Positions 1-63,840 are shown, numbered from the stretch's first letter. The stretch: DNA of 63,840 nucleotides from Alphaproteobacteria bacterium (GCA_035493495.1 DATJIG010000142.1:1-63840); one strand, 5' to 3'. Translations and numbers: made by a program. The notes: a model not told the origin generated them from the letters alone.

Positions 1-1
1 C

Positions 2-373
2 GTCACCATTATCCTGACGACGCACTACATCGAAGAAGCCGAGATGATGGCCGATCGTGTCGGCGTCATCAGCCACGGCGAGCTGATCCTGGTCGAGGAG
101 AAGGCGGCGCTGATGGAGAAGCTCGGCAAACGCCAGCTCACGCTCCATCTGCAGGACCGCCTCGACACGGTGCCGCCGCAGCTTGCAGAGTACGGGCTCG
201 AGCTGTCCGAGGACGGCATGACGCTGGTCTACACCTTCGATTCCCACAGCCGTCGGACGGGGGTCGCGACGCTCCTGCGCCAGCTTGTCGACCTCGGCAT
301 CGGTTTCAAGGACCTCCAGACCAGCGAGAGTTCGCTCGAGGAGATTTTCATCAGCCTGGTGCACAGCAAATGA
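2..373 (+). CDS. ABC transporter ATP-binding protein, C-terminal part (5' end lies outside the window)
   Basis: The frame is open from base 2. It shows the H-loop region TTHYIEEAE followed by a C-terminal domain typical of ABC-2/drug-exporter ATPases. The stop overlaps the next start (ATGA at 370-373). Confidence 0.85.
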
Positions 374-1134
374 ACCTCCATGCGATCCGGGCGATCTACC
401 TGTTCGAGATGACGCGGGCGCGGCGCACCATGATGCAGAGCATCGTCTCGCCGGTGATCTCGACGTCGCTGTACTTCGTGGTGTTTGGCGCCGCCATTGG
501 CTCGCGCATGTCGACCGTGATGGAAGGCGTGAGCTACGGCGCGTTCATCGTGCCGGGTTTGATCATGCTGACGGTGCTGACCCAGAGCGTTTCCAATGCC
601 TCGTTCGGGATCTATTTCCCGCGCTTCACCGGCACGATCTACGAGATCCTGTCGGCGCCGATCTCGCCGCTCGAAATCGTCATCGGCTACGTCGGCGCGG
701 CGGCGAGCAAATCGGTGATCCTGGGCGTCATCATCCTCGCCACCGCTGGACTGTTCGTGGACTTCAGCGTCATCCATCCGGTGTGGATGCTCGGGTTTCT
801 GATCCTGACGTCGATCACGTTCAGCCTTTTGGGATTCATCATTGGCATCTGGGCCGACGGCTTCGAGAAGCTGCAGTTGGTGCCGCTGCTGATCATCTCG
901 CCGTTGACGTTTCTCGGCGGCAGTTTCTACACCATCGAGATGCTGCCGCCGGTCTGGCGCGCCGTCGCCCTGTTCAACCCGGCGGTCTATCTGGTCAGCG
1001 GATTCCGCTGGAGTTTCTACGGCGTGGCCGACGTCTCGATCGCCGTCAGTCTCGGCATGACGACGGTGTTCCTCGCCGTGTGCCTCGCCACCGTGTGGTG
1101 GATTTTCCGCACTGGCTACCGGTTGAAAGCCTGA
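370..1134 (+). CDS. ABC-2 type transporter permease (YadH-like)
   Basis: 254 aa with about six hydrophobic helices and an ABC-2 membrane-protein pattern. It is translationally coupled to the upstream ATPase. Confidence 0.85.
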
Positions 1135-1196
1135 GGTCACGGGAACGCCCGACCGGCGACACCGTTGATGGCACAAACCCAGAGAGGGTGTGTGCC

Positions 1197-3473
1197 ATGC
1201 CCGACGTCAACTCCTCGTCGACAAGCGGAACTCGGCTGCAGGTCGCGAGCGCCCGGGCCGACGAATCCGGCCACGGCATCGCCCGGATCGGCGAGGCCGT
1301 GTTCCGCACGCTCGGCATCCGTCCCGGTGAGCCGATCGAGATCGTCGGCAAGCGCCACACCGCCGCGATCGCCTTGCCCGCCTACAACGAGGATGAAGGC
1401 CTGCAACTGATCCGGCTCGACGGGCTGCAGCGCATCAATGCGGGCGTGAGCTCAGGCGACTACGTCGAGGTCCAGCGCGCCGACGTCAAGCCCGCGACGC
1501 GGATCGTGCTGGCGCCGGCGCAGAAGAACCTCCGGCTGCAGGGATCGGGCCAGGCGCTGCGGCGTACCTTCGCCGGCCGCGCGCTGATGGCAGGCGACAT
1601 CGTCTCGACCTCCGTACACCAGCGCTCGCGCAATCCGAGCCAGTTGCCGCCGGAGCTGCGCCAGATGTTCGACCTGCCGGCCTACGGTCTGCAGGAGATC
1701 CGGCTCGCGGTGGTGTCGAGCAATCCGCGCGGCATCGTCGTCGTCACCGACGAGACCGAGATCGAGCTGCGGCCGCAGTACGAGGAACCCAAGGAAGCGC
1801 GGCGCGGCGACGTCACCTACGACGATATCGGCGGCGTCGGCACGACGGTCGAACAGATTCGCGAGATGGTCGAGCTGCCGTTGCGCCATCCCGAGCTATT
1901 CCAGCGCCTCGGCATCGATCCGCCCAAGGGCGTGCTGCTGTACGGACCGCCGGGCACCGGCAAGACGCTGCTCGCCCGCGCCGTGGCGAACGAGGCGGAG
2001 GCGTCGTTTTTCCACATCGCCGGACCCGAGATCATGGGCAGCCACGTCGGCGAATCCGAGCAGCGCCTGCGCGACGTGTTCCAGGAGGCGCGCCAGAACG
2101 CGCCCTCAATCGTCTTCATCGACGAGATCGATTCGATCGCGCCCAAGCGCGAGGCCGTGACCAACGAAGTCGAGCGCCGGATCGTCGCCCAGTTGCTGAC
2201 GCTGATGGACGGGCTCGAGCCGCGCCAGAACGTCGTGGTGATCGCCGCGACGAACCGCGTCGACGCCATCGACGAGGCGTTGCGCCGTCCCGGCCGGTTC
2301 GACCGCGAGATCGTGATTGGCGTGCCGGACCAGGCGGGCCGCCGCGAAATCCTCGGTATCCACTCCCGCGGCATGCCGCTCGGCGAAGGGGTCGACCTCG
2401 ACGAGATCGCGCGCACGACCTACGGCTTCGTTGGTGCCGACCTGTCGGCGCTCGCCCGCGAGGCGGCGATGGACGCGGTGCGCCGCGTCCTGCCGCAGAT
2501 CAATCTGCGCGAGGGCATCCCGCAGAAGGTCATCGACGAGCTCAAGGTCGAGGCCGAAGACTTCCGCAACGCCATGAAGCGCATCCAGCCGTCGGCACTG
2601 CGCGAGATCATGATCCAGGTCCCGGACGTCACCTGGGAGGACGTCGGCGGACTGTCCGACGTCCGGCAGCGCCTCAGCGAGGGCATCGAGCTGCCGCTCA
2701 AGAATCCCGATGCGTTCCGCCGTCTCGGCATCCGTCCGGCCAAGGGGTTTCTGCTGTTCGGCCCGCCCGGCACCGGCAAGACGTTGATGGCGAAGGCGGT
2801 CGCACGCGAGGCGGAGGCCAATTTCGTCGCGACGAAGTCGTCGGACCTGCTGTCGAAGTGGTACGGCGAATCCGAGCAGCAGGTGTCGCGGCTGTTTGCT
2901 CGCGCGCGCCAGGTGGCGCCGACGGTCATCTTCATCGACGAGATTGACTCGCTCGTGCCGGTGCGCGGCGGCGGCCTCGGCGAGCCGGCGGTGACCGAGC
3001 GCGTGGTAAACACGATCCTTGCCGAGATGGACGGCCTCGAGGAATTGCAGGGTGTCGTCGTGATCGGTGCGACAAACCGGCCAAACCTCGTCGATCCGGC
3101 ATTGCTGCGGCCGGGCCGCTTCGACGAGCTGGTGTACGTACCGGTGCCGGACGCCGCGGCGCGGCGCCACATCCTCTCGATCCAGACGCGCGACATGCCG
3201 CTCGCCGGCGACGTCAATCTCGACGCCGTCGCCGAGCGGACCGAGCGCTACACCGGCGCCGACCTGTCGGACGTGGTGCGGCGTGCAGGGCTCTTGGCGC
3301 TCCGCGAATCCCTCACCGCCGAGACCGTGACATCTGCGCACTTCGAGCGCGCACTCAAGGAGACGCGCCCGTCGGTCACGCCCGAGATGGAGCGCGAGTA
3401 CGAGCAGATGCTGCACTCACTCAAGCGTCAGGAGCCGCGTCAGCGCATTGGCTTCGCGATGGGGAGCGAGTAG
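1197..3473 (+). CDS. CDC48/VCP/VAT-like AAA+ ATPase (N-domain plus D1 plus D2)
   Basis: Starts at the internal ATG at 1197 of ORF 285..3473. The N-terminal part looks like a CDC48 N-domain (GIARIGEAVFRTLGIRPGEPIEIVG ... IRLDGLQRINAGVSSGDYVEV). There are two AAA modules, each with Walker A GPPGTGKT and Walker B (IVFIDEIDS, VIFIDEIDS), plus RRPGRFD and LRPGRFD. Confidence 0.9.
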   Translation: MPDVNSSSTSGTRLQVASARADESGHGIARIGEAVFRTLGIRPGEPIEIVGKRHTAAIALPAYNEDEGLQLIRLDGLQRINAGVSSGDYVEVQRADVKPATRIVLAPAQKNLRLQGSGQALRRTFAGRALMAGDIVSTSVHQRSRNPSQLPPELRQMFDLPAYGLQEIRLAVVSSNPRGIVVVTDETEIELRPQYEEPKEARRGDVTYDDIGGVGTTVEQIREMVELPLRHPELFQRLGIDPPKGVLLYGPPGTGKTLLARAVANEAEASFFHIAGPEIMGSHVGESEQRLRDVFQEARQNAPSIVFIDEIDSIAPKREAVTNEVERRIVAQLLTLMDGLEPRQNVVVIAATNRVDAIDEALRRPGRFDREIVIGVPDQAGRREILGIHSRGMPLGEGVDLDEIARTTYGFVGADLSALAREAAMDAVRRVLPQINLREGIPQKVIDELKVEAEDFRNAMKRIQPSALREIMIQVPDVTWEDVGGLSDVRQRLSEGIELPLKNPDAFRRLGIRPAKGFLLFGPPGTGKTLMAKAVAREAEANFVATKSSDLLSKWYGESEQQVSRLFARARQVAPTVIFIDEIDSLVPVRGGGLGEPAVTERVVNTILAEMDGLEELQGVVVIGATNRPNLVDPALLRPGRFDELVYVPVPDAAARRHILSIQTRDMPLAGDVNLDAVAERTERYTGADLSDVVRRAGLLALRESLTAETVTSAHFERALKETRPSVTPEMEREYEQMLHSLKRQEPRQRIGFAMGSE

Positions 3474-3490
3474 GCGGCGGCGAATAGGGC

Positions 3491-4519
3491 CTACTGCTCG
3501 GCGAACGCGCGAGCCTTTTCGACGATGCCGGGCGGCAGCGCCGAGACTTCGGCGACCAGCCGCTGCACTTCCTCTCCCGAGACCGGCTGGACGTCGAGGC
3601 CGATCCGCTTGGCATCCGCGAGGAACTTCGGATCCTTCACCGTCGCGTCGAAGGCGCGGCGCAGGAGCGTGACGCGATCGGAAGGAACGTCGGGCGGCAG
3701 CATGAGCGGCCGTCCGGCGGTCTGCGGTACCAGCACCACCTTGAGGATGCTGCGCACCTCGTCGCTCTGCGGAAGCTCGGTGATCGCCGGCACGTCGGGA
3801 ATCTCCGGATTGCGCTCCTGGCCGATCAGCACGAGGAAGTTGACGAGCTTGTCGCGAACCCACTCGGGCTTTTGCGTCTTGAGGCTGGAGTACGAGCCGC
3901 AGGCGCCGTCGACCTCGTGGCGTTCCAGCGCGAGCTGAACTTCCTTGCCGCCCGGGTAGCCGCTGACCAGCTCCATCTTGGCGTCGAACAGCTTGGTGAG
4001 GAGCAGCGCGTAGGTGTGGGTGCTGGTGCCAGGGCCCGAGGTGCCGACGATGAGCTTTTTCGTCATCAGATCGTCCCACGTCCGCACGCCCGAACCGTGC
4101 CAGGCGATGCAGCTCGAATCCTCGGTGACGACGCTGCCGAGCCAGATGAATTTGTTGGCGTCGAACTTTGCGGCCTCGACGCCGAGCAGCGGCATGGTGA
4201 TGACGGCGCGGCTCGGCGCGCCGATAACCGTGCCGTCCTTCGGGGCGACCGAGTAGACGAGATTGGTGGCGCGTAGGCTGCCGCCGCCCGGCATGTTTTT
4301 CGCCACCATCGCCGGCTGGCCCGGAATGTAATTCGGCATGTGGCGCGCGACCAGGCGCGCGTTGATGTCGTAGCCGCCGCCGGTGGCGGCGCCGATCCAG
4401 ACCTCGATGGTCTTGCCGGCGAAGACGTCCTGGGCCGATGCCGGAGCACCGGCCAGCAGCGAGATGAGCGCCAACGCGGAGAGTCGGGCGACACGAATCG
4501 CCAGAGTGAATCTACGCAA
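3491..4519 (-). CDS. Bug/TctC-like periplasmic solute-binding protein (orphan)
   Basis: TTG start with GGAGG 7 nt upstream and a signal peptide ending ASA-QD. GGGYD ... NMPGGGSL pattern. Clear paralogue of 21139..22176. Confidence 0.6.
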   Translation of the reverse strand: MRRFTLAIRVARLSALALISLLAGAPASAQDVFAGKTIEVWIGAATGGGYDINARLVARHMPNYIPGQPAMVAKNMPGGGSLRATNLVYSVAPKDGTVIGAPSRAVITMPLLGVEAAKFDANKFIWLGSVVTEDSSCIAWHGSGVRTWDDLMTKKLIVGTSGPGTSTHTYALLLTKLFDAKMELVSGYPGGKEVQLALERHEVDGACGSYSSLKTQKPEWVRDKLVNFLVLIGQERNPEIPDVPAITELPQSDEVRSILKVVLVPQTAGRPLMLPPDVPSDRVTLLRRAFDATVKDPKFLADAKRIGLDVQPVSGEEVQRLVAEVSALPPGIVEKARAFAEQ

Positions 4520-4678
4520 GGTGAGCCTCCGTCAGATCGCGCCATCTCGAGCTGACGCGTTGGTATGTGCGCACGCGGCTAACGCGACGGAACTGACGTG
4601 GCTGTAGGCTAGCACCGCGCGCGGCGACGGACAGCGCCGATGAGCGACTGCGCGCGAATCAACCCGTTCGGAGTGAGG

Positions 4679-5947
4679 TTATCGAACGAGCTTGCGGTCG
4701 GGGACTACGGCGGCAGCGGGCTCCCAGCCGAACACGCTGCGGCCGCCATAATCGTGCGAGCGCGCGCGTTCGTCGGCGACCAGCGCGTCGACTGACGGCC
4801 CGGTGGCCACGCGTTCGAGCAGCCGCGCCTGCTCGTCGAGCCGCTTGAGCGCGCCGAGCTCCTCGTCGCGTCCGAGCTTGGCGCGCTGCACCGCCGACTT
4901 GAGAACGCGGATCGTCTCGTCGTAGACCCGCGTCGGCACCGGAAACGGGTGGCGATCCTTGCCGCCATGGGCGATCGAGAAACGCGCCGGGTCGGAGAAG
5001 CGGTAAGGCGCGCCGTGCACCACCTCGGCGACCATGGCGAGTGCCCGCACGGTGCGCGCACCGACGCCCGGTGTCAGCAGCAGCTCGGGGAAATCCTTGG
5101 GCGCTCGGTCGGCGGCCGCGGCGAGGTTGCCGTGCAGCCGGCGCGCGATGATGTCGCTCGGTCGCACGTCGTGGTGCGCCGGCATGATGAGATGCGGCAG
5201 AAGCGGCTGCTCGGGCGCCGGCGGCGTCGGCGCGTGACGCGCCTCGATCGCCGACAGCTCTCGGGCGATGCCATCGGGGCCGAGCGAGCCCAAGAGCTCG
5301 AGCTGGGCGCTGCGCGAGACATCGGCGCGACGGTCGGTGAGATTGACGATCTCGCCCTGGCCGGGCCCATCGATCGCCGCGTGCGGCTCGTCGACGAAGC
5401 TCTTGAGGCCTTCTGACAGCCAGTGGTAGCGCCGGGCCTGTCGGCGCTCGCCGTTCATGCCCTGCTGGACCACGACCCAGTGCCCGTCGTCGGTGACGAT
5501 GAAGCCGTGGAGATAAAGGTCGAATCCGTCCTGCACCGCGGCGCTGTCGACCTTGGCGACGAGTCGGCTCGCACCGGCGAGCGCCGCGCCGTCGATGCCG
5601 GTGCGGTCGCCGATCGCGACCAACTCGTCGGGCGTCTTGCGCGAGTGCTTGCGGCGTCCGCCGCAGACGTGGATGCCGAGCTCGCCCGCGAGCGGCGCGA
5701 GGCCGCGCTTGAGCGCGCCGATCACCGATGTAGTGATGCCGGAGGAATGCCAGTCCATGCCCATGACGGAGCCGAAGGACTGGAACCAGAAGGGATTGGC
5801 GAGCCGCCGCAGCAGCTCGTCGCGGCCGTAGTGATGGACGATGGCCTCGCTTATCACAGCGCCGAGCCGCGTCATGCGGTCGGCCAGCCACGGCGGCACG
5901 CGGCCGCCGTGCAGCGGCAGGTCAGCGCTGCCGGCGCGCCGCGCCAT
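4679..5947 (-). CDS. DUF763-like conserved protein of unknown function
   Basis: 422 aa with coding-like GC3 bias. The conserved block FGSVMGMDWHSSGITTS and overall length match my memory of the DUF763 family. Confidence 0.65.
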   Translation of the reverse strand: MARRAGSADLPLHGGRVPPWLADRMTRLGAVISEAIVHHYGRDELLRRLANPFWFQSFGSVMGMDWHSSGITTSVIGALKRGLAPLAGELGIHVCGGRRKHSRKTPDELVAIGDRTGIDGAALAGASRLVAKVDSAAVQDGFDLYLHGFIVTDDGHWVVVQQGMNGERRQARRYHWLSEGLKSFVDEPHAAIDGPGQGEIVNLTDRRADVSRSAQLELLGSLGPDGIARELSAIEARHAPTPPAPEQPLLPHLIMPAHHDVRPSDIIARRLHGNLAAAADRAPKDFPELLLTPGVGARTVRALAMVAEVVHGAPYRFSDPARFSIAHGGKDRHPFPVPTRVYDETIRVLKSAVQRAKLGRDEELGALKRLDEQARLLERVATGPSVDALVADERARSHDYGGRSVFGWEPAAAVVPDRKLVR

Positions 5948-6053
5948 GGCTACGAATGCTCCACAGTCATCGCCCCATTATCGTCGCCCGGGAGCGGCGG
6001 ATGTAATGAAAAGGTTGAGGCGAAAAGGTCGGGACGGCTTGGCTTTACGGCGA

Positions 6054-6085
6054 ACGTCGCCGGCGGGTTTCCCCGCCGGCGACGT
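6054..6085 (-). terminator. GC-rich hairpin downstream of the Ser/Gly-rich protein gene (no U-tract)
   Basis: Perfect 14-bp inverted repeat ACGTCGCCGGCGGG / CCCGCCGGCGACGT with a 4-nt loop, 24 nt after the stop of 6109..6486. Confidence 0.4.
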
Positions 6086-6108
6086 CGCCACCGCGCCTCG
6101 AGGAGCGA

Positions 6109-6486
6109 CTACCTGCCCATGCCGCCGCTTGGCGAGCCGCCGCTGCTGCCACCGGGGGTGGCGTTCGGGCTGCTACGGCTGGGGCTCGATGTACCGGAGG
6201 AACCGCTGGAGCCCGACGGCACGCAGTTCGCGGCGCTGCTGCCGCTGCTGCCGGTCGCGCTGCTCGAACTGCTGCCGGTGCTCGGCATGTAGCCCGGCGG
6301 GCACTCAGCGCCGGACCCCGACGAGCTGCCGCTTGGGCTGTTCATGCCCGGGCTGCTCGCGCCCGGGCTGGTGGTGCCCCTCGGACCGCTGGTGCCGGAC
6401 TGCTGGGCGAGGGCGGTACCGCTGAGCAGCACCACGGCCGCGGCCGCCGCGAGCAGACCCGTGTAATCATGTTTCGTAAACTGCAT
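6109..6486 (-). CDS. small secreted Ser/Gly/Thr/Pro-rich low-complexity protein
   Basis: ATG with AGGAGA 6 nt upstream. Signal peptide (LLAAAAAVVLLSGTALA-QQ). The mature part is almost entirely S/G/T/P with two Cys. Confidence 0.6.
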   Translation of the reverse strand: MQFTKHDYTGLLAAAAAVVLLSGTALAQQSGTSGPRGTTSPGASSPGMNSPSGSSSGSGAECPPGYMPSTGSSSSSATGSSGSSAANCVPSGSSGSSGTSSPSRSSPNATPGGSSGGSPSGGMGR

Positions 6487-6644
6487 CGGACGTCTCCTGT
6501 TGTGGCGTTTGTCAGGTCGCGCCGGAGATTTTCATTACCGTTCGATAACCGGTGTGTGAGATATCGCGGCGAATTTCCGAGCAACGAGGCTCGGCGGGCC
6601 GCCGAGCGTGACATCGATGCCACGCGACGTGTTGCATGGAACAA

Positions 6645-7100
6645 TCAGGCCGCGGGTCGGCGGCGGACGAAGTAAACGATGCCATAGGTCATCGCGAGCT
6701 CGTCGCCATCGCGGACTTCGATCGCGATCTTGGCGATGCCTCGGTCCGGCTTGCTTTCCGACGGACGCACCGACGTCCAGCGGGCGCGTACTGCGTACGG
6801 ACGATCAGGCCGGACGGGACGAAGCAGCCTGATGTCTTCCCACGCGTTGCCGCCCATCACCTGCACGCCGGCGATCGCGCGCACCGTCAGTCCGCACGAG
6901 AGAGCAAGCGATTGCACCGACGAGGCGACGAGACCGCCGAACACCGAGGCCTCAGCGGCGGCGCGATCGAGATGGAACGGCTGCGGATCGTATTGCTCCG
7001 CGAAGTCCATGATCTCCTGCTCGCTCAGCGTGAAGCTGCCGCACTCGAACGGGGCGTCGAGCGGTAGATCATCGAGATAGCGGGGCGGGCGAGCGGTCAC
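6645..7100 (-). CDS. MaoC-like (R)-hydratase/dehydratase, hot-dog fold
   Basis: 151 aa with a GTG start. The pattern FAEQYDPQPFHLD ... FGGLVASS is typical of MaoC dehydratase domains. Confidence 0.75.
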   Translation of the reverse strand: MTARPPRYLDDLPLDAPFECGSFTLSEQEIMDFAEQYDPQPFHLDRAAAEASVFGGLVASSVQSLALSCGLTVRAIAGVQVMGGNAWEDIRLLRPVRPDRPYAVRARWTSVRPSESKPDRGIAKIAIEVRDGDELAMTYGIVYFVRRRPAA

Positions 7101-7146
7101 GGAACAGAGAGATGCGCCGCGGCGCTGGGCCGCGACGCGGCGTCGC

Positions 7147-7485
7147 TTACAGGATTTTCAGCACCGACTCCGGCGGGCGGCCGAGCGCCGCACGGGCGCC
7201 GTTCACCACGATCGGGCGTTCGATGACGATCGGGTTCTTCACCATGCCCGCGATGATCTGGTCGTCGCTGAGCGACGCCTTGTCGAGCCCGGCCTCCTTC
7301 GCCTCCTTGGAGCGCAGAAGTTCGCGCGGCGACTTGCCGAGCATCTTGAGCAGCCGTTTCAGCTCGGCTGCATCCGGAGGCGTTTTCAGATATTCGACGA
7401 TCTGCGGCTTGACGCCTTTTTTCTCGAGCAGGGCCAGCGTCTCGCGCGACTTGGTGCAGCGCGGATTGTGATAAATGGTGACCAT
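7147..7485 (-). CDS. arsC: arsenate reductase, glutaredoxin-coupled ArsC family
   Basis: 112 aa. IYHNPRCTKSR catalytic-Cys motif. Collinear with R773-type ArsC through to the ...RPSE.VL.IL end. GAGGA RBS. Confidence 0.85.
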   Translation of the reverse strand: MVTIYHNPRCTKSRETLALLEKKGVKPQIVEYLKTPPDAAELKRLLKMLGKSPRELLRSKEAKEAGLDKASLSDDQIIAGMVKNPIVIERPIVVNGARAALGRPPESVLKIL

Positions 7486-7559
7486 CGTTCAGTCCTCGTG
7501 CGTGTGACCGGCGGAGTGTATCGGGAATTACGGCAGCCGCCAGCCGTGTTGAACACGCG

Positions 7560-10500
7560 CTAGTCGGGATCCTCGATCGCGAGCAGGCTGGCGTTGCCGC
7601 CGGCGACCGTGGTGTCGACCGACACCGTGCGCTCGACGGCGAAACGGGGGAGGTAGTGGGGCCCGCCCGCTTTCGGGCCTGTGCCCGACAGGCCCTCGCC
7701 GCCGAACGGCTGCACCCCGACGACGGCGCCGATCATCGAGCGGTTGACGTAGATGTTGCCGACCCGCGCCCGCGCGCGGACGCGCTCGACGGTGGCGCCG
7801 ATGCGGGTGTGGATGCCGAGGGTCAGCCCGTAGTCCGTGGCATTGATCGCGTCGACGACCTCATCGAGACGGTCGGCATTCCAACGCACGACGTGGAGGA
7901 TCGGGCCGAACACTTCCTCGCGCAGCTTCGCAGGGCTGTCGAGCGCGACAAGGTGTGGCGCCATGAACCAGCCGGCGGTGCAGTCCGGCGAAAGGGCGCG
8001 GGCGTGCAGGATCGTTCCGATGCCCGAGTCGAGCCACGTCTGCAGCCGCGCCCGCGCCGCCTCGTCAATCACCGGGCCGACATCGGTCTCGATCCGCTCC
8101 GGATCGCCGACCACCAGCTCTTCCATCGCGCCTTTCAGCATGTCGAGCACCTGATCGGCGGTGTCGTCCTGCAGGTAGAGAATGCGCAATGCCGAGCAAC
8201 GTTGGCCCGCGCTCTGGAAGGCCGACGTCACGACGTCGTCGATTACCCGCTCGGGCAGCGCCGAGCTGTCGACGATCATCGCGTTGATGCCGCCGGTCTC
8301 GGCGATCAGCGGCACGATCGGTCCCGGCTTGTCGGCGAGTGCCTCGGCGATGGCATGCGCCGCGCGGGTCGAGCCGGTGAAGGCCACGCCGCGCAGTTGC
8401 GGATGCGCAACCAGCGACTCGCCGACGTCGGCGCCTCCGGGCATGAGGTGCAGTACGTCGGCCGGTACGCCGGCCTTGTGGAGGAGGCGCACGGCGCGGG
8501 CGGCGATCAGCGGAGTCTGCGGCGCGGGCTTGGCCACGACCGCGTTCCCCGCGACCAGGGCGGCGGTGATCTGGCCGAGGAAGATCGCGAGCGGGAAGTT
8601 CCACGGGCTGATGCAGCCGAACACGCCGCGGCCCGCCATCAGGAGTTTGTTGGCTTCGCCGGTCGGTCCCGGCAGTGGCTGCGGCGCCAGCCGGCGGCGC
8701 GCCTCGGCGGCGTAGTAGCGGCAGTAATCGACCGCCTCGCGAACCTCGGCGAGGGCATCGGGGATCGTCTTGCCAGCCTCGCACACGGCGAGCGCCATCA
8801 GCGCGACCCGATCGCCGTCGAGAAGATCGGCCATGCGGTCGAGGCAGGCCGCCCGCTCCTCCACGGCCCGAGCGCTCCACGACTCGGCTGCGCGGGCCGC
8901 CGACTCGACGGCCTTTGCCACCAGCGCCGGGGTTGCCTCGATCACCTCGCCGACGACGCGGCGACGGTTCGCCGGATCGAGCACCGGGCGATTCGCGCCG
9001 CCTGCCTCACGGCCATCGATCAGCGGTGCGGCCGTGTAGGCATTGGTCCACGCGGATGCCATCTCGGTCGTTAGTCTGGCGACGGTCGCACTGTCGGCGA
9101 GGTCGATGCCGCGCGAGTTCGACCGCTCGGCGCCGTAGATGTGGCGCGGAAGCGGGATGTGCGGATGGGGCGCGCCATGGACCCGCGCGACGGCCTCGGT
9201 CGGATCGGCGATCAACAGCGACATCGGGACGTTCGGATCGCTGACGCGATGCACGAACGAGGTGTTCGCGCCGTTTTCCAGTAGGCGGCGCACCAGATAG
9301 GCGAGGAGATCGCGATGAACGCCGACCGGTGCGTAGATCCGGCAGGAGATGTGCTCGTCCGCGATCAGCCTTTCGTAGAGCCCCTCGCCCATGCCGTGGA
9401 GGCGCTGGAACTCGAGATCGCGGCGGGTGCCGATCCACTCCAGCACCGTGGCCACGCTCAGCGCGTTGTGTGTCGCGAATGCTGGGTACACGTGTGGCGA
9501 CTCGAGGAGCGCCCGCGCGCAGCCGAGGAACGAGACATCGGTCGCCGCCTTGCGGGTGAAAACCGGATAGCCATCGAGGCCGCGTTCCTGGGCGCGCTTG
9601 ATCTCGGAATCCCAGTAGGCGCCCTTGACGAGGCGCACCATCAGCCGGCGATTGGCCGCCGCACCGAGGCTCTCGGCCCAGTCGATCACTGGACGGGCGC
9701 GCTTCTGATAGGCCTGTACGGCCAGTCCGAATCCGTCCCATCCGGCGATCGCTGCATCGATCGCGACGGCTTCGATGATCTCGAGCGACAGTTCCAGCCG
9801 GTCGGCTTCCTCGGCGTCCACGGTGAGCCCGATGCCCGCGTCGCGCGCCGCGACAGCGAGGGCCAGCAGCCGTTCGACGAGCTGGCCGCGCACCATCGCG
9901 GCCTTCGACGGCTCGTAGCGTGGGTGCAGCGCTGAAAGCTTGACGGAGATGTTGGGACGTCGATGGATGTCGCCCTTTTGCCCCGAGGAGCCGATCACGG
10001 CGATGGCGTCGCGATAGGCGGTGAAATAGCGCTCGGCGTCGGCCGCCGTCCGTGCGCCCTCGCCGAGCATGTCGTAGGAGTGCGAGAAGCCGCGGGATTC
10101 CGCGTCGCGCGCGTTGTCGAGCGCCTCCTCGATGGTGCGGCCGAGCACGAACTGCCCACCCATGATGCGCATCGCCGCGGCGACGGCGCGCCGCAGCAGC
10201 GGCTCGCCGCCCGCCGCCATCAGCCGGGCGACGACGCCGTCGCCCGCCGTCTCGCCCAGCAGATGGCGCGTCAACGTCAGCGCCACGGTCGACGCGTTCA
10301 CCAGCGCCGACGGCGACTTGCCACGATGCGACTCCCAGTCGCCGGCGCCGAGCTTGTCGCGAATCAGCGCGTCGGCGGTGGCACTATCGGGAATGCGGAG
10401 GAACGCCTCGGCGAGCCCGAGCAGCGTCACGCCCTCGGGCGTCGACAGGCTGTATTCGTGGAGGAATTGCTCGACGCCGAGACCGCGCGCGCCGCTCGCG

Positions 10501-10676
10501 CGGATGCTGGCGACCAGCGCTTCGGCGCGTAGCGAGATGTGCCGGCGCTGCTCGGGAGTGACCTTCGCACCCGGTAACAGCGCAGCGATGGCGCTGGCCT
10601 CATGGGCACGAGTGAGCGCCGCGATCGACGCGCGTCGATCCGCCAATGTCTGTGCCACGGCACGGTCCAGCATCAC
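7560..10676 (-). CDS. putA: bifunctional proline dehydrogenase / L-glutamate gamma-semialdehyde dehydrogenase PutA
   Basis: 1038 aa. PRODH barrel motifs (SYDMLGEGA, FATHNA) and ALDH motifs (IAETGGINA, GQRCSALR). The start may instead be the ATG at 10673, directly after the GTG at 10676. Confidence 0.95.
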   Translation of the reverse strand: MMLDRAVAQTLADRRASIAALTRAHEASAIAALLPGAKVTPEQRRHISLRAEALVASIRASGARGLGVEQFLHEYSLSTPEGVTLLGLAEAFLRIPDSATADALIRDKLGAGDWESHRGKSPSALVNASTVALTLTRHLLGETAGDGVVARLMAAGGEPLLRRAVAAAMRIMGGQFVLGRTIEEALDNARDAESRGFSHSYDMLGEGARTAADAERYFTAYRDAIAVIGSSGQKGDIHRRPNISVKLSALHPRYEPSKAAMVRGQLVERLLALAVAARDAGIGLTVDAEEADRLELSLEIIEAVAIDAAIAGWDGFGLAVQAYQKRARPVIDWAESLGAAANRRLMVRLVKGAYWDSEIKRAQERGLDGYPVFTRKAATDVSFLGCARALLESPHVYPAFATHNALSVATVLEWIGTRRDLEFQRLHGMGEGLYERLIADEHISCRIYAPVGVHRDLLAYLVRRLLENGANTSFVHRVSDPNVPMSLLIADPTEAVARVHGAPHPHIPLPRHIYGAERSNSRGIDLADSATVARLTTEMASAWTNAYTAAPLIDGREAGGANRPVLDPANRRRVVGEVIEATPALVAKAVESAARAAESWSARAVEERAACLDRMADLLDGDRVALMALAVCEAGKTIPDALAEVREAVDYCRYYAAEARRRLAPQPLPGPTGEANKLLMAGRGVFGCISPWNFPLAIFLGQITAALVAGNAVVAKPAPQTPLIAARAVRLLHKAGVPADVLHLMPGGADVGESLVAHPQLRGVAFTGSTRAAHAIAEALADKPGPIVPLIAETGGINAMIVDSSALPERVIDDVVTSAFQSAGQRCSALRILYLQDDTADQVLDMLKGAMEELVVGDPERIETDVGPVIDEAARARLQTWLDSGIGTILHARALSPDCTAGWFMAPHLVALDSPAKLREEVFGPILHVVRWNADRLDEVVDAINATDYGLTLGIHTRIGATVERVRARARVGNIYVNRSMIGAVVGVQPFGGEGLSGTGPKAGGPHYLPRFAVERTVSVDTTVAGGNASLLAIEDPD

Positions 10677-10734
10677 CCACAGGATAGTCTATTCCGCTGG
10701 CGTTTGCCGGGTGGCAAAGGGATGATCGGACACA

Positions 10735-13284
10735 ATGACTGCCGAAACCATGACCGTGGCGCCTTCAAACGTCGACACCTCACGGGGGCTCAGCGAGAGC
10801 GAGGCGGCGATGCGCCTCAAGATCGAGGGGCCCAACGAGTTACCCTCGGGGCCGCGCCGGAGCGCCCTGCGCATCGTTGTCGACGTCGTGCGCGAGCCGA
10901 TGTTCGGTCTGTTGCTTGCTGCCGGTGCTCTGTACCTGGTGCTGGGCGACATCGAAGAAGCGCTGGTGCTCCTCGGCTTCGCCACCCTCTCGGTTTCAAT
11001 TGCCGCAGTGCAGGAGACCCGCAGCGAGCGCGTGCTTGACGCGCTGCGTGATCTCTCGAGTCCCCGCGCGCTCGTCACGCGCGATGGGCGCCAGCGCCGC
11101 ATCGCCGGACGCGAGGTGGTGCGGGGCGACCTCATACATCTCGCTGAAGGGGACCGCGTGCCGGCCGACGCTCGTCTGGTCGAGGCGCGGAATCTGCTCG
11201 AGGACGAATCGCTGCTGACCGGCGAGTCAGTGCCAGTGCGCAAGGTCGCGAGCGTGACCGCACCGGAGAACGCGCGGCCGGGCGGTGACGATCTGCCGTT
11301 CGTCTACTCCGGGACGCTGATCGTGGCCGGTTCCGGCACGGCAATCGTCACGGCGACAGGGGCTCGCAGCGAAATCGGCCGGATCGGCGCTGCGCTCGGC
11401 GGCATCGAGGCGGCGCAGCCACGACTGACATCGCAGACACGGCGACTGGTGGGGATCTTCGCCGCAATCGGAGCGTCGTTCAGCGTCGTTTTCGTGTTGC
11501 TCTACGGCCTACTGCGCGACTCCTGGATCGAGGCCCTGCTCGGCGGCATCGCACTCGGCATGTCGATGCTGCCCGAGGAGATACCGCTCGTTCTTACCGT
11601 GTTCATGGTAATGGGCGCCTGGCGGATATCACGTGCCAATGTGCTGACGCGCCGGGCCGCCGCGATCGAGGTGCTCGGCGCCGCTACGGTCCTCTGTACC
11701 GACAAGACCGGAACCCTGACGCTCAACCGCATGTCGATCGTGCGGCTCGAGGTCGACGGCGCGTCTTGGGACGCTGCCGGCGATGCGGCACCGCCGGATC
11801 GCTTCCACGCCATTGTCGAGACCGCATACCTCGCCAGCGCACCGGTCCCGTTTGATCCGATGGATCGCGCCTGCCACGATCTCGCCGTGCGGGCGGGAGT
11901 GGACGAGGCGCACGCGGGCCGCGACTTGCTCCGCTCTTATGGCCTCAGCTCCGATCTGCTCGCCGTCACCAACGTCTGGAATGGCGCGGACGGAGCGTTT
12001 GTGGTCGCAGCCAAGGGTGCGCCCGAGGCGATTGCCGATCTGTGCGCCCTCGATCCCGCGGGACGGACGCGCATCCACGCGCAGGTCGACGCGATGGCGC
12101 GCCAGGGAATGCGGGTGTTGGGTGTTGCCCGGTCTGTTTCCGGCGGCGGCGATCTCCCGTCGAGCCCCCGTGGCTTCCGATTCGCCTTCGTCGGACTGAT
12201 CGGCTTCGCCGATCCGCTGCGGCCATCGGCGCCGGCCGCGATCGAGGAATGCCGCGGCGCCGGCATCCGCGTCATGATGATCACCGGAGACCACCCGGCG
12301 ACCGCGCGCGCCATCGCCGCGTCGGCCGGCCTAGCGAGCGGCGACGTCGTCACCGGAGACGAGCTCGCGCGACTGGACGACGCCCAGCTCGCGGCACGCG
12401 TCCGCACCGTCACCGTGTTCGCGCGCATCCTGCCGGAGCAGAAACTGCGGATCGTCGAGGCGCTGAAGGCCGATGGCGAAGTCGTGGCGATGACGGGTGA
12501 CGGCGTCAACGACGCGCCGTCCCTCAAGGCCGCCGACATAGGCATCGCCATGGGTGGGCGCGGCACCGACGTCGCGCGCGAGGCGTCGTCGATCGTGCTG
12601 CTGGATGATGATTTTGGCTCGATTGTCGCCACTATCCGCCTCGGGAGGCGCATCTACGACAATCTGAAGAAGGCGATGGGTTACGTCCTCGCCGTGCATG
12701 TCCCGATCGCCGGCATGGCGCTGCTGCCGCTCGCGGCGGGCCTGCCGCTGGTGCTGACGCCGATGCTGATCGCGCTCCTGGAGATGGTGATCGACCCGGT
12801 GTGCTCGATCGTGCTCGAGGCCGAGCCCGAAGAACGGAATGTCATGAGCCGACCGCCGCGATCGCCGCGCGAGCCGCTGCTGTCGGCGGCACTGATCGGC
12901 TGGAGCCTCGTGCAGGGCGCGCTCGCGCTCTTGGTCGTGGCCGCGGTCTTCCTGTTTGCGGTGCGCGAGGGCATGTCGGAGAACGAGGTGCGGTCGCTCG
13001 CGTTCGTCGCTCTGGTCGCCGCCAACGTCGGGCTGATCTTTGCCAACCGGTCGTTCTCGGCCTCATTGCTTACCGCCGTGGCGCGCCGCAATCTGGTGCT
13101 GTGGGGGAGCCTCATCGCGACCGGCTTGCTGCTGAGCGTCATCATCGCCTGGCCGCCATTGCGCGATCTGTTTCGGCTAGGACCGCTACACTTTGACGAT
13201 CTGGCGATCTGTGTCGCCGCCGGCCTCGGTCTGCTCGTCGCGCTCGAAGCGCTCAAGGCGGCAATGGCGCGCCGCAGCACATGA
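10735..13284 (+). CDS. cation-transporting P-type ATPase (P2-like, ion specificity unclear)
   Basis: LTGES, CTDKTGTLT, MITGDH and TGDGVNDAP motifs with about ten TM segments. Confidence 0.93.
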   Translation: MTAETMTVAPSNVDTSRGLSESEAAMRLKIEGPNELPSGPRRSALRIVVDVVREPMFGLLLAAGALYLVLGDIEEALVLLGFATLSVSIAAVQETRSERVLDALRDLSSPRALVTRDGRQRRIAGREVVRGDLIHLAEGDRVPADARLVEARNLLEDESLLTGESVPVRKVASVTAPENARPGGDDLPFVYSGTLIVAGSGTAIVTATGARSEIGRIGAALGGIEAAQPRLTSQTRRLVGIFAAIGASFSVVFVLLYGLLRDSWIEALLGGIALGMSMLPEEIPLVLTVFMVMGAWRISRANVLTRRAAAIEVLGAATVLCTDKTGTLTLNRMSIVRLEVDGASWDAAGDAAPPDRFHAIVETAYLASAPVPFDPMDRACHDLAVRAGVDEAHAGRDLLRSYGLSSDLLAVTNVWNGADGAFVVAAKGAPEAIADLCALDPAGRTRIHAQVDAMARQGMRVLGVARSVSGGGDLPSSPRGFRFAFVGLIGFADPLRPSAPAAIEECRGAGIRVMMITGDHPATARAIAASAGLASGDVVTGDELARLDDAQLAARVRTVTVFARILPEQKLRIVEALKADGEVVAMTGDGVNDAPSLKAADIGIAMGGRGTDVAREASSIVLLDDDFGSIVATIRLGRRIYDNLKKAMGYVLAVHVPIAGMALLPLAAGLPLVLTPMLIALLEMVIDPVCSIVLEAEPEERNVMSRPPRSPREPLLSAALIGWSLVQGALALLVVAAVFLFAVREGMSENEVRSLAFVALVAANVGLIFANRSFSASLLTAVARRNLVLWGSLIATGLLLSVIIAWPPLRDLFRLGPLHFDDLAICVAAGLGLLVALEALKAAMARRST

Positions 13285-13285
13285 C

Positions 13286-13828
13286 TCAGCTCAGGCCAAG
13301 CGCGAGCGCGATGGCGGTGTAGAGCACGCCGCCCGCGGTCAACACGATCAGCGGATGGACGCTCCGCCACATCATCACCGAGGTCGACGTGGCGGCGACC
13401 GCCCATCCGAGGGGGCCGGTGTCGGACGCGCGGATGATGGCGATGGCGCCGGCGATCATCAGGCCGGCGGCGAGGGGCACCAGGCCCTGTTCGAGGGCGG
13501 TGTGGATGCGCGAGCCGCGAGCGCGGTTCCACGCCTTGGCGACGCCGTAGCAGAGCAGCGACGACGGCGCGAAGATGCCGAGCGAGGCGGAGATCGCGCC
13601 GGGCCAGCCGGCGATCTTCCAGCCGATCAGCGTCACCATGATCGATCCGGGGCCGGGGGCGGCGCGCGAGATCGCGAACACGTCGATGAACTCGCGCTGG
13701 GTCAGCCAGCCGTGGACCTCGACCATCTGGTGATGAATGGGGGCGAGGATACTGGCGCCGCCGCCGACCGCCAGTAGCGACATCGGCACGAAGATGATGA
13801 ACAGCGTCCACAGAAGGTCGGCGCGCAT
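13286..13828 (-). CDS. chromate transporter (CHR) family protein, short-chain, second half
   Basis: Starts at the internal ATG at 13828 of ORF 13286..14290. 180 aa and hydrophobic, with a GGGASILAPIHHQMV... CHR-type pattern. The start overlaps the upstream stop (TGATG). Confidence 0.8.
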   Translation of the reverse strand: MRADLLWTLFIIFVPMSLLAVGGGASILAPIHHQMVEVHGWLTQREFIDVFAISRAAPGPGSIMVTLIGWKIAGWPGAISASLGIFAPSSLLCYGVAKAWNRARGSRIHTALEQGLVPLAAGLMIAGAIAIIRASDTGPLGWAVAATSTSVMMWRSVHPLIVLTAGGVLYTAIALALGLS

Positions 13829-14427
13829 CAGGTCCTCCGGGGACGGAACCAGGCGATGGCGATGCTGACCGGCGCGAGCACCAGCGCGGTCTCCACCAAG
13901 GGCCACCGCAGGATGCCGACGGCGACGACTGTCGCGACGAGAACGGCGATCGGCCCGATGCCGCGGATGGTCGCCTTCGCCGACTTGAGGCTCACCGACA
14001 GCACGAGCCCGACGGCGCTCACCGCGACGCCGTCCATGAAGTGATGGACCCACGAAATGGCGGCGAGCTGCTCGTAGACCGCGGCGAGGCCGATGACGGC
14101 GAAGAACGGCACGGTAAGAAGGCCGACGACGGCGGTCGCCGAGCCGACGAAGCCGCGCATGCGCTCGCCGACATAGACCGCGAAGTTGGTGATGTTGATG
14201 CCCGGCAGCACCTGGGCCAGCGCGATGCCGCTCATCGCCTCTCCCGGCCTGAGCCAATGGCGTTTCTCGACGACTTCGCGGTAGGCCCACGCCATCAGGC
14301 CGCCGCCGAAGCTCATGGCACCGATCTGGAAGAACAGGATGAAGATGGCGCCGAGCGACGCCTGGGGGTGGGTGTGCGAGGAGGCCTGGACGTGCGCGTG
14401 GGGCTCGGGGGACGCCGAATCCTCCAC
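13828..14427 (-). CDS. chromate transporter (CHR) family protein, short-chain, first half
   Basis: CHR pattern FQIGAMSFGGGLMAW. I prefer the GTG at 14427, directly after the marR stop. The ORF track's longer start at 14514 would overlap marR by 86 nt. Confidence 0.75.
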   Translation of the reverse strand: MEDSASPEPHAHVQASSHTHPQASLGAIFILFFQIGAMSFGGGLMAWAYREVVEKRHWLRPGEAMSGIALAQVLPGINITNFAVYVGERMRGFVGSATAVVGLLTVPFFAVIGLAAVYEQLAAISWVHHFMDGVAVSAVGLVLSVSLKSAKATIRGIGPIAVLVATVVAVGILRWPLVETALVLAPVSIAIAWFRPRRT

Positions 14428-14428
14428 T

Positions 14429-14971
14429 TCAGGCCACGCGCCGCTTGGTCTGGCCTGAGTGTTTGCCGCGGGCGGAGGTGCGCTGTGAAGCCGCGCCGGA
14501 ACGCTTGGCTGCACCCGGCGTTTTGGCTGCTTCGTCGGAAACCAGACGCGTGCGGATCCGGCTCAACGCCTCGACGATGGTCTCGCGCAGCTTGGGATCG
14601 ATGTCGGCGAAGCCGAGGCTGAGGACCGAGCAGCCGACCTCGCGCAGACGATCGAGGACGGTGCGTCCCTTCGCGGTGATGAAGAGGCAGGTCGCGCGGC
14701 GATCCTTCGGATTGCGGCGTCGCTCGACCCAGCCTGAGGACTCCATGCGATCGATCTGCTGGGTGAGCGTAATCGGATGAATTTCGAGTTCCTCGGCCAA
14801 GCTCGCCTGACCAATTCCCGGATTGCGGGAAATCACGAACATCGCCTGCCACTGCGCCTGGGTCAGCCCGGTGCTTTTGGCACGGCTGTTGAAGCTGCGA
14901 CGCACGAGTCGTGCCACGTCACAAATCAGGAAGCCGAGATTGCGGTCGCACTCGTTGCTGGACGGCGCCAT
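14429..14971 (-). CDS. MarR family transcriptional regulator
   Basis: Winged-helix pattern (LTQAQWQAMFVISRNPGIGQASLAEELEIHPITLTQQIDRMESSGWVERRRNPKDRR). The ATG at 14971 has GGAGGA upstream. The region 14972-15031 has AT-ending codons and looks non-coding. Confidence 0.85.
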   Translation of the reverse strand: MAPSSNECDRNLGFLICDVARLVRRSFNSRAKSTGLTQAQWQAMFVISRNPGIGQASLAEELEIHPITLTQQIDRMESSGWVERRRNPKDRRATCLFITAKGRTVLDRLREVGCSVLSLGFADIDPKLRETIVEALSRIRTRLVSDEAAKTPGAAKRSGAASQRTSARGKHSGQTKRRVA

Positions 14972-15013
14972 GACTCCTCCGTGCTGACAAGCCTCGCCTT
15001 GTTCGTAAGCGAT

Positions 15014-15026
15014 GTATATGATATAC
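15014..15026. promoter_or_regulatory. candidate operator palindrome in the marR / efflux divergent region
   Basis: GTATAT-G-ATATAC, a perfect 6+1+6 inverted repeat. It is strikingly AT-rich for this genome and lies about 45 nt upstream of the marR ATG. Confidence 0.3.
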
Positions 15027-15201
15027 ACCACTAGCCAGGGTGACGGAAGCGCCCTGCGGCCGTCTCCCCGACAAATCGCATGTACCTCGCGATCATCGCA
15101 GCGGAGAGGCTTTCACCGGACGATTTCTCAGACGTACGCCAGTCCGTTTCATCTGGCGGTTGGTGCATTTCACTGCGCGGGCGAGGACGGACGTGGCACA
15201 T

Positions 15202-16731
15202 ATGAACGGCAGTGGTCGGAGCGACGCGAGCGCTGCGACCCCGACGCGACGGACGCTGCGCGCGCTCGCGCCCGTGTTCGCCATTGCCCTGTCGGCCTGC
15301 ACCGTCGGGCCGGACTTCCTGCGCCCGAAGGCGCCGGACGTCGATGCTTACACGCCCGCGAAGCTGCCCGACAAGACCGCGTCGGCGCCCGGCCCGGCGG
15401 GCGCCGCGCAGACATTCGTCTCCGGCCGCGACCTGCCGTACGAATGGTGGACGCTGTTCCGCTCCGAGCCCCTCAACCGGCTCGTCTCCGACGCGCTCAA
15501 GGTCAACCCCGACGTGCAGGCCGCCGAGGCCGCGCTGCGTCAGGCGCGCGAGACCTACTATGCCGAGCAGGGCGGCCTGTACCCGGAGGTCGACGGTAGT
15601 CTGTCCGCCCAGCGCCAGCGCTCGGCGGGAGCCCTCCAGGGCCGCACCGGCACCACGACCTTCAATCTCTATCGCGCGTCGATCGACGTCTCGTACGGGC
15701 TCGACATCTTCGGCGGCGAGCGTCGGCTGATCGAGGCACGCGCGGCGCAGGCCGAGTTCCAGGAATATCAGCTGGAGGCCACGTACCTGACGCTGTCGTC
15801 GAACGTCGTCGGACTGGCGATCCAGGAGGCATCGCTGCGCGAGCAGATCGCCGCCACCGAAGACATCATCGGCGCGCAGACCGATCAGCTCGACGTCGTG
15901 CGGCGGCAGTTCGAGCTCGGCGCGGTGTCGCGCTCGGATGTGCTGGCCCAGGAGGCTGCGGTGTCGCAGACTCGCGCCACGCTGCCCGGCCTTTCCAAGC
16001 AGCTCGCCCAGACCCGCAACCAGCTCACCTCGCTCGCGGGCCGGTTCCCGAGCCAGAACATCGAGCAGACCTTCCGCTTCGGCGATCTGGCGCTGCCCGA
16101 GGAACTGCCGCTTACGCTGCCGTCGAAGCTGGTCGAGCAGCGGCCCGATGTGCGCGCCCGCGAGGCGCTGCTGCACGCGGCAAGCGCCGAGATCGGCGTC
16201 GCTACCGCCAATCAGCTTCCCCAGATCACGCTCACGGGCAGCGTCGGCACCGCCGCGACCCAGTTCAGCGATCTGTTCAAGTCGCAGTCTCTGATCTGGA
16301 GCGCCGGCGCGGGACTGGCGCAGTCGATCTTCGACGGCGGTCGCCTCGATCATGAGAAGAAAGCGGCGGTGGCGGCCTTCGATCAGGCCGCGGCGCAGTA
16401 CCGCAGCACGGTGCTAACCTCGTTCCAGGATGTCGCCGATGCGCTGCATGCGCTGCAGAACGACGCCGATGCGCTCGCCGCTCAGGCCGAGGCCGAACGT
16501 TCGGCGGCCGACAGCCTCGCGCTCGCCCGCGACCAGTTCAATGCCGGAGCCATCAACTATCTCACGCTGCTGAACGCGGAACGCACGTATCAGCAATCCC
16601 GTATCAGCCGAGTTCAGGCGCAGGCGTCGCGCTACGCCGATACGGTTGCGTTGTTCCAGGCGCTGGGCGGCGGCTGGTGGAACCGGAGCGACCTCGCTTC
16701 CGGCCAGCCCTCCAGCCCGTCCACACGGTAG
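15202..16731 (+). CDS. RND efflux outer-membrane lipoprotein, NodT family
   Basis: Internal ATG at 15202. Lipobox LSAC. Two OEP/TolC-like repeats. Confidence 0.9.
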   Translation: MNGSGRSDASAATPTRRTLRALAPVFAIALSACTVGPDFLRPKAPDVDAYTPAKLPDKTASAPGPAGAAQTFVSGRDLPYEWWTLFRSEPLNRLVSDALKVNPDVQAAEAALRQARETYYAEQGGLYPEVDGSLSAQRQRSAGALQGRTGTTTFNLYRASIDVSYGLDIFGGERRLIEARAAQAEFQEYQLEATYLTLSSNVVGLAIQEASLREQIAATEDIIGAQTDQLDVVRRQFELGAVSRSDVLAQEAAVSQTRATLPGLSKQLAQTRNQLTSLAGRFPSQNIEQTFRFGDLALPEELPLTLPSKLVEQRPDVRAREALLHAASAEIGVATANQLPQITLTGSVGTAATQFSDLFKSQSLIWSAGAGLAQSIFDGGRLDHEKKAAVAAFDQAAAQYRSTVLTSFQDVADALHALQNDADALAAQAEAERSAADSLALARDQFNAGAINYLTLLNAERTYQQSRISRVQAQASRYADTVALFQALGGGWWNRSDLASGQPSSPSTR

Positions 16732-16739
16732 GTCCTCTC

Positions 16740-17924
16740 ATGACGATGCACGACTACAGGCAGGATTACGACCGCCGTCCGCGCCGCCGCTTCCTCAACC
16801 TTCGCATGATCATCATGCTCGTGCTGGTGGCGGTGGTGCTTGGCGGCGTGTTCGGCTACTCCGCCGTCCGCGGCTACATGATCAAGAAGTTCATGGCGTC
16901 GATGGGCGCGCCGCCGCAGACCGTCTCGACGATGAAGGCCGAGATATCCGAGTGGCAGCAGCAGATGCGCGCGGTGGGGAGCTTGCGCGCCGTGCGAGGC
17001 GCCGATCTCAGCGCCCAGGTTGCCGGCATTGTCTCCGCGGTGCATTTCGAATCCGGCGCCGAGGTCCAGGAGGGCGCGCTCCTGGTCGAGCTGATGGCCG
17101 CCGATGACATCGCCAAGCTCAACGCATTGAAGGCGTCCGCGGCATTGGCGCGGATCACCCGCGACCGCAATTTGGCGCAGTTCAAGGCGCAGGCGGTCAG
17201 CAAGCAGCAGGTTGATGCCGATGAGCAGAATCTGAAAAGCGCCGAAGCGCAGGTCGCGCAGCAGGAGGCGCTGGTCAACTACAAGTCGATCCGCGCGCCG
17301 TTCGCGGGGCAACTCGGAATCCGTCTGGTCGACATCGGCCAGTACCTCAGCGCGGGGACGGCGGTCGTCACCCTGCAGTCACTCGATCCGATCTTTTTCG
17401 ACTTCTATATGCCGCAGCAGGCGCTCGACGTGCTGAAGACGGGCCTGCCGGTAACGGTCGAAACCGACACTTACCCGGGCATCACGTTCACGGGCTCGGT
17501 GCTCGCGATCAATCCCAAGGTCGATCCCGACACCCGCAACGTGCAGGTGCGCGCGACGCTTAGCAATCCCGAGCACAAGTTGCTCCCCGGGATGTACGCC
17601 AACGTGACGCTGCGGTTTGGAGAGCCCCAGCCCTATGTCACGGTGCCGCAGACGGCGATCAGCTATAACCCGTACGGCAACCTGGTGTACGTTGTCGACA
17701 ACCAGGGCAACGACCAGTCCGGCAAGCCGAAGCTCGTCGCGACCCAGAAGTTCGTCACGCTCGGCGAGACGCGCGGCGACCAGGTGGCGATCCTCACGGG
17801 CATCGACGATGGCCAGGAGATCGTCACGAACGGTCTCAACAAGCTCCGCAATGGCATCCCGGTGGTCGTGAACAACTCCGTCCAGCCGTCGAACGATGCG
17901 AACCCGACTCCGCCAAACGAGTAA
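16740..17924 (+). CDS. RND efflux periplasmic adaptor (membrane fusion protein)
   Basis: Single N-terminal TM segment, coiled-coil hairpin and barrel-sandwich pattern (IRAPFAGQLG). The ATG at 16740 follows the NodT stop. Confidence 0.9.
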   Translation: MTMHDYRQDYDRRPRRRFLNLRMIIMLVLVAVVLGGVFGYSAVRGYMIKKFMASMGAPPQTVSTMKAEISEWQQQMRAVGSLRAVRGADLSAQVAGIVSAVHFESGAEVQEGALLVELMAADDIAKLNALKASAALARITRDRNLAQFKAQAVSKQQVDADEQNLKSAEAQVAQQEALVNYKSIRAPFAGQLGIRLVDIGQYLSAGTAVVTLQSLDPIFFDFYMPQQALDVLKTGLPVTVETDTYPGITFTGSVLAINPKVDPDTRNVQVRATLSNPEHKLLPGMYANVTLRFGEPQPYVTVPQTAISYNPYGNLVYVVDNQGNDQSGKPKLVATQKFVTLGETRGDQVAILTGIDDGQEIVTNGLNKLRNGIPVVVNNSVQPSNDANPTPPNE

Positions 17925-17933
17925 GGCGCGCCG

Positions 17934-20900
17934 ATGAAGTTCACCGACCTCTTCATCCGCCGGCCGGTGCTGGCGACCGTCGTTAGCCTGCTGATTCTCG
18001 TGCTCGGTCTGCGCTCGGTCTTCACCCTGCCGGTGCTGCAGTATCCGCGCACCACAAATGCGGTCGTCACCATCACCACGCTTTATCCGGGGGCGTCGCC
18101 CGACGTCGTGGCCGGGTTCATCACGACGCCGCTCGAGAACTCGGTGGCGCAGGCCAACGGCATCGACTACCTGACGTCGAGCTCCATCCAGGGCACGAGC
18201 ACGATCACCGCCAATCTCCGCCTCAACTACAGCGCGGACTCGGCGCTGACCGAGATCAGCACCAAGGTCAACGCCGTCCTGAACCAGCTTCCCGCGGAAT
18301 CGCAGCGGCCGACGTTGACGGTGCAGATCGGCCAGACCATCGATGCGATGTACATCGGCTTCAAGAGCGATGTGCTGCCGTCAAATAACATCACCGACTA
18401 TCTGCTCCGTGTCATCCAGCCGAAGCTGCAGGCGGTCGAGGGGGTGCAGACCGCCGAGCTGATCGGCCAGAAGCAGTTCGCGCTTCGCGCCTGGCTCGAT
18501 CCCGAGAAGATGGCGGCCTACGGCCTCACCGGTGGCGACGTCCGTAGCGCACTGGCCGCCAACAACTTCACCTCGGCAATCGGCAACGCCAAGGGCCAGA
18601 TGGTGCAGATGAGCCTGACGGCGACCACGGGCCTGACATCGCTCGACGGCTTCCGCGATATGGTGGTGAAGCAGAAGAACGGCGCGATCGTCCGCTTAAA
18701 GGACATCGCCAACGTGACGCTCGGCGCCCAGGACTACGAATCGCAGGTGTCCTTTGACGGCCAGAAGGCGGTCTACATCGGCATCCAGGTGGCGCCGAAC
18801 GCCAACCTGCTCGAGGTGGTCAAGCGTGTCCGCACCGCATTCGAGCCGCTCCAGCAGCAGCTTCCGCAGGGAATCCAGGGCACCATCGTCTACGACTCCA
18901 CTGAGTTCGTGAACAGCGCCATCCACGAGGTGGTGCTGACGCTGATCGAAGCGGTGCTGATCGTCACGGTGGTGGTGTTCATCTTCATCGGTTCGCCGCG
19001 GTCCGTGCTGATTCCCGTCGTGACCATTCCGCTGTCGCTCATCGGCACGTTCACGGCGATGCTGATCCTCGGCTACTCGATCAACCTGCTGACGCTGCTT
19101 GCGCTGGTGCTTGCTATCGGCCTTGTCGTCGACGACGCGATCATCGTCGTCGAGAATGTCAATCGACATCTCGAGGAGGGAATGAGACCGATCCCGGCGG
19201 CAACCCGCGCCGCGCGGGAGCTCGCCGGGCCGATCATCGCGATGACCGTCGTGCTGGTGGCGGTCTACATCCCGATCGGTTTCCAGGGCGGTTTGACCGG
19301 CGCGCTGTTCAGCGAGTTCGCCTTCTCGCTCGTGGGCGCGGTGACGATCTCGGGCATTATCGCGCTGACATTGTCGCCGATGATGTCGTCACGGCTTCTC
19401 AAGCCGCACACCGAGGAGCATGCGGGCTGGGAGCAGCGGACCGTGCAGTTCATCGATCGCACGTTCGATCGGCTGCGCAAACGCTACAGTCGCATGCTCC
19501 ACTCGAGCCTCGATACGCTCGCGGTGACGGGCGTGTTCGCCGCGATCGTGCTGTGTTCGGCATACTTCCTGTTTGTCGGCTCGAAAACCGAGCTTGCGCC
19601 GCAGGAGGACCAGGGCGTGGTCATCGCCTTCCTGACGCCCCAGAGCAATGCCACCCTTCAGCAGAAGCAGCTCTACGACGACCAGCTCTACAAGATTCTC
19701 AGCGCCCATCCCGAGACCAAGCTGGTGTTCCAGCTCGATACGCCGGCACGGGTCGTCGCCGGCATGGTGCTTAAACCGTGGGACCAGCGCACGCTGACAA
19801 GCAACCAGCTTCAGCCGATGGTGCAGCAGGAGATCGGCGCCATTGCCGGTGCTCAGTCGGTGACCTTCCAATTGCCGCCGCTGCCGGGTTCGACGGGCCT
19901 GCCGCTGCAGTTTGTCATCCAGTCGACGGAATCCTTCGATAGGCTCAACGAGGTCGTGCAGGAGTTCCTGCAGACGGCAACCAAATCGGGCCAGTTCCTG
20001 TTCCTGAACAGCGATCTCCACCTCGATACGCCGCAGACCGAGGTCGTCATCGACCGCGAGAAGGCGGCAATGCTCGGCCTGAACATGCAGGACATCGGCA
20101 CGGCGCTCGGTTCAATGCTGGGCGGCGGCTATGTGAATTACTTCAATTTTGCGGGTCGCTCTTATCAGGTGATTCCGCAGGTAGAGCGCGAGTCGCGGCT
20201 CAATGCCGATCAGCTGCGCAACTACTACATCCGTACGTCGACCGGCCAGTCGGTGCCGATCTCGACGGTGGTGTCGCTCAAGACCAAGGCGATCCCGCAG
20301 TCGCTGAATCACTTCCAGCAGCTCAACAGCGCGACCATCCAGGGCGTGGCGGTGCCGGGTGTTACGCTCGGCACCGCTCTCGATTATCTCAACGGACTTG
20401 CGCGCGATACCCTGCCGGCCGGCTATTCGGTCGATTACGGCGGGCAGGCGCGGCAATTCGTGCAGGAGTCGAGCGGGTTCGTCGTCACCTTCGTATTCGC
20501 CCTCATCATCATCTTCCTCGCGTTGTCGGCGCAGTTCGAGAGCTTCCGCGACCCAGTCATCATCCTGGTTTCGGTGCCCATGTCGATCGCAGGCGCGCTG
20601 CTCTTCATCTTCGTGCTGGGCATGGTCGGCCAAACGGGCGTCATCGGGGCCACCATCAACATCTACACCGAGGTCGGCTTGGTGACGCTGATGGGCCTCA
20701 TCAGCAAGCATGGCATTCTGATGGTTGAGTTCGCCAACAACCTGCAGCGCGACGCGGGTCTGTCGAAGCGCGACGCGATCGAGCAGGCCGCGGCCATCCG
20801 CTTGCGGCCCATTCTGATGACCACTGCGGCGATGGTCGTCGGCGTCATGCCGCTGATCTTCGCGAGCGGTGCCGGCGCCGTGTCGCGGTTCAGCATGGGC

Positions 20901-21026
20901 CTCGTCATCGCCTCCGGGCTTTCGGTCGGCACCCTTTTCACGCTGTTCGTGGTGCCGGCGGTCTACATGATGATCGCCGCCGATCACTCGAAGCACACCG
21001 AACCCGAGGACAACGTCCTGGTCTGA
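17934..21026 (+). CDS. RND efflux transporter permease (HAE1-like)
   Basis: 1030 aa with 12 TM segments. FIRRPVLATV N-terminus and VVDDAIVVVEN motif. Confidence 0.95.
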   Translation: MKFTDLFIRRPVLATVVSLLILVLGLRSVFTLPVLQYPRTTNAVVTITTLYPGASPDVVAGFITTPLENSVAQANGIDYLTSSSIQGTSTITANLRLNYSADSALTEISTKVNAVLNQLPAESQRPTLTVQIGQTIDAMYIGFKSDVLPSNNITDYLLRVIQPKLQAVEGVQTAELIGQKQFALRAWLDPEKMAAYGLTGGDVRSALAANNFTSAIGNAKGQMVQMSLTATTGLTSLDGFRDMVVKQKNGAIVRLKDIANVTLGAQDYESQVSFDGQKAVYIGIQVAPNANLLEVVKRVRTAFEPLQQQLPQGIQGTIVYDSTEFVNSAIHEVVLTLIEAVLIVTVVVFIFIGSPRSVLIPVVTIPLSLIGTFTAMLILGYSINLLTLLALVLAIGLVVDDAIIVVENVNRHLEEGMRPIPAATRAARELAGPIIAMTVVLVAVYIPIGFQGGLTGALFSEFAFSLVGAVTISGIIALTLSPMMSSRLLKPHTEEHAGWEQRTVQFIDRTFDRLRKRYSRMLHSSLDTLAVTGVFAAIVLCSAYFLFVGSKTELAPQEDQGVVIAFLTPQSNATLQQKQLYDDQLYKILSAHPETKLVFQLDTPARVVAGMVLKPWDQRTLTSNQLQPMVQQEIGAIAGAQSVTFQLPPLPGSTGLPLQFVIQSTESFDRLNEVVQEFLQTATKSGQFLFLNSDLHLDTPQTEVVIDREKAAMLGLNMQDIGTALGSMLGGGYVNYFNFAGRSYQVIPQVERESRLNADQLRNYYIRTSTGQSVPISTVVSLKTKAIPQSLNHFQQLNSATIQGVAVPGVTLGTALDYLNGLARDTLPAGYSVDYGGQARQFVQESSGFVVTFVFALIIIFLALSAQFESFRDPVIILVSVPMSIAGALLFIFVLGMVGQTGVIGATINIYTEVGLVTLMGLISKHGILMVEFANNLQRDAGLSKRDAIEQAAAIRLRPILMTTAAMVVGVMPLIFASGAGAVSRFSMGLVIASGLSVGTLFTLFVVPAVYMMIAADHSKHTEPEDNVLV

Positions 21027-21138
21027 CCATCGGAAACGGCGGATTTCCGGGGTTCCGAGGCGCTGGACCGGGGCGCGCGCGCTGGCTAGATTGCGCGCCT
21101 CTTTCCGTCCCTATTTCGTTCCTATCCAGGAGGTCCCG

Positions 21139-22176
21139 ATGCCCCTCGTTTCAACCCGCCTGATCGGAGCCGCGCTGATCGCGGCCGCGGGCGCCGCTTT
21201 CGCGGTTCCACCCGCGCAGGCGCAGTCGGTCGAACAGTTCTACAAGGGTAAGACCGTCAACCTCTATATCGGCTACGGGCCGGGCGGCGGCTACGACTTC
21301 TTCGGCCGCCTTGTCGCGCGCCATCTCGGCCGCCATATCCCCGGTCAGCCGACGGTTGTGCCGTCGAACATGCCGGGTGCGGGCAGCCTGCGCGCCGCGA
21401 ACTTCGTCTACAACGTGGCGCCGAAGGACGGCACCGCGCTCGGCATCGTCACCCAGACGGTGGCGCTCGAGGACGCCTTCGGCACGCCGGGCGTCCAGTA
21501 CAAGGCGACCGGGTTCAACTGGATCGGCCGCGCCACATCGAACGTCGATCTGATGCTCATCTGGCACACGTCGAAGATCAAGACGTTCGAGGATGCGCTG
21601 AAGATCGAGACGCCCGTCGCCGGTACCGGCCCGGGCTCGCCGGCCGAGTTCATGCCCAAGGTCTTCAACAACGTCCTCGGCACCAAGTTCAAGGTCATCA
21701 CCGGCTATCCGGGCTCGACCGAGGGCATGCTGGCGATGGAGAAGGGCGAGGTCGACGGCGCGACCACCTCGTGGAACACCGTCAAGACGTCGAAGCAGGA
21801 CTGGCTGCAGAGCAAGCAGATCAGCATCATCGTCCAGTATACGCCATACCGGCACAAGGAGCTGCCGGACGTCCCCAACATGGTGGAACTCGGCAAGACC
21901 GATGAGCAGAAGCAGATCCTCGGGCTCTATGCGAGCGGTGCAGTGATCGGCCGCTCGATCTTCACCTCGCCGGGCGTGCCGGCAGAGCGCGTCAAGGCGC
22001 TGCGCGACGCCTTCACCGCGATGACCAAGGATCCCGTGTTCCTCGCCGAAGTCGAGAAGACCAAGGCGGAGTTCGACCCGATGTCGGGTGAGGAGTTGCA
22101 GAAGACCATCGAGGAGGCGACGAAGATCTCCCCCGAGGTCCGCGAAAAGGCGCGGCTCGCGCGCGGGCTCGACTAG
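21139..22176 (+). CDS. Bug/TctC-like periplasmic solute-binding protein (orphan)
   Basis: ATG at 21139 preceded by AGGAGG. Signal peptide ending AQA-QS. Paralogue of 3491..4519. Confidence 0.65.
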   Translation: MPLVSTRLIGAALIAAAGAAFAVPPAQAQSVEQFYKGKTVNLYIGYGPGGGYDFFGRLVARHLGRHIPGQPTVVPSNMPGAGSLRAANFVYNVAPKDGTALGIVTQTVALEDAFGTPGVQYKATGFNWIGRATSNVDLMLIWHTSKIKTFEDALKIETPVAGTGPGSPAEFMPKVFNNVLGTKFKVITGYPGSTEGMLAMEKGEVDGATTSWNTVKTSKQDWLQSKQISIIVQYTPYRHKELPDVPNMVELGKTDEQKQILGLYASGAVIGRSIFTSPGVPAERVKALRDAFTAMTKDPVFLAEVEKTKAEFDPMSGEELQKTIEEATKISPEVREKARLARGLD

Positions 22177-22197
22177 ACGCCCGGCGAACCGACGGTC

Positions 22198-22233
22198 AAA
22201 CGGCCCGCGCCCAGCGCGGGCCGTTTTGTTTAT
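22198..22233 (+). terminator. rho-independent terminator between convergent genes
   Basis: 13-bp perfect stem AAACGGCCCGCGC / GCGCGGGCCGTTT with a 3-nt loop, followed by TGTTTAT. Confidence 0.8.
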
Positions 22234-22236
22234 CGC

Positions 22237-25200
22237 TTATTCGGCGGGATGTCCTGCACCCAGCAGTCGCTGGGCCGATGACGCATGAGCCACGTGCTGC
22301 GCGCCGCGACGGCGGGCGAGCAGGTGAACGAGCCGGTCCATGTAGAGGTACACGACGGGTGTGGTGTAGAGGGTAAGGACCTGGCTCACGAGCAGGCCGC
22401 CGACGACCGCAAAGCCCAGCGGGCGGCGAAGCTCCGACCCGGTGCCGGTGCTCAGCATTAGCGGCAGGCCGCCCAAAAGTGCCGCCATCGTGGTCATCAT
22501 GATAGGCCGGAAGCGGAGCAGGCACGCCTGATAGATCGACTGCTCGGGGCTCAGGCCCTGACGCCGCTCGGCGTCGAGGGCGAAGTCGATCATCATGATG
22601 GCGTTCTTCTTGACGATGCCGATCAGGAGCAGGATGCCGATCAACGCGATGACGCTGAGATCGTAGCCGCCCGCCATCAGGATCAGCAGCGCGCCCAGAC
22701 CCGCCGACGGCAGCGTCGACAGGATGGTGATCGGGTGGATGTAGCTCTCGTACAGCACGCCGAGGATGATGTAGACGGCGATGATCGCCGCCAGAATCAG
22801 ATAGGGCTGCGAGGCGAGCGACGACTGGAATGCCTGCGCCGTGCCCTGGAACGTGCCGACCAGCGAGGCCGGCGTGCGCATCTCGCCTTCGGCCTTGTTG
22901 ATGGCATCGATGGCGGTGCCGAGCGACACGCCCGGAGCGAGATTGAAGCTCACCGTCACCGCCGGGAACTGCCCTTGGTGGCTGATCGACAGGTAGGTCG
23001 TCTTATTGGTGTCGAGGTGCACGAACGCCGACAGCGGCACCTGTTTCCCGGTCGTCGGCGACTTGATGTAGATCTTGTCGAGCGCGGCCGGGTCCTGCTG
23101 GAGCGTCGGGTTGACCTCGAGCACGACGTTGTACTGGTCGACCTGAGTGAAATACTGCGCGACCTGGCGCTGGCCGAACGCGTCGTAGAGCGTGTCGTCG
23201 ATGAGCTGCGGCTGGATGCCGAACCGGGCCGCGGTGTCGCGATCGATGGTCATCGTGACCGTCGTCGCCTTGGTCTGTTGGTCGCTCGTCACGTCCTGGA
23301 GCTGGGACAGCGTGCGCATTTTTTCGGTGATCTTCGGCGCCCACTCGTTGAGCTCAGGGAGATTGGCGTCCTGCAGCGTGTACTGGTACTGCGTGCGGCC
23401 GATGCGGCCGCCGACATTGATGTCCTGGTTCGCCTGCAGAAACAGGCGGATGCCCTCGACCTTGTCGAGCTGGGGCCGCAGACGGTTGATCACCTGGTCG
23501 GCGGTGACGTCGCGCTGATCGCGCGGCTTGAGCGTGATCCAGAAGCGGCCGGTGTTGACGGTCTGGGCGCCGCCCGTGGCGCCCGCGGAGTAGGCGTAGC
23601 TGGCGACTGCCGGATCGCGTGCCACCACCTTCGCGAGCGCCTGCTGGTGCTCCGCCATCGCCGTGAACGAAATGTCCTGCGCCGCCTCGGAGAATCCGGT
23701 GATGAAGCCGTTGTCCTGCTGCGGGAAGAAGCCCTTCGGAATCACCATGTAAAGGTAAGCGCTGGTGGCGATGGTGCAGAGCAGCACGACAAGCGTGAGC
23801 GGCTGATGCCGCAGCACGATCTTCAGCGTCCGGTCGTAGCCCGCGAGTAGCTTCTCGAAGAAGTGCTCTGCCAGCATATAAAGCCGGTTGTGCTTGGGGT
23901 GCTCATGATGCCTGAGGAAGCGGGAGCACATCATCGGCGTCAGCGAGAGCGAGACTGCGGCGGAGATGATGATGGTGATGGCGACCGTCACTGCGAATTC
24001 GCGGAACAGCCGTCCGACGATGCCGCCCATCAACAGCAGCGGGATCAGCACCGCGATGAGCGACATGCTGATCGACACGATGGTGAAACCGATCTCGCCG
24101 GCGCCGCGGAGCGCCGCCTCGCGCGCATCCATGCCGTTCTCGACGTGACGGTAGATGTTCTCGAGCATGACGATCGCGTCGTCGACCACGAATCCGACGG
24201 CGATGGTCAGCGCCATCAGCGACAAGTTGTCGAGGCTGTAGCCGAGCGCGTACATCGCGGCGAACGTGCCGACGATGGTGATCGGCAGGGTGACGCTCGG
24301 GATCACCGTCGCCCACACATTGCGCAGGAACAGGAAGATCACCATCACCACCAGGGCAACGGTCAGCAGCATCGTGAACTGTACGTCGTTGACCGATGCG
24401 CGGATGGTCTGGGTACGATCCGTAATCACCTTGATGTCGACGCTCGGCGGGACCGCCGACCGGAGCGAGGGGAGAGCGTTGCGGACCTCCTGCGCCGTCT
24501 CGATCACGTTGGCGCCGGGCTGCTTGAACACCATCAGCTGAATGCCGCGGCGGCCGTTCTGCCAGCTAGCGAGCCGGACGTCCTCGGGTCCGTCGATCGC
24601 CGTGCCAATGTCACGCACCCGGATGGGTGAGCCGTTGCGGTAGGCGATAATGACGTTGTTGTACTCGTCCGCCTTCAGGAGCTGATCGTTGTTGTAAATG
24701 GTGAAGCTCTGAGTCGGCCCGTCGAAGCTGCCCTTCGGCGCGTTGGTGGTCGCCTGGTTCAGCCCGACACGGACGTCCTCGAGGCTGAGCCCGATCGAAG
24801 CGAGCTTGGCCGGATCCACCTGGACGCGGATCGCCGGGCGCTGCTCACCCAGGATATCCACCTTGGCGACACCCGGCAGTTGCGACATCTGCTGGGCGAG
24901 GATCGTATCGGCGTAGGTGTCGACCGTGGTGATCGGCAGGGCGTCGGAGTTCAGCGCGATAATCATGATCGGCGAGTCCGCCGGATTGACCTTCCGGTAG
25001 GTGGGCGGGCTCGTCATCGTCCGCGGCAATTGGCGGCTCGCGGCGGTGATCGCGGCCTGGACGTCTTGGGCGGCGGCGTCGATGTCGCGGTTGAGGTCGA
25101 ACTGCAGCGTAATCTGCGTCGTGCCGAGCGCATTGCTCGACGTCATCTGGGTGATGCCGGAAATCTGGCCGAACTGCCGCTCGAGCGGTGTCGCGACTGA

Positions 25201-25383
25201 TACCGCCATGGTCTCCGGACTGGCGCCGGGGAGCTTCGCCGAGACGGAAATGGTTGGGAAGTCGACCTGGGGCAGCGGCGCGATCGGCAGCAGCGGATAC
25301 GCTGCGACGCCGACCAGGATGATGGCGGCCATCAGAAGCGAGGTCGCGATCGGGCGCTGAATGAATGGTGTCGAAATGCTCAT
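22237..25383 (-). CDS. RND efflux transporter permease (MdtB/MdtC-like)
   Basis: 1048 aa. FIQRPIATSLLM N-terminus, VVDDAIVMLEN motif, 12 TM segments. Confidence 0.95.
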   Translation of the reverse strand: MSISTPFIQRPIATSLLMAAIILVGVAAYPLLPIAPLPQVDFPTISVSAKLPGASPETMAVSVATPLERQFGQISGITQMTSSNALGTTQITLQFDLNRDIDAAAQDVQAAITAASRQLPRTMTSPPTYRKVNPADSPIMIIALNSDALPITTVDTYADTILAQQMSQLPGVAKVDILGEQRPAIRVQVDPAKLASIGLSLEDVRVGLNQATTNAPKGSFDGPTQSFTIYNNDQLLKADEYNNVIIAYRNGSPIRVRDIGTAIDGPEDVRLASWQNGRRGIQLMVFKQPGANVIETAQEVRNALPSLRSAVPPSVDIKVITDRTQTIRASVNDVQFTMLLTVALVVMVIFLFLRNVWATVIPSVTLPITIVGTFAAMYALGYSLDNLSLMALTIAVGFVVDDAIVMLENIYRHVENGMDAREAALRGAGEIGFTIVSISMSLIAVLIPLLLMGGIVGRLFREFAVTVAITIIISAAVSLSLTPMMCSRFLRHHEHPKHNRLYMLAEHFFEKLLAGYDRTLKIVLRHQPLTLVVLLCTIATSAYLYMVIPKGFFPQQDNGFITGFSEAAQDISFTAMAEHQQALAKVVARDPAVASYAYSAGATGGAQTVNTGRFWITLKPRDQRDVTADQVINRLRPQLDKVEGIRLFLQANQDINVGGRIGRTQYQYTLQDANLPELNEWAPKITEKMRTLSQLQDVTSDQQTKATTVTMTIDRDTAARFGIQPQLIDDTLYDAFGQRQVAQYFTQVDQYNVVLEVNPTLQQDPAALDKIYIKSPTTGKQVPLSAFVHLDTNKTTYLSISHQGQFPAVTVSFNLAPGVSLGTAIDAINKAEGEMRTPASLVGTFQGTAQAFQSSLASQPYLILAAIIAVYIILGVLYESYIHPITILSTLPSAGLGALLILMAGGYDLSVIALIGILLLIGIVKKNAIMMIDFALDAERRQGLSPEQSIYQACLLRFRPIMMTTMAALLGGLPLMLSTGTGSELRRPLGFAVVGGLLVSQVLTLYTTPVVYLYMDRLVHLLARRRGAQHVAHASSAQRLLGAGHPAE

Positions 25384-25418
25384 GTGACGCCGTGCTGTGA
25401 GAGTCGCCGGGGACGAAT

Positions 25419-26588
25419 TCAGCTACGGCGCGCGACGGGCTCGGGCACCTCGCGGGCATCCACCCGGGAACCGGGCTGGATCTTGTATTGCCCGTCGACC
25501 ACGACGCGTTCGCCGACGGCGAGGCCTTCTTCGATGACGGCTATGCCGTCGCGCACCGGCCCGACTTTGATTCCACGCATCTCCACGGTGTCATCCGGCT
25601 TGATGACGTAGGCAAACGTCCCATTCGGGCCGCGCTGGATCACCTGCGCCGACACGGTGACTGCATTGTGCCGCTCATCGACGAGCAGGTGGACGTTAAC
25701 GAACTGGCCAGGCCAGAGCGCGCTGTCCGGATTCGGGAACGTTGCCTTGAGCCGGATCGTTCCGGCGGAGGGATCGATCTGATTGTCGACCAGCGCGAGC
25801 ATGCCTTCGCCCACAGGCGTCACATCGTCACGCTTGAACGCCTCGACCTTGACGGGTCCCTTGCCCATCGCATCGGTAACTTGATCGAGTACGTCCTGGG
25901 GAAGAGTGAAGAGGACCGAGATCGGCTGGATCTGCGCAATCACCACAAGTCCGTTCGCGTCGCTGGCGTGAACGATGTTGCCGGCGTCGATCTGGCGGAT
26001 GCCCGTGCGTCCGTTGATCGGCGAGATGATCGTCGTGTAGCTGAGCTGGACGGTGGCGTTGTCGATCATCGCCTGATCGCCTTCGACGGCGGCGGTGAGT
26101 TGCTCGACCGTTGCCTTCTGGGTATCCATCATCTGCCGCGTTTCGTAGCCCTTGGAGGCGAGATTGGTGCTCCGGTCGAGGTCACGCTTGGCGTTGGCGA
26201 GCTGCGCCTCGTCCTTGGCCTTCGCGGCGCGAGCCTGTGAAAGCTGAGCCTCGTACTGGCGCGAGTCGATACGCGCGAGGACATCGCCCTGTTTGACCAT
26301 CTGCCCTTCGGTGAACAGCACCTCGGTGAGCTGTCCGTCGATCCGCGGTCGCACGGTGACGGTGTTCAAGCCTTGGGCTGAGCCGAGCGCCGTCAGATAA
26401 ATCGGCACATCCCGTGCTTCCGCCGTCCCGGCGGTCACCGGCACAACCGCCGACGCGGGCGCGCGCTGAGGCGTCGCGGCGGTGACGGGGCGATGCAGCA
26501 AGGCAAGGCCGACCGCAGCAGTCACAACGACCGCAGCGGTAGCGATGACCAGAGGCCGACGCGACCGTGCTGGGAACTGAACGGACAT
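25419..26588 (-). CDS. RND efflux periplasmic adaptor (MdtA-like)
   Basis: 389 aa with an N-terminal anchor. MFP pattern (IISPINGRTG). Confidence 0.9.
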   Translation of the reverse strand: MSVQFPARSRRPLVIATAAVVVTAAVGLALLHRPVTAATPQRAPASAVVPVTAGTAEARDVPIYLTALGSAQGLNTVTVRPRIDGQLTEVLFTEGQMVKQGDVLARIDSRQYEAQLSQARAAKAKDEAQLANAKRDLDRSTNLASKGYETRQMMDTQKATVEQLTAAVEGDQAMIDNATVQLSYTTIISPINGRTGIRQIDAGNIVHASDANGLVVIAQIQPISVLFTLPQDVLDQVTDAMGKGPVKVEAFKRDDVTPVGEGMLALVDNQIDPSAGTIRLKATFPNPDSALWPGQFVNVHLLVDERHNAVTVSAQVIQRGPNGTFAYVIKPDDTVEMRGIKVGPVRDGIAVIEEGLAVGERVVVDGQYKIQPGSRVDAREVPEPVARRS

Positions 26589-26767
26589 CTCGATCTCTCT
26601 GAACTAGGCAATGGTCCGGAGTTCCGCGGCAGGCCCGCAGTGCTCCTAGGGGGCTACACGGATCAGGCGGCGATTCCCTGCGCACCGGCCACGCTTCGAA
26701 CGGCCGCTATCGAGCCTATCGCAGCGGCGATGTCATTCCCGTGGCACTAAGCGAGAGAAATCGGCCC

Positions 26768-27763
26768 TCAGGCCCGGATTTCCTGGCGCTGGAACAGCAC
26801 GTAGGCTGCCGCGAACAGAATGATCGCGGTGGCGATCAGACCGGTGATCTGCGGCCAGACAAGCAGCAGACTCTGGTCCAGCGGCAGCGGAGCTCCGATG
26901 ACGGCGCCGCGGAGCTGGCTCTGGAACACCGGGCCGAGAGCGCGCGTCGCCGGGTGCATGATGGCAAGCGTTGCCTCGGCGAACAGCGTGTTGGGGGACA
27001 GCCGCGACAACGACTGCTCCCACTGCATCTGGGCGACACTCGGGACGCCGAACAGCGCCGCGACGGGATCCTGCGGCGCGATCGCCTGGGCGATAAACGG
27101 CGCGATGATCTGCCACAACACGCTGAACAGCAGCCACACGCCGAGCGCGCACAGCGCGGATGTCGCGGGCGAGCGGAAGATCACCGAGAACAGAAGTGCC
27201 ACGGCCAGCCACGTTCCGGCATAAGCGATGGCGACGACTAGGAACATCAGTCCGCGTGCGACCTCTTCGCCCGAGGGCGGGATGCCGAGCAGCAGCAGCC
27301 CGAGGCCGAGGATTAGCAGCCACAGTGCGACGAGACCGATGGTCATCGTCGCCAGCCCGGCGAGAAATTTCCCCAGCAGCAACGCGTCGCGGTAGATCGG
27401 TTGCGCCAGGAGGCGACTCATCGTCCGCCGGGTGAACTCGGTGTTGATGCTGTCGAAGCCGAGCCCGATGGCGATCACCGGGATCAGGAACCCGAGCAGC
27501 GCGATGAACGACGGCATCGGGTCGCGCGCGTGGGTGAACAGCAGCAGAAACAGGTACGGAGCGTCGCCGCTCACCGTGCGGATGTCCTGGATCGCGGTGT
27601 AGACCGCGCCGATGCCCGTGAGCAGCACGAGAATCTCGAGGATGCGCATGCGCGCACTGCTGAGATGATCGGCGAGCTCCTTGACGAAGACGGTGCCGAG
27701 GCCCGTCCACGGCGAGCCCTTACGCCGCGGCGCGGCTGGCGAAGTGGCGTGCATAGATGTCAT
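26768..27763 (-). CDS. ABC-2 family transporter permease (NosY-like)
   Basis: 331 aa with multiple TM helices. Its start overlaps the 3' end of the ATPase gene by about 35-44 nt, depending on whether the start is the ATG at 27763 or 27754. Confidence 0.8.
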
Positions 27764-28652
27764 CGAGACTGGGTTCCACGACGTTGAGGCGCAGAAGGTC
27801 GGCGCCGCTGCCGACCAGACGGGTAGCGATTACGGAGCGCAGATCGGATTCGGCGATGACGCGGAAGCGCCCGCCGCCCTCCGGGTGTATCTCTCGGATC
27901 CCGGGGATGCCGTCGAGCGCCGCGTAGACGTCGGTGCGCTGGGTTTCGACCTGGATTGCGTAGCCGCCGCCGAGCACCTGGCGGGCGAGCTCGGGCACGG
28001 TACCCTGAAGCGCGATCTTGCCCTGCTGGAACAGGAGCACGCGGTCGCACACGCTCTGGACGCGATCGAGCAGGTGTGAAGACAGCAGCACGGAAACCTT
28101 GTCCTGCCTCAACTCGCGGATCATGTCCAAGAGCTCGTACGTCGACTGCGGGTCGAGGCCCGATGTCGGTTCGTCCAGAATGGCGACGTCCGCGGACTTC
28201 ATGATGACCTCGGCCAGGCCGAGGCGCTGACGCATGCCGCGCGAATAGCTGCCGACCGGCCGGTCGGCGACGTCGGTGAGCCGCACCCGTGACAGCGCCG
28301 TGGCGATGCGGTCGCCCGCTTCCCGCCGCGTGAGGCCGGCCAGTCGCGCGGTGTACAGCAGGTTTTCGCGCGCGCTCATGTGGTCGTAGAAGCCGACGGC
28401 ATCGGGCAGATAGCCGACGCGGCGCTTCACCTCGAGCGGGTCGTGCAGCGGGTCGTGGCCGAGCACCGAGATCGTGCCCGCGCTCGGCTCCGTCAGCCCG
28501 AGCAGCATCAGTATCGTCGTCGTCTTCCCTGCGCCGTTGGGCCCGAGCAGGCCGACGATCTCGCTAGACTGGAGCGTGAAATCGACACCGTCTACGGCGC
28601 GGGTCGTGCCGTAGACCTTGGTCAGTCCGCGCGCCTCGACGACGGTGGTCAT
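27720..28652 (-). CDS. ABC transporter ATP-binding protein
   Basis: Internal ATG at 28652. Walker [10 protein letters not shown], signature YSRGMRQRL, Walker [15 protein letters not shown] overlap with the upstream gene's stop. Confidence 0.9.
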
Positions 28653-29809
28653 CGCCGGCCGAACCGCGCGACGGCACCGACCAGCACCAGGAGCGCGATG
28701 GCGATGATGGCGATGCCGAACGCGCCCCACATCGTCGACGTGGTGACCGCGACGCGGAAGTCGGCCGATGTCGAATCGCCCGTGCCGTTGGCGCGAAAGG
28801 TTGTCATGTAGTCGCCGGCGATCGCCTTTGCCGACGGTGTGATGGTCGCGGTGACCTCCTGGCGCTGGTTGGGGGCGATTTCGGCGATCTGCTTGGTGTC
28901 GAAATCGACCTTCCAGTCGTTGGGCGGGCTCGCCGACAGGTTGACGTTTTCGGCAGGCGCGGTGCCGTCGTTGACGACGTAGAGCGTGATCTGACTGGAC
29001 TTGCCTGCGTCCGCTGAGCCGCTGAGCCGGTCATCCTTGCCGGTCAGCCGGAGCTTCGACTGGCCGGTGGCCTGGAGCTGCAGCGGCACCTCGGCCGAGG
29101 TGCCTTCCGCCGAGGCGGTCAACAGCAGGTTGTAGTCGCCCGCGCCGGCATCCGGCGGAAGCTGGACCTTCAGCTTGAGGTCCTTGCTCTGACCGGCGTC
29201 GACCGGAATCGAGTTGATCTCCTGCGAGCCGTAGTTCTCGGTGAACGAATGCTGGAAGTTGGCGGGCGTTTGCGCGCCGAGGTTCACCAGCAGCGGCTTG
29301 CCGCTGTCGTTCTTGACCGAGAATTCATAATCGAAGCTCGCTTTGACGGTGCCCTTGAGCGACGGCAGCTTCGGCTTCAGCGAGAGCTTCGCGGGTAGCT
29401 CCTGGCCCAGCGTAACCTGCAGCGGTAGTGTCGCATTGATGCTGGCGCCGCGCGCCACCACCGCAAGATTGAACGAACCCGACGTCTGCTCGCGCGGGAT
29501 GTCGAGTCGGAGCTCCAAACTCACCATATCGTTGGTAAACGGCATGGCCGCTTCAACCGGCTGGCCGCCGCCCAGGAGCTGGGCCTTCCACCCTTGCGGG
29601 ACGCCCTGCACCGACAGCGCGACGCGCTCCGGGGCGAGGCCCGAGTTCTGCAGCTTCATGCGGATGCTGGCGGTCTCGCCGGCGCGGACCGTTTGGGCCG
29701 GGTAATCGGTGACCAGCCACAGGCCGCGCGGGGCGGGCGAATCCGCCGCCATCGCCACACCGATGCCAATGATGAATGAGAGAAGTAACGCGACGACGAC
29801 GCGACGCAT
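28649..29809 (-). CDS. membrane-anchored protein with three tandem beta-sandwich (NEW3/CARDB-like) domains
   Basis: Internal ATG at 29809 preceded by GGAGG. Signal peptide (IGIGVAMA-AD). Three repeats of about 110 aa, each ending in a ...GDY/GSF...-type strand. C-terminal TM helix plus RFGRR. Confidence 0.7.
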   Translation of the reverse strand: MRRVVVALLLSFIIGIGVAMAADSPAPRGLWLVTDYPAQTVRAGETASIRMKLQNSGLAPERVALSVQGVPQGWKAQLLGGGQPVEAAMPFTNDMVSLELRLDIPREQTSGSFNLAVVARGASINATLPLQVTLGQELPAKLSLKPKLPSLKGTVKASFDYEFSVKNDSGKPLLVNLGAQTPANFQHSFTENYGSQEINSIPVDAGQSKDLKLKVQLPPDAGAGDYNLLLTASAEGTSAEVPLQLQATGQSKLRLTGKDDRLSGSADAGKSSQITLYVVNDGTAPAENVNLSASPPNDWKVDFDTKQIAEIAPNQRQEVTATITPSAKAIAGDYMTTFRANGTGDSTSADFRVAVTTSTMWGAFGIAIIAIALLVLVGAVARFGRR

Positions 29810-29952
29810 GGTTATCCACCTCCAGCTTTTCCAGCTTCTTCTCTGGCCGGCGGTCAGCCCCCGATCCGCCGATGAAGCCGGGTACTGCCACATTTGGGCA
29901 AAATCGCGGCAAGGTTGCGCTTTGCGCCGAGGATGTCCATTGGAAAGAATGA

Positions 29953-29977
29953 GAAACCGCGTCCGCCACCGGACGTT
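29953..29977 (+). promoter_or_regulatory. EcfG-like (general stress sigma) promoter motif candidate upstream of mpg
   Basis: GAAAC-N16-CGTT compared with the remembered alphaproteobacterial consensus GGAAC-N16/17-CGTT. It lies 11-17 nt before the possible mpg starts. Confidence 0.2.
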
Positions 29978-29987
29978 GCCCCAGTGA

Positions 29988-30650
29988 GTGATAATGGACA
30001 CCGAGAAAGTACTGTTGAACCGGCGCCGGCCGGTATCCGAACCGCTGCATGGGGGCGCCGTACGACGGCTTGCCCGCCGCGAGCTGCCGGTCGACACCGA
30101 GTCACTGGCCCGGTTCCTGGTCGGCAAGACTCTTGTCCGCGAGACGCCCGAAGGGCGGATGAGCGGGCGCATCGTCGAGACCGAGGCGTACGTGCTGGGT
30201 GACTCGAGCTGCCACGCCTTTCGTGGCCTCACGCCGCGCAATCGCTCGCTGTTCCTCGAGCGCGGTCATGCGTACGTCTACTTCATCTACGGCTGCTGGC
30301 ATGCTCTCAACGTGTGCGGCGAGGTCGCCGGCGTCGGTGCGGGCACGCTGGTTCGGGCGCTCGAGCCGATGGAAGGAATCCCGCTGATGGAGAAGCGGCG
30401 TCCAGGATCGAAGCCGCGCGATCTCGCGCGCGGGCCGGGCCGGCTTGCGACCGCGCTCGGGATCGATCGGGCGCTCGACGGCACCGATCTCTGCGCGCCG
30501 GGCCCGCTGTGGCTCGGCAGCGCCGTCCGTCCGGTGAAGGCTCTGGGCGAGAGCGTGCGCATCGGCATATCGGCCGAGACTCACCGAGTACTGCGGTTCT
30601 ACGAGCGTGGCAGTCCGTACGTCAGCGGTCCAAAATGGCTCAACAAATGA
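29988..30650 (+). CDS. mpg: DNA-3-methyladenine glycosylase (Mpg/AAG family)
   Basis: Core motif [18 protein letters not shown], plus [16 protein letters not shown]. The start may be the GTG at 29988 or the ATG at 29994. Confidence 0.9.
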
Positions 30651-30666
30651 CGATGAGGGTGCGGCG

Positions 30667-31449
30667 ATGAATGCGCACAAGCACAAGACGGACGACAAGA
30701 AGACATACAAGAACGCGCTGCGCGACGCGCAGATCGAGCTCGTCAAGCTGCAGAAGGACGTCATCGCCAACAAGCGAAAGGTCCTCGTCATCTTCGAGGG
30801 GCGCGACGCCGCCGGCAAGGACGGCACCATCAAACGCATTATCGACCATATGAGCCCGCGCGAGACGCGCGTTGTGGCGCTGGGCAAGCCCTCCAATCGC
30901 GAGGTGAGCGAGTGGTACTTCCAGCGCTACGTGCCGTTTCTGCCGGCCGGTGGCGAAATCGTTCTGTTCAACCGTAGTTGGTACAACCGGGCGGGCGTCG
31001 AGAGGGTGATGGGGTTCTGCAGCAAGTCGGAATACGAGGAGTTCATGCAGACGGTGCCTCTCATCGAGCAGCGTCTGGTCCACGCCGACATCGAGATTCT
31101 CAAGTACTACCTCGATATCTCGCGCCCGGAGCAGCGCCGGCGTCTCGAAGACCGGCGCAAGAATCCGCTCACCCAGTGGAAGATAAGCCCGATCGACGCT
31201 GCGGCGCAGAAGCACTGGAACGACTACAGCCGCGCCCGTGACGCCATGCTCCAGCGCACGAGTCACGAGCTCGCGCCATGGATCATCGTCCACGCCGACG
31301 ACAAGAAATCGGCCCGGCTTGCCGTCATTCGGGACATCCTGTCTCGGCTCGACTACAAGGGTCGGGACCGCAAAATCGCCGCGCCCGACCGCGACATCGT
31401 CGCCCTCTACGATCCTTCGAATCCGAAGGACAATCGCCTCGCCCCGTGA
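30667..31449 (+). CDS. ppk2: polyphosphate kinase 2
   Basis: Internal ATG at 30667 with a GAGGG RBS. FEGRDAAGKDGTIKRI (Walker A-like) and NRSWYNRAGVERV motifs. Confidence 0.9.
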   Translation: MNAHKHKTDDKKTYKNALRDAQIELVKLQKDVIANKRKVLVIFEGRDAAGKDGTIKRIIDHMSPRETRVVALGKPSNREVSEWYFQRYVPFLPAGGEIVLFNRSWYNRAGVERVMGFCSKSEYEEFMQTVPLIEQRLVHADIEILKYYLDISRPEQRRRLEDRRKNPLTQWKISPIDAAAQKHWNDYSRARDAMLQRTSHELAPWIIVHADDKKSARLAVIRDILSRLDYKGRDRKIAAPDRDIVALYDPSNPKDNRLAP

Positions 31450-31535
31450 CCGGCCGTTTCCGCCCGAGGATCGTGACTTCCTCGCGGCGACGGAGGCGCG
31501 TAGAGTCGATCAAAGCGGGGACACGGAGGTTGGAC

Positions 31536-32084
31536 ATGACGGGGCGCAAGACCGACACGAAGACCGACGCCAAGGCCGGCGTGTCCGAAGAGTTGTTCGG
31601 CGAGGCGAAGAAGGAAGCGTTCCACCTCAAGGCGGAGGAAGGAATCGCGAACTTCGCCTTCGTGCGCCCCGATGTGACAATTCCGCACGGCAAGAAGCTG
31701 CACGTGAAGCTCGCCGGCACCGACAGTTGCCGAGCGTCGGTTCAGATCCTCAATCAGGGCGGCGAGAACAACCTGCACTACCATCCCAACATGGACCTCA
31801 TGTACATGGTCCTGAAGGGACGCGTGCGGTTTTACGGCCCTGACAGGAAGGTGCTCGGCGAATACGGCATGCACGAGGGAATCCTGATTCCCGAAAACAG
31901 CCGCTATTGGTTCGAGAGCGTCGGCGAGGAGGAGGCACACCTCCTGCAGATCGCCGGCTATCCGAAGGGCATGAAGATGTCGAAGCGGGTGCCAGTCGAG
32001 CCGGCCAAGGCAAACAAGGGCGGCGTGTGGATCGGCCTCAGCGATGACGAGCACGAAATCCGGCGCAAGAACAACCGGCTGTAG
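31536..32084 (+). CDS. cupin domain protein
   Basis: Internal ATG at 31536 with a GGAGG RBS. Cupin metal motif region NNLHYHPNMDLMYMVLKG ... IPENSRYWF. Confidence 0.7.
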   Translation: MTGRKTDTKTDAKAGVSEELFGEAKKEAFHLKAEEGIANFAFVRPDVTIPHGKKLHVKLAGTDSCRASVQILNQGGENNLHYHPNMDLMYMVLKGRVRFYGPDRKVLGEYGMHEGILIPENSRYWFESVGEEEAHLLQIAGYPKGMKMSKRVPVEPAKANKGGVWIGLSDDEHEIRRKNNRL

Positions 32085-32116
32085 TTGCCGGTTGCTGCCG
32101 TCGTTTTCTGCTTCCG

Positions 32117-33082
32117 TTACCCGATCGTGACCGGCTTGCCTGCGGATGCCGAGCGATTGATCGCCTCGAGCACGGCAACACTGTGCACCGCGTCATCGAC
32201 CGGCACCGGGAACGGCTTCACGCCGGTGACCGCATCCGCGAAGGATTCGAGCTCGGCCCGTTCGGCATCGAAATCGGGAAATCCAATCTCGGTGGCCTTG
32301 CCGCCCACTGGCTGGTAGGAAAACCGCGACCCGCCGCGCACCTCCGCCCAGCCTTTCGATCCGAACAGCGTCAGCCGTTCGTAATTTGCCGTAGCGCCCA
32401 TCGCGGTGAGCAGTCCGCTCGCGCCGCTCTTGAATCGCAGCAGCACTGCGGTGGTGTCGGTGATCGGCACGTCGAGTGCCCGCGTCGAACCATGGGCATC
32501 GACCTCGGCGACGTGCCCGAGGAATTCGATCATTGCGTACAGCGGGTGATCGGCGAGCGCGCCCGCCAGGACCTGCCCGCGATCCGTCTTCCAGTCGCCG
32601 GGCTTGAGCTTGAAATAGCGGTCGACGCAGAAGTTGCCCTCGGCGTGGAGCAGCGTGCCGAGGTCGCCATCTGCGTTCCGGCGCCGCAGCTCGCCCACGG
32701 ACGGGTAGAAATACCGGTTATAGCCAAGGGCCAGCAACTTGCCGCTCTTTGCTGCTGCGGCGCGCAGCTCCTCGGCATCCGCGCGTTTCACCGCCATCGG
32801 CTTTATCGCCAGGACGTGCTTGCCGGCTTTGAGAGCCGCGAGCGAATGGGCTGCGTGGAGACCCGCAGGGCCCGATGACACGACCGCTGAAAGCTGGGAG
32901 TCGGTGACCAGGGCATTCACATCGGACTTGAGATCGAGGCCATGCTGGCGGGCAAAGTCGGCCGCCCTCGCCGGCGTCCCGGTCGCAGCGGCGACGAAAC
33001 GGATGCGATCGCTTTTGCCCTGAACCGATTCGACCAGGTGGCGTCCCCACTGGCCCAGCCCGACGATGCCGACGTTAAGCAC
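32117..33082 (-). CDS. Gfo/Idh/MocA family oxidoreductase
   Basis: GTG start with a GGGGAGGA RBS. N-terminal Rossmann VGIVGLGQWG. 321 aa. Confidence 0.85.
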   Translation of the reverse strand: MLNVGIVGLGQWGRHLVESVQGKSDRIRFVAAATGTPARAADFARQHGLDLKSDVNALVTDSQLSAVVSSGPAGLHAAHSLAALKAGKHVLAIKPMAVKRADAEELRAAAAKSGKLLALGYNRYFYPSVGELRRRNADGDLGTLLHAEGNFCVDRYFKLKPGDWKTDRGQVLAGALADHPLYAMIEFLGHVAEVDAHGSTRALDVPITDTTAVLLRFKSGASGLLTAMGATANYERLTLFGSKGWAEVRGGSRFSYQPVGGKATEIGFPDFDAERAELESFADAVTGVKPFPVPVDDAVHSVAVLEAINRSASAGKPVTIG

Positions 33083-33212
33083 GATGTTGTCCTCCCCTTT
33101 TTTCAGTAGTCCTTTCGGTCTACTCCGCGCTCGGTGGGCCCCGCGCCTATGGCCCCCAGCGCTGGTATCCTAAGGCCAAGCTCCGCCGGACCTCGCGGGA
33201 AATTTCCTTTTT

Positions 33213-33237
33213 AAAACCACAATTGTAGTGTCTCGTT
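33213..33237 (+). promoter_or_regulatory. weak EcfG-like promoter motif candidate
   Basis: AAAAC-N16-CGTT about 45 nt upstream of the ATG at 33282. It sits in an unusually AT-rich stretch next to the palindrome GGAAATTTCC (33198-33207). Confidence 0.15.
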
Positions 33238-33281
33238 ACGCATGGGCCGAATGCGGCCCGGCAGTACAGGAGAGAACTCAG

Positions 33282-33707
33282 ATGATCCGTCCGGTCGCCT
33301 TCCTCAGATGGTGCGGCGGACTTGCCTTGATCGCCGCTGTCGCTACCTTCGCACCGACGCCGGCATCGGCCGATTCGTTCGCGTTCTCGTACGGCACGGG
33401 CCACTACCGTCCCTATTATGGCCCGTACCATCATCCCTATTGGGGCCCGCACTACCGCTCGAGCGTCGTGGTGGTGAGCCCGCCGCCGGTGTACTACCCG
33501 CCGCCGCCTCCGGTGGTTTACGTGCCCGCGCCAGCCCCGGTCGTGACGCCGATGGTCGACGCCACGCCGGCCTCCGAGCCATACCGGACCGCAGACGGTC
33601 GTTACTGCCGCGAGTACACGACGACGACACGTGTCGGCGGTGTGTTGCAGTCGTCCTACGGCACCGCCTGTCTCCAGCCCGACGGATCGTGGCGCATCGT
33701 CAACTGA
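33282..33707 (+). CDS. secreted Pro/Tyr/His-rich protein with a Cys-containing C-terminal surface-antigen-like module
   Basis: Internal ATG at 33282 with an AGGAGA RBS. Signal peptide ending ASA-DS. HYRPYYGPYHHPYWGPHYR and PPPVYYPPPPPVVYVPAPAP tracts. C-terminal YCREY...GTACLQPDGSWRIV. Confidence 0.65.
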   Translation: MIRPVAFLRWCGGLALIAAVATFAPTPASADSFAFSYGTGHYRPYYGPYHHPYWGPHYRSSVVVVSPPPVYYPPPPPVVYVPAPAPVVTPMVDATPASEPYRTADGRYCREYTTTTRVGGVLQSSYGTACLQPDGSWRIVN

Positions 33708-33732
33708 GTCAACGCCCACACCCTTTTCGACG

Positions 33733-33769
33733 AGCCCCCTGAGCCTTTGGCCAGGGGGCTTCGTTTTTT
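33733..33769 (+). terminator. rho-independent terminator
   Basis: Stem AGCCCCCTG / CAGGGGGCT, extended by GCC/GGC inside the loop, followed by TCGTTTTTTC. Confidence 0.85.
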
Positions 33770-33878
33770 CGGGTGGTGATCCGTGTTTTCTGTGGATGGT
33801 ATCGGCCGCGCGCCTGTGTTAAGGGGCGTGCGGGCTCGCGTTCGCGGGCGCTCAATCTGACAAGCGTGAGCGGCGGCC

Positions 33879-35609
33879 ATGGCAACCGAGCCCATGCCGA
33901 CATCGATGACGACACGTCCGAGTATCCCGTCGATATGGGACGTGGCGGCGTTCGCCATCGTGGTCGCGCTGTTCGCGATGATCGCCACCGCGGCGCAGCA
34001 GATGATGCGGCCGCTCGCCGTGCTCGACATCGTGCCGGTGTCGCTCGATCCGTGGAACCTGCCCGAGTACGCGCTGCGCACCACCGTGCGTATGTTCGCG
34101 GCGCTCGCGGTCTCGCTCGTCTTCACCTTCGTCTACGCTACCGTCGCGGCGAAAAGCCGACGCGCCGAGCAGATCCTCATTCCGATTCTCGACGTCCTGC
34201 AGTCGGTGCCGATACTCGGCTTCATCTCCCTGACGATTGTCGTGTTCCTGTCACTGGCGCCGGGGCGCGTGCTCGGCGCGGAGTTCGCGGCGATCTTCGC
34301 GATCTTCACCAGCCAGGCCTGGAACATGACGTTCAGCCTGTACCAGTCGCTCAGGACGCTCCCCGAGGACCTCGACGAGGCCGCCCGCAGCTTCCGCTTC
34401 TCGTCATGGATGCGGTTCTGGCGCGTCGAGGTGCCGTTCGCAATGCCCGGGCTGATCTGGAACATGATGATGTCGATGTCGGGCGGCTGGTTCTTCGTCG
34501 TCGCGGCCGAGGCGATTACCGTCGGTTCGACCACCATCACGCTCCCCGGCATCGGCTCCTACATCGCGCTGGCGATCGAGCAGCGCAATCTCGCCGCTGT
34601 CGGCTGGGCGATCCTCACCATGGCGGTGGTGATCGCCTTGTACGACCAATGCCTGTTCCGGCCGCTGGTCGCATGGGCCGACCGCTTCCGATTCGAGCAG
34701 ACTCCGGGCGACGAGGCGCCGGAGTCTTGGTTCCTCACCATGCTGCGGCGATCGGGGTTCGTCCGCGCGGCGACTGCGCCCTTGCGGCGCGCCATGCGCT
34801 GGACCTTCCGCCGCCCGGCCCAGGGCGAAAACAGCCAGAACCCGGCGGCGCGCTGGCTGCGCTCGCCGTGGACGGATCGCGCGTGGGCCGCCGTGGTCGG
34901 GGTGCTCGCTGTCTACGCGGCGGTGCGCCTCGTGCGCTTCATCGGGCAGTCGCTCGTCATCGACGATGTCGTTACCGCGTTCGGTCTAGGTTTCCTGACG
35001 CTGATCCGCGTTTCCGTCCTGATCGCGCTGGCCAGCGTGCTCTGGGTGCCAATCGGCGTCATCGTCGGATTGCGACCGCGACTCGCGCAGCGGATCCAGC
35101 CGATCGCCCAGTTCCTCGCCGCGTTTCCGGCGAACCTGCTGTTCCCCGTCGCGGTGTTCGCAATCGTTCACTTCGGGCTCAATCCGGACATTTGGCTCAG
35201 TCCGCTGATCGTGCTCGGCACCCAGTGGTACATCCTGTTCAACGTCGTGGCGGGTGCGTCCGCGTTTCCGTCCGATCTGCGCGACAGCGCGATCAATTTG
35301 CGGGTGCGCGGATGGCTGTGGTGGCGCAAGGTGGTGCTGCCGGGCGTCTTTCCGTATTACCTGACCGGCGCGATAACGGCGAGCGGCGGCTCGTGGAATG
35401 CGAGCATTGTCGCCGAGTTTGTGAGCTGGGGCGACCAGCGGCTGGTGGCGCGTGGCATCGGTTCCTACATCGCCAAGGCCACCGAGGCGGGCGATCAACC
35501 CCGGATCGTTCTCGGCATCGCCGTGATGAGCGTGCTCGTGATCCTGTTCAATCGCGCCCTGTGGCGGCCGTTGTACCGCTACGCCGAGCGTCGTTTCCGC
35601 CTCGCGTGA
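33879..35609 (+). CDS. ABC transporter permease, duplicated NitT/TauT (anion)-type membrane domain
   Basis: 576 aa, about twice the length of SsuC/TauC-type permeases. There are two BPD-transporter-like halves. Confidence 0.85.
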   Translation: MATEPMPTSMTTRPSIPSIWDVAAFAIVVALFAMIATAAQQMMRPLAVLDIVPVSLDPWNLPEYALRTTVRMFAALAVSLVFTFVYATVAAKSRRAEQILIPILDVLQSVPILGFISLTIVVFLSLAPGRVLGAEFAAIFAIFTSQAWNMTFSLYQSLRTLPEDLDEAARSFRFSSWMRFWRVEVPFAMPGLIWNMMMSMSGGWFFVVAAEAITVGSTTITLPGIGSYIALAIEQRNLAAVGWAILTMAVVIALYDQCLFRPLVAWADRFRFEQTPGDEAPESWFLTMLRRSGFVRAATAPLRRAMRWTFRRPAQGENSQNPAARWLRSPWTDRAWAAVVGVLAVYAAVRLVRFIGQSLVIDDVVTAFGLGFLTLIRVSVLIALASVLWVPIGVIVGLRPRLAQRIQPIAQFLAAFPANLLFPVAVFAIVHFGLNPDIWLSPLIVLGTQWYILFNVVAGASAFPSDLRDSAINLRVRGWLWWRKVVLPGVFPYYLTGAITASGGSWNASIVAEFVSWGDQRLVARGIGSYIAKATEAGDQPRIVLGIAVMSVLVILFNRALWRPLYRYAERRFRLA

Positions 35610-35617
35610 GGACTGCC

Positions 35618-36925
35618 ATGCCCGATACCGTCATCACCGATAAGCCGCTGCTCGACATCAAGGGCGTCCGCCAGTCTTTCCCCAAGGGCTCGGGTGAGGA
35701 CCTGCTGGTGCTCGACGACATCAACCTGACGCTGCGCTGCGGCGAGATCGTCGGTCTGCTCGGGCGCTCGGGCTCCGGGAAATCGACGCTCCTGCGACTC
35801 ATCGCGGGGCTGTCCCGGCCGACTGCGGGCACGATCCTCTACGATGGCGTTCCGGTGCGCGGACCGGCGCCCGGCATCGCCATGGTGTTCCAGACGTTCG
35901 CGCTGTTCCCGTGGCTCACCGTGCTCGAGAACGTGGCGATCGGCCTCGAAGCCCTCGGCCTGCCGGAGCACGAGATCCGCAAGCGCGCGCTCTCGGCCAT
36001 CGACCTGATCGGCCTCGACGGATTCGAATCCGCATACCCGAAGGAACTTTCGGGCGGCATGCGCCAGCGCGTCGGCTTCGCGCGTGCTGTGGTGGTCCAT
36101 CCGAAAATAATGATGATGGACGAGGCGTTCTCGGCGCTCGACGTGCTGACCGCCGAGAACCTGCGTACCGACTTCCTCGAATTGTGGTCCGACGGTCAAC
36201 TTCCGATCGAGGCCGTGCTGATGGTGACCCACAACATCGAGGAAGCGGTACTGATGTGCGATCGCATCCTGGTGTTCTCCGCCGATCCCGGGCGCATCGC
36301 CCGCGAGATCCCGGTCGCCCTGCCGCATCCGCGCGACCGTGAGGACCCGCTGTTTCGCGAGCTCGTGGACAGCATTTACGTCGAGATGACGGCCCGCAAG
36401 CCGCGTCCGACGGTGCGTTCCGACCGTATGGCCGGAACCGGCATTGCGCTGCTGCTGCCGCGGGTCGGGCCGAACACGATGGCCGGTCTCATCGAGACCG
36501 TCGCGGGCTACGAGGGCCGGGCGGACCTGCCGGAGATCGCCAAGGAACTGAACATGGAGATCGACGACCTGTTTCCCGGGGCCGACGCACTTCAGCTCCT
36601 GCGGCTCGCGGAAACCGAGGAAGGCGACATCCGGCTGACGCCGATCGGTCGTACCTTCGCCGAGGCCGACACCGAGGATCGCAAGCGATTGTTCGCGCGC
36701 CAGATATTGGCCTACGTCCCGCTCGCAGCCCACATCCGTCGGGTCCTTGACGAACGTCCTACCCATCAGGCGCCGAAGAGCCGGTTCCGCGACGAACTCG
36801 AGGACCACATGAGCGAGGATTACGCCGAGCACACGCTGCGCACGGTGATCGGCTGGGGCCGCTACGGCGAGATCTTCGCCTATAACGACCAGCTCGAGAT
36901 ATTCAGTCTCGAGAACCCGACGTAA
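35618..36925 (+). CDS. ABC transporter ATP-binding protein with a C-terminal accessory domain of about 170 aa
   Basis: Internal ATG at 35618 of ORF 33773..36925. Walker A GRSGSGKST, signature LSGGMRQRV, Walker B MMMDEAFSALD. Residues after about 265 form an extra, non-ABC domain. Confidence 0.9.
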   Translation: MPDTVITDKPLLDIKGVRQSFPKGSGEDLLVLDDINLTLRCGEIVGLLGRSGSGKSTLLRLIAGLSRPTAGTILYDGVPVRGPAPGIAMVFQTFALFPWLTVLENVAIGLEALGLPEHEIRKRALSAIDLIGLDGFESAYPKELSGGMRQRVGFARAVVVHPKIMMMDEAFSALDVLTAENLRTDFLELWSDGQLPIEAVLMVTHNIEEAVLMCDRILVFSADPGRIAREIPVALPHPRDREDPLFRELVDSIYVEMTARKPRPTVRSDRMAGTGIALLLPRVGPNTMAGLIETVAGYEGRADLPEIAKELNMEIDDLFPGADALQLLRLAETEEGDIRLTPIGRTFAEADTEDRKRLFARQILAYVPLAAHIRRVLDERPTHQAPKSRFRDELEDHMSEDYAEHTLRTVIGWGRYGEIFAYNDQLEIFSLENPT

Positions 36926-36946
36926 TCGCTCGCCTCTGATCCGCGA

Positions 36947-37699
36947 TCAGGCCTTCGGCTTCTCGAAACGCAGAACGAACTCGTCGACATTGACCTTGCG
37001 CTGATTGACGTTCTCGGTGTGGTCGTCCTCGGGGTGGGCGAAGAACTTGCCTTCGTCGACGAGCTTGAATCCCGCCGCCTCAACCTCCTTGATCAACGTG
37101 GCCTTCTCGATCCGGTGCAGCGTCTTGCCGACGTTGGCACCATCGCCAGCCTTTGCCGCATGATCGGCGATGACTAGGCTTCCGCCAGGTTTCAGCGCAT
37201 CGAACATCTTCTTGTCCATCTGCGCCCGATCGACGGGCATGTACGTCGTGTCGTGGTAGAAAAAGAAAAACGTGATCATGTCGAGGTTTTTGACGTCCGG
37301 GGGCACCGGATCGTCGAACGGGCGGCCGACTGCAACGATATTGTGGGCCGGGACCGTCGCGTTGCGCTGCGCGAGCCGGTCCTTCATGCGATCCGCGAAC
37401 TCGGGCGCGTTCTGGGCGTACACCTTGCCCGTCGGGCCGACGGCCCGCGCGACGATGTCGCTGCTGTAGCCGCCGCCGGCGCCCATATCGAGCACCGTCA
37501 TCCCCGGCCGGGCGCCGGTGAAAGCCAGCAGCTTCACCGGGTCGCGCCGCTTATCGCTGGTACGATCGGCGTCGCTACGGCCCGGGTCCGCCATCAGCGC
37601 GGCGTAGTCGGGCGCCGCCTGGGCGCGTACGGGGCCGGGAGCGCTCGCCAGCAAAAGGCCGGCCAAAGCGATGAAAAGCGAGAATCGGAATGCGGTCAC
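36947..37699 (-). CDS. class I SAM-dependent methyltransferase with an N-terminal signal peptide (COG4798-like)
   Basis: GTG start with a GGGAGG RBS. Signal peptide LLLASAPGPVRA-QA. SAM motif I VLDMGAGGGY. Confidence 0.8.
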   Translation of the reverse strand: MTAFRFSLFIALAGLLLASAPGPVRAQAAPDYAALMADPGRSDADRTSDKRRDPVKLLAFTGARPGMTVLDMGAGGGYSSDIVARAVGPTGKVYAQNAPEFADRMKDRLAQRNATVPAHNIVAVGRPFDDPVPPDVKNLDMITFFFFYHDTTYMPVDRAQMDKKMFDALKPGGSLVIADHAAKAGDGANVGKTLHRIEKATLIKEVEAAGFKLVDEGKFFAHPEDDHTENVNQRKVNVDEFVLRFEKPKA

Positions 37700-37755
37700 G
37701 GGGTGCCTCCCATAGTTAGCCGCGGGCTGCCGTCCCCCAATCGATCGGCGCCGGG

Positions 37756-39369
37756 TCAGGGCGATGATACCACGCGCCCGTTGGCGTTGGCGGCAGGAGC
37801 GATGTCCTCGGTATCGGCCGCTGGCGCCGGCGAGAAAACCAGCGACGGCGCGCCGGAACGAACGGCGGCGGGCCGTCGGGCGGCCTCGGGTAGGGTCGCG
37901 GTCCGCTGTTCGAGGCGGCGGATGAAGTCGAGGATGATCAGCCGGTAAAGTTCGTCCTTGAGCACCGTGTCCTCGACGCCGGAGTCGATGTTCGGGTTGT
38001 CATTGACCTCAACCACCACCAGCCCGCGCGGCGTCTGCTTGATGTCGACGCCGTAAAGGCCGTCGCCGATCAGGCTCGCCGCCTTGGTGCCGAGCGCCAC
38101 GACGTCGGCCGGCGCATCCTCGACCGCGAAGGTGCGGTCGCCGCCCTCGATGTACTTATCGCTGCCGGGCCCCGCATACTTCACGACCTGCCAGTGATCC
38201 TTGGCCATGAAATACTGGCATACGAAGATCGGTGTCCCGTTGAGCACACCCACCCGCCAGTCGAATTCCGTCTGCAGGAACTCCTGGGCGAGGATCAGAT
38301 CGGATTCCTCGAACAGCCGGTCGGCAATGCTCTCGAGCTCGGCCCGGGTGCTCGCCTTGTGGACGCCGCGCGAGAACGCCCCGTCGGGAATTTTCAGCAC
38401 GATCGGGTAGCTGAACTCGGTCTCGACCCGCCCGAGCTGGCGGCGGTCGACGGCGAGCGTCTTCGGCGTCGGCACGGCGTTGGCCTGCATCAGCTCGGCC
38501 AGATAAATCTTGTTGGCGCACTGCAGGATCGACTGCGGGCTGTCGATCACCGGCATGCCTTCGGCTTCCGCCTTCTTGGCGAAGCGGTAGGTGTGGTCGT
38601 CGATATCCGTGGTCTCGCGGATGAACAGAGCGTCGAACTCCGGCAACCGTCCGTAGTCCTTGCGCGTGATCAGCTCGATCTCGACGCCGAGGGATTCGCC
38701 GACGCGGATGAATTTCTTCAGCGCGCGCTCGTTCGACGGCGGGATGCGCTCGTCAGGGTTGTGCAGCATCGCGATGTAGTAGACGGCCGACTGCGTCGCC
38801 CGTGCGCGCCGCCAGCTCGCATGGGTGTAGCGGTCAAGCGCCTGGGCAAAGAGCGGCTCTTGGGAGGCCGTGAGATCGCGCAGCGCCATCGGCCGGATGG
38901 CGATGACCTCGAGGCCGTCCTTGCGGTGGCGCAGGTCGATCGCCAGCATCGGGCAGCGGAAGCGCGCGAAGATGTCGCGCGCGACTTCGGCAAAGCGCGG
39001 ATCGTCGGGCTCACCGAAGAACATGTGTACGGTGAAGGCGAGAGGCTCGCCGGGCTCCGGCACGAAGGTCTTGCGCACCAGCGCATTGATGTCCGGCAGC
39101 TCGCTCTGGTAGATGCGTTTCCAGTTGAGGTCGAGCAGCGTCTCGACCGACGGCACGACACGCTGGCCGCGCGCACCGGCGATGAGCGAGGCGTAGTACC
39201 CGAGCGACAGATAGCTGTAGTCGCGGCATAAGTTGATGACACGACTCGATGCGGAGAAGCGCTTGGCGGGATCGCTGACGGCGAAGTCTCGGGCGGCGAC
39301 CACTACGCGATCGGGCGCCGGCCATTTGAAATCGTCCTCGCGGTCGACGACGATCAGATGCAGGGCCAT
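37756..39369 (-). CDS. RimK-like ATP-grasp ligase with a large dedicated N-terminal domain
   Basis: 537 aa. ATP-grasp motifs (PIVLKIPDGAFSRGVHK, LAQEFLQTEFDWRVGVL, VVVEVNDNPNID) occupy roughly residues 200-480. An N-domain of about 190 aa precedes them and an Ala/Pro-rich tail follows. Confidence 0.85.
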   Translation of the reverse strand: MALHLIVVDREDDFKWPAPDRVVVAARDFAVSDPAKRFSASSRVINLCRDYSYLSLGYYASLIAGARGQRVVPSVETLLDLNWKRIYQSELPDINALVRKTFVPEPGEPLAFTVHMFFGEPDDPRFAEVARDIFARFRCPMLAIDLRHRKDGLEVIAIRPMALRDLTASQEPLFAQALDRYTHASWRRARATQSAVYYIAMLHNPDERIPPSNERALKKFIRVGESLGVEIELITRKDYGRLPEFDALFIRETTDIDDHTYRFAKKAEAEGMPVIDSPQSILQCANKIYLAELMQANAVPTPKTLAVDRRQLGRVETEFSYPIVLKIPDGAFSRGVHKASTRAELESIADRLFEESDLILAQEFLQTEFDWRVGVLNGTPIFVCQYFMAKDHWQVVKYAGPGSDKYIEGGDRTFAVEDAPADVVALGTKAASLIGDGLYGVDIKQTPRGLVVVEVNDNPNIDSGVEDTVLKDELYRLIILDFIRRLEQRTATLPEAARRPAAVRSGAPSLVFSPAPAADTEDIAPAANANGRVVSSP

Positions 39370-40485
39370 TCAGCGGGCCCCGTTACGGTTATTGCCGCGC
39401 CGCAGCAGCAGCGTGGCGCGCTGATGCGTCTGGCCGTACTGCGCCATGCGGTCGAAGTTCTTGAGCGGAACCGGCAGGTGCATGCGATCGGTCGCGGTGT
39501 GGGCTTGGGCGCCGTCCACGTACGGATCGTGCAGGTACACGTAGCTGTCGTCGAAGCCGGTCACGACCACCCAGTGCGGCTGCTTTTCCCCCGTCAGAAG
39601 ATACGCAGAGATCAGGACGACGGGGATCGCGCCTTCCTCGAATTTCTCACGGAGTGCGGCGACCGGCAATGGCCGCCTGTTCACCGGCACGCCGGCGGCG
39701 CGGATCTGGGTGATGAAATCCTTGTGAACGAGGCGGATGACTGCCTTTTTGCGCGGGTCGCGCACGGAGTCCTCGAACGGCACGCCGCGATCCGTGACGT
39801 ACAGCTCGGCGTCGAAGCCGCGCTTGGTGGCGGCGAGCGCCAGCCCATAGGCCGAGCAGCCGCCGAGGCCCGATGTCATGAACACCGTCGTCGCTTCGCG
39901 CCAGATGCGTAGTTCTTCGTTGGTGGTGACCTCGGACCCGGCTTCGAGACCCCGCATCGCCATCATCAGCGCCGCCGGCCCGCAGGTGAAATCCAGGCTC
40001 TGCGGCCAATAGGGAATCTTCGCCGCGGTCGGCGCAGGACCCGGTGCGATCGCCTTCTGCATCCGCACCGCGTCGGCGCGATCTTCGTAATACGCCTCGT
40101 GGAAGCCGAATCGGCGATAGCCCGCCCGGTAGTACAGCGACTGCGTGCGTTTGTCGTCGGCACGGACCTCGAGCCGCATGTAGGCGGCCTGGGCTTTGCG
40201 CGCCGCGAGCTCGGCGGCGGCGAGCAGCGCCCGGCCGATGCCCTCACGGCGGTGACTTGGGTCGACGGCGATCGAATACAGACGTGCGAGCGGGGTGCCG
40301 CGGCTGAACAGCACCAGCACGTAGCCGCGGATCACGCCACGGCGGTCGACGTCGACCAGCGTCGCGCCCTTGGCCCGCGAAATCATGTAGCGGAAGCTGC
40401 GCGGCGACAGACGGTCGGTACGGAACGACCGGTTCTCGATGCGCACCAGGGCTGGGATGTCCGCTTCTTCGGCGGGTCGGATCAT
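39370..40485 (-). CDS. GNAT N-acetyltransferase fused to a papain-like (C39-like) cysteine peptidase domain
   Basis: GNAT motif A SIAVDPSHRREGIGRALL in the N-terminal half. Peptidase motifs QSLDFTCGPAALMMAM (Gln/Cys) and PHWVVVTGFDDSYVYLHDP (His/Asp) in the C-terminal half. The stop abuts the RimK-like ATG (TGAATG). Confidence 0.85.
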   Translation of the reverse strand: MIRPAEEADIPALVRIENRSFRTDRLSPRSFRYMISRAKGATLVDVDRRGVIRGYVLVLFSRGTPLARLYSIAVDPSHRREGIGRALLAAAELAARKAQAAYMRLEVRADDKRTQSLYYRAGYRRFGFHEAYYEDRADAVRMQKAIAPGPAPTAAKIPYWPQSLDFTCGPAALMMAMRGLEAGSEVTTNEELRIWREATTVFMTSGLGGCSAYGLALAATKRGFDAELYVTDRGVPFEDSVRDPRKKAVIRLVHKDFITQIRAAGVPVNRRPLPVAALREKFEEGAIPVVLISAYLLTGEKQPHWVVVTGFDDSYVYLHDPYVDGAQAHTATDRMHLPVPLKNFDRMAQYGQTHQRATLLLRRGNNRNGAR

Positions 40486-40560
40486 GGGCAGGCAGCGGTC
40501 AAAAGGACCACTCGGTTGTAACGGTCGGGTGGCCTCGGCGGCAAGCGCAAGGACCGGCTG

Positions 40561-41694
40561 CTAGTCCGCCGTTTCGCGATACACCGCAAGGGTTTCCTCC
40601 GCAACCCGCCGGTCGCCGAAGCCGGATTCGGCGAGCGCCCGGCCGGCGGCCCCCATCCTGCGCCGGATCCCGTCCTCGGCGGCGAGGCGGGCGATGGCGG
40701 ATGCCAGCGCCGCGGGGTCATGGGCGGGCACCAGAACGCCGTTCTCGCCGTCGCGCACGATCTCGCGCAGGCCGGGCCCATCGGCGGCGACGATCGGCCG
40801 GCCGCACGCCGCCGCCTCGATCAGGCACTTGGGAACCCCTTCGCCGTAGAACGACGGCAGGACGGCGATGTGACTCTCGGCCCACAGCGCGGGCATGTCG
40901 CTGACGAAGCCGCGCCACGACACTACGCCCTCGTCGTGCCAGGCGCGGAGCTGCCGCTCGGGTATCGAGGCGGGATTGTCGGGATCCGGCTTGCCGGCCA
41001 GGATCACGCGGACATTGGCGCCGTCGCGCTTCAGGATGCGCGCGGCCTCCACCAGGTCGCCGATGCCCTTGGCCCAGATCATGCGCGAGGCCAGCGTCGC
41101 GCTCACCGGGCGGCTCTCCCGCTCGGGCACCGCCTGGAACCGGGTCAGGTCGACGCCGGAGCCGCGGATCAGGCGAATGCGCCCGCGCTCGATCTCGCAC
41201 TCGCGCACCAGCACGTCGGCGTCGTCGGGGTTCTGGACGATGATCACGCTCCCCGGACGCCGCAGCAGAAAGCGGAAGCCGGCGCGGACGATCGGCCGCA
41301 GCAGGCGCGCGCGCGTGCTGGTCGACGAGAACACGAAGCCGAGGCCGGTGATCGCGTTGACGACCCGCGGCACGCCCGCGAGCCAGGCGGCGAGCGATCC
41401 CACCAGCGCCGGTTTGACCGCGACGTGGTGGACAATGTCCGGCCGTAACCGCCGATACAGTCCGACGAGGCGCATGAGGGCCGCGAGCTCCGCGAACGGA
41501 TTGAGGCTCCGGCGCGCCCAGGCGAGGGGCATGAGGTCGAATCCTTCAGCCTCGATCTGGGCGCCATGGTCCGCGACACGGGTCGCCACCATCACGTCGT
41601 AGCCCGCATCGCGGGCCGCGCGTGCGATCGGCAGACGATGGCTGACGAAGACCCAGTCTTCGGTGACGAGATAAACGATGCGCGGCTTGGTCAT
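40561..41694 (-). CDS. glycosyltransferase family 4
   Basis: 377 aa, GT-B pattern. The C-terminal EGVPKCLIEAAACGRPIV (E-x7-E-like region). ATGA overlap with the upstream gene. Confidence 0.85.
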   Translation of the reverse strand: MTKPRIVYLVTEDWVFVSHRLPIARAARDAGYDVMVATRVADHGAQIEAEGFDLMPLAWARRSLNPFAELAALMRLVGLYRRLRPDIVHHVAVKPALVGSLAAWLAGVPRVVNAITGLGFVFSSTSTRARLLRPIVRAGFRFLLRRPGSVIIVQNPDDADVLVRECEIERGRIRLIRGSGVDLTRFQAVPERESRPVSATLASRMIWAKGIGDLVEAARILKRDGANVRVILAGKPDPDNPASIPERQLRAWHDEGVVSWRGFVSDMPALWAESHIAVLPSFYGEGVPKCLIEAAACGRPIVAADGPGLREIVRDGENGVLVPAHDPAALASAIARLAAEDGIRRRMGAAGRALAESGFGDRRVAEETLAVYRETAD

Positions 41695-42584
41695 TGCGAC
41701 GTCTTGGTCAACAGGATGTCGGCCCCGGACGTCCGCAGGTCATCATCGGACAGGGCGCGGAACTCCGCGGCGAATGATTCGCGGGGCAAGGGAATCGCAT
41801 CCCACCGGTCCTGCGCCAGGACGGAGACCCAAAAGCCGGCGTTTTCGAACGCGGCCTTTATCTCGGAAAATCTCAGTCGATTGGTATAAAACCCCGAGCG
41901 CCTGGCGAACCACGGCCTCTCCCATGAGGGCTGCGCGAACCGCAGGTTGTTCAGCGACGCCTGCAGGTGATCCTTGAAGTCGATGCGGTGGCTGGCGATC
42001 CCGCTTGGCCGCTGGATGCGGTGCAGCTCGCGTGCCGTCGCCGCGAATTCGGCGAGGGGCACGTGCTCGAGAACCGCCTGCGAGAACGCGAGATCGACCG
42101 AGTCGGAGGCGAGGGATGCCAGGCCGCGCAGCCCGTCGGTCCGGACGCGGGCGTTGACCGCCGCAAGAAGCGCGTCGACGGAGCCGCACGCCTGCAGCGA
42201 GCGAAGATCGCGCATGCCGGGGCGCTCGGCGAGCCTGGCGAGAAGCGGTCGATAGGCGGCGATGTCGCGCACCGCGAAGTCACCGGCGTCGACGAGGACG
42301 CCGCCGCCGGCTCCGAACGCCCACGCGACGACGGCGGTGGCGAGCGATTCGCCCGGGCCGAGTTCGAGGTAGGTGAAGCCGGAACCGGGCGCGCCCGCGC
42401 GCTTCCAGTGGGTCTCGAAGACACGGATGGCGTAGTCCGGATCGCGCATGAAGCCCGGCGCGAACAGTCCGATGCGGTGCCACGCCCGCATCGGCACCGG
42501 CAGTCTTGCGAGCGTCACCTTGGCGGCGATCTTCGCCCACCACGGCACGAACGTGTGCAGCGACGCCTTCGTGTCGCCGCTCAT
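41691..42584 (-). CDS. class I SAM-dependent methyltransferase
   Basis: Internal ATG at 42584 overlaps the asnB stop (ATGA). Motif I YLELGPGES. DLAFSQAVLEHV. Confidence 0.7.
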   Translation of the reverse strand: MSGDTKASLHTFVPWWAKIAAKVTLARLPVPMRAWHRIGLFAPGFMRDPDYAIRVFETHWKRAGAPGSGFTYLELGPGESLATAVVAWAFGAGGGVLVDAGDFAVRDIAAYRPLLARLAERPGMRDLRSLQACGSVDALLAAVNARVRTDGLRGLASLASDSVDLAFSQAVLEHVPLAEFAATARELHRIQRPSGIASHRIDFKDHLQASLNNLRFAQPSWERPWFARRSGFYTNRLRFSEIKAAFENAGFWVSVLAQDRWDAIPLPRESFAAEFRALSDDDLRTSGADILLTKTSQ

Positions 42585-44527
42585 TCTGGCCTCCCGAGCG
42601 ACTGCATCCAGCGGCGGTGCCATGACACCCACATCAACACGGTCCACAGCTCATGGGCCCAGTTCTGGCGGCCGCCGAGGTGCTGACGCCACTTCGTGCG
42701 CACCGGCTCGGCATGGGGGATGTCGGCGCCGTGCAGGCTCTTCTCCGACAGAAGATCCTCGGCCCAGGCGCGCAACGGTCCGCGCATCCAGTCGCCGATC
42801 GGCACGCCGAAGCCGGTCTTCGGCCGCTCGATCAGCGACCGCGGCACGTAGCGGTCGAGTACGCGGCGCAGCAGCCACTTGGTGCTGCCGTCGCGGATCA
42901 GGAGGTCGGGCGGCAGGCGCCACACGAACTCGACCACGCGATGGTCGAGCAGCGGCACGCGCGCCTCGAGCGACACCGCCATGCTGGCGCGATCGACCTT
43001 CGCCAGAATGTCATCGGGCAGGTAGGTGATCAGATCGAGGTAGCGCATGCGCGCGACGAACGCCGGGATGTCGCGGGCGAGCGACGGATCGTCAATCGGA
43101 CTCGCGGGCTCGTCGGTCGGGCCGAGCAGCGACCCGGGGCTTTCCCAGAAATTGACGAGGCGGCGATAGATATCGTCGGGACGCGCGCGATCGAGGATGG
43201 CCGCAAGCTTCTTCACCTTGTCGCCGACCTGCGCCGGGCGGCGGCCGCGCGGAATCAGCGACGCCGCGGCATCCCAGAACGCCACCGGCACGGATTCCAT
43301 CATCCGTCCGACAGCGGCGCGCACCGGAGGTGGAACCGGCCCGAGGCGGCGCCAGATCCGCTCTGCCCAGATGTAGCGGTTGTAGCCCGCGAACAACTCG
43401 TCGCCGCCGTCCCCCGACAAGGCGACCGTCACGTGCCGCCTCGTCAACTCCGAGACAAGGAACGTCGGAATGGCGGACGCGTCCGCGAACGGCTCGTCGT
43501 AGATGTCGGGAAGCCTCGGAATGACATCACGCGCGCGCGCAGCATCGAGGATCAGCTCGGTGTGCTCGGTGCCGAGGTGCTTCGCGACGGCACGGGCATG
43601 CGGCGCCTCGTCGAACGACTCCTCATTGAAGCCGATGGTGAACGTGCGGACCGGCCGCGACGAGGCCGACTGCATCAACGCGACCACGGTCGAGGAATCG
43701 ACGCCCCCCGACAGGAAGGCGCCGAGCGGCACGTCGGCGACCATGCGCCGGGTCACCGCGTCCTTGAGGAGATCGTGGAGCGCGGCTTCGGCTTCGACCG
43801 GATCGCGTGGCGGCTTCGGTTGCAGGGCGACGGCGCGCGCATCCCAAAATTTCCGCGTGCTCGTCTCGCCGTCGGGGCCGACCGTCAGGACCGTGCCGGG
43901 TTCGAGCTTGAACACGTCGCGGTAGATCGCGCGCGGTGCCGGAACGTAGGCGAAGCGCAGGAACGCGGCCTGGGCGCCGCGATCGATCTCGGGCTTGAAC
44001 TCCGGCAGGGCGAAGAACGCCTTCAACTCTGACGCAAAAGCGATGGTCTGTCCGATGCGCGCCCAATACACCGGCTTGATGCCGAGGCGATCGCGGACGA
44101 GCGACAGCGTGCGCGTCCTCTTGTCCCACCAGGCGAAGGCGAACATGCCGATGAGTCGCGATGCGGTCTCGGCGACGCCGAACCGCGCGCAGAATTCGGC
44201 CAACACTTCGGTATCGGAATGGCCGCGGAACGGTCCCGCGCCATGGCGCCCCAGTTCGGCGCGTAGCTCGTCGGCGTTGTAGACCTCACCGTTGTACGAG
44301 ATCACGCCGCTGCCGTCGGCGCATGTCATCGGCTGATGGCCGGCCGGGGAGAGGTCGACGATCGACAGCCGGCGATGGCCGAGGCCGACGCCCGTCGCGC
44401 CGTCTGCCCAGGCGCCCCAATCGTCTGGCCCGCGGTAGGGAAGTGCTGCGGCCATGCGCTCGGCCAGGCCTCTGAGCTCTGGCTCGCTGCGGCTGGCGGG
44501 ACCGACAAATCCGGCAATACCGCACAT
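42581..44527 (-). CDS. asnB: asparagine synthase (glutamine-hydrolysing), polysaccharide-cluster type
   Basis: Internal ATG at 44527. MCGIAG Ntn nucleophile and SGGVDSS PP-loop. 648 aa. Confidence 0.93.
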   Translation of the reverse strand: MCGIAGFVGPASRSEPELRGLAERMAAALPYRGPDDWGAWADGATGVGLGHRRLSIVDLSPAGHQPMTCADGSGVISYNGEVYNADELRAELGRHGAGPFRGHSDTEVLAEFCARFGVAETASRLIGMFAFAWWDKRTRTLSLVRDRLGIKPVYWARIGQTIAFASELKAFFALPEFKPEIDRGAQAAFLRFAYVPAPRAIYRDVFKLEPGTVLTVGPDGETSTRKFWDARAVALQPKPPRDPVEAEAALHDLLKDAVTRRMVADVPLGAFLSGGVDSSTVVALMQSASSRPVRTFTIGFNEESFDEAPHARAVAKHLGTEHTELILDAARARDVIPRLPDIYDEPFADASAIPTFLVSELTRRHVTVALSGDGGDELFAGYNRYIWAERIWRRLGPVPPPVRAAVGRMMESVPVAFWDAAASLIPRGRRPAQVGDKVKKLAAILDRARPDDIYRRLVNFWESPGSLLGPTDEPASPIDDPSLARDIPAFVARMRYLDLITYLPDDILAKVDRASMAVSLEARVPLLDHRVVEFVWRLPPDLLIRDGSTKWLLRRVLDRYVPRSLIERPKTGFGVPIGDWMRGPLRAWAEDLLSEKSLHGADIPHAEPVRTKWRQHLGGRQNWAHELWTVLMWVSWHRRWMQSLGRPE

Positions 44528-45642
44528 CAGGCGGCCTTCACGGCTTGCGCGGCGATGTCGCGGTAGAGCTGCTCGTAGCGCCGCACGACCGCCTCGATCG
44601 AGAACTCGGATGCGATGCGTCGCCGCGCCGCCTCGCCGGCCCGCGCCCGGGCTTCCTCCGATTGGTCGAGGAAGCGCACGATTGCCCGTGCGAGCGCCCG
44701 GTCGTCGCCCGGGGGAACGACAGCACCAGTGGCACCGATGATCGTCGCCGCGTCGCCGACATCGGTGGCGATGCACGGCACGCCGGCGGCCATGGCCTCG
44801 CCGAGGGCATTCGGGAAACCTTCGGTGTGCCGCGACGGCAGGACCGCGAGGTCGAGCGCCGGCAGCAGGCTGGCGACGTCGCTGCGCTCGCCGAGCGCCT
44901 GAACCTTGTCGGCAATGGCTTCGGGAATGTGCAGCATCTCGGTGTCGCGGCCGACCAGCACGAACCGCGCGTCGGGTAGCGCCGCGGCAACATCGACGGC
45001 CGCGTGGAGAAAGCCCGCGTGATTTTTCATCGGATCGACGCGGGCGACCATACCGATGAGGAGATTCCGGTCCGTGACGCCGAGTTGCGCGCGCTGCTCG
45101 GCACGCAGCGCATCGTCGGGGCGGAAGCGGTCGAGGTCGAAACCATTGGGCAGGACGAGCCAACGGCGGGGATGGTAGCCGAGGGCCACATGGTCGCGGC
45201 GCCCGGCCTCGCTGTTGGCGATCACCGCCAGCGGTCGGCGCGAGCCGCGGGCGAGCATGTACGGCAGCACGCGTGTGCGCAGCGGGAAATCGCCGCCGCC
45301 GAGCCGCGTGCCGCGGAGGTTCCAGATCAGCTTGATGTGCGGGTACAGGAACGACATCACCAGTCCGGCAAAATCGCCGTGATAGAGCCACGTCTGCAGG
45401 ATGTCCGGCCGCTCGGCGCGGAGCAGTCGCGCGAGCCGCACTGCGGTCCGGATCGCGCCCCGGTCACGGCCCATCCCGAGCACGTGCACGGGCACTCCGG
45501 TCGCGCGGATCTCGTCGGCCAGCGCGTCCTCACCGCTGAGAACGACGACGACCGCGTCGATGGCCGCCCGATCGCGGTGCTGCAGCAGCTTGAGCAGCAT
45601 GCCTTCGGCCCCCGCGCGGCGCAGGCCGGTGATGAGGTGCAT
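44527..45642 (-). CDS. glycosyltransferase family 4
   Basis: Internal ATG at 45642 (MHLITGLRRAGAEGM...). The C-terminal EGFPNALGEAMAAGVPCI motif. The stop overlaps the asnB start (TGATG). Confidence 0.85.
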   Translation of the reverse strand: MHLITGLRRAGAEGMLLKLLQHRDRAAIDAVVVVLSGEDALADEIRATGVPVHVLGMGRDRGAIRTAVRLARLLRAERPDILQTWLYHGDFAGLVMSFLYPHIKLIWNLRGTRLGGGDFPLRTRVLPYMLARGSRRPLAVIANSEAGRRDHVALGYHPRRWLVLPNGFDLDRFRPDDALRAEQRAQLGVTDRNLLIGMVARVDPMKNHAGFLHAAVDVAAALPDARFVLVGRDTEMLHIPEAIADKVQALGERSDVASLLPALDLAVLPSRHTEGFPNALGEAMAAGVPCIATDVGDAATIIGATGAVVPPGDDRALARAIVRFLDQSEEARARAGEAARRRIASEFSIEAVVRRYEQLYRDIAAQAVKAA

Positions 45643-45854
45643 GATCTTCAGTGGCGGGCGGCGGGGGTCGGACACTGCGGCAAATCTTGCCAGAAATCGG
45701 GGGCTGGGTCGAACGCGGTGCGTTGCTTTCCCTCGGGTTCGCACCATGCTAAAAAGCGGCCCGTCGTGCCGCGCAGGCCACCTCGTGTACAATCCCCGGA
45801 AAATCTCCACAAGCTCAGGGTTGAGGTTTCGTCGGGAGTCGGTCCCGGCGACCA

Positions 45855-47135
45855 ATGAACACGCGATCCGCCGCCGTGTCCGGTGAGGCGATGACCGTCA
45901 ACCCCGAATCCCGCCGCCCGATCCTCGCGCACTGGCTCCTGCTCATCTTCGTCCTGATGCCGCCGGTCGGCGTCTACGCGGCGCTCGGCGTCGCGCCGCT
46001 GCTCGCGGTGGCGGCTGTTGGCGTGGTCGTGCTGAGCCCGCGGGAGTCCTGGCGCTGGGTGCGACAGCCACGATTGCTCGCGGTCCTGCTGGGCGCGCTC
46101 GCGGTGGTCGGCATGGCGTCGGGCCTGTGGTCGATCCTGCCGCAACACAGCTTCCTCGAAGGACTGCGTTTCCTGACGCTGAGCGCGTCGGGACTCGTGG
46201 TCGCGGGCGCGGTGGCAAGCCTCGGGGACGGCGCGCGCGGACGGATTCTGCGCTGGAGCGCGATCAGCATCATCGTCACGGTCGCAGCGCTGGCGCTGGA
46301 CCTGGCCGTCGGCCTGCCAGTCTTACGGCTCTTCGTTCGCGGTGAGGTCATCCCGCTGGAACGCTTCGATCGCGGCACGACGGTGATTGGACTCCTGTTC
46401 TGGCCAATCACGCTCGGCCTCTGGCGCGCTCAGGCTCGCCGACTGCTTGCGGTTACCTGCGTGGCGGTCGTCGTGGCCCTGATCGTCATTCCGAGCAGCG
46501 CCAATCGCCTCGCCCTGGCCATCGGCGCCGTCACCTGGATTCTCGCCTGGAGCGTCCCGCGGGCGATCCCGCGCCTCGTGCTCGCGGCGACGGTGGTAGT
46601 GGGGCTCGCCCTGCCGTTTGCCATTCCGCGTCTGCTGCCGAGCAACGAAAGCGTGGTCGTGCTCGCGGATCATGCGCCGTGGATCAAGTTCTCCGGCCTC
46701 CACCGGCTGCTGATTTGGCGCTTCGTGTCGGAGCGCACGGCCGAACGGCCGCTGCTCGGCTGGGGGATGGACGCCTCGCGCGAGCTTCCCGGCGGCCACA
46801 CCAAGCTGGTCGAGACGCTGTCGCGTCCGATCGTTCCCGATAGCTCCGAGGCGCTGCCGCTCCACCCCCACGATGCCTTCCTGCAGTGGTGGGTCGAACT
46901 GGGCGCGATCGGAGCGGTTCTCGGCCTCGGCGCCGTTGTCACGCTCCTGCTGCGGGTGGCATCCCTGCCATCGCGCGTGGCGGTCGCGAGCGCAACCGCC
47001 TTCGCCGTCGGGGCGATCACGATCGCCATGCTCGGCTATGGGTTCTGGCAGTCGTGGTGGTTGTCGACGTTGTGGCTTGCCGGGTCGTTGACCGCGGCGG
47101 TCTCGACGGCCGGGGATCAGACCCGGAAGTCGTAG
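45855..47135 (+). CDS. O-antigen ligase / polymerase family membrane protein (Wzy_C-like)
   Basis: About 11-12 TM helices. Periplasmic loop ending HPHDAFLQWWVELGAIG, typical of the Wzy_C domain. The start could instead be the ATG at 45891. Confidence 0.75.
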   Translation: MNTRSAAVSGEAMTVNPESRRPILAHWLLLIFVLMPPVGVYAALGVAPLLAVAAVGVVVLSPRESWRWVRQPRLLAVLLGALAVVGMASGLWSILPQHSFLEGLRFLTLSASGLVVAGAVASLGDGARGRILRWSAISIIVTVAALALDLAVGLPVLRLFVRGEVIPLERFDRGTTVIGLLFWPITLGLWRAQARRLLAVTCVAVVVALIVIPSSANRLALAIGAVTWILAWSVPRAIPRLVLAATVVVGLALPFAIPRLLPSNESVVVLADHAPWIKFSGLHRLLIWRFVSERTAERPLLGWGMDASRELPGGHTKLVETLSRPIVPDSSEALPLHPHDAFLQWWVELGAIGAVLGLGAVVTLLLRVASLPSRVAVASATAFAVGAITIAMLGYGFWQSWWLSTLWLAGSLTAAVSTAGDQTRKS

Positions 47136-47527
47136 CGCGACGTCGGCGAGAGGTACTCGATCGTCGATTCGTGCGCGGTGCTGTAGGCGCGGAGCGCCGA
47201 GAAGCGGACGGCCGGCACGACGTCCCCATCGGGCGAAGCCTCGGGCGCGGAGTCGCCCTGTGCGAGCTGCTGAGCGAGAAACGGCAACGTGCCGCGCGGT
47301 TCTCCGAACAGCGTCTGCGGCAGCCGGCTTGCGTCGTAGCTGAAACGTGTCGACCCGGAGTTCCCGTCCCGCGCGTCGGGCGCGCGCAGCGGGGTGACGG
47401 AGGCGGTCCTGAGATCATTTCGCGCACGGCTGTCGATGCGCGCCGAGCCGTAGGCCGCGCATTCCGGTGCGGGAATGATGATCGTCGTCGACGCCACGAA
47501 AGTCGCTCCAGGTGCGGCAATACCCAT
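47117..47527 (-). CDS. hypothetical protein (no recognisable family)
   Basis: GC3-rich frame running from the ATG at 47527. Upstream of that (47528-47665) the codons are AT-ending and look non-coding. The 3' end overlaps the convergent ligase gene by 19 nt. Confidence 0.4.
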   Translation of the reverse strand: MGIAAPGATFVASTTIIIPAPECAAYGSARIDSRARNDLRTASVTPLRAPDARDGNSGSTRFSYDASRLPQTLFGEPRGTLPFLAQQLAQGDSAPEASPDGDVVPAVRFSALRAYSTAHESTIEYLSPTSRYDFRV

Positions 47528-47718
47528 GTGTCGCCGCGTAAGGTTGAGAAAGTTTGAATATTCGCGCCCCGATGTCGAGGGCGATTTCTGCGTGCTGCGG
47601 CGCGTTAACCAACAAGTACGCGATTGCTGTTTTCTCCCAGTGTACGGCTGCCGCGGATTTACCATGGCGCACTACGTCCCGATGGTAAGGTGCCCCTCCG
47701 TTCAAGCGTCGCGCCTCC

Positions 47719-49497
47719 ATGAATCAGTCCGACATCGCCCAGCAGGTCCAGGCCGCCTTCGAGGCCGGAATTGCCGCCCATCGCGAGGGCCGCGCCGGTG
47801 AAGCCGAGGTGGCCTTCCGCCGCGTCCTCACGCTTGTGCCCGACCATCCCGATGCGCTCCATCTGCTCGGGCTCGCACTGCACTTTCAGGGGCGCAGCAC
47901 CGAAGGCATCGAGTCGATCCGGCGCGCCATTGCGGTGTTCCCAGGCAATCCCGCATATTTCAACAATCTCGGCAACGCGCTCAACGATATCGGCGACAGA
48001 ACTCAGGCCGAGGCGGCGTTCCGCCGCGCGACCGAAGTGCGACCCGATTACCCGGTCGCCTGGCAGGCCCTCGGCACGATGGCGATGGCGCAGCGCCGCC
48101 CGCGCGAGGCACTCGCGCTGTTCGGCAAGGGACTGGCGGCGGATCCCGCCTACGCGGCCGCCGAAAACGGCATCGGCAACGCGCACCTCGCGCTCGGCGA
48201 GATCGAGGATGCGGTCCGGCACTATCGCGCCGCTCTGCGCCTCGATCCCGATGATGTCTCGGCGGCATCGAACGCCCTGATGTCGATGCACTACGATCCG
48301 GCCGCCACGCACACCGACCTCGTCGAGGCACACCGGGCCTGGGGGCGGCGCCTGGTCGCGCGGTTGCCGTCGCGCACCCTGCCGTTCGCCAACCACCGTA
48401 ATCCCGATCGCCGGCTGCGGATCGGATACGTGTCGGCCGATTTCCGCCGGCACTCGGTGGCCTTCTTCATCGAGCCGGTGGTCGCCGCTCACGATCGCAG
48501 CACCGTCGAGGTGACGCTCTACGCCGATGTCGCCCGTCCTGATGCCGTCACCGAGCGCCTGCGGGCCTCCGCCGATCGCTGGCGCGACATCCATCGCGTC
48601 GCCGACGACGCGGTGGCGCGCGCGATCGAGGCCGACGGCATCGACGTCCTCGTCGATCTTTCCGGGCACACATCGGGCAATCGGCTCGGCGTGTTCGCGC
48701 GCAGGCCCGCGCCGGTGCAGGCGAGCTGGATCGGCTATCCCGGCATCACCGGACTGCCGACCATCGACTGGCGGATGACGGATGCCGTGGCAGATCCTGT
48801 CGAGGCAAGCGAGGGAGAGGGGCCGGAGGCGCTGTTCCGGCTTCCGGACGGCTTTCTCTGCTACCGGCCGCCGGCCGATGCGCCACCCGTCACCGAACGT
48901 CACGACACCGAGCCGGTCGTCTTCGCTTCATTCAATGTGGTCGCGAAGCTGTCGCCGGAAACCATCGCGCTGTGGTCGCGCGTCCTGCAGGCGGTGCCGC
49001 GCGCTAGGCTGCTCCTGAAGTCGGACGGGCTTGACGATGCCGGGGCGCGCGAGCGGATCACGCGGACGTTTGCGGAGCGTGGCGTCGACGCCGAGCGGCT
49101 CGAGCTGATCGGCTTTGTTCCCGATCCCGCGGCGCATCTCGCGACCTATCACAAGGTCGACATCGCGCTCGACCCGACGCCGTACAACGGCACGACGACG
49201 ACGATGGAGGCGCTGTGGATGGGAGTTCCGGCGGTGACGCTGCGCGGTGACCGTCATTCGGCCCGCGTCGGTGCCAGCTTGCTCACCCGTGCCGGTCTCG
49301 GTGAGCTGATCGCCGGGAGTGGCGATCAGCTCGTCCACATCGCGAGGGCGCTGGCTGTCGATCGCGCCCGACTCGCCGAACTGCGTTCGAACATGCGGGC
49401 GCGGCTGACCGGGACGACGCTGCTCGATGCGCCACGCTTCACCCGTGGCGTGGAAGCCGCCTATCGCGCGATGTGGCGGCGTTTCCTGGCCGGCTGA
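47719..49497 (+). CDS. TPR-repeat protein fused to a GT41 (SPINDLY/OGT-like) glycosyltransferase domain
   Basis: The N-terminal 200 aa or so are TPR repeats. The C-terminal part is collinear with OGT/SPY catalytic lobes (RIGYVSADFRRHSV ... LDPTPYNGTTTTMEALWMGVP). Confidence 0.85.
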   Translation: MNQSDIAQQVQAAFEAGIAAHREGRAGEAEVAFRRVLTLVPDHPDALHLLGLALHFQGRSTEGIESIRRAIAVFPGNPAYFNNLGNALNDIGDRTQAEAAFRRATEVRPDYPVAWQALGTMAMAQRRPREALALFGKGLAADPAYAAAENGIGNAHLALGEIEDAVRHYRAALRLDPDDVSAASNALMSMHYDPAATHTDLVEAHRAWGRRLVARLPSRTLPFANHRNPDRRLRIGYVSADFRRHSVAFFIEPVVAAHDRSTVEVTLYADVARPDAVTERLRASADRWRDIHRVADDAVARAIEADGIDVLVDLSGHTSGNRLGVFARRPAPVQASWIGYPGITGLPTIDWRMTDAVADPVEASEGEGPEALFRLPDGFLCYRPPADAPPVTERHDTEPVVFASFNVVAKLSPETIALWSRVLQAVPRARLLLKSDGLDDAGARERITRTFAERGVDAERLELIGFVPDPAAHLATYHKVDIALDPTPYNGTTTTMEALWMGVPAVTLRGDRHSARVGASLLTRAGLGELIAGSGDQLVHIARALAVDRARLAELRSNMRARLTGTTLLDAPRFTRGVEAAYRAMWRRFLAG

Positions 49498-49952
49498 CGT
49501 CCGGGCGTAAAGCCTTCGGGCGCCATTTCGAAGCCCGAAAACTCGAAGGCCGGCGACACGGTGCATCCGACGAGTGTCCAGGCGCCGGTCGAGCGCGCGC
49601 TTTGCCACGCATGCTTCGGAACTATCGCTTGCGGCTGCTCGCCGCGCGCGACCGCAGGCCCGAGGCGAATGGTGCGGGGACGTCCGCGCGTGGCGATGCG
49701 CAAGGCCAGTGGCGCGCCGGCGTAGTAGTGCCAGATTTCCGTGGCATCGATCCGGTGCCAGCGCGACTCCTCGCCGCGGGCGAGCAGGTAGTAGATCGCC
49801 GTTCCGCTGCCGCGCGATGAGCCGTTGGCCTTGTTATCGCGCCCAGCCTTGTCGCGCCAGGTCTCGCGGTAATGGCCGCCTTCGGGATGCGGTTTCAGCC
49901 GCAGCGCGCGAACGACGGCCGCGGCACTTCCGGCGGGCGCCGGCTTCCGCAT
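49461..49952 (-). CDS. cupin, DUF985 family
   Basis: Internal ATG at 49952. LKPHPEGGHYRETWR motif. The start overlaps the GST stop (TGATG). Confidence 0.8.
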   Translation of the reverse strand: MRKPAPAGSAAAVVRALRLKPHPEGGHYRETWRDKAGRDNKANGSSRGSGTAIYYLLARGEESRWHRIDATEIWHYYAGAPLALRIATRGRPRTIRLGPAVARGEQPQAIVPKHAWQSARSTGAWTLVGCTVSPAFEFSGFEMAPEGFTPGRQPARKRRHIAR

Positions 49953-50545
49953 CACGCCGGTTCGGTGGCGGCGAACGACGGGCGCTTCTTGAACTCGTCG
50001 TACCAGGCGGCGAGACGCGGGGTGGCCTTGCGCCAATTGCCGCCGATGCCGTGCTTCTCCATGAACCAGAGGCAGCAGGCGAAGGTGATGTGGGCGAGTG
50101 TGGGCCCGGGGCCAATGTTCTGGAGCAGGCCTTCGAGCGCGGGCACGCCGCGGTCGACCTTCTTCTGCTGGCGCTCGATCCATTCCGGCGAGCGCAGCTC
50201 CGGCTTGCGACGGTCCTCCATGCGCAACAGAACGACGGCGTCGAGCACGCCTTGCGCCACGGCCTGGGCCTGAATGACCCGGCGACGCTGGCGATGATCC
50301 GTCGGCAGGAGCTTCGGGCCCGTGCCGATTTCGTCGAGGTACTCGCAAATCAGCGACGACTCGATGATCACCTCGCCCTCGTCGGTCACCAGCACCGGAA
50401 GCTTGTCGAGCGGGTTCTTCTTGGAAAGCTCGGCCTCCGGCGTGCGCGCCGGCAGCACCTCGGTCTTTTTGTCGAGTTCCTTCTCGATCAGGGTGATCAG
50501 GACCTTGCGACCGAACGGCGATGTGGGCGTGTTGTAGACCTTCAC
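49952..50545 (-). CDS. glutathione S-transferase (YibF-like)
   Basis: GTG at 50545 with a GGGAGA RBS. N-terminus (M)KVYNTPTSPFGRKV and ESSLICEYL motif. Confidence 0.85.
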   Translation of the reverse strand: MKVYNTPTSPFGRKVLITLIEKELDKKTEVLPARTPEAELSKKNPLDKLPVLVTDEGEVIIESSLICEYLDEIGTGPKLLPTDHRQRRRVIQAQAVAQGVLDAVVLLRMEDRRKPELRSPEWIERQQKKVDRGVPALEGLLQNIGPGPTLAHITFACCLWFMEKHGIGGNWRKATPRLAAWYDEFKKRPSFAATEPA

Positions 50546-50600
50546 GGCGATCTCCCCGATGTGGCTTGTTGCTTGAAGTGAGGATACGCGAGGACCGTCG

Positions 50601-51371
50601 TCAGGCGAACGAATCCTTGCGCGCGCGAATGGCGCCGAAGACGGTCGCGGCGTCCGCGCCCGAGAGTCCCACGGCCGCCGCAATCTCGGGGCGGTCGGCG
50701 CGCAGGAACGGGTTGGTCGCGCGCTCCTCGCCCAAGGTCGAGGGAACCGTCGGCTGATTCATGTCGCGGGCACGGGCGACCGCCGCGGCGCGGGACGCCA
50801 GGGCTGCGTTGCCGCTATCGACGGTGAGCGCGAAGCGTGCGTTCGACAGCGTGTACTCGTGAGCGCAGTAGACGCGCGTCGAATCCGGCAGTGCACGGAA
50901 CTTCGACAGCGACGACCACATCTGCTGCGGCGTTCCTTCGAACAAGCGTCCGCAGCCGAGCGCGAACAGGGTATCGCCACAGAACAGCGCGTCGGAGTCC
51001 GCGAACCAGTAGGCGATGTGGCCGCGGGTGTGGCCCGGGACATCGAAGACCTGGGCCTCGGAATTGCCGAGACGGACGCGATCGCCTTCGCCGACCGCGA
51101 TGTCGATTCCCGGGATGCGGTCGCGGTCGGCACACGGGCCGGCGATCGTGACGCCGAACGCCTCCTTGAGCTCGAGATTGGCGCCGGTGTGGTCGCGGTG
51201 ATGGTGGGTGTTGAGGATGTGGGTGAGCCTGAGGCCGAGCCGATCGAGCGTCGCCCGGACCGGGGCCGCTTCGGCGGGATCGACGATGGCGACGGCCTGC
51301 GCCTCGGGCTCGACGGCCAACCAGAGGTAATTGTCCTTCAGCGCGGGGATGCGGTGGATCGTAAGGGGCAT
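50601..51371 (-). CDS. gloB: hydroxyacylglutathione hydrolase (glyoxalase II)
   Basis: Internal ATG at 51371. THHHRDHTG metal motif, GHTRGHI, and collinear GloB length (256 aa). Confidence 0.93.
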   Translation of the reverse strand: MPLTIHRIPALKDNYLWLAVEPEAQAVAIVDPAEAAPVRATLDRLGLRLTHILNTHHHRDHTGANLELKEAFGVTIAGPCADRDRIPGIDIAVGEGDRVRLGNSEAQVFDVPGHTRGHIAYWFADSDALFCGDTLFALGCGRLFEGTPQQMWSSLSKFRALPDSTRVYCAHEYTLSNARFALTVDSGNAALASRAAAVARARDMNQPTVPSTLGEERATNPFLRADRPEIAAAVGLSGADAATVFGAIRARKDSFA

Positions 51372-51453
51372 GGTCGACTCATAGCACCGGCCGCCGCTGG
51401 TTTGCCACATGGGTGGCGGTCGCCTGTATGGCCGGTGTGCTAGGCTTTCGCCC

Positions 51454-52191
51454 ATGGGTACAGACGTTGTCGATATCCGTGACTTCTACGGGACATCGCT
51501 CGGTCACATGACCGCGCGCATCCTGCGCCAGCGCCTGCGCGCGATCTGGCCCGACTGCACCCGCGAACGCATTGTCGGCATCGGCTACGCGACCCCCTAT
51601 CTCCGCGCCTTCCAGGAGGAGGCCGAGCGGGTGATCGCGGTGATGCCGGCGTCCCATGGCGTCCTGCGCTGGCCGGGGATCGGCCCCAACCTCGCCGTGC
51701 TCGCCGACGAGGCTGAGCTGCCGCTCCCGGACGTCTCGTTCGATCGGGTGCTGCTGGTTCATGCCGTGGAAAGGACCGAATCGCTGCGGTCGCTGCTGCG
51801 CGAGGCTTGGCGGCTCCTCGCCGACGGCGGCCGCATAATCGTCGTCGTGCCGAACCGGCAGGGCATCTGGGCGCGCATCGAGGCGACGCCGTTCGGCCAC
51901 GGCCAGCCGTATACGGCGACGCAGCTATCGCGGCTTCTGCGCGATAATCTGTTCACGCCCCTGTCGACCACCATGGCGCTGTTTGCGCCGCCGATCTTCC
52001 GGCGACTCAACGTCGCCGCCGCACCGGCCTGGGAGCGACTCGGCACGCGCTGGTTCCCGCGTTTCGGCGGCGTCGTGATGATCGAGGCGACGAAGCAGAT
52101 TTACGCGCCGGCATCGGTCGCGCGCGAGCGCGTGAAGCGTCCGCTCTACGTTACTGCCGGCGGCGGCGCCGGGAGCAACCGTTCGCTTTGA
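51454..52191 (+). CDS. class I SAM-dependent methyltransferase-like protein (divergent from gloB)
   Basis: Internal ATG at 51454. FDRVLLVHAVE ... GGRIIVVVPN pattern. Confidence 0.7.
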   Translation: MGTDVVDIRDFYGTSLGHMTARILRQRLRAIWPDCTRERIVGIGYATPYLRAFQEEAERVIAVMPASHGVLRWPGIGPNLAVLADEAELPLPDVSFDRVLLVHAVERTESLRSLLREAWRLLADGGRIIVVVPNRQGIWARIEATPFGHGQPYTATQLSRLLRDNLFTPLSTTMALFAPPIFRRLNVAAAPAWERLGTRWFPRFGGVVMIEATKQIYAPASVARERVKRPLYVTAGGGAGSNRSL

Positions 52192-52201
52192 GATGCTGCG
52201 C

Positions 52202-52822
52202 TCAGCGCAGCAGGAACACCGCTTCGACGCCGAACAGGTTCGCCGCCGAGCTCTTAGGCATGGTCTCGCGGATCCGCCCGGTGGGGCCGAGCGCGAAGCA
52301 GCGCTCGATCTTCACGCCCAGCTCCTCGCACAGCGCGACGAAGTCGTGGATCGTGCAGAGGTGCACGTTCGGCGTGTCGTACCAGTGGTACGGCAGCGCC
52401 GGGGACGACGGCATGCGGCCGGTGAACAACAGCTCCATCCGCAGGCGCCAGTAGCCGAAGTTCGGGAACGAGACGATCGCCCGCTCGCCGATGCGCAGCA
52501 TCTGCGATAGCACCGTGCGCGGTTCGCGCATCGCTTGAAGCGTCTGGCTGAGGATCACGTAGTCGAAGGCTTCCGCGGGATAGTCCTTGAGATCGGTCTC
52601 GGCGTCGCCCTGGATCACCGACAGCCCCTGGCGGACGCAGGCGTTCACGCCGTCCTGGCTGATCTCGATGCCGCGCCCATCAACCTGCTTCGCGTGGGTC
52701 AGGTGATAGAGGAGCGCGCCGTCGCCGCAGCCGACGTCGAGCACGCGCGAGCCGGGCTGGACCAGCTCGGCGATCTTCTGCAGGTCGAGGCGAATGCTAC
52801 GCGCTGCGCCGTTTCCGTTCAT
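52202..52822 (-). CDS. metW: methionine biosynthesis protein MetW
   Basis: Internal ATG at 52822 overlaps the metX stop (ATGA). VLDVGCGDG motif. Collinear with MetW (206 aa). Confidence 0.9.
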
Positions 52823-53982
52823 GAACGCGCGAGGCCTCGATGCTCCGCCGCGCCGTTGAGGAACCCGGTGAGCACGTTGTGATAGTCGGGAATCTCGAGC
52901 AGGAACGAGTCGTGCCCCTGATCGGTCGGGATCTCGCAGAAGCTGACATTGGCCGCGACTGCGTTCAGCGTGTGCACGATCGACCGGCTCTCGAAGGTTG
53001 GGAACATCCAATCGCTCGAGAACGAGACAACGCAGAAACGCGTCTTGGTGCCGCGGAACGCATCGGCGGCATTACCGCCGTGCTCGACGGCGAGATCGAA
53101 ATAGTCGATCGCGCGCGAGATGTAGAGGTACGAGTTGGCGTCGAAACGCTCGACAAACGACGTACCCTGATGGCGCAGATAGCTTTCCACCTGAAATTCC
53201 GCGTCGAATCCGAACGCGACCTTGGAGCGGTCCTGCAGCCGCCGCCCGAACTTGCGATGCAGTGCCGTCTCCGAGAGATAGGTGATATGCGCGCTCATCC
53301 GAGCGACGGCGAGACCGCGCTCGGGCCGCTTGCCGCGCGCGAGGTAGTCGCCCTCGCACCAGTCGAGATCGCTCATGATCGCCTGCCGGCCGACCTCGTG
53401 GAACGCGATGTTCTGGGCCGAGCAGCGCAGCGCCGATGCGATCGGCACCGCCGCGAACACCTTGTCGGGATAGCGCACGGCCCAGTCGAGGACCTGCATG
53501 CCGCCCATCGAGCCGCCGATGACGCAGAACAGCTTGTCGATGCCGAGATGGTCGATCAGAAGCTTCTGGGCCTTCACCATGTCGCCGATGGTGATGACCG
53601 GGAACGACACCCCGTAGGGCTTTCCCGTCGCGGGGTTGATCTCACGCGGCCCGGCCGTGCCCATGCAGCCGCCGAGGATGTTCGAGCAGATCAGGAAGTA
53701 ACGATCGGTATCCAGCGGCTTGCCGGGGCCGACCATGTTGTCCCACCAGCCGCGGCGGCCGGTCACCGGATGTGGGCCGGCGAGGAACTGGTCCCCGGAG
53801 AGCGCGTGGCAGACCAGAATGGCGTTGGAGCGGTCGGCATTGAGGTGACCGTAGGTCTGGTATGCGACGGTAAAGGGCCCGAGTTCGACCCCCGAATCGA
53901 GCTTCAGGGGCGTCACCGCGCCAAGGGTCACCGTCTGCCCCAGGGAGGGGGCAACGGCATCGGCTGGGGTGGTGGCGCTCAT
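52819..53982 (-). CDS. metX: homoserine O-acetyltransferase
   Basis: 387 aa. Nucleophile elbow GGSMGGMQ. Typical MetX N-terminal block ([18 protein letters not shown]). Confidence 0.95.
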
Positions 53983-54086
53983 GGCCGTGGGACGTCCTTA
54001 CGGAAGTGGTGAGTAGGCGGATGCTGGGCACACGCGGAATCGGCCGCAGAATGGCCTAACCGGGGCCATCGTACGGGGGGACAGGA

Positions 54087-54115
54087 TAGCTAGGTCCGCA
54101 CTCGCGATGTGTCAA
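54087..54115 (-). promoter_or_regulatory. candidate sigma-70-type promoter for metX-metW
   Basis: On the minus strand: TTGACA, a 17-nt spacer, then TAGCTA. It lies about 105 nt upstream of the metX ATG. Confidence 0.25.
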
Positions 54116-54176
54116 TGTTTACTTTGATTTTGCAGGGCTTAGGTCCTATGACTCACGCGCAAATCCTGATCCGCCA

Positions 54177-55016
54177 ATGACCACGGCCGTCCGCACCCTG
54201 AGACGAGCGACCCTCGAGGATCTTCGCGCCAAGATCGACGCGATCGACGACTCGCTCCATGACCTTCTGATGCGCCGCGCCGGGCTCGCCGCCGACATCG
54301 CGCGCCTGAAGACTGCCGCCCCAGGGTCAAACGGGGTGTTCTTCCGGGCGGGGCGCGAGGCGGCGGTGGTGCGCCGGATCCTCGGCCGCCACCGTGGGCC
54401 GTTCCCGGCTGCCGCCGTGGTGCGAATCTGGCGTGAAATCGTCGCCGGAGTGCTGAGCCTTCAGGGCGAGCTGACGGTTGCCGCGTCCTCGCCCGAACTG
54501 ATCGAGATGGCTCGCGAGCACTTCGGCAGCGGTTCCGGGCTGCGGCGCTTCGCTTCGCCTGCTGCGGCCATTCGCGCCCTTGGTCAACGCCGGGCGACCG
54601 CAGCGCTGGCACCGTGGCCCGGGTCGACACCCGACCGGCGATGGTGGTTCGCGTTGGCGAAGGCCTCAACGAAGGTTGACGCCCCGCGCGTCGTCGCGGC
54701 ACTTCCGGTGCTCGGCGAGCGCCCCGCCGCTGTGGTGCTGGCGAACGCGGCACCCGAGCCGAGCGGCGACGATCGGACCCTGATTGTTGTGCGTGGCACG
54801 GTCACGGCCAAGGCAATCGCCCGCGCGCTTTCCCACGCCCGTCTCGATGGCGCGGTGATCGCGCGCGGAGATGGCGCGACCCTTGTCGACGTCGATGGAT
54901 TTGTCGCCGATGATTCGCCGTCGCTGACGGCATTGCGAGTGGCGCTTGGGGCAAAGGGCGTGACGGTGATCGGCGCCTACGCCAAGTCCGTCAGTATGCG
55001 TGGAGAGAGAGCGTGA
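54177..55016 (+). CDS. chorismate mutase domain protein (alphaproteobacterial long form)
   Basis: N-terminal CM type 2 helix pattern (LEDLRAKIDAIDDSLHDLLMRRAGLAADIARLK). The stop overlaps the hisC GTG (GTGA). Confidence 0.8.
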   Translation: MTTAVRTLRRATLEDLRAKIDAIDDSLHDLLMRRAGLAADIARLKTAAPGSNGVFFRAGREAAVVRRILGRHRGPFPAAAVVRIWREIVAGVLSLQGELTVAASSPELIEMAREHFGSGSGLRRFASPAAAIRALGQRRATAALAPWPGSTPDRRWWFALAKASTKVDAPRVVAALPVLGERPAAVVLANAAPEPSGDDRTLIVVRGTVTAKAIARALSHARLDGAVIARGDGATLVDVDGFVADDSPSLTALRVALGAKGVTVIGAYAKSVSMRGERA

Positions 55017-56125
55017 CCGACGTTGCGTGGCAGGTCCGTCCGGGCATTCTCGACATCGAGCCCTATGAGGGCGGCAAGTCGAAGCTCAAGGGCCAGAACC
55101 GGGTTATCAAGCTGTCGTCGAACGAAGGTGCCCTCGGGCCGAGTCCCAAGGCAGTCGCCGCCTTCAAAGCCGCGGGCAAGACCCTCGACCGTTATCCCGA
55201 CGGCGGCTCGGTCGCGCTGCGCGAGGCGATCGCCAAGCGCTTCAAGCTCGACTTCGACCTGATCACCTGCGGCGCCGGGTCCGATGAGCTTCTTGGGCTC
55301 GTCGGCCGCGCCTTCGCCGGTCCCGGCGACGAAGTCATCTACACCGAGCACGGATTCCTGATCTATCCGATCATCGCCAAGTCTGTCGGCGCGGTGCCGG
55401 TCAAGGCGCCGGAGAAGAACCTGACGGCGAACGTCGACACGATCCTCGCGGCGGTGACGCCGCGCACCAAGATCGTCTACATCGCCAATCCCAACAACCC
55501 GACCGGCAGCTATCTGCCCGCGAGCGAGATGAAGCGCCTGCGCGCCGGACTGCCGCGCGAGGTCGTGCTCGTGGTCGATGCCGCGTACGCCGAATTCGTC
55601 ACCGCCAAGAACTACGAGCCTGGCATCGCGCTGGTCGACGCGGCGCGCGAGTCGGGCGACGACAACGTCATCATGACGCGCACCTTCTCCAAGGTGTTCG
55701 GACTCGGTGGTCTGCGTCTCGGCTGGTCGTACACGCCCAAATCGGTCGCTGACCTGTTCAACCGCATCCGCATGCCGTTCAACATCTCGGCGGCGGCGCA
55801 GGCTGCGGGGATCGCCGCGCTCGCCGACAAGGCGCACACCGCGCGCGCCGTCGCCCACACGGTGAAGTGGCGCGAATGGCTGGATGCGCGCCTGAAGACA
55901 CTCGGGCTCACCGTGCATCCGTCGGTCGCCAACTTCGTGACCGTCGAATTCGCGGCAAGCGGGCGTCACACCATGTCGGCGGCCGATGCGTATCTCAACA
56001 GCCGCGGCATCATCGTGCGGCAGATCGGCAAATACGGCTTGCCCAACTGCCTCCGCATCACCATCGGCCGCGCCGGCGAGACGCGCGCCGTGGCCGAGGC
56101 CTTGCAGAAGTTCTTAGCCAGTTAG
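55013..56125 (+). CDS. hisC: histidinol-phosphate / aromatic aminotransferase
   Basis: 370 aa. PLP-lysine block TRTFSKVFGLGGLRLGW and IANPNNPTG. Confidence 0.9.
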   Translation: MTDVAWQVRPGILDIEPYEGGKSKLKGQNRVIKLSSNEGALGPSPKAVAAFKAAGKTLDRYPDGGSVALREAIAKRFKLDFDLITCGAGSDELLGLVGRAFAGPGDEVIYTEHGFLIYPIIAKSVGAVPVKAPEKNLTANVDTILAAVTPRTKIVYIANPNNPTGSYLPASEMKRLRAGLPREVVLVVDAAYAEFVTAKNYEPGIALVDAARESGDDNVIMTRTFSKVFGLGGLRLGWSYTPKSVADLFNRIRMPFNISAAAQAAGIAALADKAHTARAVAHTVKWREWLDARLKTLGLTVHPSVANFVTVEFAASGRHTMSAADAYLNSRGIIVRQIGKYGLPNCLRITIGRAGETRAVAEALQKFLAS

Positions 56126-56161
56126 GGTCGGGTCAGTCAGCAACGCGAGTTAGGAACGGCG

Positions 56162-57241
56162 ATGGCGAGAAAGAAAAAGACGCGCGCGGCGGGTCCGGGG
56201 CGCGGACCGAGCCGAGGCAAGGGCGGAAGCAAGGCGACAAAGACGAAGCGCGGCACGCTGCCGGCATCGACATCGGCCAGTCGGCGCAAGCACACGGCGC
56301 GCCCGACCCGTCGTCCGCCCCGCGCCGAAGGTCGCGGTCGGGCCCGCGCCCGCGCCGTCAAGGCGCCGCTGTTCCGGCGTGTCGCCTTCATCGGCCTCGG
56401 CCTGATCGGCTCGTCGCTCGCGCGGTTCCTGAAGCGTGAAGGTCTCGCCCAGACCATCGTCGGCCACGCGCGCACCGCCGCGACGATGGCCAAGTCGCTC
56501 GAACTCGGTTTCATCGATCGCGTGGCCGCGACGCCCGAGGACGCGGTCCGCGGCGCCGATCTCGTCGTCGTCGCGACGCCGGTCGGCGCGTGCGGCGCGA
56601 TCGCTCAGGCGATTGGTCCGCATCTCGCGCCGGGGGCGATCGTCACCGACGTGGGCTCGGTCAAGGCGGCGGTCGTCCGAGACATGGGCCCGCACATTCC
56701 CGGGGGCGTGCACTTCGTTCCCGCCCACCCAGTCGCCGGCACCGAGCATTCGGGTCCCGAGGCCGGGTTCGCCGACCTCTTCCGCGGTCGCTGGTGCATC
56801 CTGACGCCGCCCGCCGGCACCGACGAGACGGCGGTGAAGAAGCTCGCCGAGATGTGGCGACTCACCGGCAGCCACGTCGACGTCATGGATCCGGCGCACC
56901 ACGACAAGGTGCTGGCGATCACCTCGCACCTGCCGCACCTGATCGCCTACTGCATCGTCGGCACGGCGACGGATCTCGAGGAGCACCTGAAGGGCGAGGT
57001 CGTCAAGTTCGCCGCCGGCGGCTTCCGCGACTTCACCCGCATCGCCGCGTCGGATCCGATCATGTGGCGCGACATCTTCCTCACCAACCGCGACGCGCTC
57101 CTCGAGATGGCGGGCCGTCTCGCCGAGGACCTTGCGGCGTTGCAACGCATGATCCGCTGGGGCGAGGGCGAGAAGATCGAAGAGATCCTGCGCCGCGCCC
57201 GCGGCATTCGCCGGTCGATCATCGAGGCGGGTCAGGCTTAG
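56162..57241 (+). CDS. tyrC: prephenate/arogenate dehydrogenase with a basic N-terminal extension of about 70 aa
   Basis: Rossmann VAFIGLGLIGSS and HPVAGTEHSG. The only in-frame ATG/GTG/TTG upstream of the Rossmann motif is the ATG at 56162. Confidence 0.9.
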   Translation: MARKKKTRAAGPGRGPSRGKGGSKATKTKRGTLPASTSASRRKHTARPTRRPPRAEGRGRARARAVKAPLFRRVAFIGLGLIGSSLARFLKREGLAQTIVGHARTAATMAKSLELGFIDRVAATPEDAVRGADLVVVATPVGACGAIAQAIGPHLAPGAIVTDVGSVKAAVVRDMGPHIPGGVHFVPAHPVAGTEHSGPEAGFADLFRGRWCILTPPAGTDETAVKKLAEMWRLTGSHVDVMDPAHHDKVLAITSHLPHLIAYCIVGTATDLEEHLKGEVVKFAAGGFRDFTRIAASDPIMWRDIFLTNRDALLEMAGRLAEDLAALQRMIRWGEGEKIEEILRRARGIRRSIIEAGQA

Positions 57242-57245
57242 CGGG

Positions 57246-57866
57246 TCAGCCCGCCACCGTCGAGGCAACGAAGAAGAAGCCGTAAACCACGCTCGCGGCG
57301 AAGGCGAAAGCGGCTACACCGACGGCGGCGCCAAGCACGACGAAAATGCCGTCCCGTGCGAGTACGCCGACGGCGATCAGAGCGCAGCCAATGGCCGGCG
57401 GCGAATTGCCGAATGGGATAGGCAGCGCCATGACGATGCCGAGTACGACCATGAGGCCGCCCGCGAGGCTGAGCGCTGTGCCGCGGGTCAGCGGCTGGAG
57501 TCGGGGGCGCATCAGGCGCTCCGCCTTCTCGATGTAGGGAACACATTTCGCAATCACGACCCGGATCGTTTTGCTCGGCACCTTCACCCGCCGGAGCCGG
57601 TTCGGCAGCCGCACGCTGCGGCGCCCGATGGCAAGTTGGAGCGCGATGGCGATGATCAGGAGACCGAAGATCGTCGACACGCCGGGCAGGTTCGGGATGA
57701 TCATCGGCAGCGCCGCGACCAGGATCAGGAGCCCGAAGGCGTGTGCGCCCAGGTGATCGGCAATGCGGTCCACCGATACCATCGGCTCGTCGAGGCTATC
57801 GGCGAGAGCGCTCAGAACTTCTGAAATGCTTCTATGGCCCGTGCGCTCCGCACTGCCACGCGCCAT
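57246..57866 (-). CDS. exoD: exopolysaccharide synthesis protein ExoD family
   Basis: 206-aa membrane protein. AFGLLILVAALPMIIPNLPGVSTIFGL block typical of ExoD. Confidence 0.8.
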   Translation of the reverse strand: MARGSAERTGHRSISEVLSALADSLDEPMVSVDRIADHLGAHAFGLLILVAALPMIIPNLPGVSTIFGLLIIAIALQLAIGRRSVRLPNRLRRVKVPSKTIRVVIAKCVPYIEKAERLMRPRLQPLTRGTALSLAGGLMVVLGIVMALPIPFGNSPPAIGCALIAVGVLARDGIFVVLGAAVGVAAFAFAASVVYGFFFVASTVAG

Positions 57867-57869
57867 ACG

Positions 57870-59102
57870 TCAGCGGCCGTCGGGCATGTCGACGTGTGGC
57901 GCGGGAGCCGCGACCGGCGCATCCTCATCGACCGGAGCCGACGGAGCCGGTGCGGAAGGTGCGGATGGCGCCTCAGGCGCGTGAGTCTCGCCCGGCCAGT
58001 CGATCCGTGGGACCTGCATCAGCGCGACCGGCCCCATCAACAGCTTTCCGTTCTGGATCGTCAGCGGCGCCGCGAGCTCGGGCTCGGCACCGGGCGTCGG
58101 TGGCCGTGCCAGATAGGCGAGGAACTGCTTCGCGGTGTTCGCGTCATTGAGCTTGATCACCTGCGACGCCGCGAGTGCGTCGAGTGCCGGAGCGAAGCCC
58201 TGGACTCGGCCGGTGCCGGCGGCCATCGGCTGCATGTCGCCGTCGAGCGCGAACGTCCCTTCGGCCGCCAACGTCAGCGGCCCGAAGCGTGCCAGCAGGC
58301 GGGGCATCTGCATCACGCCGCCGGTGTCGCGCCAGGCGCGGAACGCCGCGGTATCGAGTGGCGCATTGAGCGGGCCGAGGACGTGGGTCTCGAGCACCAG
58401 TGTCGCGATTTTCCGACCCATCGGCGTCGCGGCCTGCGGTGGCAGTGTGAGACCGAACAACTGGAGCCGCGCGCTGTAGGCTTCCGTTCGCTCGTCGATG
58501 GGCGCGACGTGTGCCCGCGCCAGATCGACGGTCGCCGAGTCGAGCTGGACGACATCCCCGCCGGGCATCGCCACGGACACATTCGAAAGTCGTACCGCCA
58601 TCGTCTCGCGACCGGGATCGCGGCCGAATCGGGCGTTCGCGATGCCGGCGTCGACCGCGAGATCGAGCGGTCGGCCGAAGGCGGTGGCCTGCACGTGACT
58701 GCTGCCATCGGCGACGATCTCGATCGACCGCGGCGAGAACAGCGACACGCGCACCTCGGCCTTGTCGGCCTGCCACGACCACGGTCCGGGTGCCCCCGGG
58801 GGCATCGAGATCTCTGGTTTCGTCAGCACCACGGTCGGGCGGAAGGGGAACCCGGTGCGCTGTCGCGCATCGGCCGTCAGCTTGCCGCCCTGGGCGGCAA
58901 GCTGTTCGGCAGTCGCGTCGATCTCGGATTCGATCCGGGTGGCGATCAGCCACCATCCGGCGACCAGCGCGCCGACTCCGATCAGCAGCGCCGCCACGAC
59001 GGCCGAGAATACCGTCCGTCCCCGGCGCCGGGGGGCGGGCACATAGGGAATGATGTCTGGCTCGATCTCGAAGTCGGAATAGCGATCGGTGGGCAATGAC
59101 AT
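57870..59102 (-). CDS. membrane-anchored conserved hypothetical protein (DUF2125-like)
   Basis: Internal ATG at 59102. Single TM helix (VFSAVVAALLIGVGALVAGWW) followed by a periplasmic domain of about 330 aa. The family assignment is from memory only. Confidence 0.5.
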   Translation of the reverse strand: MSLPTDRYSDFEIEPDIIPYVPAPRRRGRTVFSAVVAALLIGVGALVAGWWLIATRIESEIDATAEQLAAQGGKLTADARQRTGFPFRPTVVLTKPEISMPPGAPGPWSWQADKAEVRVSLFSPRSIEIVADGSSHVQATAFGRPLDLAVDAGIANARFGRDPGRETMAVRLSNVSVAMPGGDVVQLDSATVDLARAHVAPIDERTEAYSARLQLFGLTLPPQAATPMGRKIATLVLETHVLGPLNAPLDTAAFRAWRDTGGVMQMPRLLARFGPLTLAAEGTFALDGDMQPMAAGTGRVQGFAPALDALAASQVIKLNDANTAKQFLAYLARPPTPGAEPELAAPLTIQNGKLLMGPVALMQVPRIDWPGETHAPEAPSAPSAPAPSAPVDEDAPVAAPAPHVDMPDGR

Positions 59103-59269
59103 GCGGGCCAATCCTTGGTCGCGGAGTCCTGTGACGGCCTCGGTTGTGGTCCCAAGCGCCGACAACTGTGCCGAACGCTGCTACGCGCGCGCTTCGTCCA
59201 GCGCCCGAGAACTGTATAGTGCTGGGCGACTGCCCGTCGAGGCGGTCGCGCGACGCCCCGACGAGACGA

Positions 59270-59950
59270 ATGGCGAGATTGTCCCGAACACACAAGGCGA
59301 CGACCAAGGCGAAATTCGCGTCCCGCGCGTCACCGAAGCGGCACCGTGTCACAACCCGTGCCACATCCGGACACAAGCGCGCGTCCGCACCGCTGCGCGA
59401 GCCGCTGATCTGGATTTTCGGCTACGGCTCGTTGATGTGGAATCCGGGCTTCCGCTACGGCCGTCTCGAATACGGATTGGTACGCGGCTGGCATCGCGCG
59501 TTCTGCGTCTACTCGCACGTGTGGCGCGGCACGCCGGAATGCCCCGGCCTGGTGCTTGGGCTCGATCGCGGCGGCGCCTGCAAGGGCGTGGCATTCGCGG
59601 TTCCGATTGCCGACGAAGACAAGGTGCTCGCGTATCTCGACGAGCGGGAGCGCGTCACCAACGTTTATCTGCGGCGGCGGCTGCCGGTGACACTTGCGTC
59701 GGGCAAGGTGGTGGACGCCTGGGGCTATGTCGTCGACCGCCGGCACCACCAGTACGCGTGCAAGCTGCCGACCGCCCAGGCCGCGCGGATCATTGCGATC
59801 AGTGAAGGAAAGGGTGGGACGAATCCCGAGTATCTCGAGAACACCATCCTGCATCTCGACCAGATGGGAATTCCCGAGGGTCCGCTCCACGATCTGCGCG
59901 ATTGCGTGCGCGCGCTGATCGTGCCGAAGCCGCGGACCCGGCGCGGCTAG
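59270..59950 (+). CDS. chaC: ChaC-family gamma-glutamylcyclotransferase
   Basis: IFGYGSLMWNPGF motif and LDERE catalytic-Glu region. The ATG at 59270 is the nearest in-frame start and gives a basic leader of about 45 aa. Confidence 0.85.
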   Translation: MARLSRTHKATTKAKFASRASPKRHRVTTRATSGHKRASAPLREPLIWIFGYGSLMWNPGFRYGRLEYGLVRGWHRAFCVYSHVWRGTPECPGLVLGLDRGGACKGVAFAVPIADEDKVLAYLDERERVTNVYLRRRLPVTLASGKVVDAWGYVVDRRHHQYACKLPTAQAARIIAISEGKGGTNPEYLENTILHLDQMGIPEGPLHDLRDCVRALIVPKPRTRRG

Positions 59951-60045
59951 GCCATTTCGCGCCCGGAGTCGCGCCGATCAGATGCCAATTAGGTGCCCGG
60001 GGCGCCTCGGCCCTCGCTGAGAGCGACGCCTTGCGCCGATTCTTT

Positions 60046-60070
60046 GGCACGAATTGACCACTCGCACGTT
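60046..60070 (+). promoter_or_regulatory. EcfG-like promoter motif candidate
   Basis: GGCAC-N16-CGTT, about 40 nt upstream of the ATG at 60109. Confidence 0.25.
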
Positions 60071-60108
60071 GCCTGACGGGACAGCAGCATCCCGTCGGGA
60101 GACAGATC

Positions 60109-60450
60109 ATGCACATCGAGCATCGAGCCACGCCGGCACCTACGCGATCCATCGCGGTGCGTGGGACGGCTGCGGCCGTTGCTGCGCTGGCGCTGCTGCT
60201 GGCCGCCGCGCCTGGCCCGGTGCTCGCCGATGGGCTCCTGAAGGACGACAGCGCAAAGGCGATGATCCTGCTGATGTCGTTGAGCCAGGCCCTGGCGCAG
60301 AAGGGCACGCCGGCGCCGACGAAGCCTGAAGCGAAGCCGGTTCCGGTCGCGGCCGCCGAACGAACGACGGGCGAAGCCGTCGGCGCGTCGCATTCGACGC
60401 CGGCCGGCGCCGGAGTTTCCGGTGCGGCGACTCCTCCCGCCGAGCGCTAG
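60109..60450 (+). CDS. small secreted Ala/Pro-rich hypothetical protein
   Basis: GGGAGA RBS 6 nt before the ATG. Signal-like segment AAAVAALALLLAAAPGPVLA-DG. No recognisable family. Confidence 0.45.
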   Translation: MHIEHRATPAPTRSIAVRGTAAAVAALALLLAAAPGPVLADGLLKDDSAKAMILLMSLSQALAQKGTPAPTKPEAKPVPVAAAERTTGEAVGASHSTPAGAGVSGAATPPAER

Positions 60451-60453
60451 GTC

Positions 60454-61464
60454 TCAGGGCAAGCGAAACGTCAGGTTGTCGGCGACCTTTCCGCTGCCGC
60501 CGCATCCCTTGGCGCCGCCGATCACGTAGAGCGTGTCGCCGACCGCCTCGGCCGCGAACGCGTGCCGCCCGCTCGGAAGCGGCGCATAGGTTCCCCACGT
60601 CCGCGTCGCCGGATCGTAGGCCTCGTTCTTGTCGTAGGTTTTGCCGTTGCGGCACTCGCCGCCCAAGAAGAAGAGAAGGCCGCGGTAACGCGCGAACGCG
60701 CCGCCCGAGCGCGGCGTCGGCATCGGCAGCGCCGACGACCAGGTGCCGCTCTTTGGATTGAAGACCTCCTGCATTCCGAGATTTTCGTCGGCACCCCCCG
60801 AGCGCCCCCCGACGACGTGGATGCGATCGCCGATCACGGCAATTCCCATGTGGTCGCGCGCGGTCGGCATCGGCGGCGCCGGCGACCACGTCCGCGTCTT
60901 GGGATCGTAGACGTCGTGGGCGGCGAGCGGACCGGCCTCGTCGCTGACACGGCCGCCGATCAGGTGCAATTGCCCGCGGACGACCGCGAGGTTGGCCGAG
61001 CCGCGCGGACCGGGAAGCCGCGGCAACGTCTCCCAGCGGTCGGTCTTCGGATCGTAGGCGTAGAAGTTGGCGACCGGCTGGCTGTGCTGCCGCGCCTTGA
61101 ATCCGCCGGCGACGTAGATCAATCCGTCGAGCACCGCCGTCGCGACGTGGCCCGCGCCGTCCGGCATCGGCGACAGCGTCTTCCATGTGTCGGTCTCGGG
61201 GTCGTAGACCTCGGTCAGGCCCGAGTCGTAACGCTCGATGGTTTTGCCATCGACGTCCTCCGACGTGTTTCCGCCGATGACGTAGATCTTGCCGTCGACG
61301 ACCGCCGCCGCGATCTCGCTGCGCACGCCCGGCATCGAGGCCTTGTGCGACCACGTTCCGGGTGCGCGTCCCGCCGGCGCGGGGGTCGACGTTGCAATCG
61401 TAAGCGTGAGAGCGGAAACCAACGCGAGGCTGAAAGCCGTCAGCTTGGGCACCACCGCCTCCAT
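60454..61464 (-). CDS. secreted Kelch-repeat beta-propeller protein
   Basis: Signal peptide. Six blades marked by IYVIGG, IYVAGG, LHLIGGR, IHVVGGR, LFFLGGE and LYVIGGA, with W/Y spacing typical of Kelch. Confidence 0.85.
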   Translation of the reverse strand: MEAVVPKLTAFSLALVSALTLTIATSTPAPAGRAPGTWSHKASMPGVRSEIAAAVVDGKIYVIGGNTSEDVDGKTIERYDSGLTEVYDPETDTWKTLSPMPDGAGHVATAVLDGLIYVAGGFKARQHSQPVANFYAYDPKTDRWETLPRLPGPRGSANLAVVRGQLHLIGGRVSDEAGPLAAHDVYDPKTRTWSPAPPMPTARDHMGIAVIGDRIHVVGGRSGGADENLGMQEVFNPKSGTWSSALPMPTPRSGGAFARYRGLLFFLGGECRNGKTYDKNEAYDPATRTWGTYAPLPSGRHAFAAEAVGDTLYVIGGAKGCGGSGKVADNLTFRLP

Positions 61465-61515
61465 TGCCCTGCGAGGGCGGCGACAGCATAGCCCGAAAGG
61501 TCGGCTGGCACAGCT

Positions 61516-62028
61516 TCACCGCGGCAAATAGACGAGGTCAGGCTCGCCCGCCTGGGGTCCGCCGGGCGTCGGACCGCCGACGCGCACCAGGATCTCGGTG
61601 CGTCCGAACAGCTCGATTCCCACGTAGCCGCGCATCCTGAGGCGACCGTCGCGATCCAGTGCCAGCGTGCCGCGATAGGTGCGGCCGTCCTCGGGGTCGT
61701 AGACGGTGCCGCCGCTCCACGTTCCATCCGCCTCCTGACGGAAGTCGCGGAGGATGGCGAGCCCGAGGACCGGGCGTGCCCGCAGCGACGCATCCGGATT
61801 GTGCACGTCGCTGTCGGCGGCGTGGGCGCGCGCCACGGCGATCAGTCGTCCGCTCGCGACTCCGGCCGGATCGACGACGATCGCGATCTTGCCGTCATGC
61901 TCGGGCGTCCACCAGATGCCGGCGATGGTGGGAGTCTGGGCGGAGGCTGGCGCGGCGGCGACGATGAGCATCGCGATCAGCACCGCGATTCGCGCAACGA
62001 TCCCGATGGCTGAGGCTTCAGGCCGCAA
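61516..62028 (-). CDS. DUF2147 domain protein (periplasmic)
   Basis: GIWWTPEHDGKIAI ... NPDASLRARPVLGLAIL ... GGTVYDPEDGRTYRGTL ... MRGYVGIELFGRTE matches the DUF2147 pattern. The start is uncertain: the TTG at 62070 lies inside the nrdJ terminator hairpin, so I prefer the TTG at 62028. Confidence 0.75.
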   Translation of the reverse strand: MRPEASAIGIVARIAVLIAMLIVAAAPASAQTPTIAGIWWTPEHDGKIAIVVDPAGVASGRLIAVARAHAADSDVHNPDASLRARPVLGLAILRDFRQEADGTWSGGTVYDPEDGRTYRGTLALDRDGRLRMRGYVGIELFGRTEILVRVGGPTPGGPQAGEPDLVYLPR

Positions 62029-62052
62029 GGATGCGAGACCTTTCCGAAAGCA

Positions 62053-62087
62053 AACCGGCGTCGACGGCAAAGCCCTCGACGCCGGTT
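62053..62087 (-). terminator. hairpin terminator downstream of nrdJ
   Basis: 12-bp perfect stem AACCGGCGTCGA / TCGACGCCGGTT with an 11-nt loop. On the minus strand it is followed by TGCTTTC. Confidence 0.55.
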
Positions 62088-62111
62088 ATCAACTTAAATT
62101 CGAGGTCGTTG

Positions 62112-63840
62112 TCACCCGCACTTCGAGTAGGCGCAGGAGACGCACACGTCGCAGCCTTCCTGACGGACGAGCGACGCCTCGCCGCACTTCGGGCACTGGC
62201 GCATGCGCGCCTCGGCGTTCACCACCTGGCGCAGCTCCGCGGGCTCGATCTTGCCTTCGCGACGCTGGCGGGTGTTGGGCATGAAGCCGATGTCGATCAT
62301 ATGCTCCTCGATCACCCCGCCGATAGCGGCGAGGAGCGACGGCACGTAGCGGCCGTTCATCCACTGGCCGCCGCGCGGGTCGAACACGGCCTTGAGCTCC
62401 TCGACCACGAACGACAGGTCGCCGCCGCGGCGGAACACCGCCGAGATCATGCGTGTCAGTGCGACGGTCCAGGCGTAGTGATCCATGTTCTTCGAGTTGA
62501 TGAAGATCTCGAACGGGCGTCGGCGGCCATCCTGGATCACGTCGTTGATGGTGATGTAGATGGCGTGGTCGGATTCCGGCCAGCGGACTTTGTACGTCTT
62601 CCCGGGCAGCGCCTCGGGACGGTCCAGCGGCTTCGTCATGTAGACGACGCCGCCCGCCTCGTACGGGTCGGCCGGCCGCACCGCCGGCTCGTCGAGCGGC
62701 AACTCAGGCTCGGCGTCGACGGTCGCCTTCGCGACCTCGAGCACCGCGCCGGTGATCGAGTTCGGGCGGTAGGTCGTGCAGCCCTTGCAGCCCGACTCGT
62801 AGGCCTCGAGGTAGATGTGCTTGAAGTCCTCGAAGGCGATGTCCTCGGGCACGTTGATAGTCTTCGAGATCGACGAGTCGATGTACTTCTGCACCGCCGC
62901 CTGCATCACCACGTGCTCGTTGGGCGCGAGCCGCTGGGCATCGACGAAGGCGTCGGTGAGCTGCGCGGTCTCGCCCTTGAGGCGCTTGTAGAGGCGGTAG
63001 GCGTAGTCCGATACCTCCTCGTCCTTGCGCGAGCCGTCCGGCATCAGGATGTGACGGGTGTAGGTGAAGCTGAACACCGGCTCGAGGCCGGACGACACGT
63101 TGTCGGCGAGTAGCGAGATGGTGCCGGTCGGCGCGATCGAGGTCAGCAGCGCGTTGCGGATGCCGTGCTCGGCGATCGCCGCCTGGACGTCGGGCTCGAG
63201 CGACTTGATCGCCTCGCCCTTCATATACTGGTCGCGGTCGTAGAGAGGGAACGGACCCTTTTCCTTGGCGATCTCGACCGAGGCGAGGTAGGCGGCGCGG
63301 CGGATCTCGCGCATCCAGGTCTCGGTGGTCTCGACCGCCTTCGGCGTGCCGTAGCGCACGCCGCACTGGATCAGCGCGTCGGCCAAGCCCGTGACGCCGA
63401 GGCCGATGCGGCGCTTCGCCTTCGCCTCGTGCTCCTGCTGGCTGAGCGGGAAGCGCGAGATGTCGATGACGTTGTCGAGCATCCGCACCGCGAGCGGCAC
63501 GATCGTGCGCAGCCGCTCGATGTCGAGGTGCGCGTCGGCCTCGAACGGACGGACGACGAGACGTGCCAGGTTGATCGAGCCGAGATCGCACGCGCCGTAA
63601 GGCGGCAGCGGCTGCTCGCCGCACGGATTGGTCGCGCTGATCTGCTCGCAGTACCAGAGGTTGTTCTGGCGGTTGATGCGGTCGATGAAGATCACGCCCG
63701 GTTCGGCGTAGGCATAGGTCGCGCGCATGATCTGGTCCCACAGCTCGCGCGCCTGCACCGTCTTCACGATGGCGCCGTCGAACACCAGGTTCCACGGCGC
63801 GTTTTCCTTCACCGCCTTCATGAAGTCGTCGGTGACCAGC
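62112..63840 (-). CDS. nrdJ: adenosylcobalamin-dependent (class II) ribonucleotide reductase, C-terminal part (5' end lies outside the window)
   Basis: The frame stays open to the window edge. Active-site loop [24 protein letters not shown]. Cys-rich C-terminal tail CPKCG...[13 protein letters not shown]. Confidence 0.95.

Follow-up and report, generated by a model that had tools for sequence, protein, structure and literature searches.

Two abutting genes on the minus strand of an alphaproteobacterial contig may form a self-contained, translationally coupled module that builds and handles an N-acetylated peptide without the ribosome, a reading held with about even confidence. The window, i.e., the whole stretch of DNA that was analysed, is 63,840 nt in length (Alphaproteobacteria bacterium, GCA_035493495.1 DATJIG010000142.1:1-63840), and the pair occupies positions 37,756-40,485. 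The upstream gene (39370-40485, 371 aa) encodes a fusion of a GNAT domain to a C39-like cysteine peptidase domain, and the downstream gene (37756-39369, 537 aa) encodes an ATP-grasp amide ligase with an N-terminal RLAN domain. Among homologous loci the acetyltransferase and the ligase are almost always adjacent, or fused into one chain, while the peptidase domain is optional.

Gene layout and protein domains

Both ORFs were recovered at exactly the coordinates of the initial annotation, and the junction between them is as described there: the first gene ends in TGA (39372-39370), and the ATG that starts the second (39369-39367) comes straight after it. This TGAATG junction (39367-39372, minus strand) has zero spacer, implying that the two genes are translationally coupled. 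A scan for promoters and terminators detected no sigma-70-like sites, and terminator-like sites occurred at chance level.

The GNAT domain (residues 1-150; 40036-40485, minus strand) is of the RimI/Naa-like N-alpha-acetyltransferase type. Pfam places Acetyltransf_1 at residues 14-123 of the 371 aa protein (E 6.5e-14), and a profile of the domain matched ARD1, Naa10 and RimI structures in the PDB, with E values down to 3.7e-15. Within the acetyl-CoA motif R79-L87 (40225-40251), G84 and L87 are invariant, and a second motif (F21..D24-R25..S27..R29..F31-R32) is conserved even when standalone GNAT partners are included. The score against the rimI model TIGR01575 is 72.7 bits, below the cutoff of 86.4, which a fused relative (P0280) passes with 88.5 bits. 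By these profile scores the window domain is RimI-like, yet not filed as RimI. NCBI labels the 371 aa homologues 'GNAT family N-acetyltransferase/peptidase C39 family protein'.

The second domain of the fusion (residues 157-361; 39403-40017, minus strand) belongs to DUF3335, the 'Peptidase_C39 like family' (PF11814), with 268 bits against a cutoff of 25 (E 6e-80) and a match near full length (profile positions 1-205 of 206), while the classical C39 family, PF03412, gives only 18 bits, below its cutoff of 22. The candidate catalytic residues, Q162 (40000-40002), C168 (39982-39984), H304 (39574-39576) and D320 (39526-39528), all on the minus strand, are those picked out in the initial annotation; they lie at family-invariant positions in an alignment of 20 homologues (54-62% identity), and the active site is intact. 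The Q-x5-C and H-x15-D spacing is presumably that of ComA. In the structure model (pLDDT 88.2) the cysteine sits at the N-terminus of a long helix (domain residues 19-31), and the histidine and aspartate lie on the following beta-hairpin, where they flank strands 154-162 and 166-170. The modelled topology is papain-like, and the domain is predicted to be a peptidase or transacylase. Foldseek searches with the model returned the C39 peptidases PCAT1, ComA and LahT, and also Alr0975 and the transacylase CtaG, which are enzymes of small peptides; the acyl-enzyme structures of Alr0975, a glutathione-acylated, phytochelatin-synthase-like protein, match at TMq 0.50 and TMt 0.54. A PDB sequence search with this domain gave no useful match, the profile search being swamped by GNAT matches.

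The 537 aa protein contains a complete ATP-grasp module at residues 198-490 (37900-38778, minus strand). Pfam matches to RimK, R2K_3 and ATP-grasp_3 extend over approximately residues 284-460 (PF08443, 30.7 against 21 bits; PF14243, 34.1 against 26.3 bits), TIGR00768 aligns residues 241-461 to its profile positions 44-257, and the nearest PDB matches are LysX, ArgX and RimK. In 15 ligases there is no variation at K326, S333-R334-G335, Q362-E363, D370-W371-R372, D442, K444, E454 and N456, positions that include the ATP-binding lysine (K326, 38392-38394) and the Mg-binding pair (E454 and N456, 38002-38010). The models for bona fide RimK are missed by a wide distance (NF007764, 27.1 against 331 bits; TIGR00768, 80.4 against 143.4 bits), as would be expected from the earlier remark that this architecture differs from canonical RimK. 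These scores clearly set the window ligase apart from bona fide RimK, the enzyme that modifies S6, even though NCBI labels its homologues 'RimK family protein'; it forms its own clade in the RimK/LysX/MptN branch, defined by the N-terminal RLAN domain. The nearest curated models (rimK_fam, LysX, MptN and CofF) are all glutamate-type, and since the ligase scores under every curated family cutoff, glutamate specificity is itself an extrapolation.

The region preceding the ATP-grasp module had been described as an unrelated domain of about 190 aa. A separate domain is present (residues 1-195; 38785-39369, minus strand), but it is Pfam RLAN (PF14401, 134.1 bits against a cutoff of 25, E 3.9e-39, residues 33-177) and is ATP-grasp-like by predicted structure, so that the word 'unrelated' does not hold. 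Its model (pLDDT 85.5) has no catalytic residues, and the domain is predicted to be non-catalytic. The top Foldseek matches are LysX, ArgX and RimK (E 2e-5, TMq 0.59), and the predicted fold is like that of an ATP-grasp enzyme's N-terminal half. A PDB sequence search with RLAN gave no useful match; aligning it by hhalign with the catalytic module of the same protein gave a collinear alignment that is not significant (E 0.18), so the idea of a duplication rests on the fold match. The C-terminal Ala/Pro-rich tail (residues 491-537; 37759-37899, minus strand) is present in the window protein as first described but is lineage-specific and not a feature of the family, as its length varies and many homologues lack it; ligases of Azospirillum stop at about residue 490. 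Otherwise, profile searches with Pfam and NCBIfam bore out the original domain assignments for both proteins, and the motifs quoted with them are present in the window proteins and conserved among homologues.

Distribution, linkage and neighbourhood

Species representatives with the ligase number at least 600, among them Azospirillum, Thiocapsa, Ectothiorhodospira, Competibacter and some Pseudomonas, and hundreds of database proteins share 50-90% identity with those of the window. In a sample of 82 loci, a GNAT gene adjoins the ligase gene in 79, with unrelated flanks, although these are about the 80 loci most similar to the query and the frequencies may not hold across the RLAN family. The inferred intergenic gap is mostly -15 to +50 nt (69 same-strand loci), the stop and start codons overlapping or abutting in most cases, and a reverse look-up starting from GNAT-C39 proteins again found the ligase next door. 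The pair occurs in Alpha-, Beta-, Gamma- and Zetaproteobacteria, so that its synteny, which might have been confined to close relatives, extends across four classes.

Not every partner carries a peptidase. Fourteen of the 79 linked partners are standalone GNAT proteins without this domain, which is found in about four fifths of the sampled loci, and several independent contigs encode GNAT-RLAN-ATP-grasp single-chain fusions that stand alone and also lack it. The GNAT domain and the ligase are therefore the core of the system and the peptidase domain is optional, contrary to the initial annotation, which had counted a trimming peptidase as part of the coupled unit. P. aeruginosa has an RLAN-ligase copy without a GNAT partner, and distant RLAN-ligases in Legionella pair with members of the GCS2 and N-formylglutamate amidohydrolase families, which are small-molecule-type enzymes.

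Clustering across the 82 loci, which covered ORFs of 90 aa or more up to 7 kb away, gave only the pair, antisense shadow ORFs and lineage-restricted neighbours; no third gene emerged, whether as a conserved neighbour, a precursor or a target. In the window, the gaps flanking the pair are 75 and 56 bp, leaving no room for a small precursor ORF. No ABC exporter or GG-leader precursor is conserved beside the pair, either in the window or in the sampled loci. An origin in a defence system or a mobile element was rejected. PADLOC models for anti-phage defence gave zero matches for either protein; carriage of the system by phages was not detected, the sole phage match being to two Yersinia phages, over one ATP-grasp segment at 30% identity; and the 'plasmid' matches were chromids or chromosome-like records.

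The genes upstream on the same strand are of exopolysaccharide (EPS) type, i.e., a GT4 glycosyltransferase, a methyltransferase, an AsnB-like amidotransferase and Wzy_C, and the pair lies 75 bp downstream of the GT4 gene inside a PEP-CTERM/XrtA-type EPS block. The surface-glycan block noted upstream of the pair is thus real in the window, but as a general link it is limited to the clade of the window (L084 and L003), where the order of EPS genes followed by the pair is kept. EPS genes are not beside the pair in the other sampled loci, and the flanks are wholly different in Azospirillum, Rhodospirillales and Gammaproteobacteria. The AsnB-like gene was also considered as kin to the NAGGN system and rejected, its score on the AsnO model TIGR03104 being 372 against a cutoff of 570 while the EPS-type model TIGR03108 fits better (566 bits); nor was it kept as a NAGGN partner of the pair, since it is linked to it only in this clade.

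Proposed activity and competing explanations

Characterised ligases of the RimK/LysX/MptN branch join glutamate or an analogue to a carboxylate through an acyl-phosphate. The 537 aa ATP-grasp protein would, by analogy, be an active amide ligase joining an amino acid, probably of glutamate type, to a carboxylate. RLAN would be the catalytically dead remnant of a half ATP-grasp module and may have a scaffold or docking role. The RimI-like GNAT domain would acetylate a free alpha-amino group, either that of the completed peptide or that of its first residue; in the latter case the N-blocked primer could be lengthened only from its C-terminus. The C39/papain-like Cys-His-Asp domain fused to the GNAT would hydrolyse or transfer the product, and so serve turnover or length control, much as RimB does for RimK. 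A free acidic (Glu/Asp-type) N-acetyl oligopeptide, comparable to NAAG or N-acetylglutaminylglutamine, appears somewhat more likely as the product than a protein tail. More tentatively, and at somewhat less than even confidence, the module may make N-acetylated oligo-glutamyl (NAAG-like) peptides, an undescribed class of bacterial metabolites, or else an acetyl-capped protein tail, with RLAN docking the GNAT domain and the papain-fold domain acting as the turnover or transfer enzyme.

The module may instead tag proteins, a reading that is rather unlikely but has several precedents. An unlinked protein recognised by RLAN would be extended with amino acids by the ligase, either at its C-terminus or on a side-chain carboxylate, the GNAT domain would acetylate the protein or the tail, and the C39-like domain would remove the tail. 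RimI acts on S18, RimK on S6, LysX on LysW and C39 peptidases on leader peptides, so that for each of the three catalytic domains the closest characterised relatives act on proteins or ribosomal peptides, which favours this explanation: the nearest solved or curated relatives of the ligase (RimK, LysX/ArgX) work on protein C-termini, the GNAT domain is closest to protein N-terminal acetyltransferases, and RimK-RimB is a precedent for a ligase and a protease acting on a protein. No candidate target is conserved nearby in the 82 loci, but rimK itself is unlinked to its target gene, so the lack of a nearby target does not exclude tagging. Against it, N-alpha-acetylation and C-terminal extension of one protein have no obvious need of a fused or coupled pair, Ngg, to which the GNAT-ligase fusions are comparable, is a small-molecule enzyme, and the distant RLAN-ligases sit with GCS2/FGase-type small-molecule enzymes.

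If the C39-like domain were a transferase, passing an acyl group held on Cys168 from the ligase or GNAT product to an amine acceptor, then the pair would be a small assembly line comparable to phytochelatin synthase, CtaG and BtrH. The Foldseek matches to the Alr0975 acyl-enzyme structures and to CtaG point this way, and CtaG, a papain-like transacylase working with an ATP-grasp ligase, was placed in PF11814 by HHpred (PMC7183216). This is improbable, as no carrier-protein gene is linked to the pair and the fold matches are of moderate strength (TM about 0.5). Many loci, and the fusions, do without the domain, a pattern more in keeping with an accessory part in turnover than with an indispensable step of assembly.

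Still less probable is a role in decorating the exopolysaccharide, in which the pair would attach an N-acetylated amino acid or peptide to a carboxylate or amine of a sugar that the upstream EPS genes produce. Its same-strand position close behind the GT4 gene, the order kept in L084 and L003, and the proposal that TupA-like ATP-grasp ligases decorate polysaccharides (PMC13419641) are consistent with this, but the absence of EPS genes beside the pair in the other sampled loci, and the wholly different flanks outside the clade of the window, argue against it. The chance adjacency of an ordinary RimI (S18 acetylase) and an ordinary RimK (S6 polyglutamylase) is more doubtful again: family names and some database labels suggest it, such as 'ribosomal protein S18-alanine N-acetyltransferase', the NCBI label for P0219, but the ligase scores below the RimK equivalog cutoff (27 against 331 bits) and the window GNAT below that of RimI, neither RimK nor RimI has the extra RLAN and C39-like domains, and the linkage and fusions are specific to the RLAN-ligase clade. 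Maturation of a RiPP or bacteriocin, with the C39 domain cutting off a double-glycine leader, is the least credible, since the structural likeness to the leader peptidases PCAT1, ComA and LahT is offset by the PF03412 score of 18 against 22 bits and by the lack of an ABC-transporter fusion, a conserved precursor ORF, or room for a precursor in the window.

Relation to known systems and significance

The preferred reading, a module for an N-acetylated peptide, has parallels in several known systems. RimB strips glutamate from RimK products and stimulates poly-Glu synthesis, and RimK-RimB (RimABK) resembles the window pair in combining a ligase of the same ATP-grasp branch with an antagonising or modulating peptidase (PMC11957791); RimK differs in being about 300 aa without RLAN, the system has no GNAT, and the window ligase fails the RimK equivalog. 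Ngg carries out both N-acetylation and peptide-bond formation to give an N-acetyl dipeptide, with a peptidase in the same operon (PMC8070244), and in the AsnO-Ngg-peptidase operon of NAGGN synthesis the two activities lie in one protein, as in the GNAT-RLAN-ligase fusions. The GNAT motif, a generic one, is where homology between Ngg and the window pair stops: scores on TIGR03103 are 22.6-39 bits, with a cutoff of 569, and the window protein reaches its 22.6 through this motif only. Ngg has no RLAN and a peptidase of another family. Mammalian RIMKLA and RIMKLB are RimK-family ATP-grasp enzymes that add glutamate to an N-acetylated or N-blocked acid, RIMKLB being an N-acetylaspartylglutamate and beta-citrylglutamate synthase (PMC7907349); the likeness to the window ligase is one of description, and these enzymes differ in being eukaryotic, without RLAN, and with an unlinked acetyltransferase. 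CtaD/CtaG (closthioamide) and BtrJ/BtrH (butirosin) also combine an ATP-grasp ligase with a C39/BtrH-like Cys-His-Asp enzyme but are thiotemplated on carrier proteins, whereas the window pair has no linked carrier gene and its fold similarity to them is moderate.

The architecture itself is not new. RLAN (PF14401) and DUF3335 (PF11814) are named Pfam families and both proteins are named by NCBI. Iyer et al. reportedly predicted this architecture in 2009 by comparative genomics (in Mol Biosyst 5:1636), and with the Pfam and NCBI annotation in place it will be no surprise to specialists. The mention of such a prediction in the initial annotation fits the existence of the two families and the citation of Iyer et al. 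2009 for GNAT-DUF3335 fusions in PMC10318531. Compared with the RLAN-type RimK-like ligase with a GNAT/papain-like peptidase (PF14401, PF11814; Iyer et al. 2009), the window pair is identical in architecture, gene order and coupling, and differs in nothing essential, the Ala/Pro tail and the EPS location being local peculiarities. An experimental or functional study of RLAN, DUF3335 or the pair was not found in the searchable literature, in agreement with the initial annotation, which knew of none. What is added here is the species spread, the linkage counts, the optional status of the peptidase, the non-RimK scores, the predicted half-ATP-grasp fold of RLAN, and the limits on the tail and on the glycan link.

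The module is widespread, compact and apparently autonomous. Two genes should suffice for heterologous reconstitution, making the system directly testable. The identity of the product would give the Pfam families RLAN and DUF3335 a function, would tell if bacteria produce NAAG-like N-acetyl peptides or instead carry a new modification of proteins, and would put a third type of ligase/peptidase coupling beside RimK-RimB and Ngg.

Architecture and active sites of the gene pair

Both ORFs are confirmed and abut on the minus strand, as the initial annotation had described. The upstream gene (39370–40485) encodes a protein of 371 aa, and its TGA is directly followed in the sequence by the ATG of the gene for the 537 aa ligase (37756–39369). 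By Pfam, the 371 aa protein consists of an Acetyltransf_1 (GNAT) domain at residues 14–123 and a full-length DUF3335 domain ('Peptidase_C39 like'; residues 157–361, E = 6e-80), and the 537 aa protein carries RLAN ('RimK-like ATPgrasp N-terminal domain'; residues 33–177, E = 3.9e-39) with ATP-grasp matches C-terminal to it. The large extra N-terminal domain noted earlier is therefore present but is not anonymous, being a named family; the name reportedly stems from Iyer et al. 2009. Homologues of the ligase are labelled 'RimK family protein' by NCBI, and those of its partner 'GNAT family N-acetyltransferase/peptidase C39 family protein'.

Among 15 ligases of 51–69% identity, residues K326, S333-R334-G335, Q362-E363, D370-W371-R372, D442, K444, E454 and N456 are invariant, the set expected of an active ATP-grasp enzyme. 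The Ala/Pro tail beyond about residue 490, previously counted as part of the ligase architecture, varies in length across these proteins and is frequently missing, and so is a local feature. Twenty GNAT-C39 homologues all retain Q162, C168, H304 and D320; the acetyl-CoA motif residues G84 and L87 and a characteristic motif near the N-terminus (F21..D24-R25..S27..R29..F31-R32) are likewise invariant. A structure model of residues 150–371 (pLDDT 88.2) places the Cys at the N-terminus of a long helix, with the His and Asp on the next hairpin, a papain-like arrangement. Together with their invariance, this argues that the Gln, Cys, His and Asp occupy the catalytic positions of the family. By Foldseek, the model matches the C39 domains of PCAT1, ComA and LahT, the glutathione-acylated phytochelatin-synthase-like Alr0975, a B. 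anthracis C39-like protein (3erv), PeiR and the transacylase CtaG.

For a model of ligase residues 1–200 (pLDDT 85.5), the top-ranking PDB structures are ATP-grasp ligases, LysX first (E = 2e-5, TMq 0.59), then ArgX and RimK. The modelled segment lies outside the catalytic ATP-grasp module of the ligase itself, which begins at about residue 198. A profile-profile comparison between RLAN and the module was collinear over the pre-ATP-grasp and central domains and was not significant (E = 0.18). RLAN has neither the ATP-binding Lys nor the E-x-N motif. RLAN is inferred, with moderate confidence, to be catalytically inactive and to share the fold seen in the N-terminal half of ATP-grasp enzymes; it may have arisen by an old internal duplication.

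The ligase is distinct from bona fide RimK, scoring 27 bits against a cutoff of 331 for the E. coli-type equivalog and 80 against 143 for the RimK subfamily model, and it falls well under the cutoffs of the LysX, MptN, CofF and GshB models; its nearest models are all glutamate-type amide ligases. The GNAT domain is nearest to the N-alpha-acetyltransferases RimI, ARD1/Naa10 and Naa30, and was rejected as a true RimI (72.7 bits, cutoff 86.4). An Ngg identity was also discarded, as that model aligns to the acetyl-CoA motif only.

Distribution and linkage

A pattern scan with one genome per species returned at least 600 stretches, and 599 among the matches listed encode a ligase relative. The best 80 of these 600 or more belong to the Alpha-, Beta-, Gamma- and Zetaproteobacteria, apart from a few in MAGs assigned to other phyla. 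Three loci (L008, L046 and L068) carry a proteobacterial-type pair on contigs of MAGs labelled Flavobacteriales, Bifidobacterium and Mycobacteriaceae; binning errors are the likely cause, and the apparent occurrence outside Proteobacteria should accordingly be read with caution.

A GNAT homologue adjoins the ligase in 79 of 82 loci, one of the three exceptions being a truncated contig. The pair is widely syntenic, spanning several proteobacterial classes in which the flanking genes differ and are unrelated, and clustering of ORFs of at least 90 aa within 7 kb across the loci found no third broadly shared family near it. Gaps in same-strand loci are mostly −15 to +50 nt. Sixty-five partners are GNAT-C39 fusions (59 co-directional, 6 divergent) and 14 are GNAT-only (10 co-directional, 4 divergent). 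The latter are 150–170 aa long and carry the family N-terminal motif, indicating that they are orthologues without the peptidase. Reverse look-up of two gammaproteobacterial GNAT-C39 proteins found an RLAN-ligase immediately downstream. Pseudomonas nitroreducens NBRC 12694 has two copies of the system (L074, L078), each in divergent orientation; the partner is GNAT-only in one copy and a GNAT-C39 fusion in the other.

An exhaustive RLAN-domain search gave 669 clusters at 50% identity (309 at E ≤ 1e-10), several of which are single-chain GNAT-RLAN-ATP-grasp proteins without a C39 domain. These fusions occur on multiple independent contigs and are solitary in their neighbourhoods; an example of 641 aa (locus L089, 6001–7926; also L090) is not accompanied by a C39 gene. 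Two genes upstream of the L089 fusion, the same strand carries a gene for an M24 peptidase. In the fusions RLAN directly follows GNAT, which suggests a docking or scaffold role. Given the GNAT-only partners and the fusions, the trimming peptidase is not a core part as first proposed, and we conclude that the functional core is GNAT plus ligase, with the peptidase domain a common accessory.

Genomic surroundings

Upstream of the pair is an exopolysaccharide-type block (40561–47135) with minus-strand genes for a GT4 glycosyltransferase (40561–41694), a methyltransferase (41691–42647) and an AsnB-like amidotransferase (within 42581–45391), and beyond these a plus-strand gene for a Wzy_C/O-antigen-ligase-like protein (45855–47135). 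The best curated matches of the upstream genes are PEP-CTERM/XrtA exopolysaccharide-locus models; for the AsnB-like protein this is the XrtA/PEP-CTERM amidotransferase TIGR03108 (566 bits against a cutoff of 816.9). The pair does sit directly downstream of a surface-glycan block on the same strand, but the order AsnB-(MTase)-GT4-pair recurs only in L084 and L003, its two nearest relatives (90% and 74% ligase identity, respectively), and is absent from all other sampled loci, so the adjacency is lineage-specific. On the other side, 56 bp downstream of the ligase, a minus-strand gene (36947–37699) encodes a SAM-methyltransferase-like protein of 250 aa whose hydrophobic N-terminus resembles a signal peptide; in L084 the ligase is likewise followed by a homologue, and none was detected in the other sampled loci. 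Convergent to these are plus-strand ABC transporter genes (33879–36925) for a permease (BPD_transp_1) and an ATPase whose C-terminal domain is AAA_assoc_C. The ORF list fuses the two into a 1050 aa frame from 33773, which is unlikely to represent one genuine gene.

RLAN-ligases also occur in other settings. A different type of operon in Legionella adelaidensis (L086, 41–3232) has no GNAT; downstream of the ligase come first a glutamate-cysteine-ligase-like GCS2-family protein and next an N-formylglutamate-amidohydrolase-family protein. A P. aeruginosa paralogue of 44% identity (L083, 6902–8491, NZ_CP133752.1), also with no adjoining GNAT, neighbours a Glu/Asp ABC transporter, ggt, pagP, an SDR gene and a convergent PLP aminotransferase. 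We take these surroundings to resemble the chromosomal PA1338–PA1347 region of P. aeruginosa; NZ_CP133752.1 is labelled a plasmid. In 14 of 88 loci, argE-like (M20 deacetylase) and/or argA-like (AA_kinase plus GNAT) genes divergently adjoin the pair (L087, 2473–5248; L088, 3069–5679; also L019, L025, L026, L028, L037, L048, L053, L060, L066, L067 and L071). Because all 14 belong to related Gammaproteobacteria, the arrangement may reflect shared ancestry of the gene order and not a functional connection. The three settings, which are not mutually independent, hint weakly at N-acyl-glutamate-type small-molecule chemistry. Yersinia phages vB_Yru_GN1 and YerA41 (LC779065.1, MW570730.1) carry a gene annotated 'structural protein' with 30% identity to ligase residues 268–456, the ATP-grasp core only, marking it as a phage-encoded ATP-grasp enzyme.

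Proposed function

The earlier interpretation, a system that builds, trims and caps a peptide or protein tail, is partly supported, and the best-supported reading is a non-ribosomal system. The ligase would form amide bonds via an acyl-phosphate, its substrates probably being of the glutamate type; the RimI-like GNAT would acetylate a free alpha-amine, as primer or cap; and the Cys-His-Asp domain, where present, would hydrolyse or transfer the product. Precedents are Ngg, which both acetylates and forms a peptide bond and whose operon also encodes a peptidase (PMC8070244), RIMKLB, the NAAG/beta-citrylglutamate synthase (PMC7907349), RimK-RimB, in which the protease trims and stimulates the ligase (PMC11957791), and CtaD-CtaG, an ATP-grasp ligase and a papain-like transacylase working together (PMC7183216). 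The product could be a tail on a protein, a model that retains substantial weight because, for each domain, the closest relatives of known function have protein substrates. A free N-acetyl peptide is nevertheless favoured over such a tail, given that GNAT and ligase can be fused, that no conserved target gene was found and that distant RLAN-ligases are partnered by small-molecule-type enzymes.

DUF3335 is often fused to GNAT domains, for which Iyer et al. 2009 is cited (PMC10318531), and literature searches on the names and accessions of the families yielded no functional study. The pair thus belongs, as an unremarkable member, to a system already catalogued and computationally predicted but experimentally uncharacterised. 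Possible additions to the 2009 prediction are the dispensability of the peptidase, the fusion of GNAT, RLAN and ligase in one chain, and the predicted likeness of RLAN to ATP-grasp folds. The system will not surprise a specialist; it is compact and widespread, and its product could be found by two-gene reconstitution.
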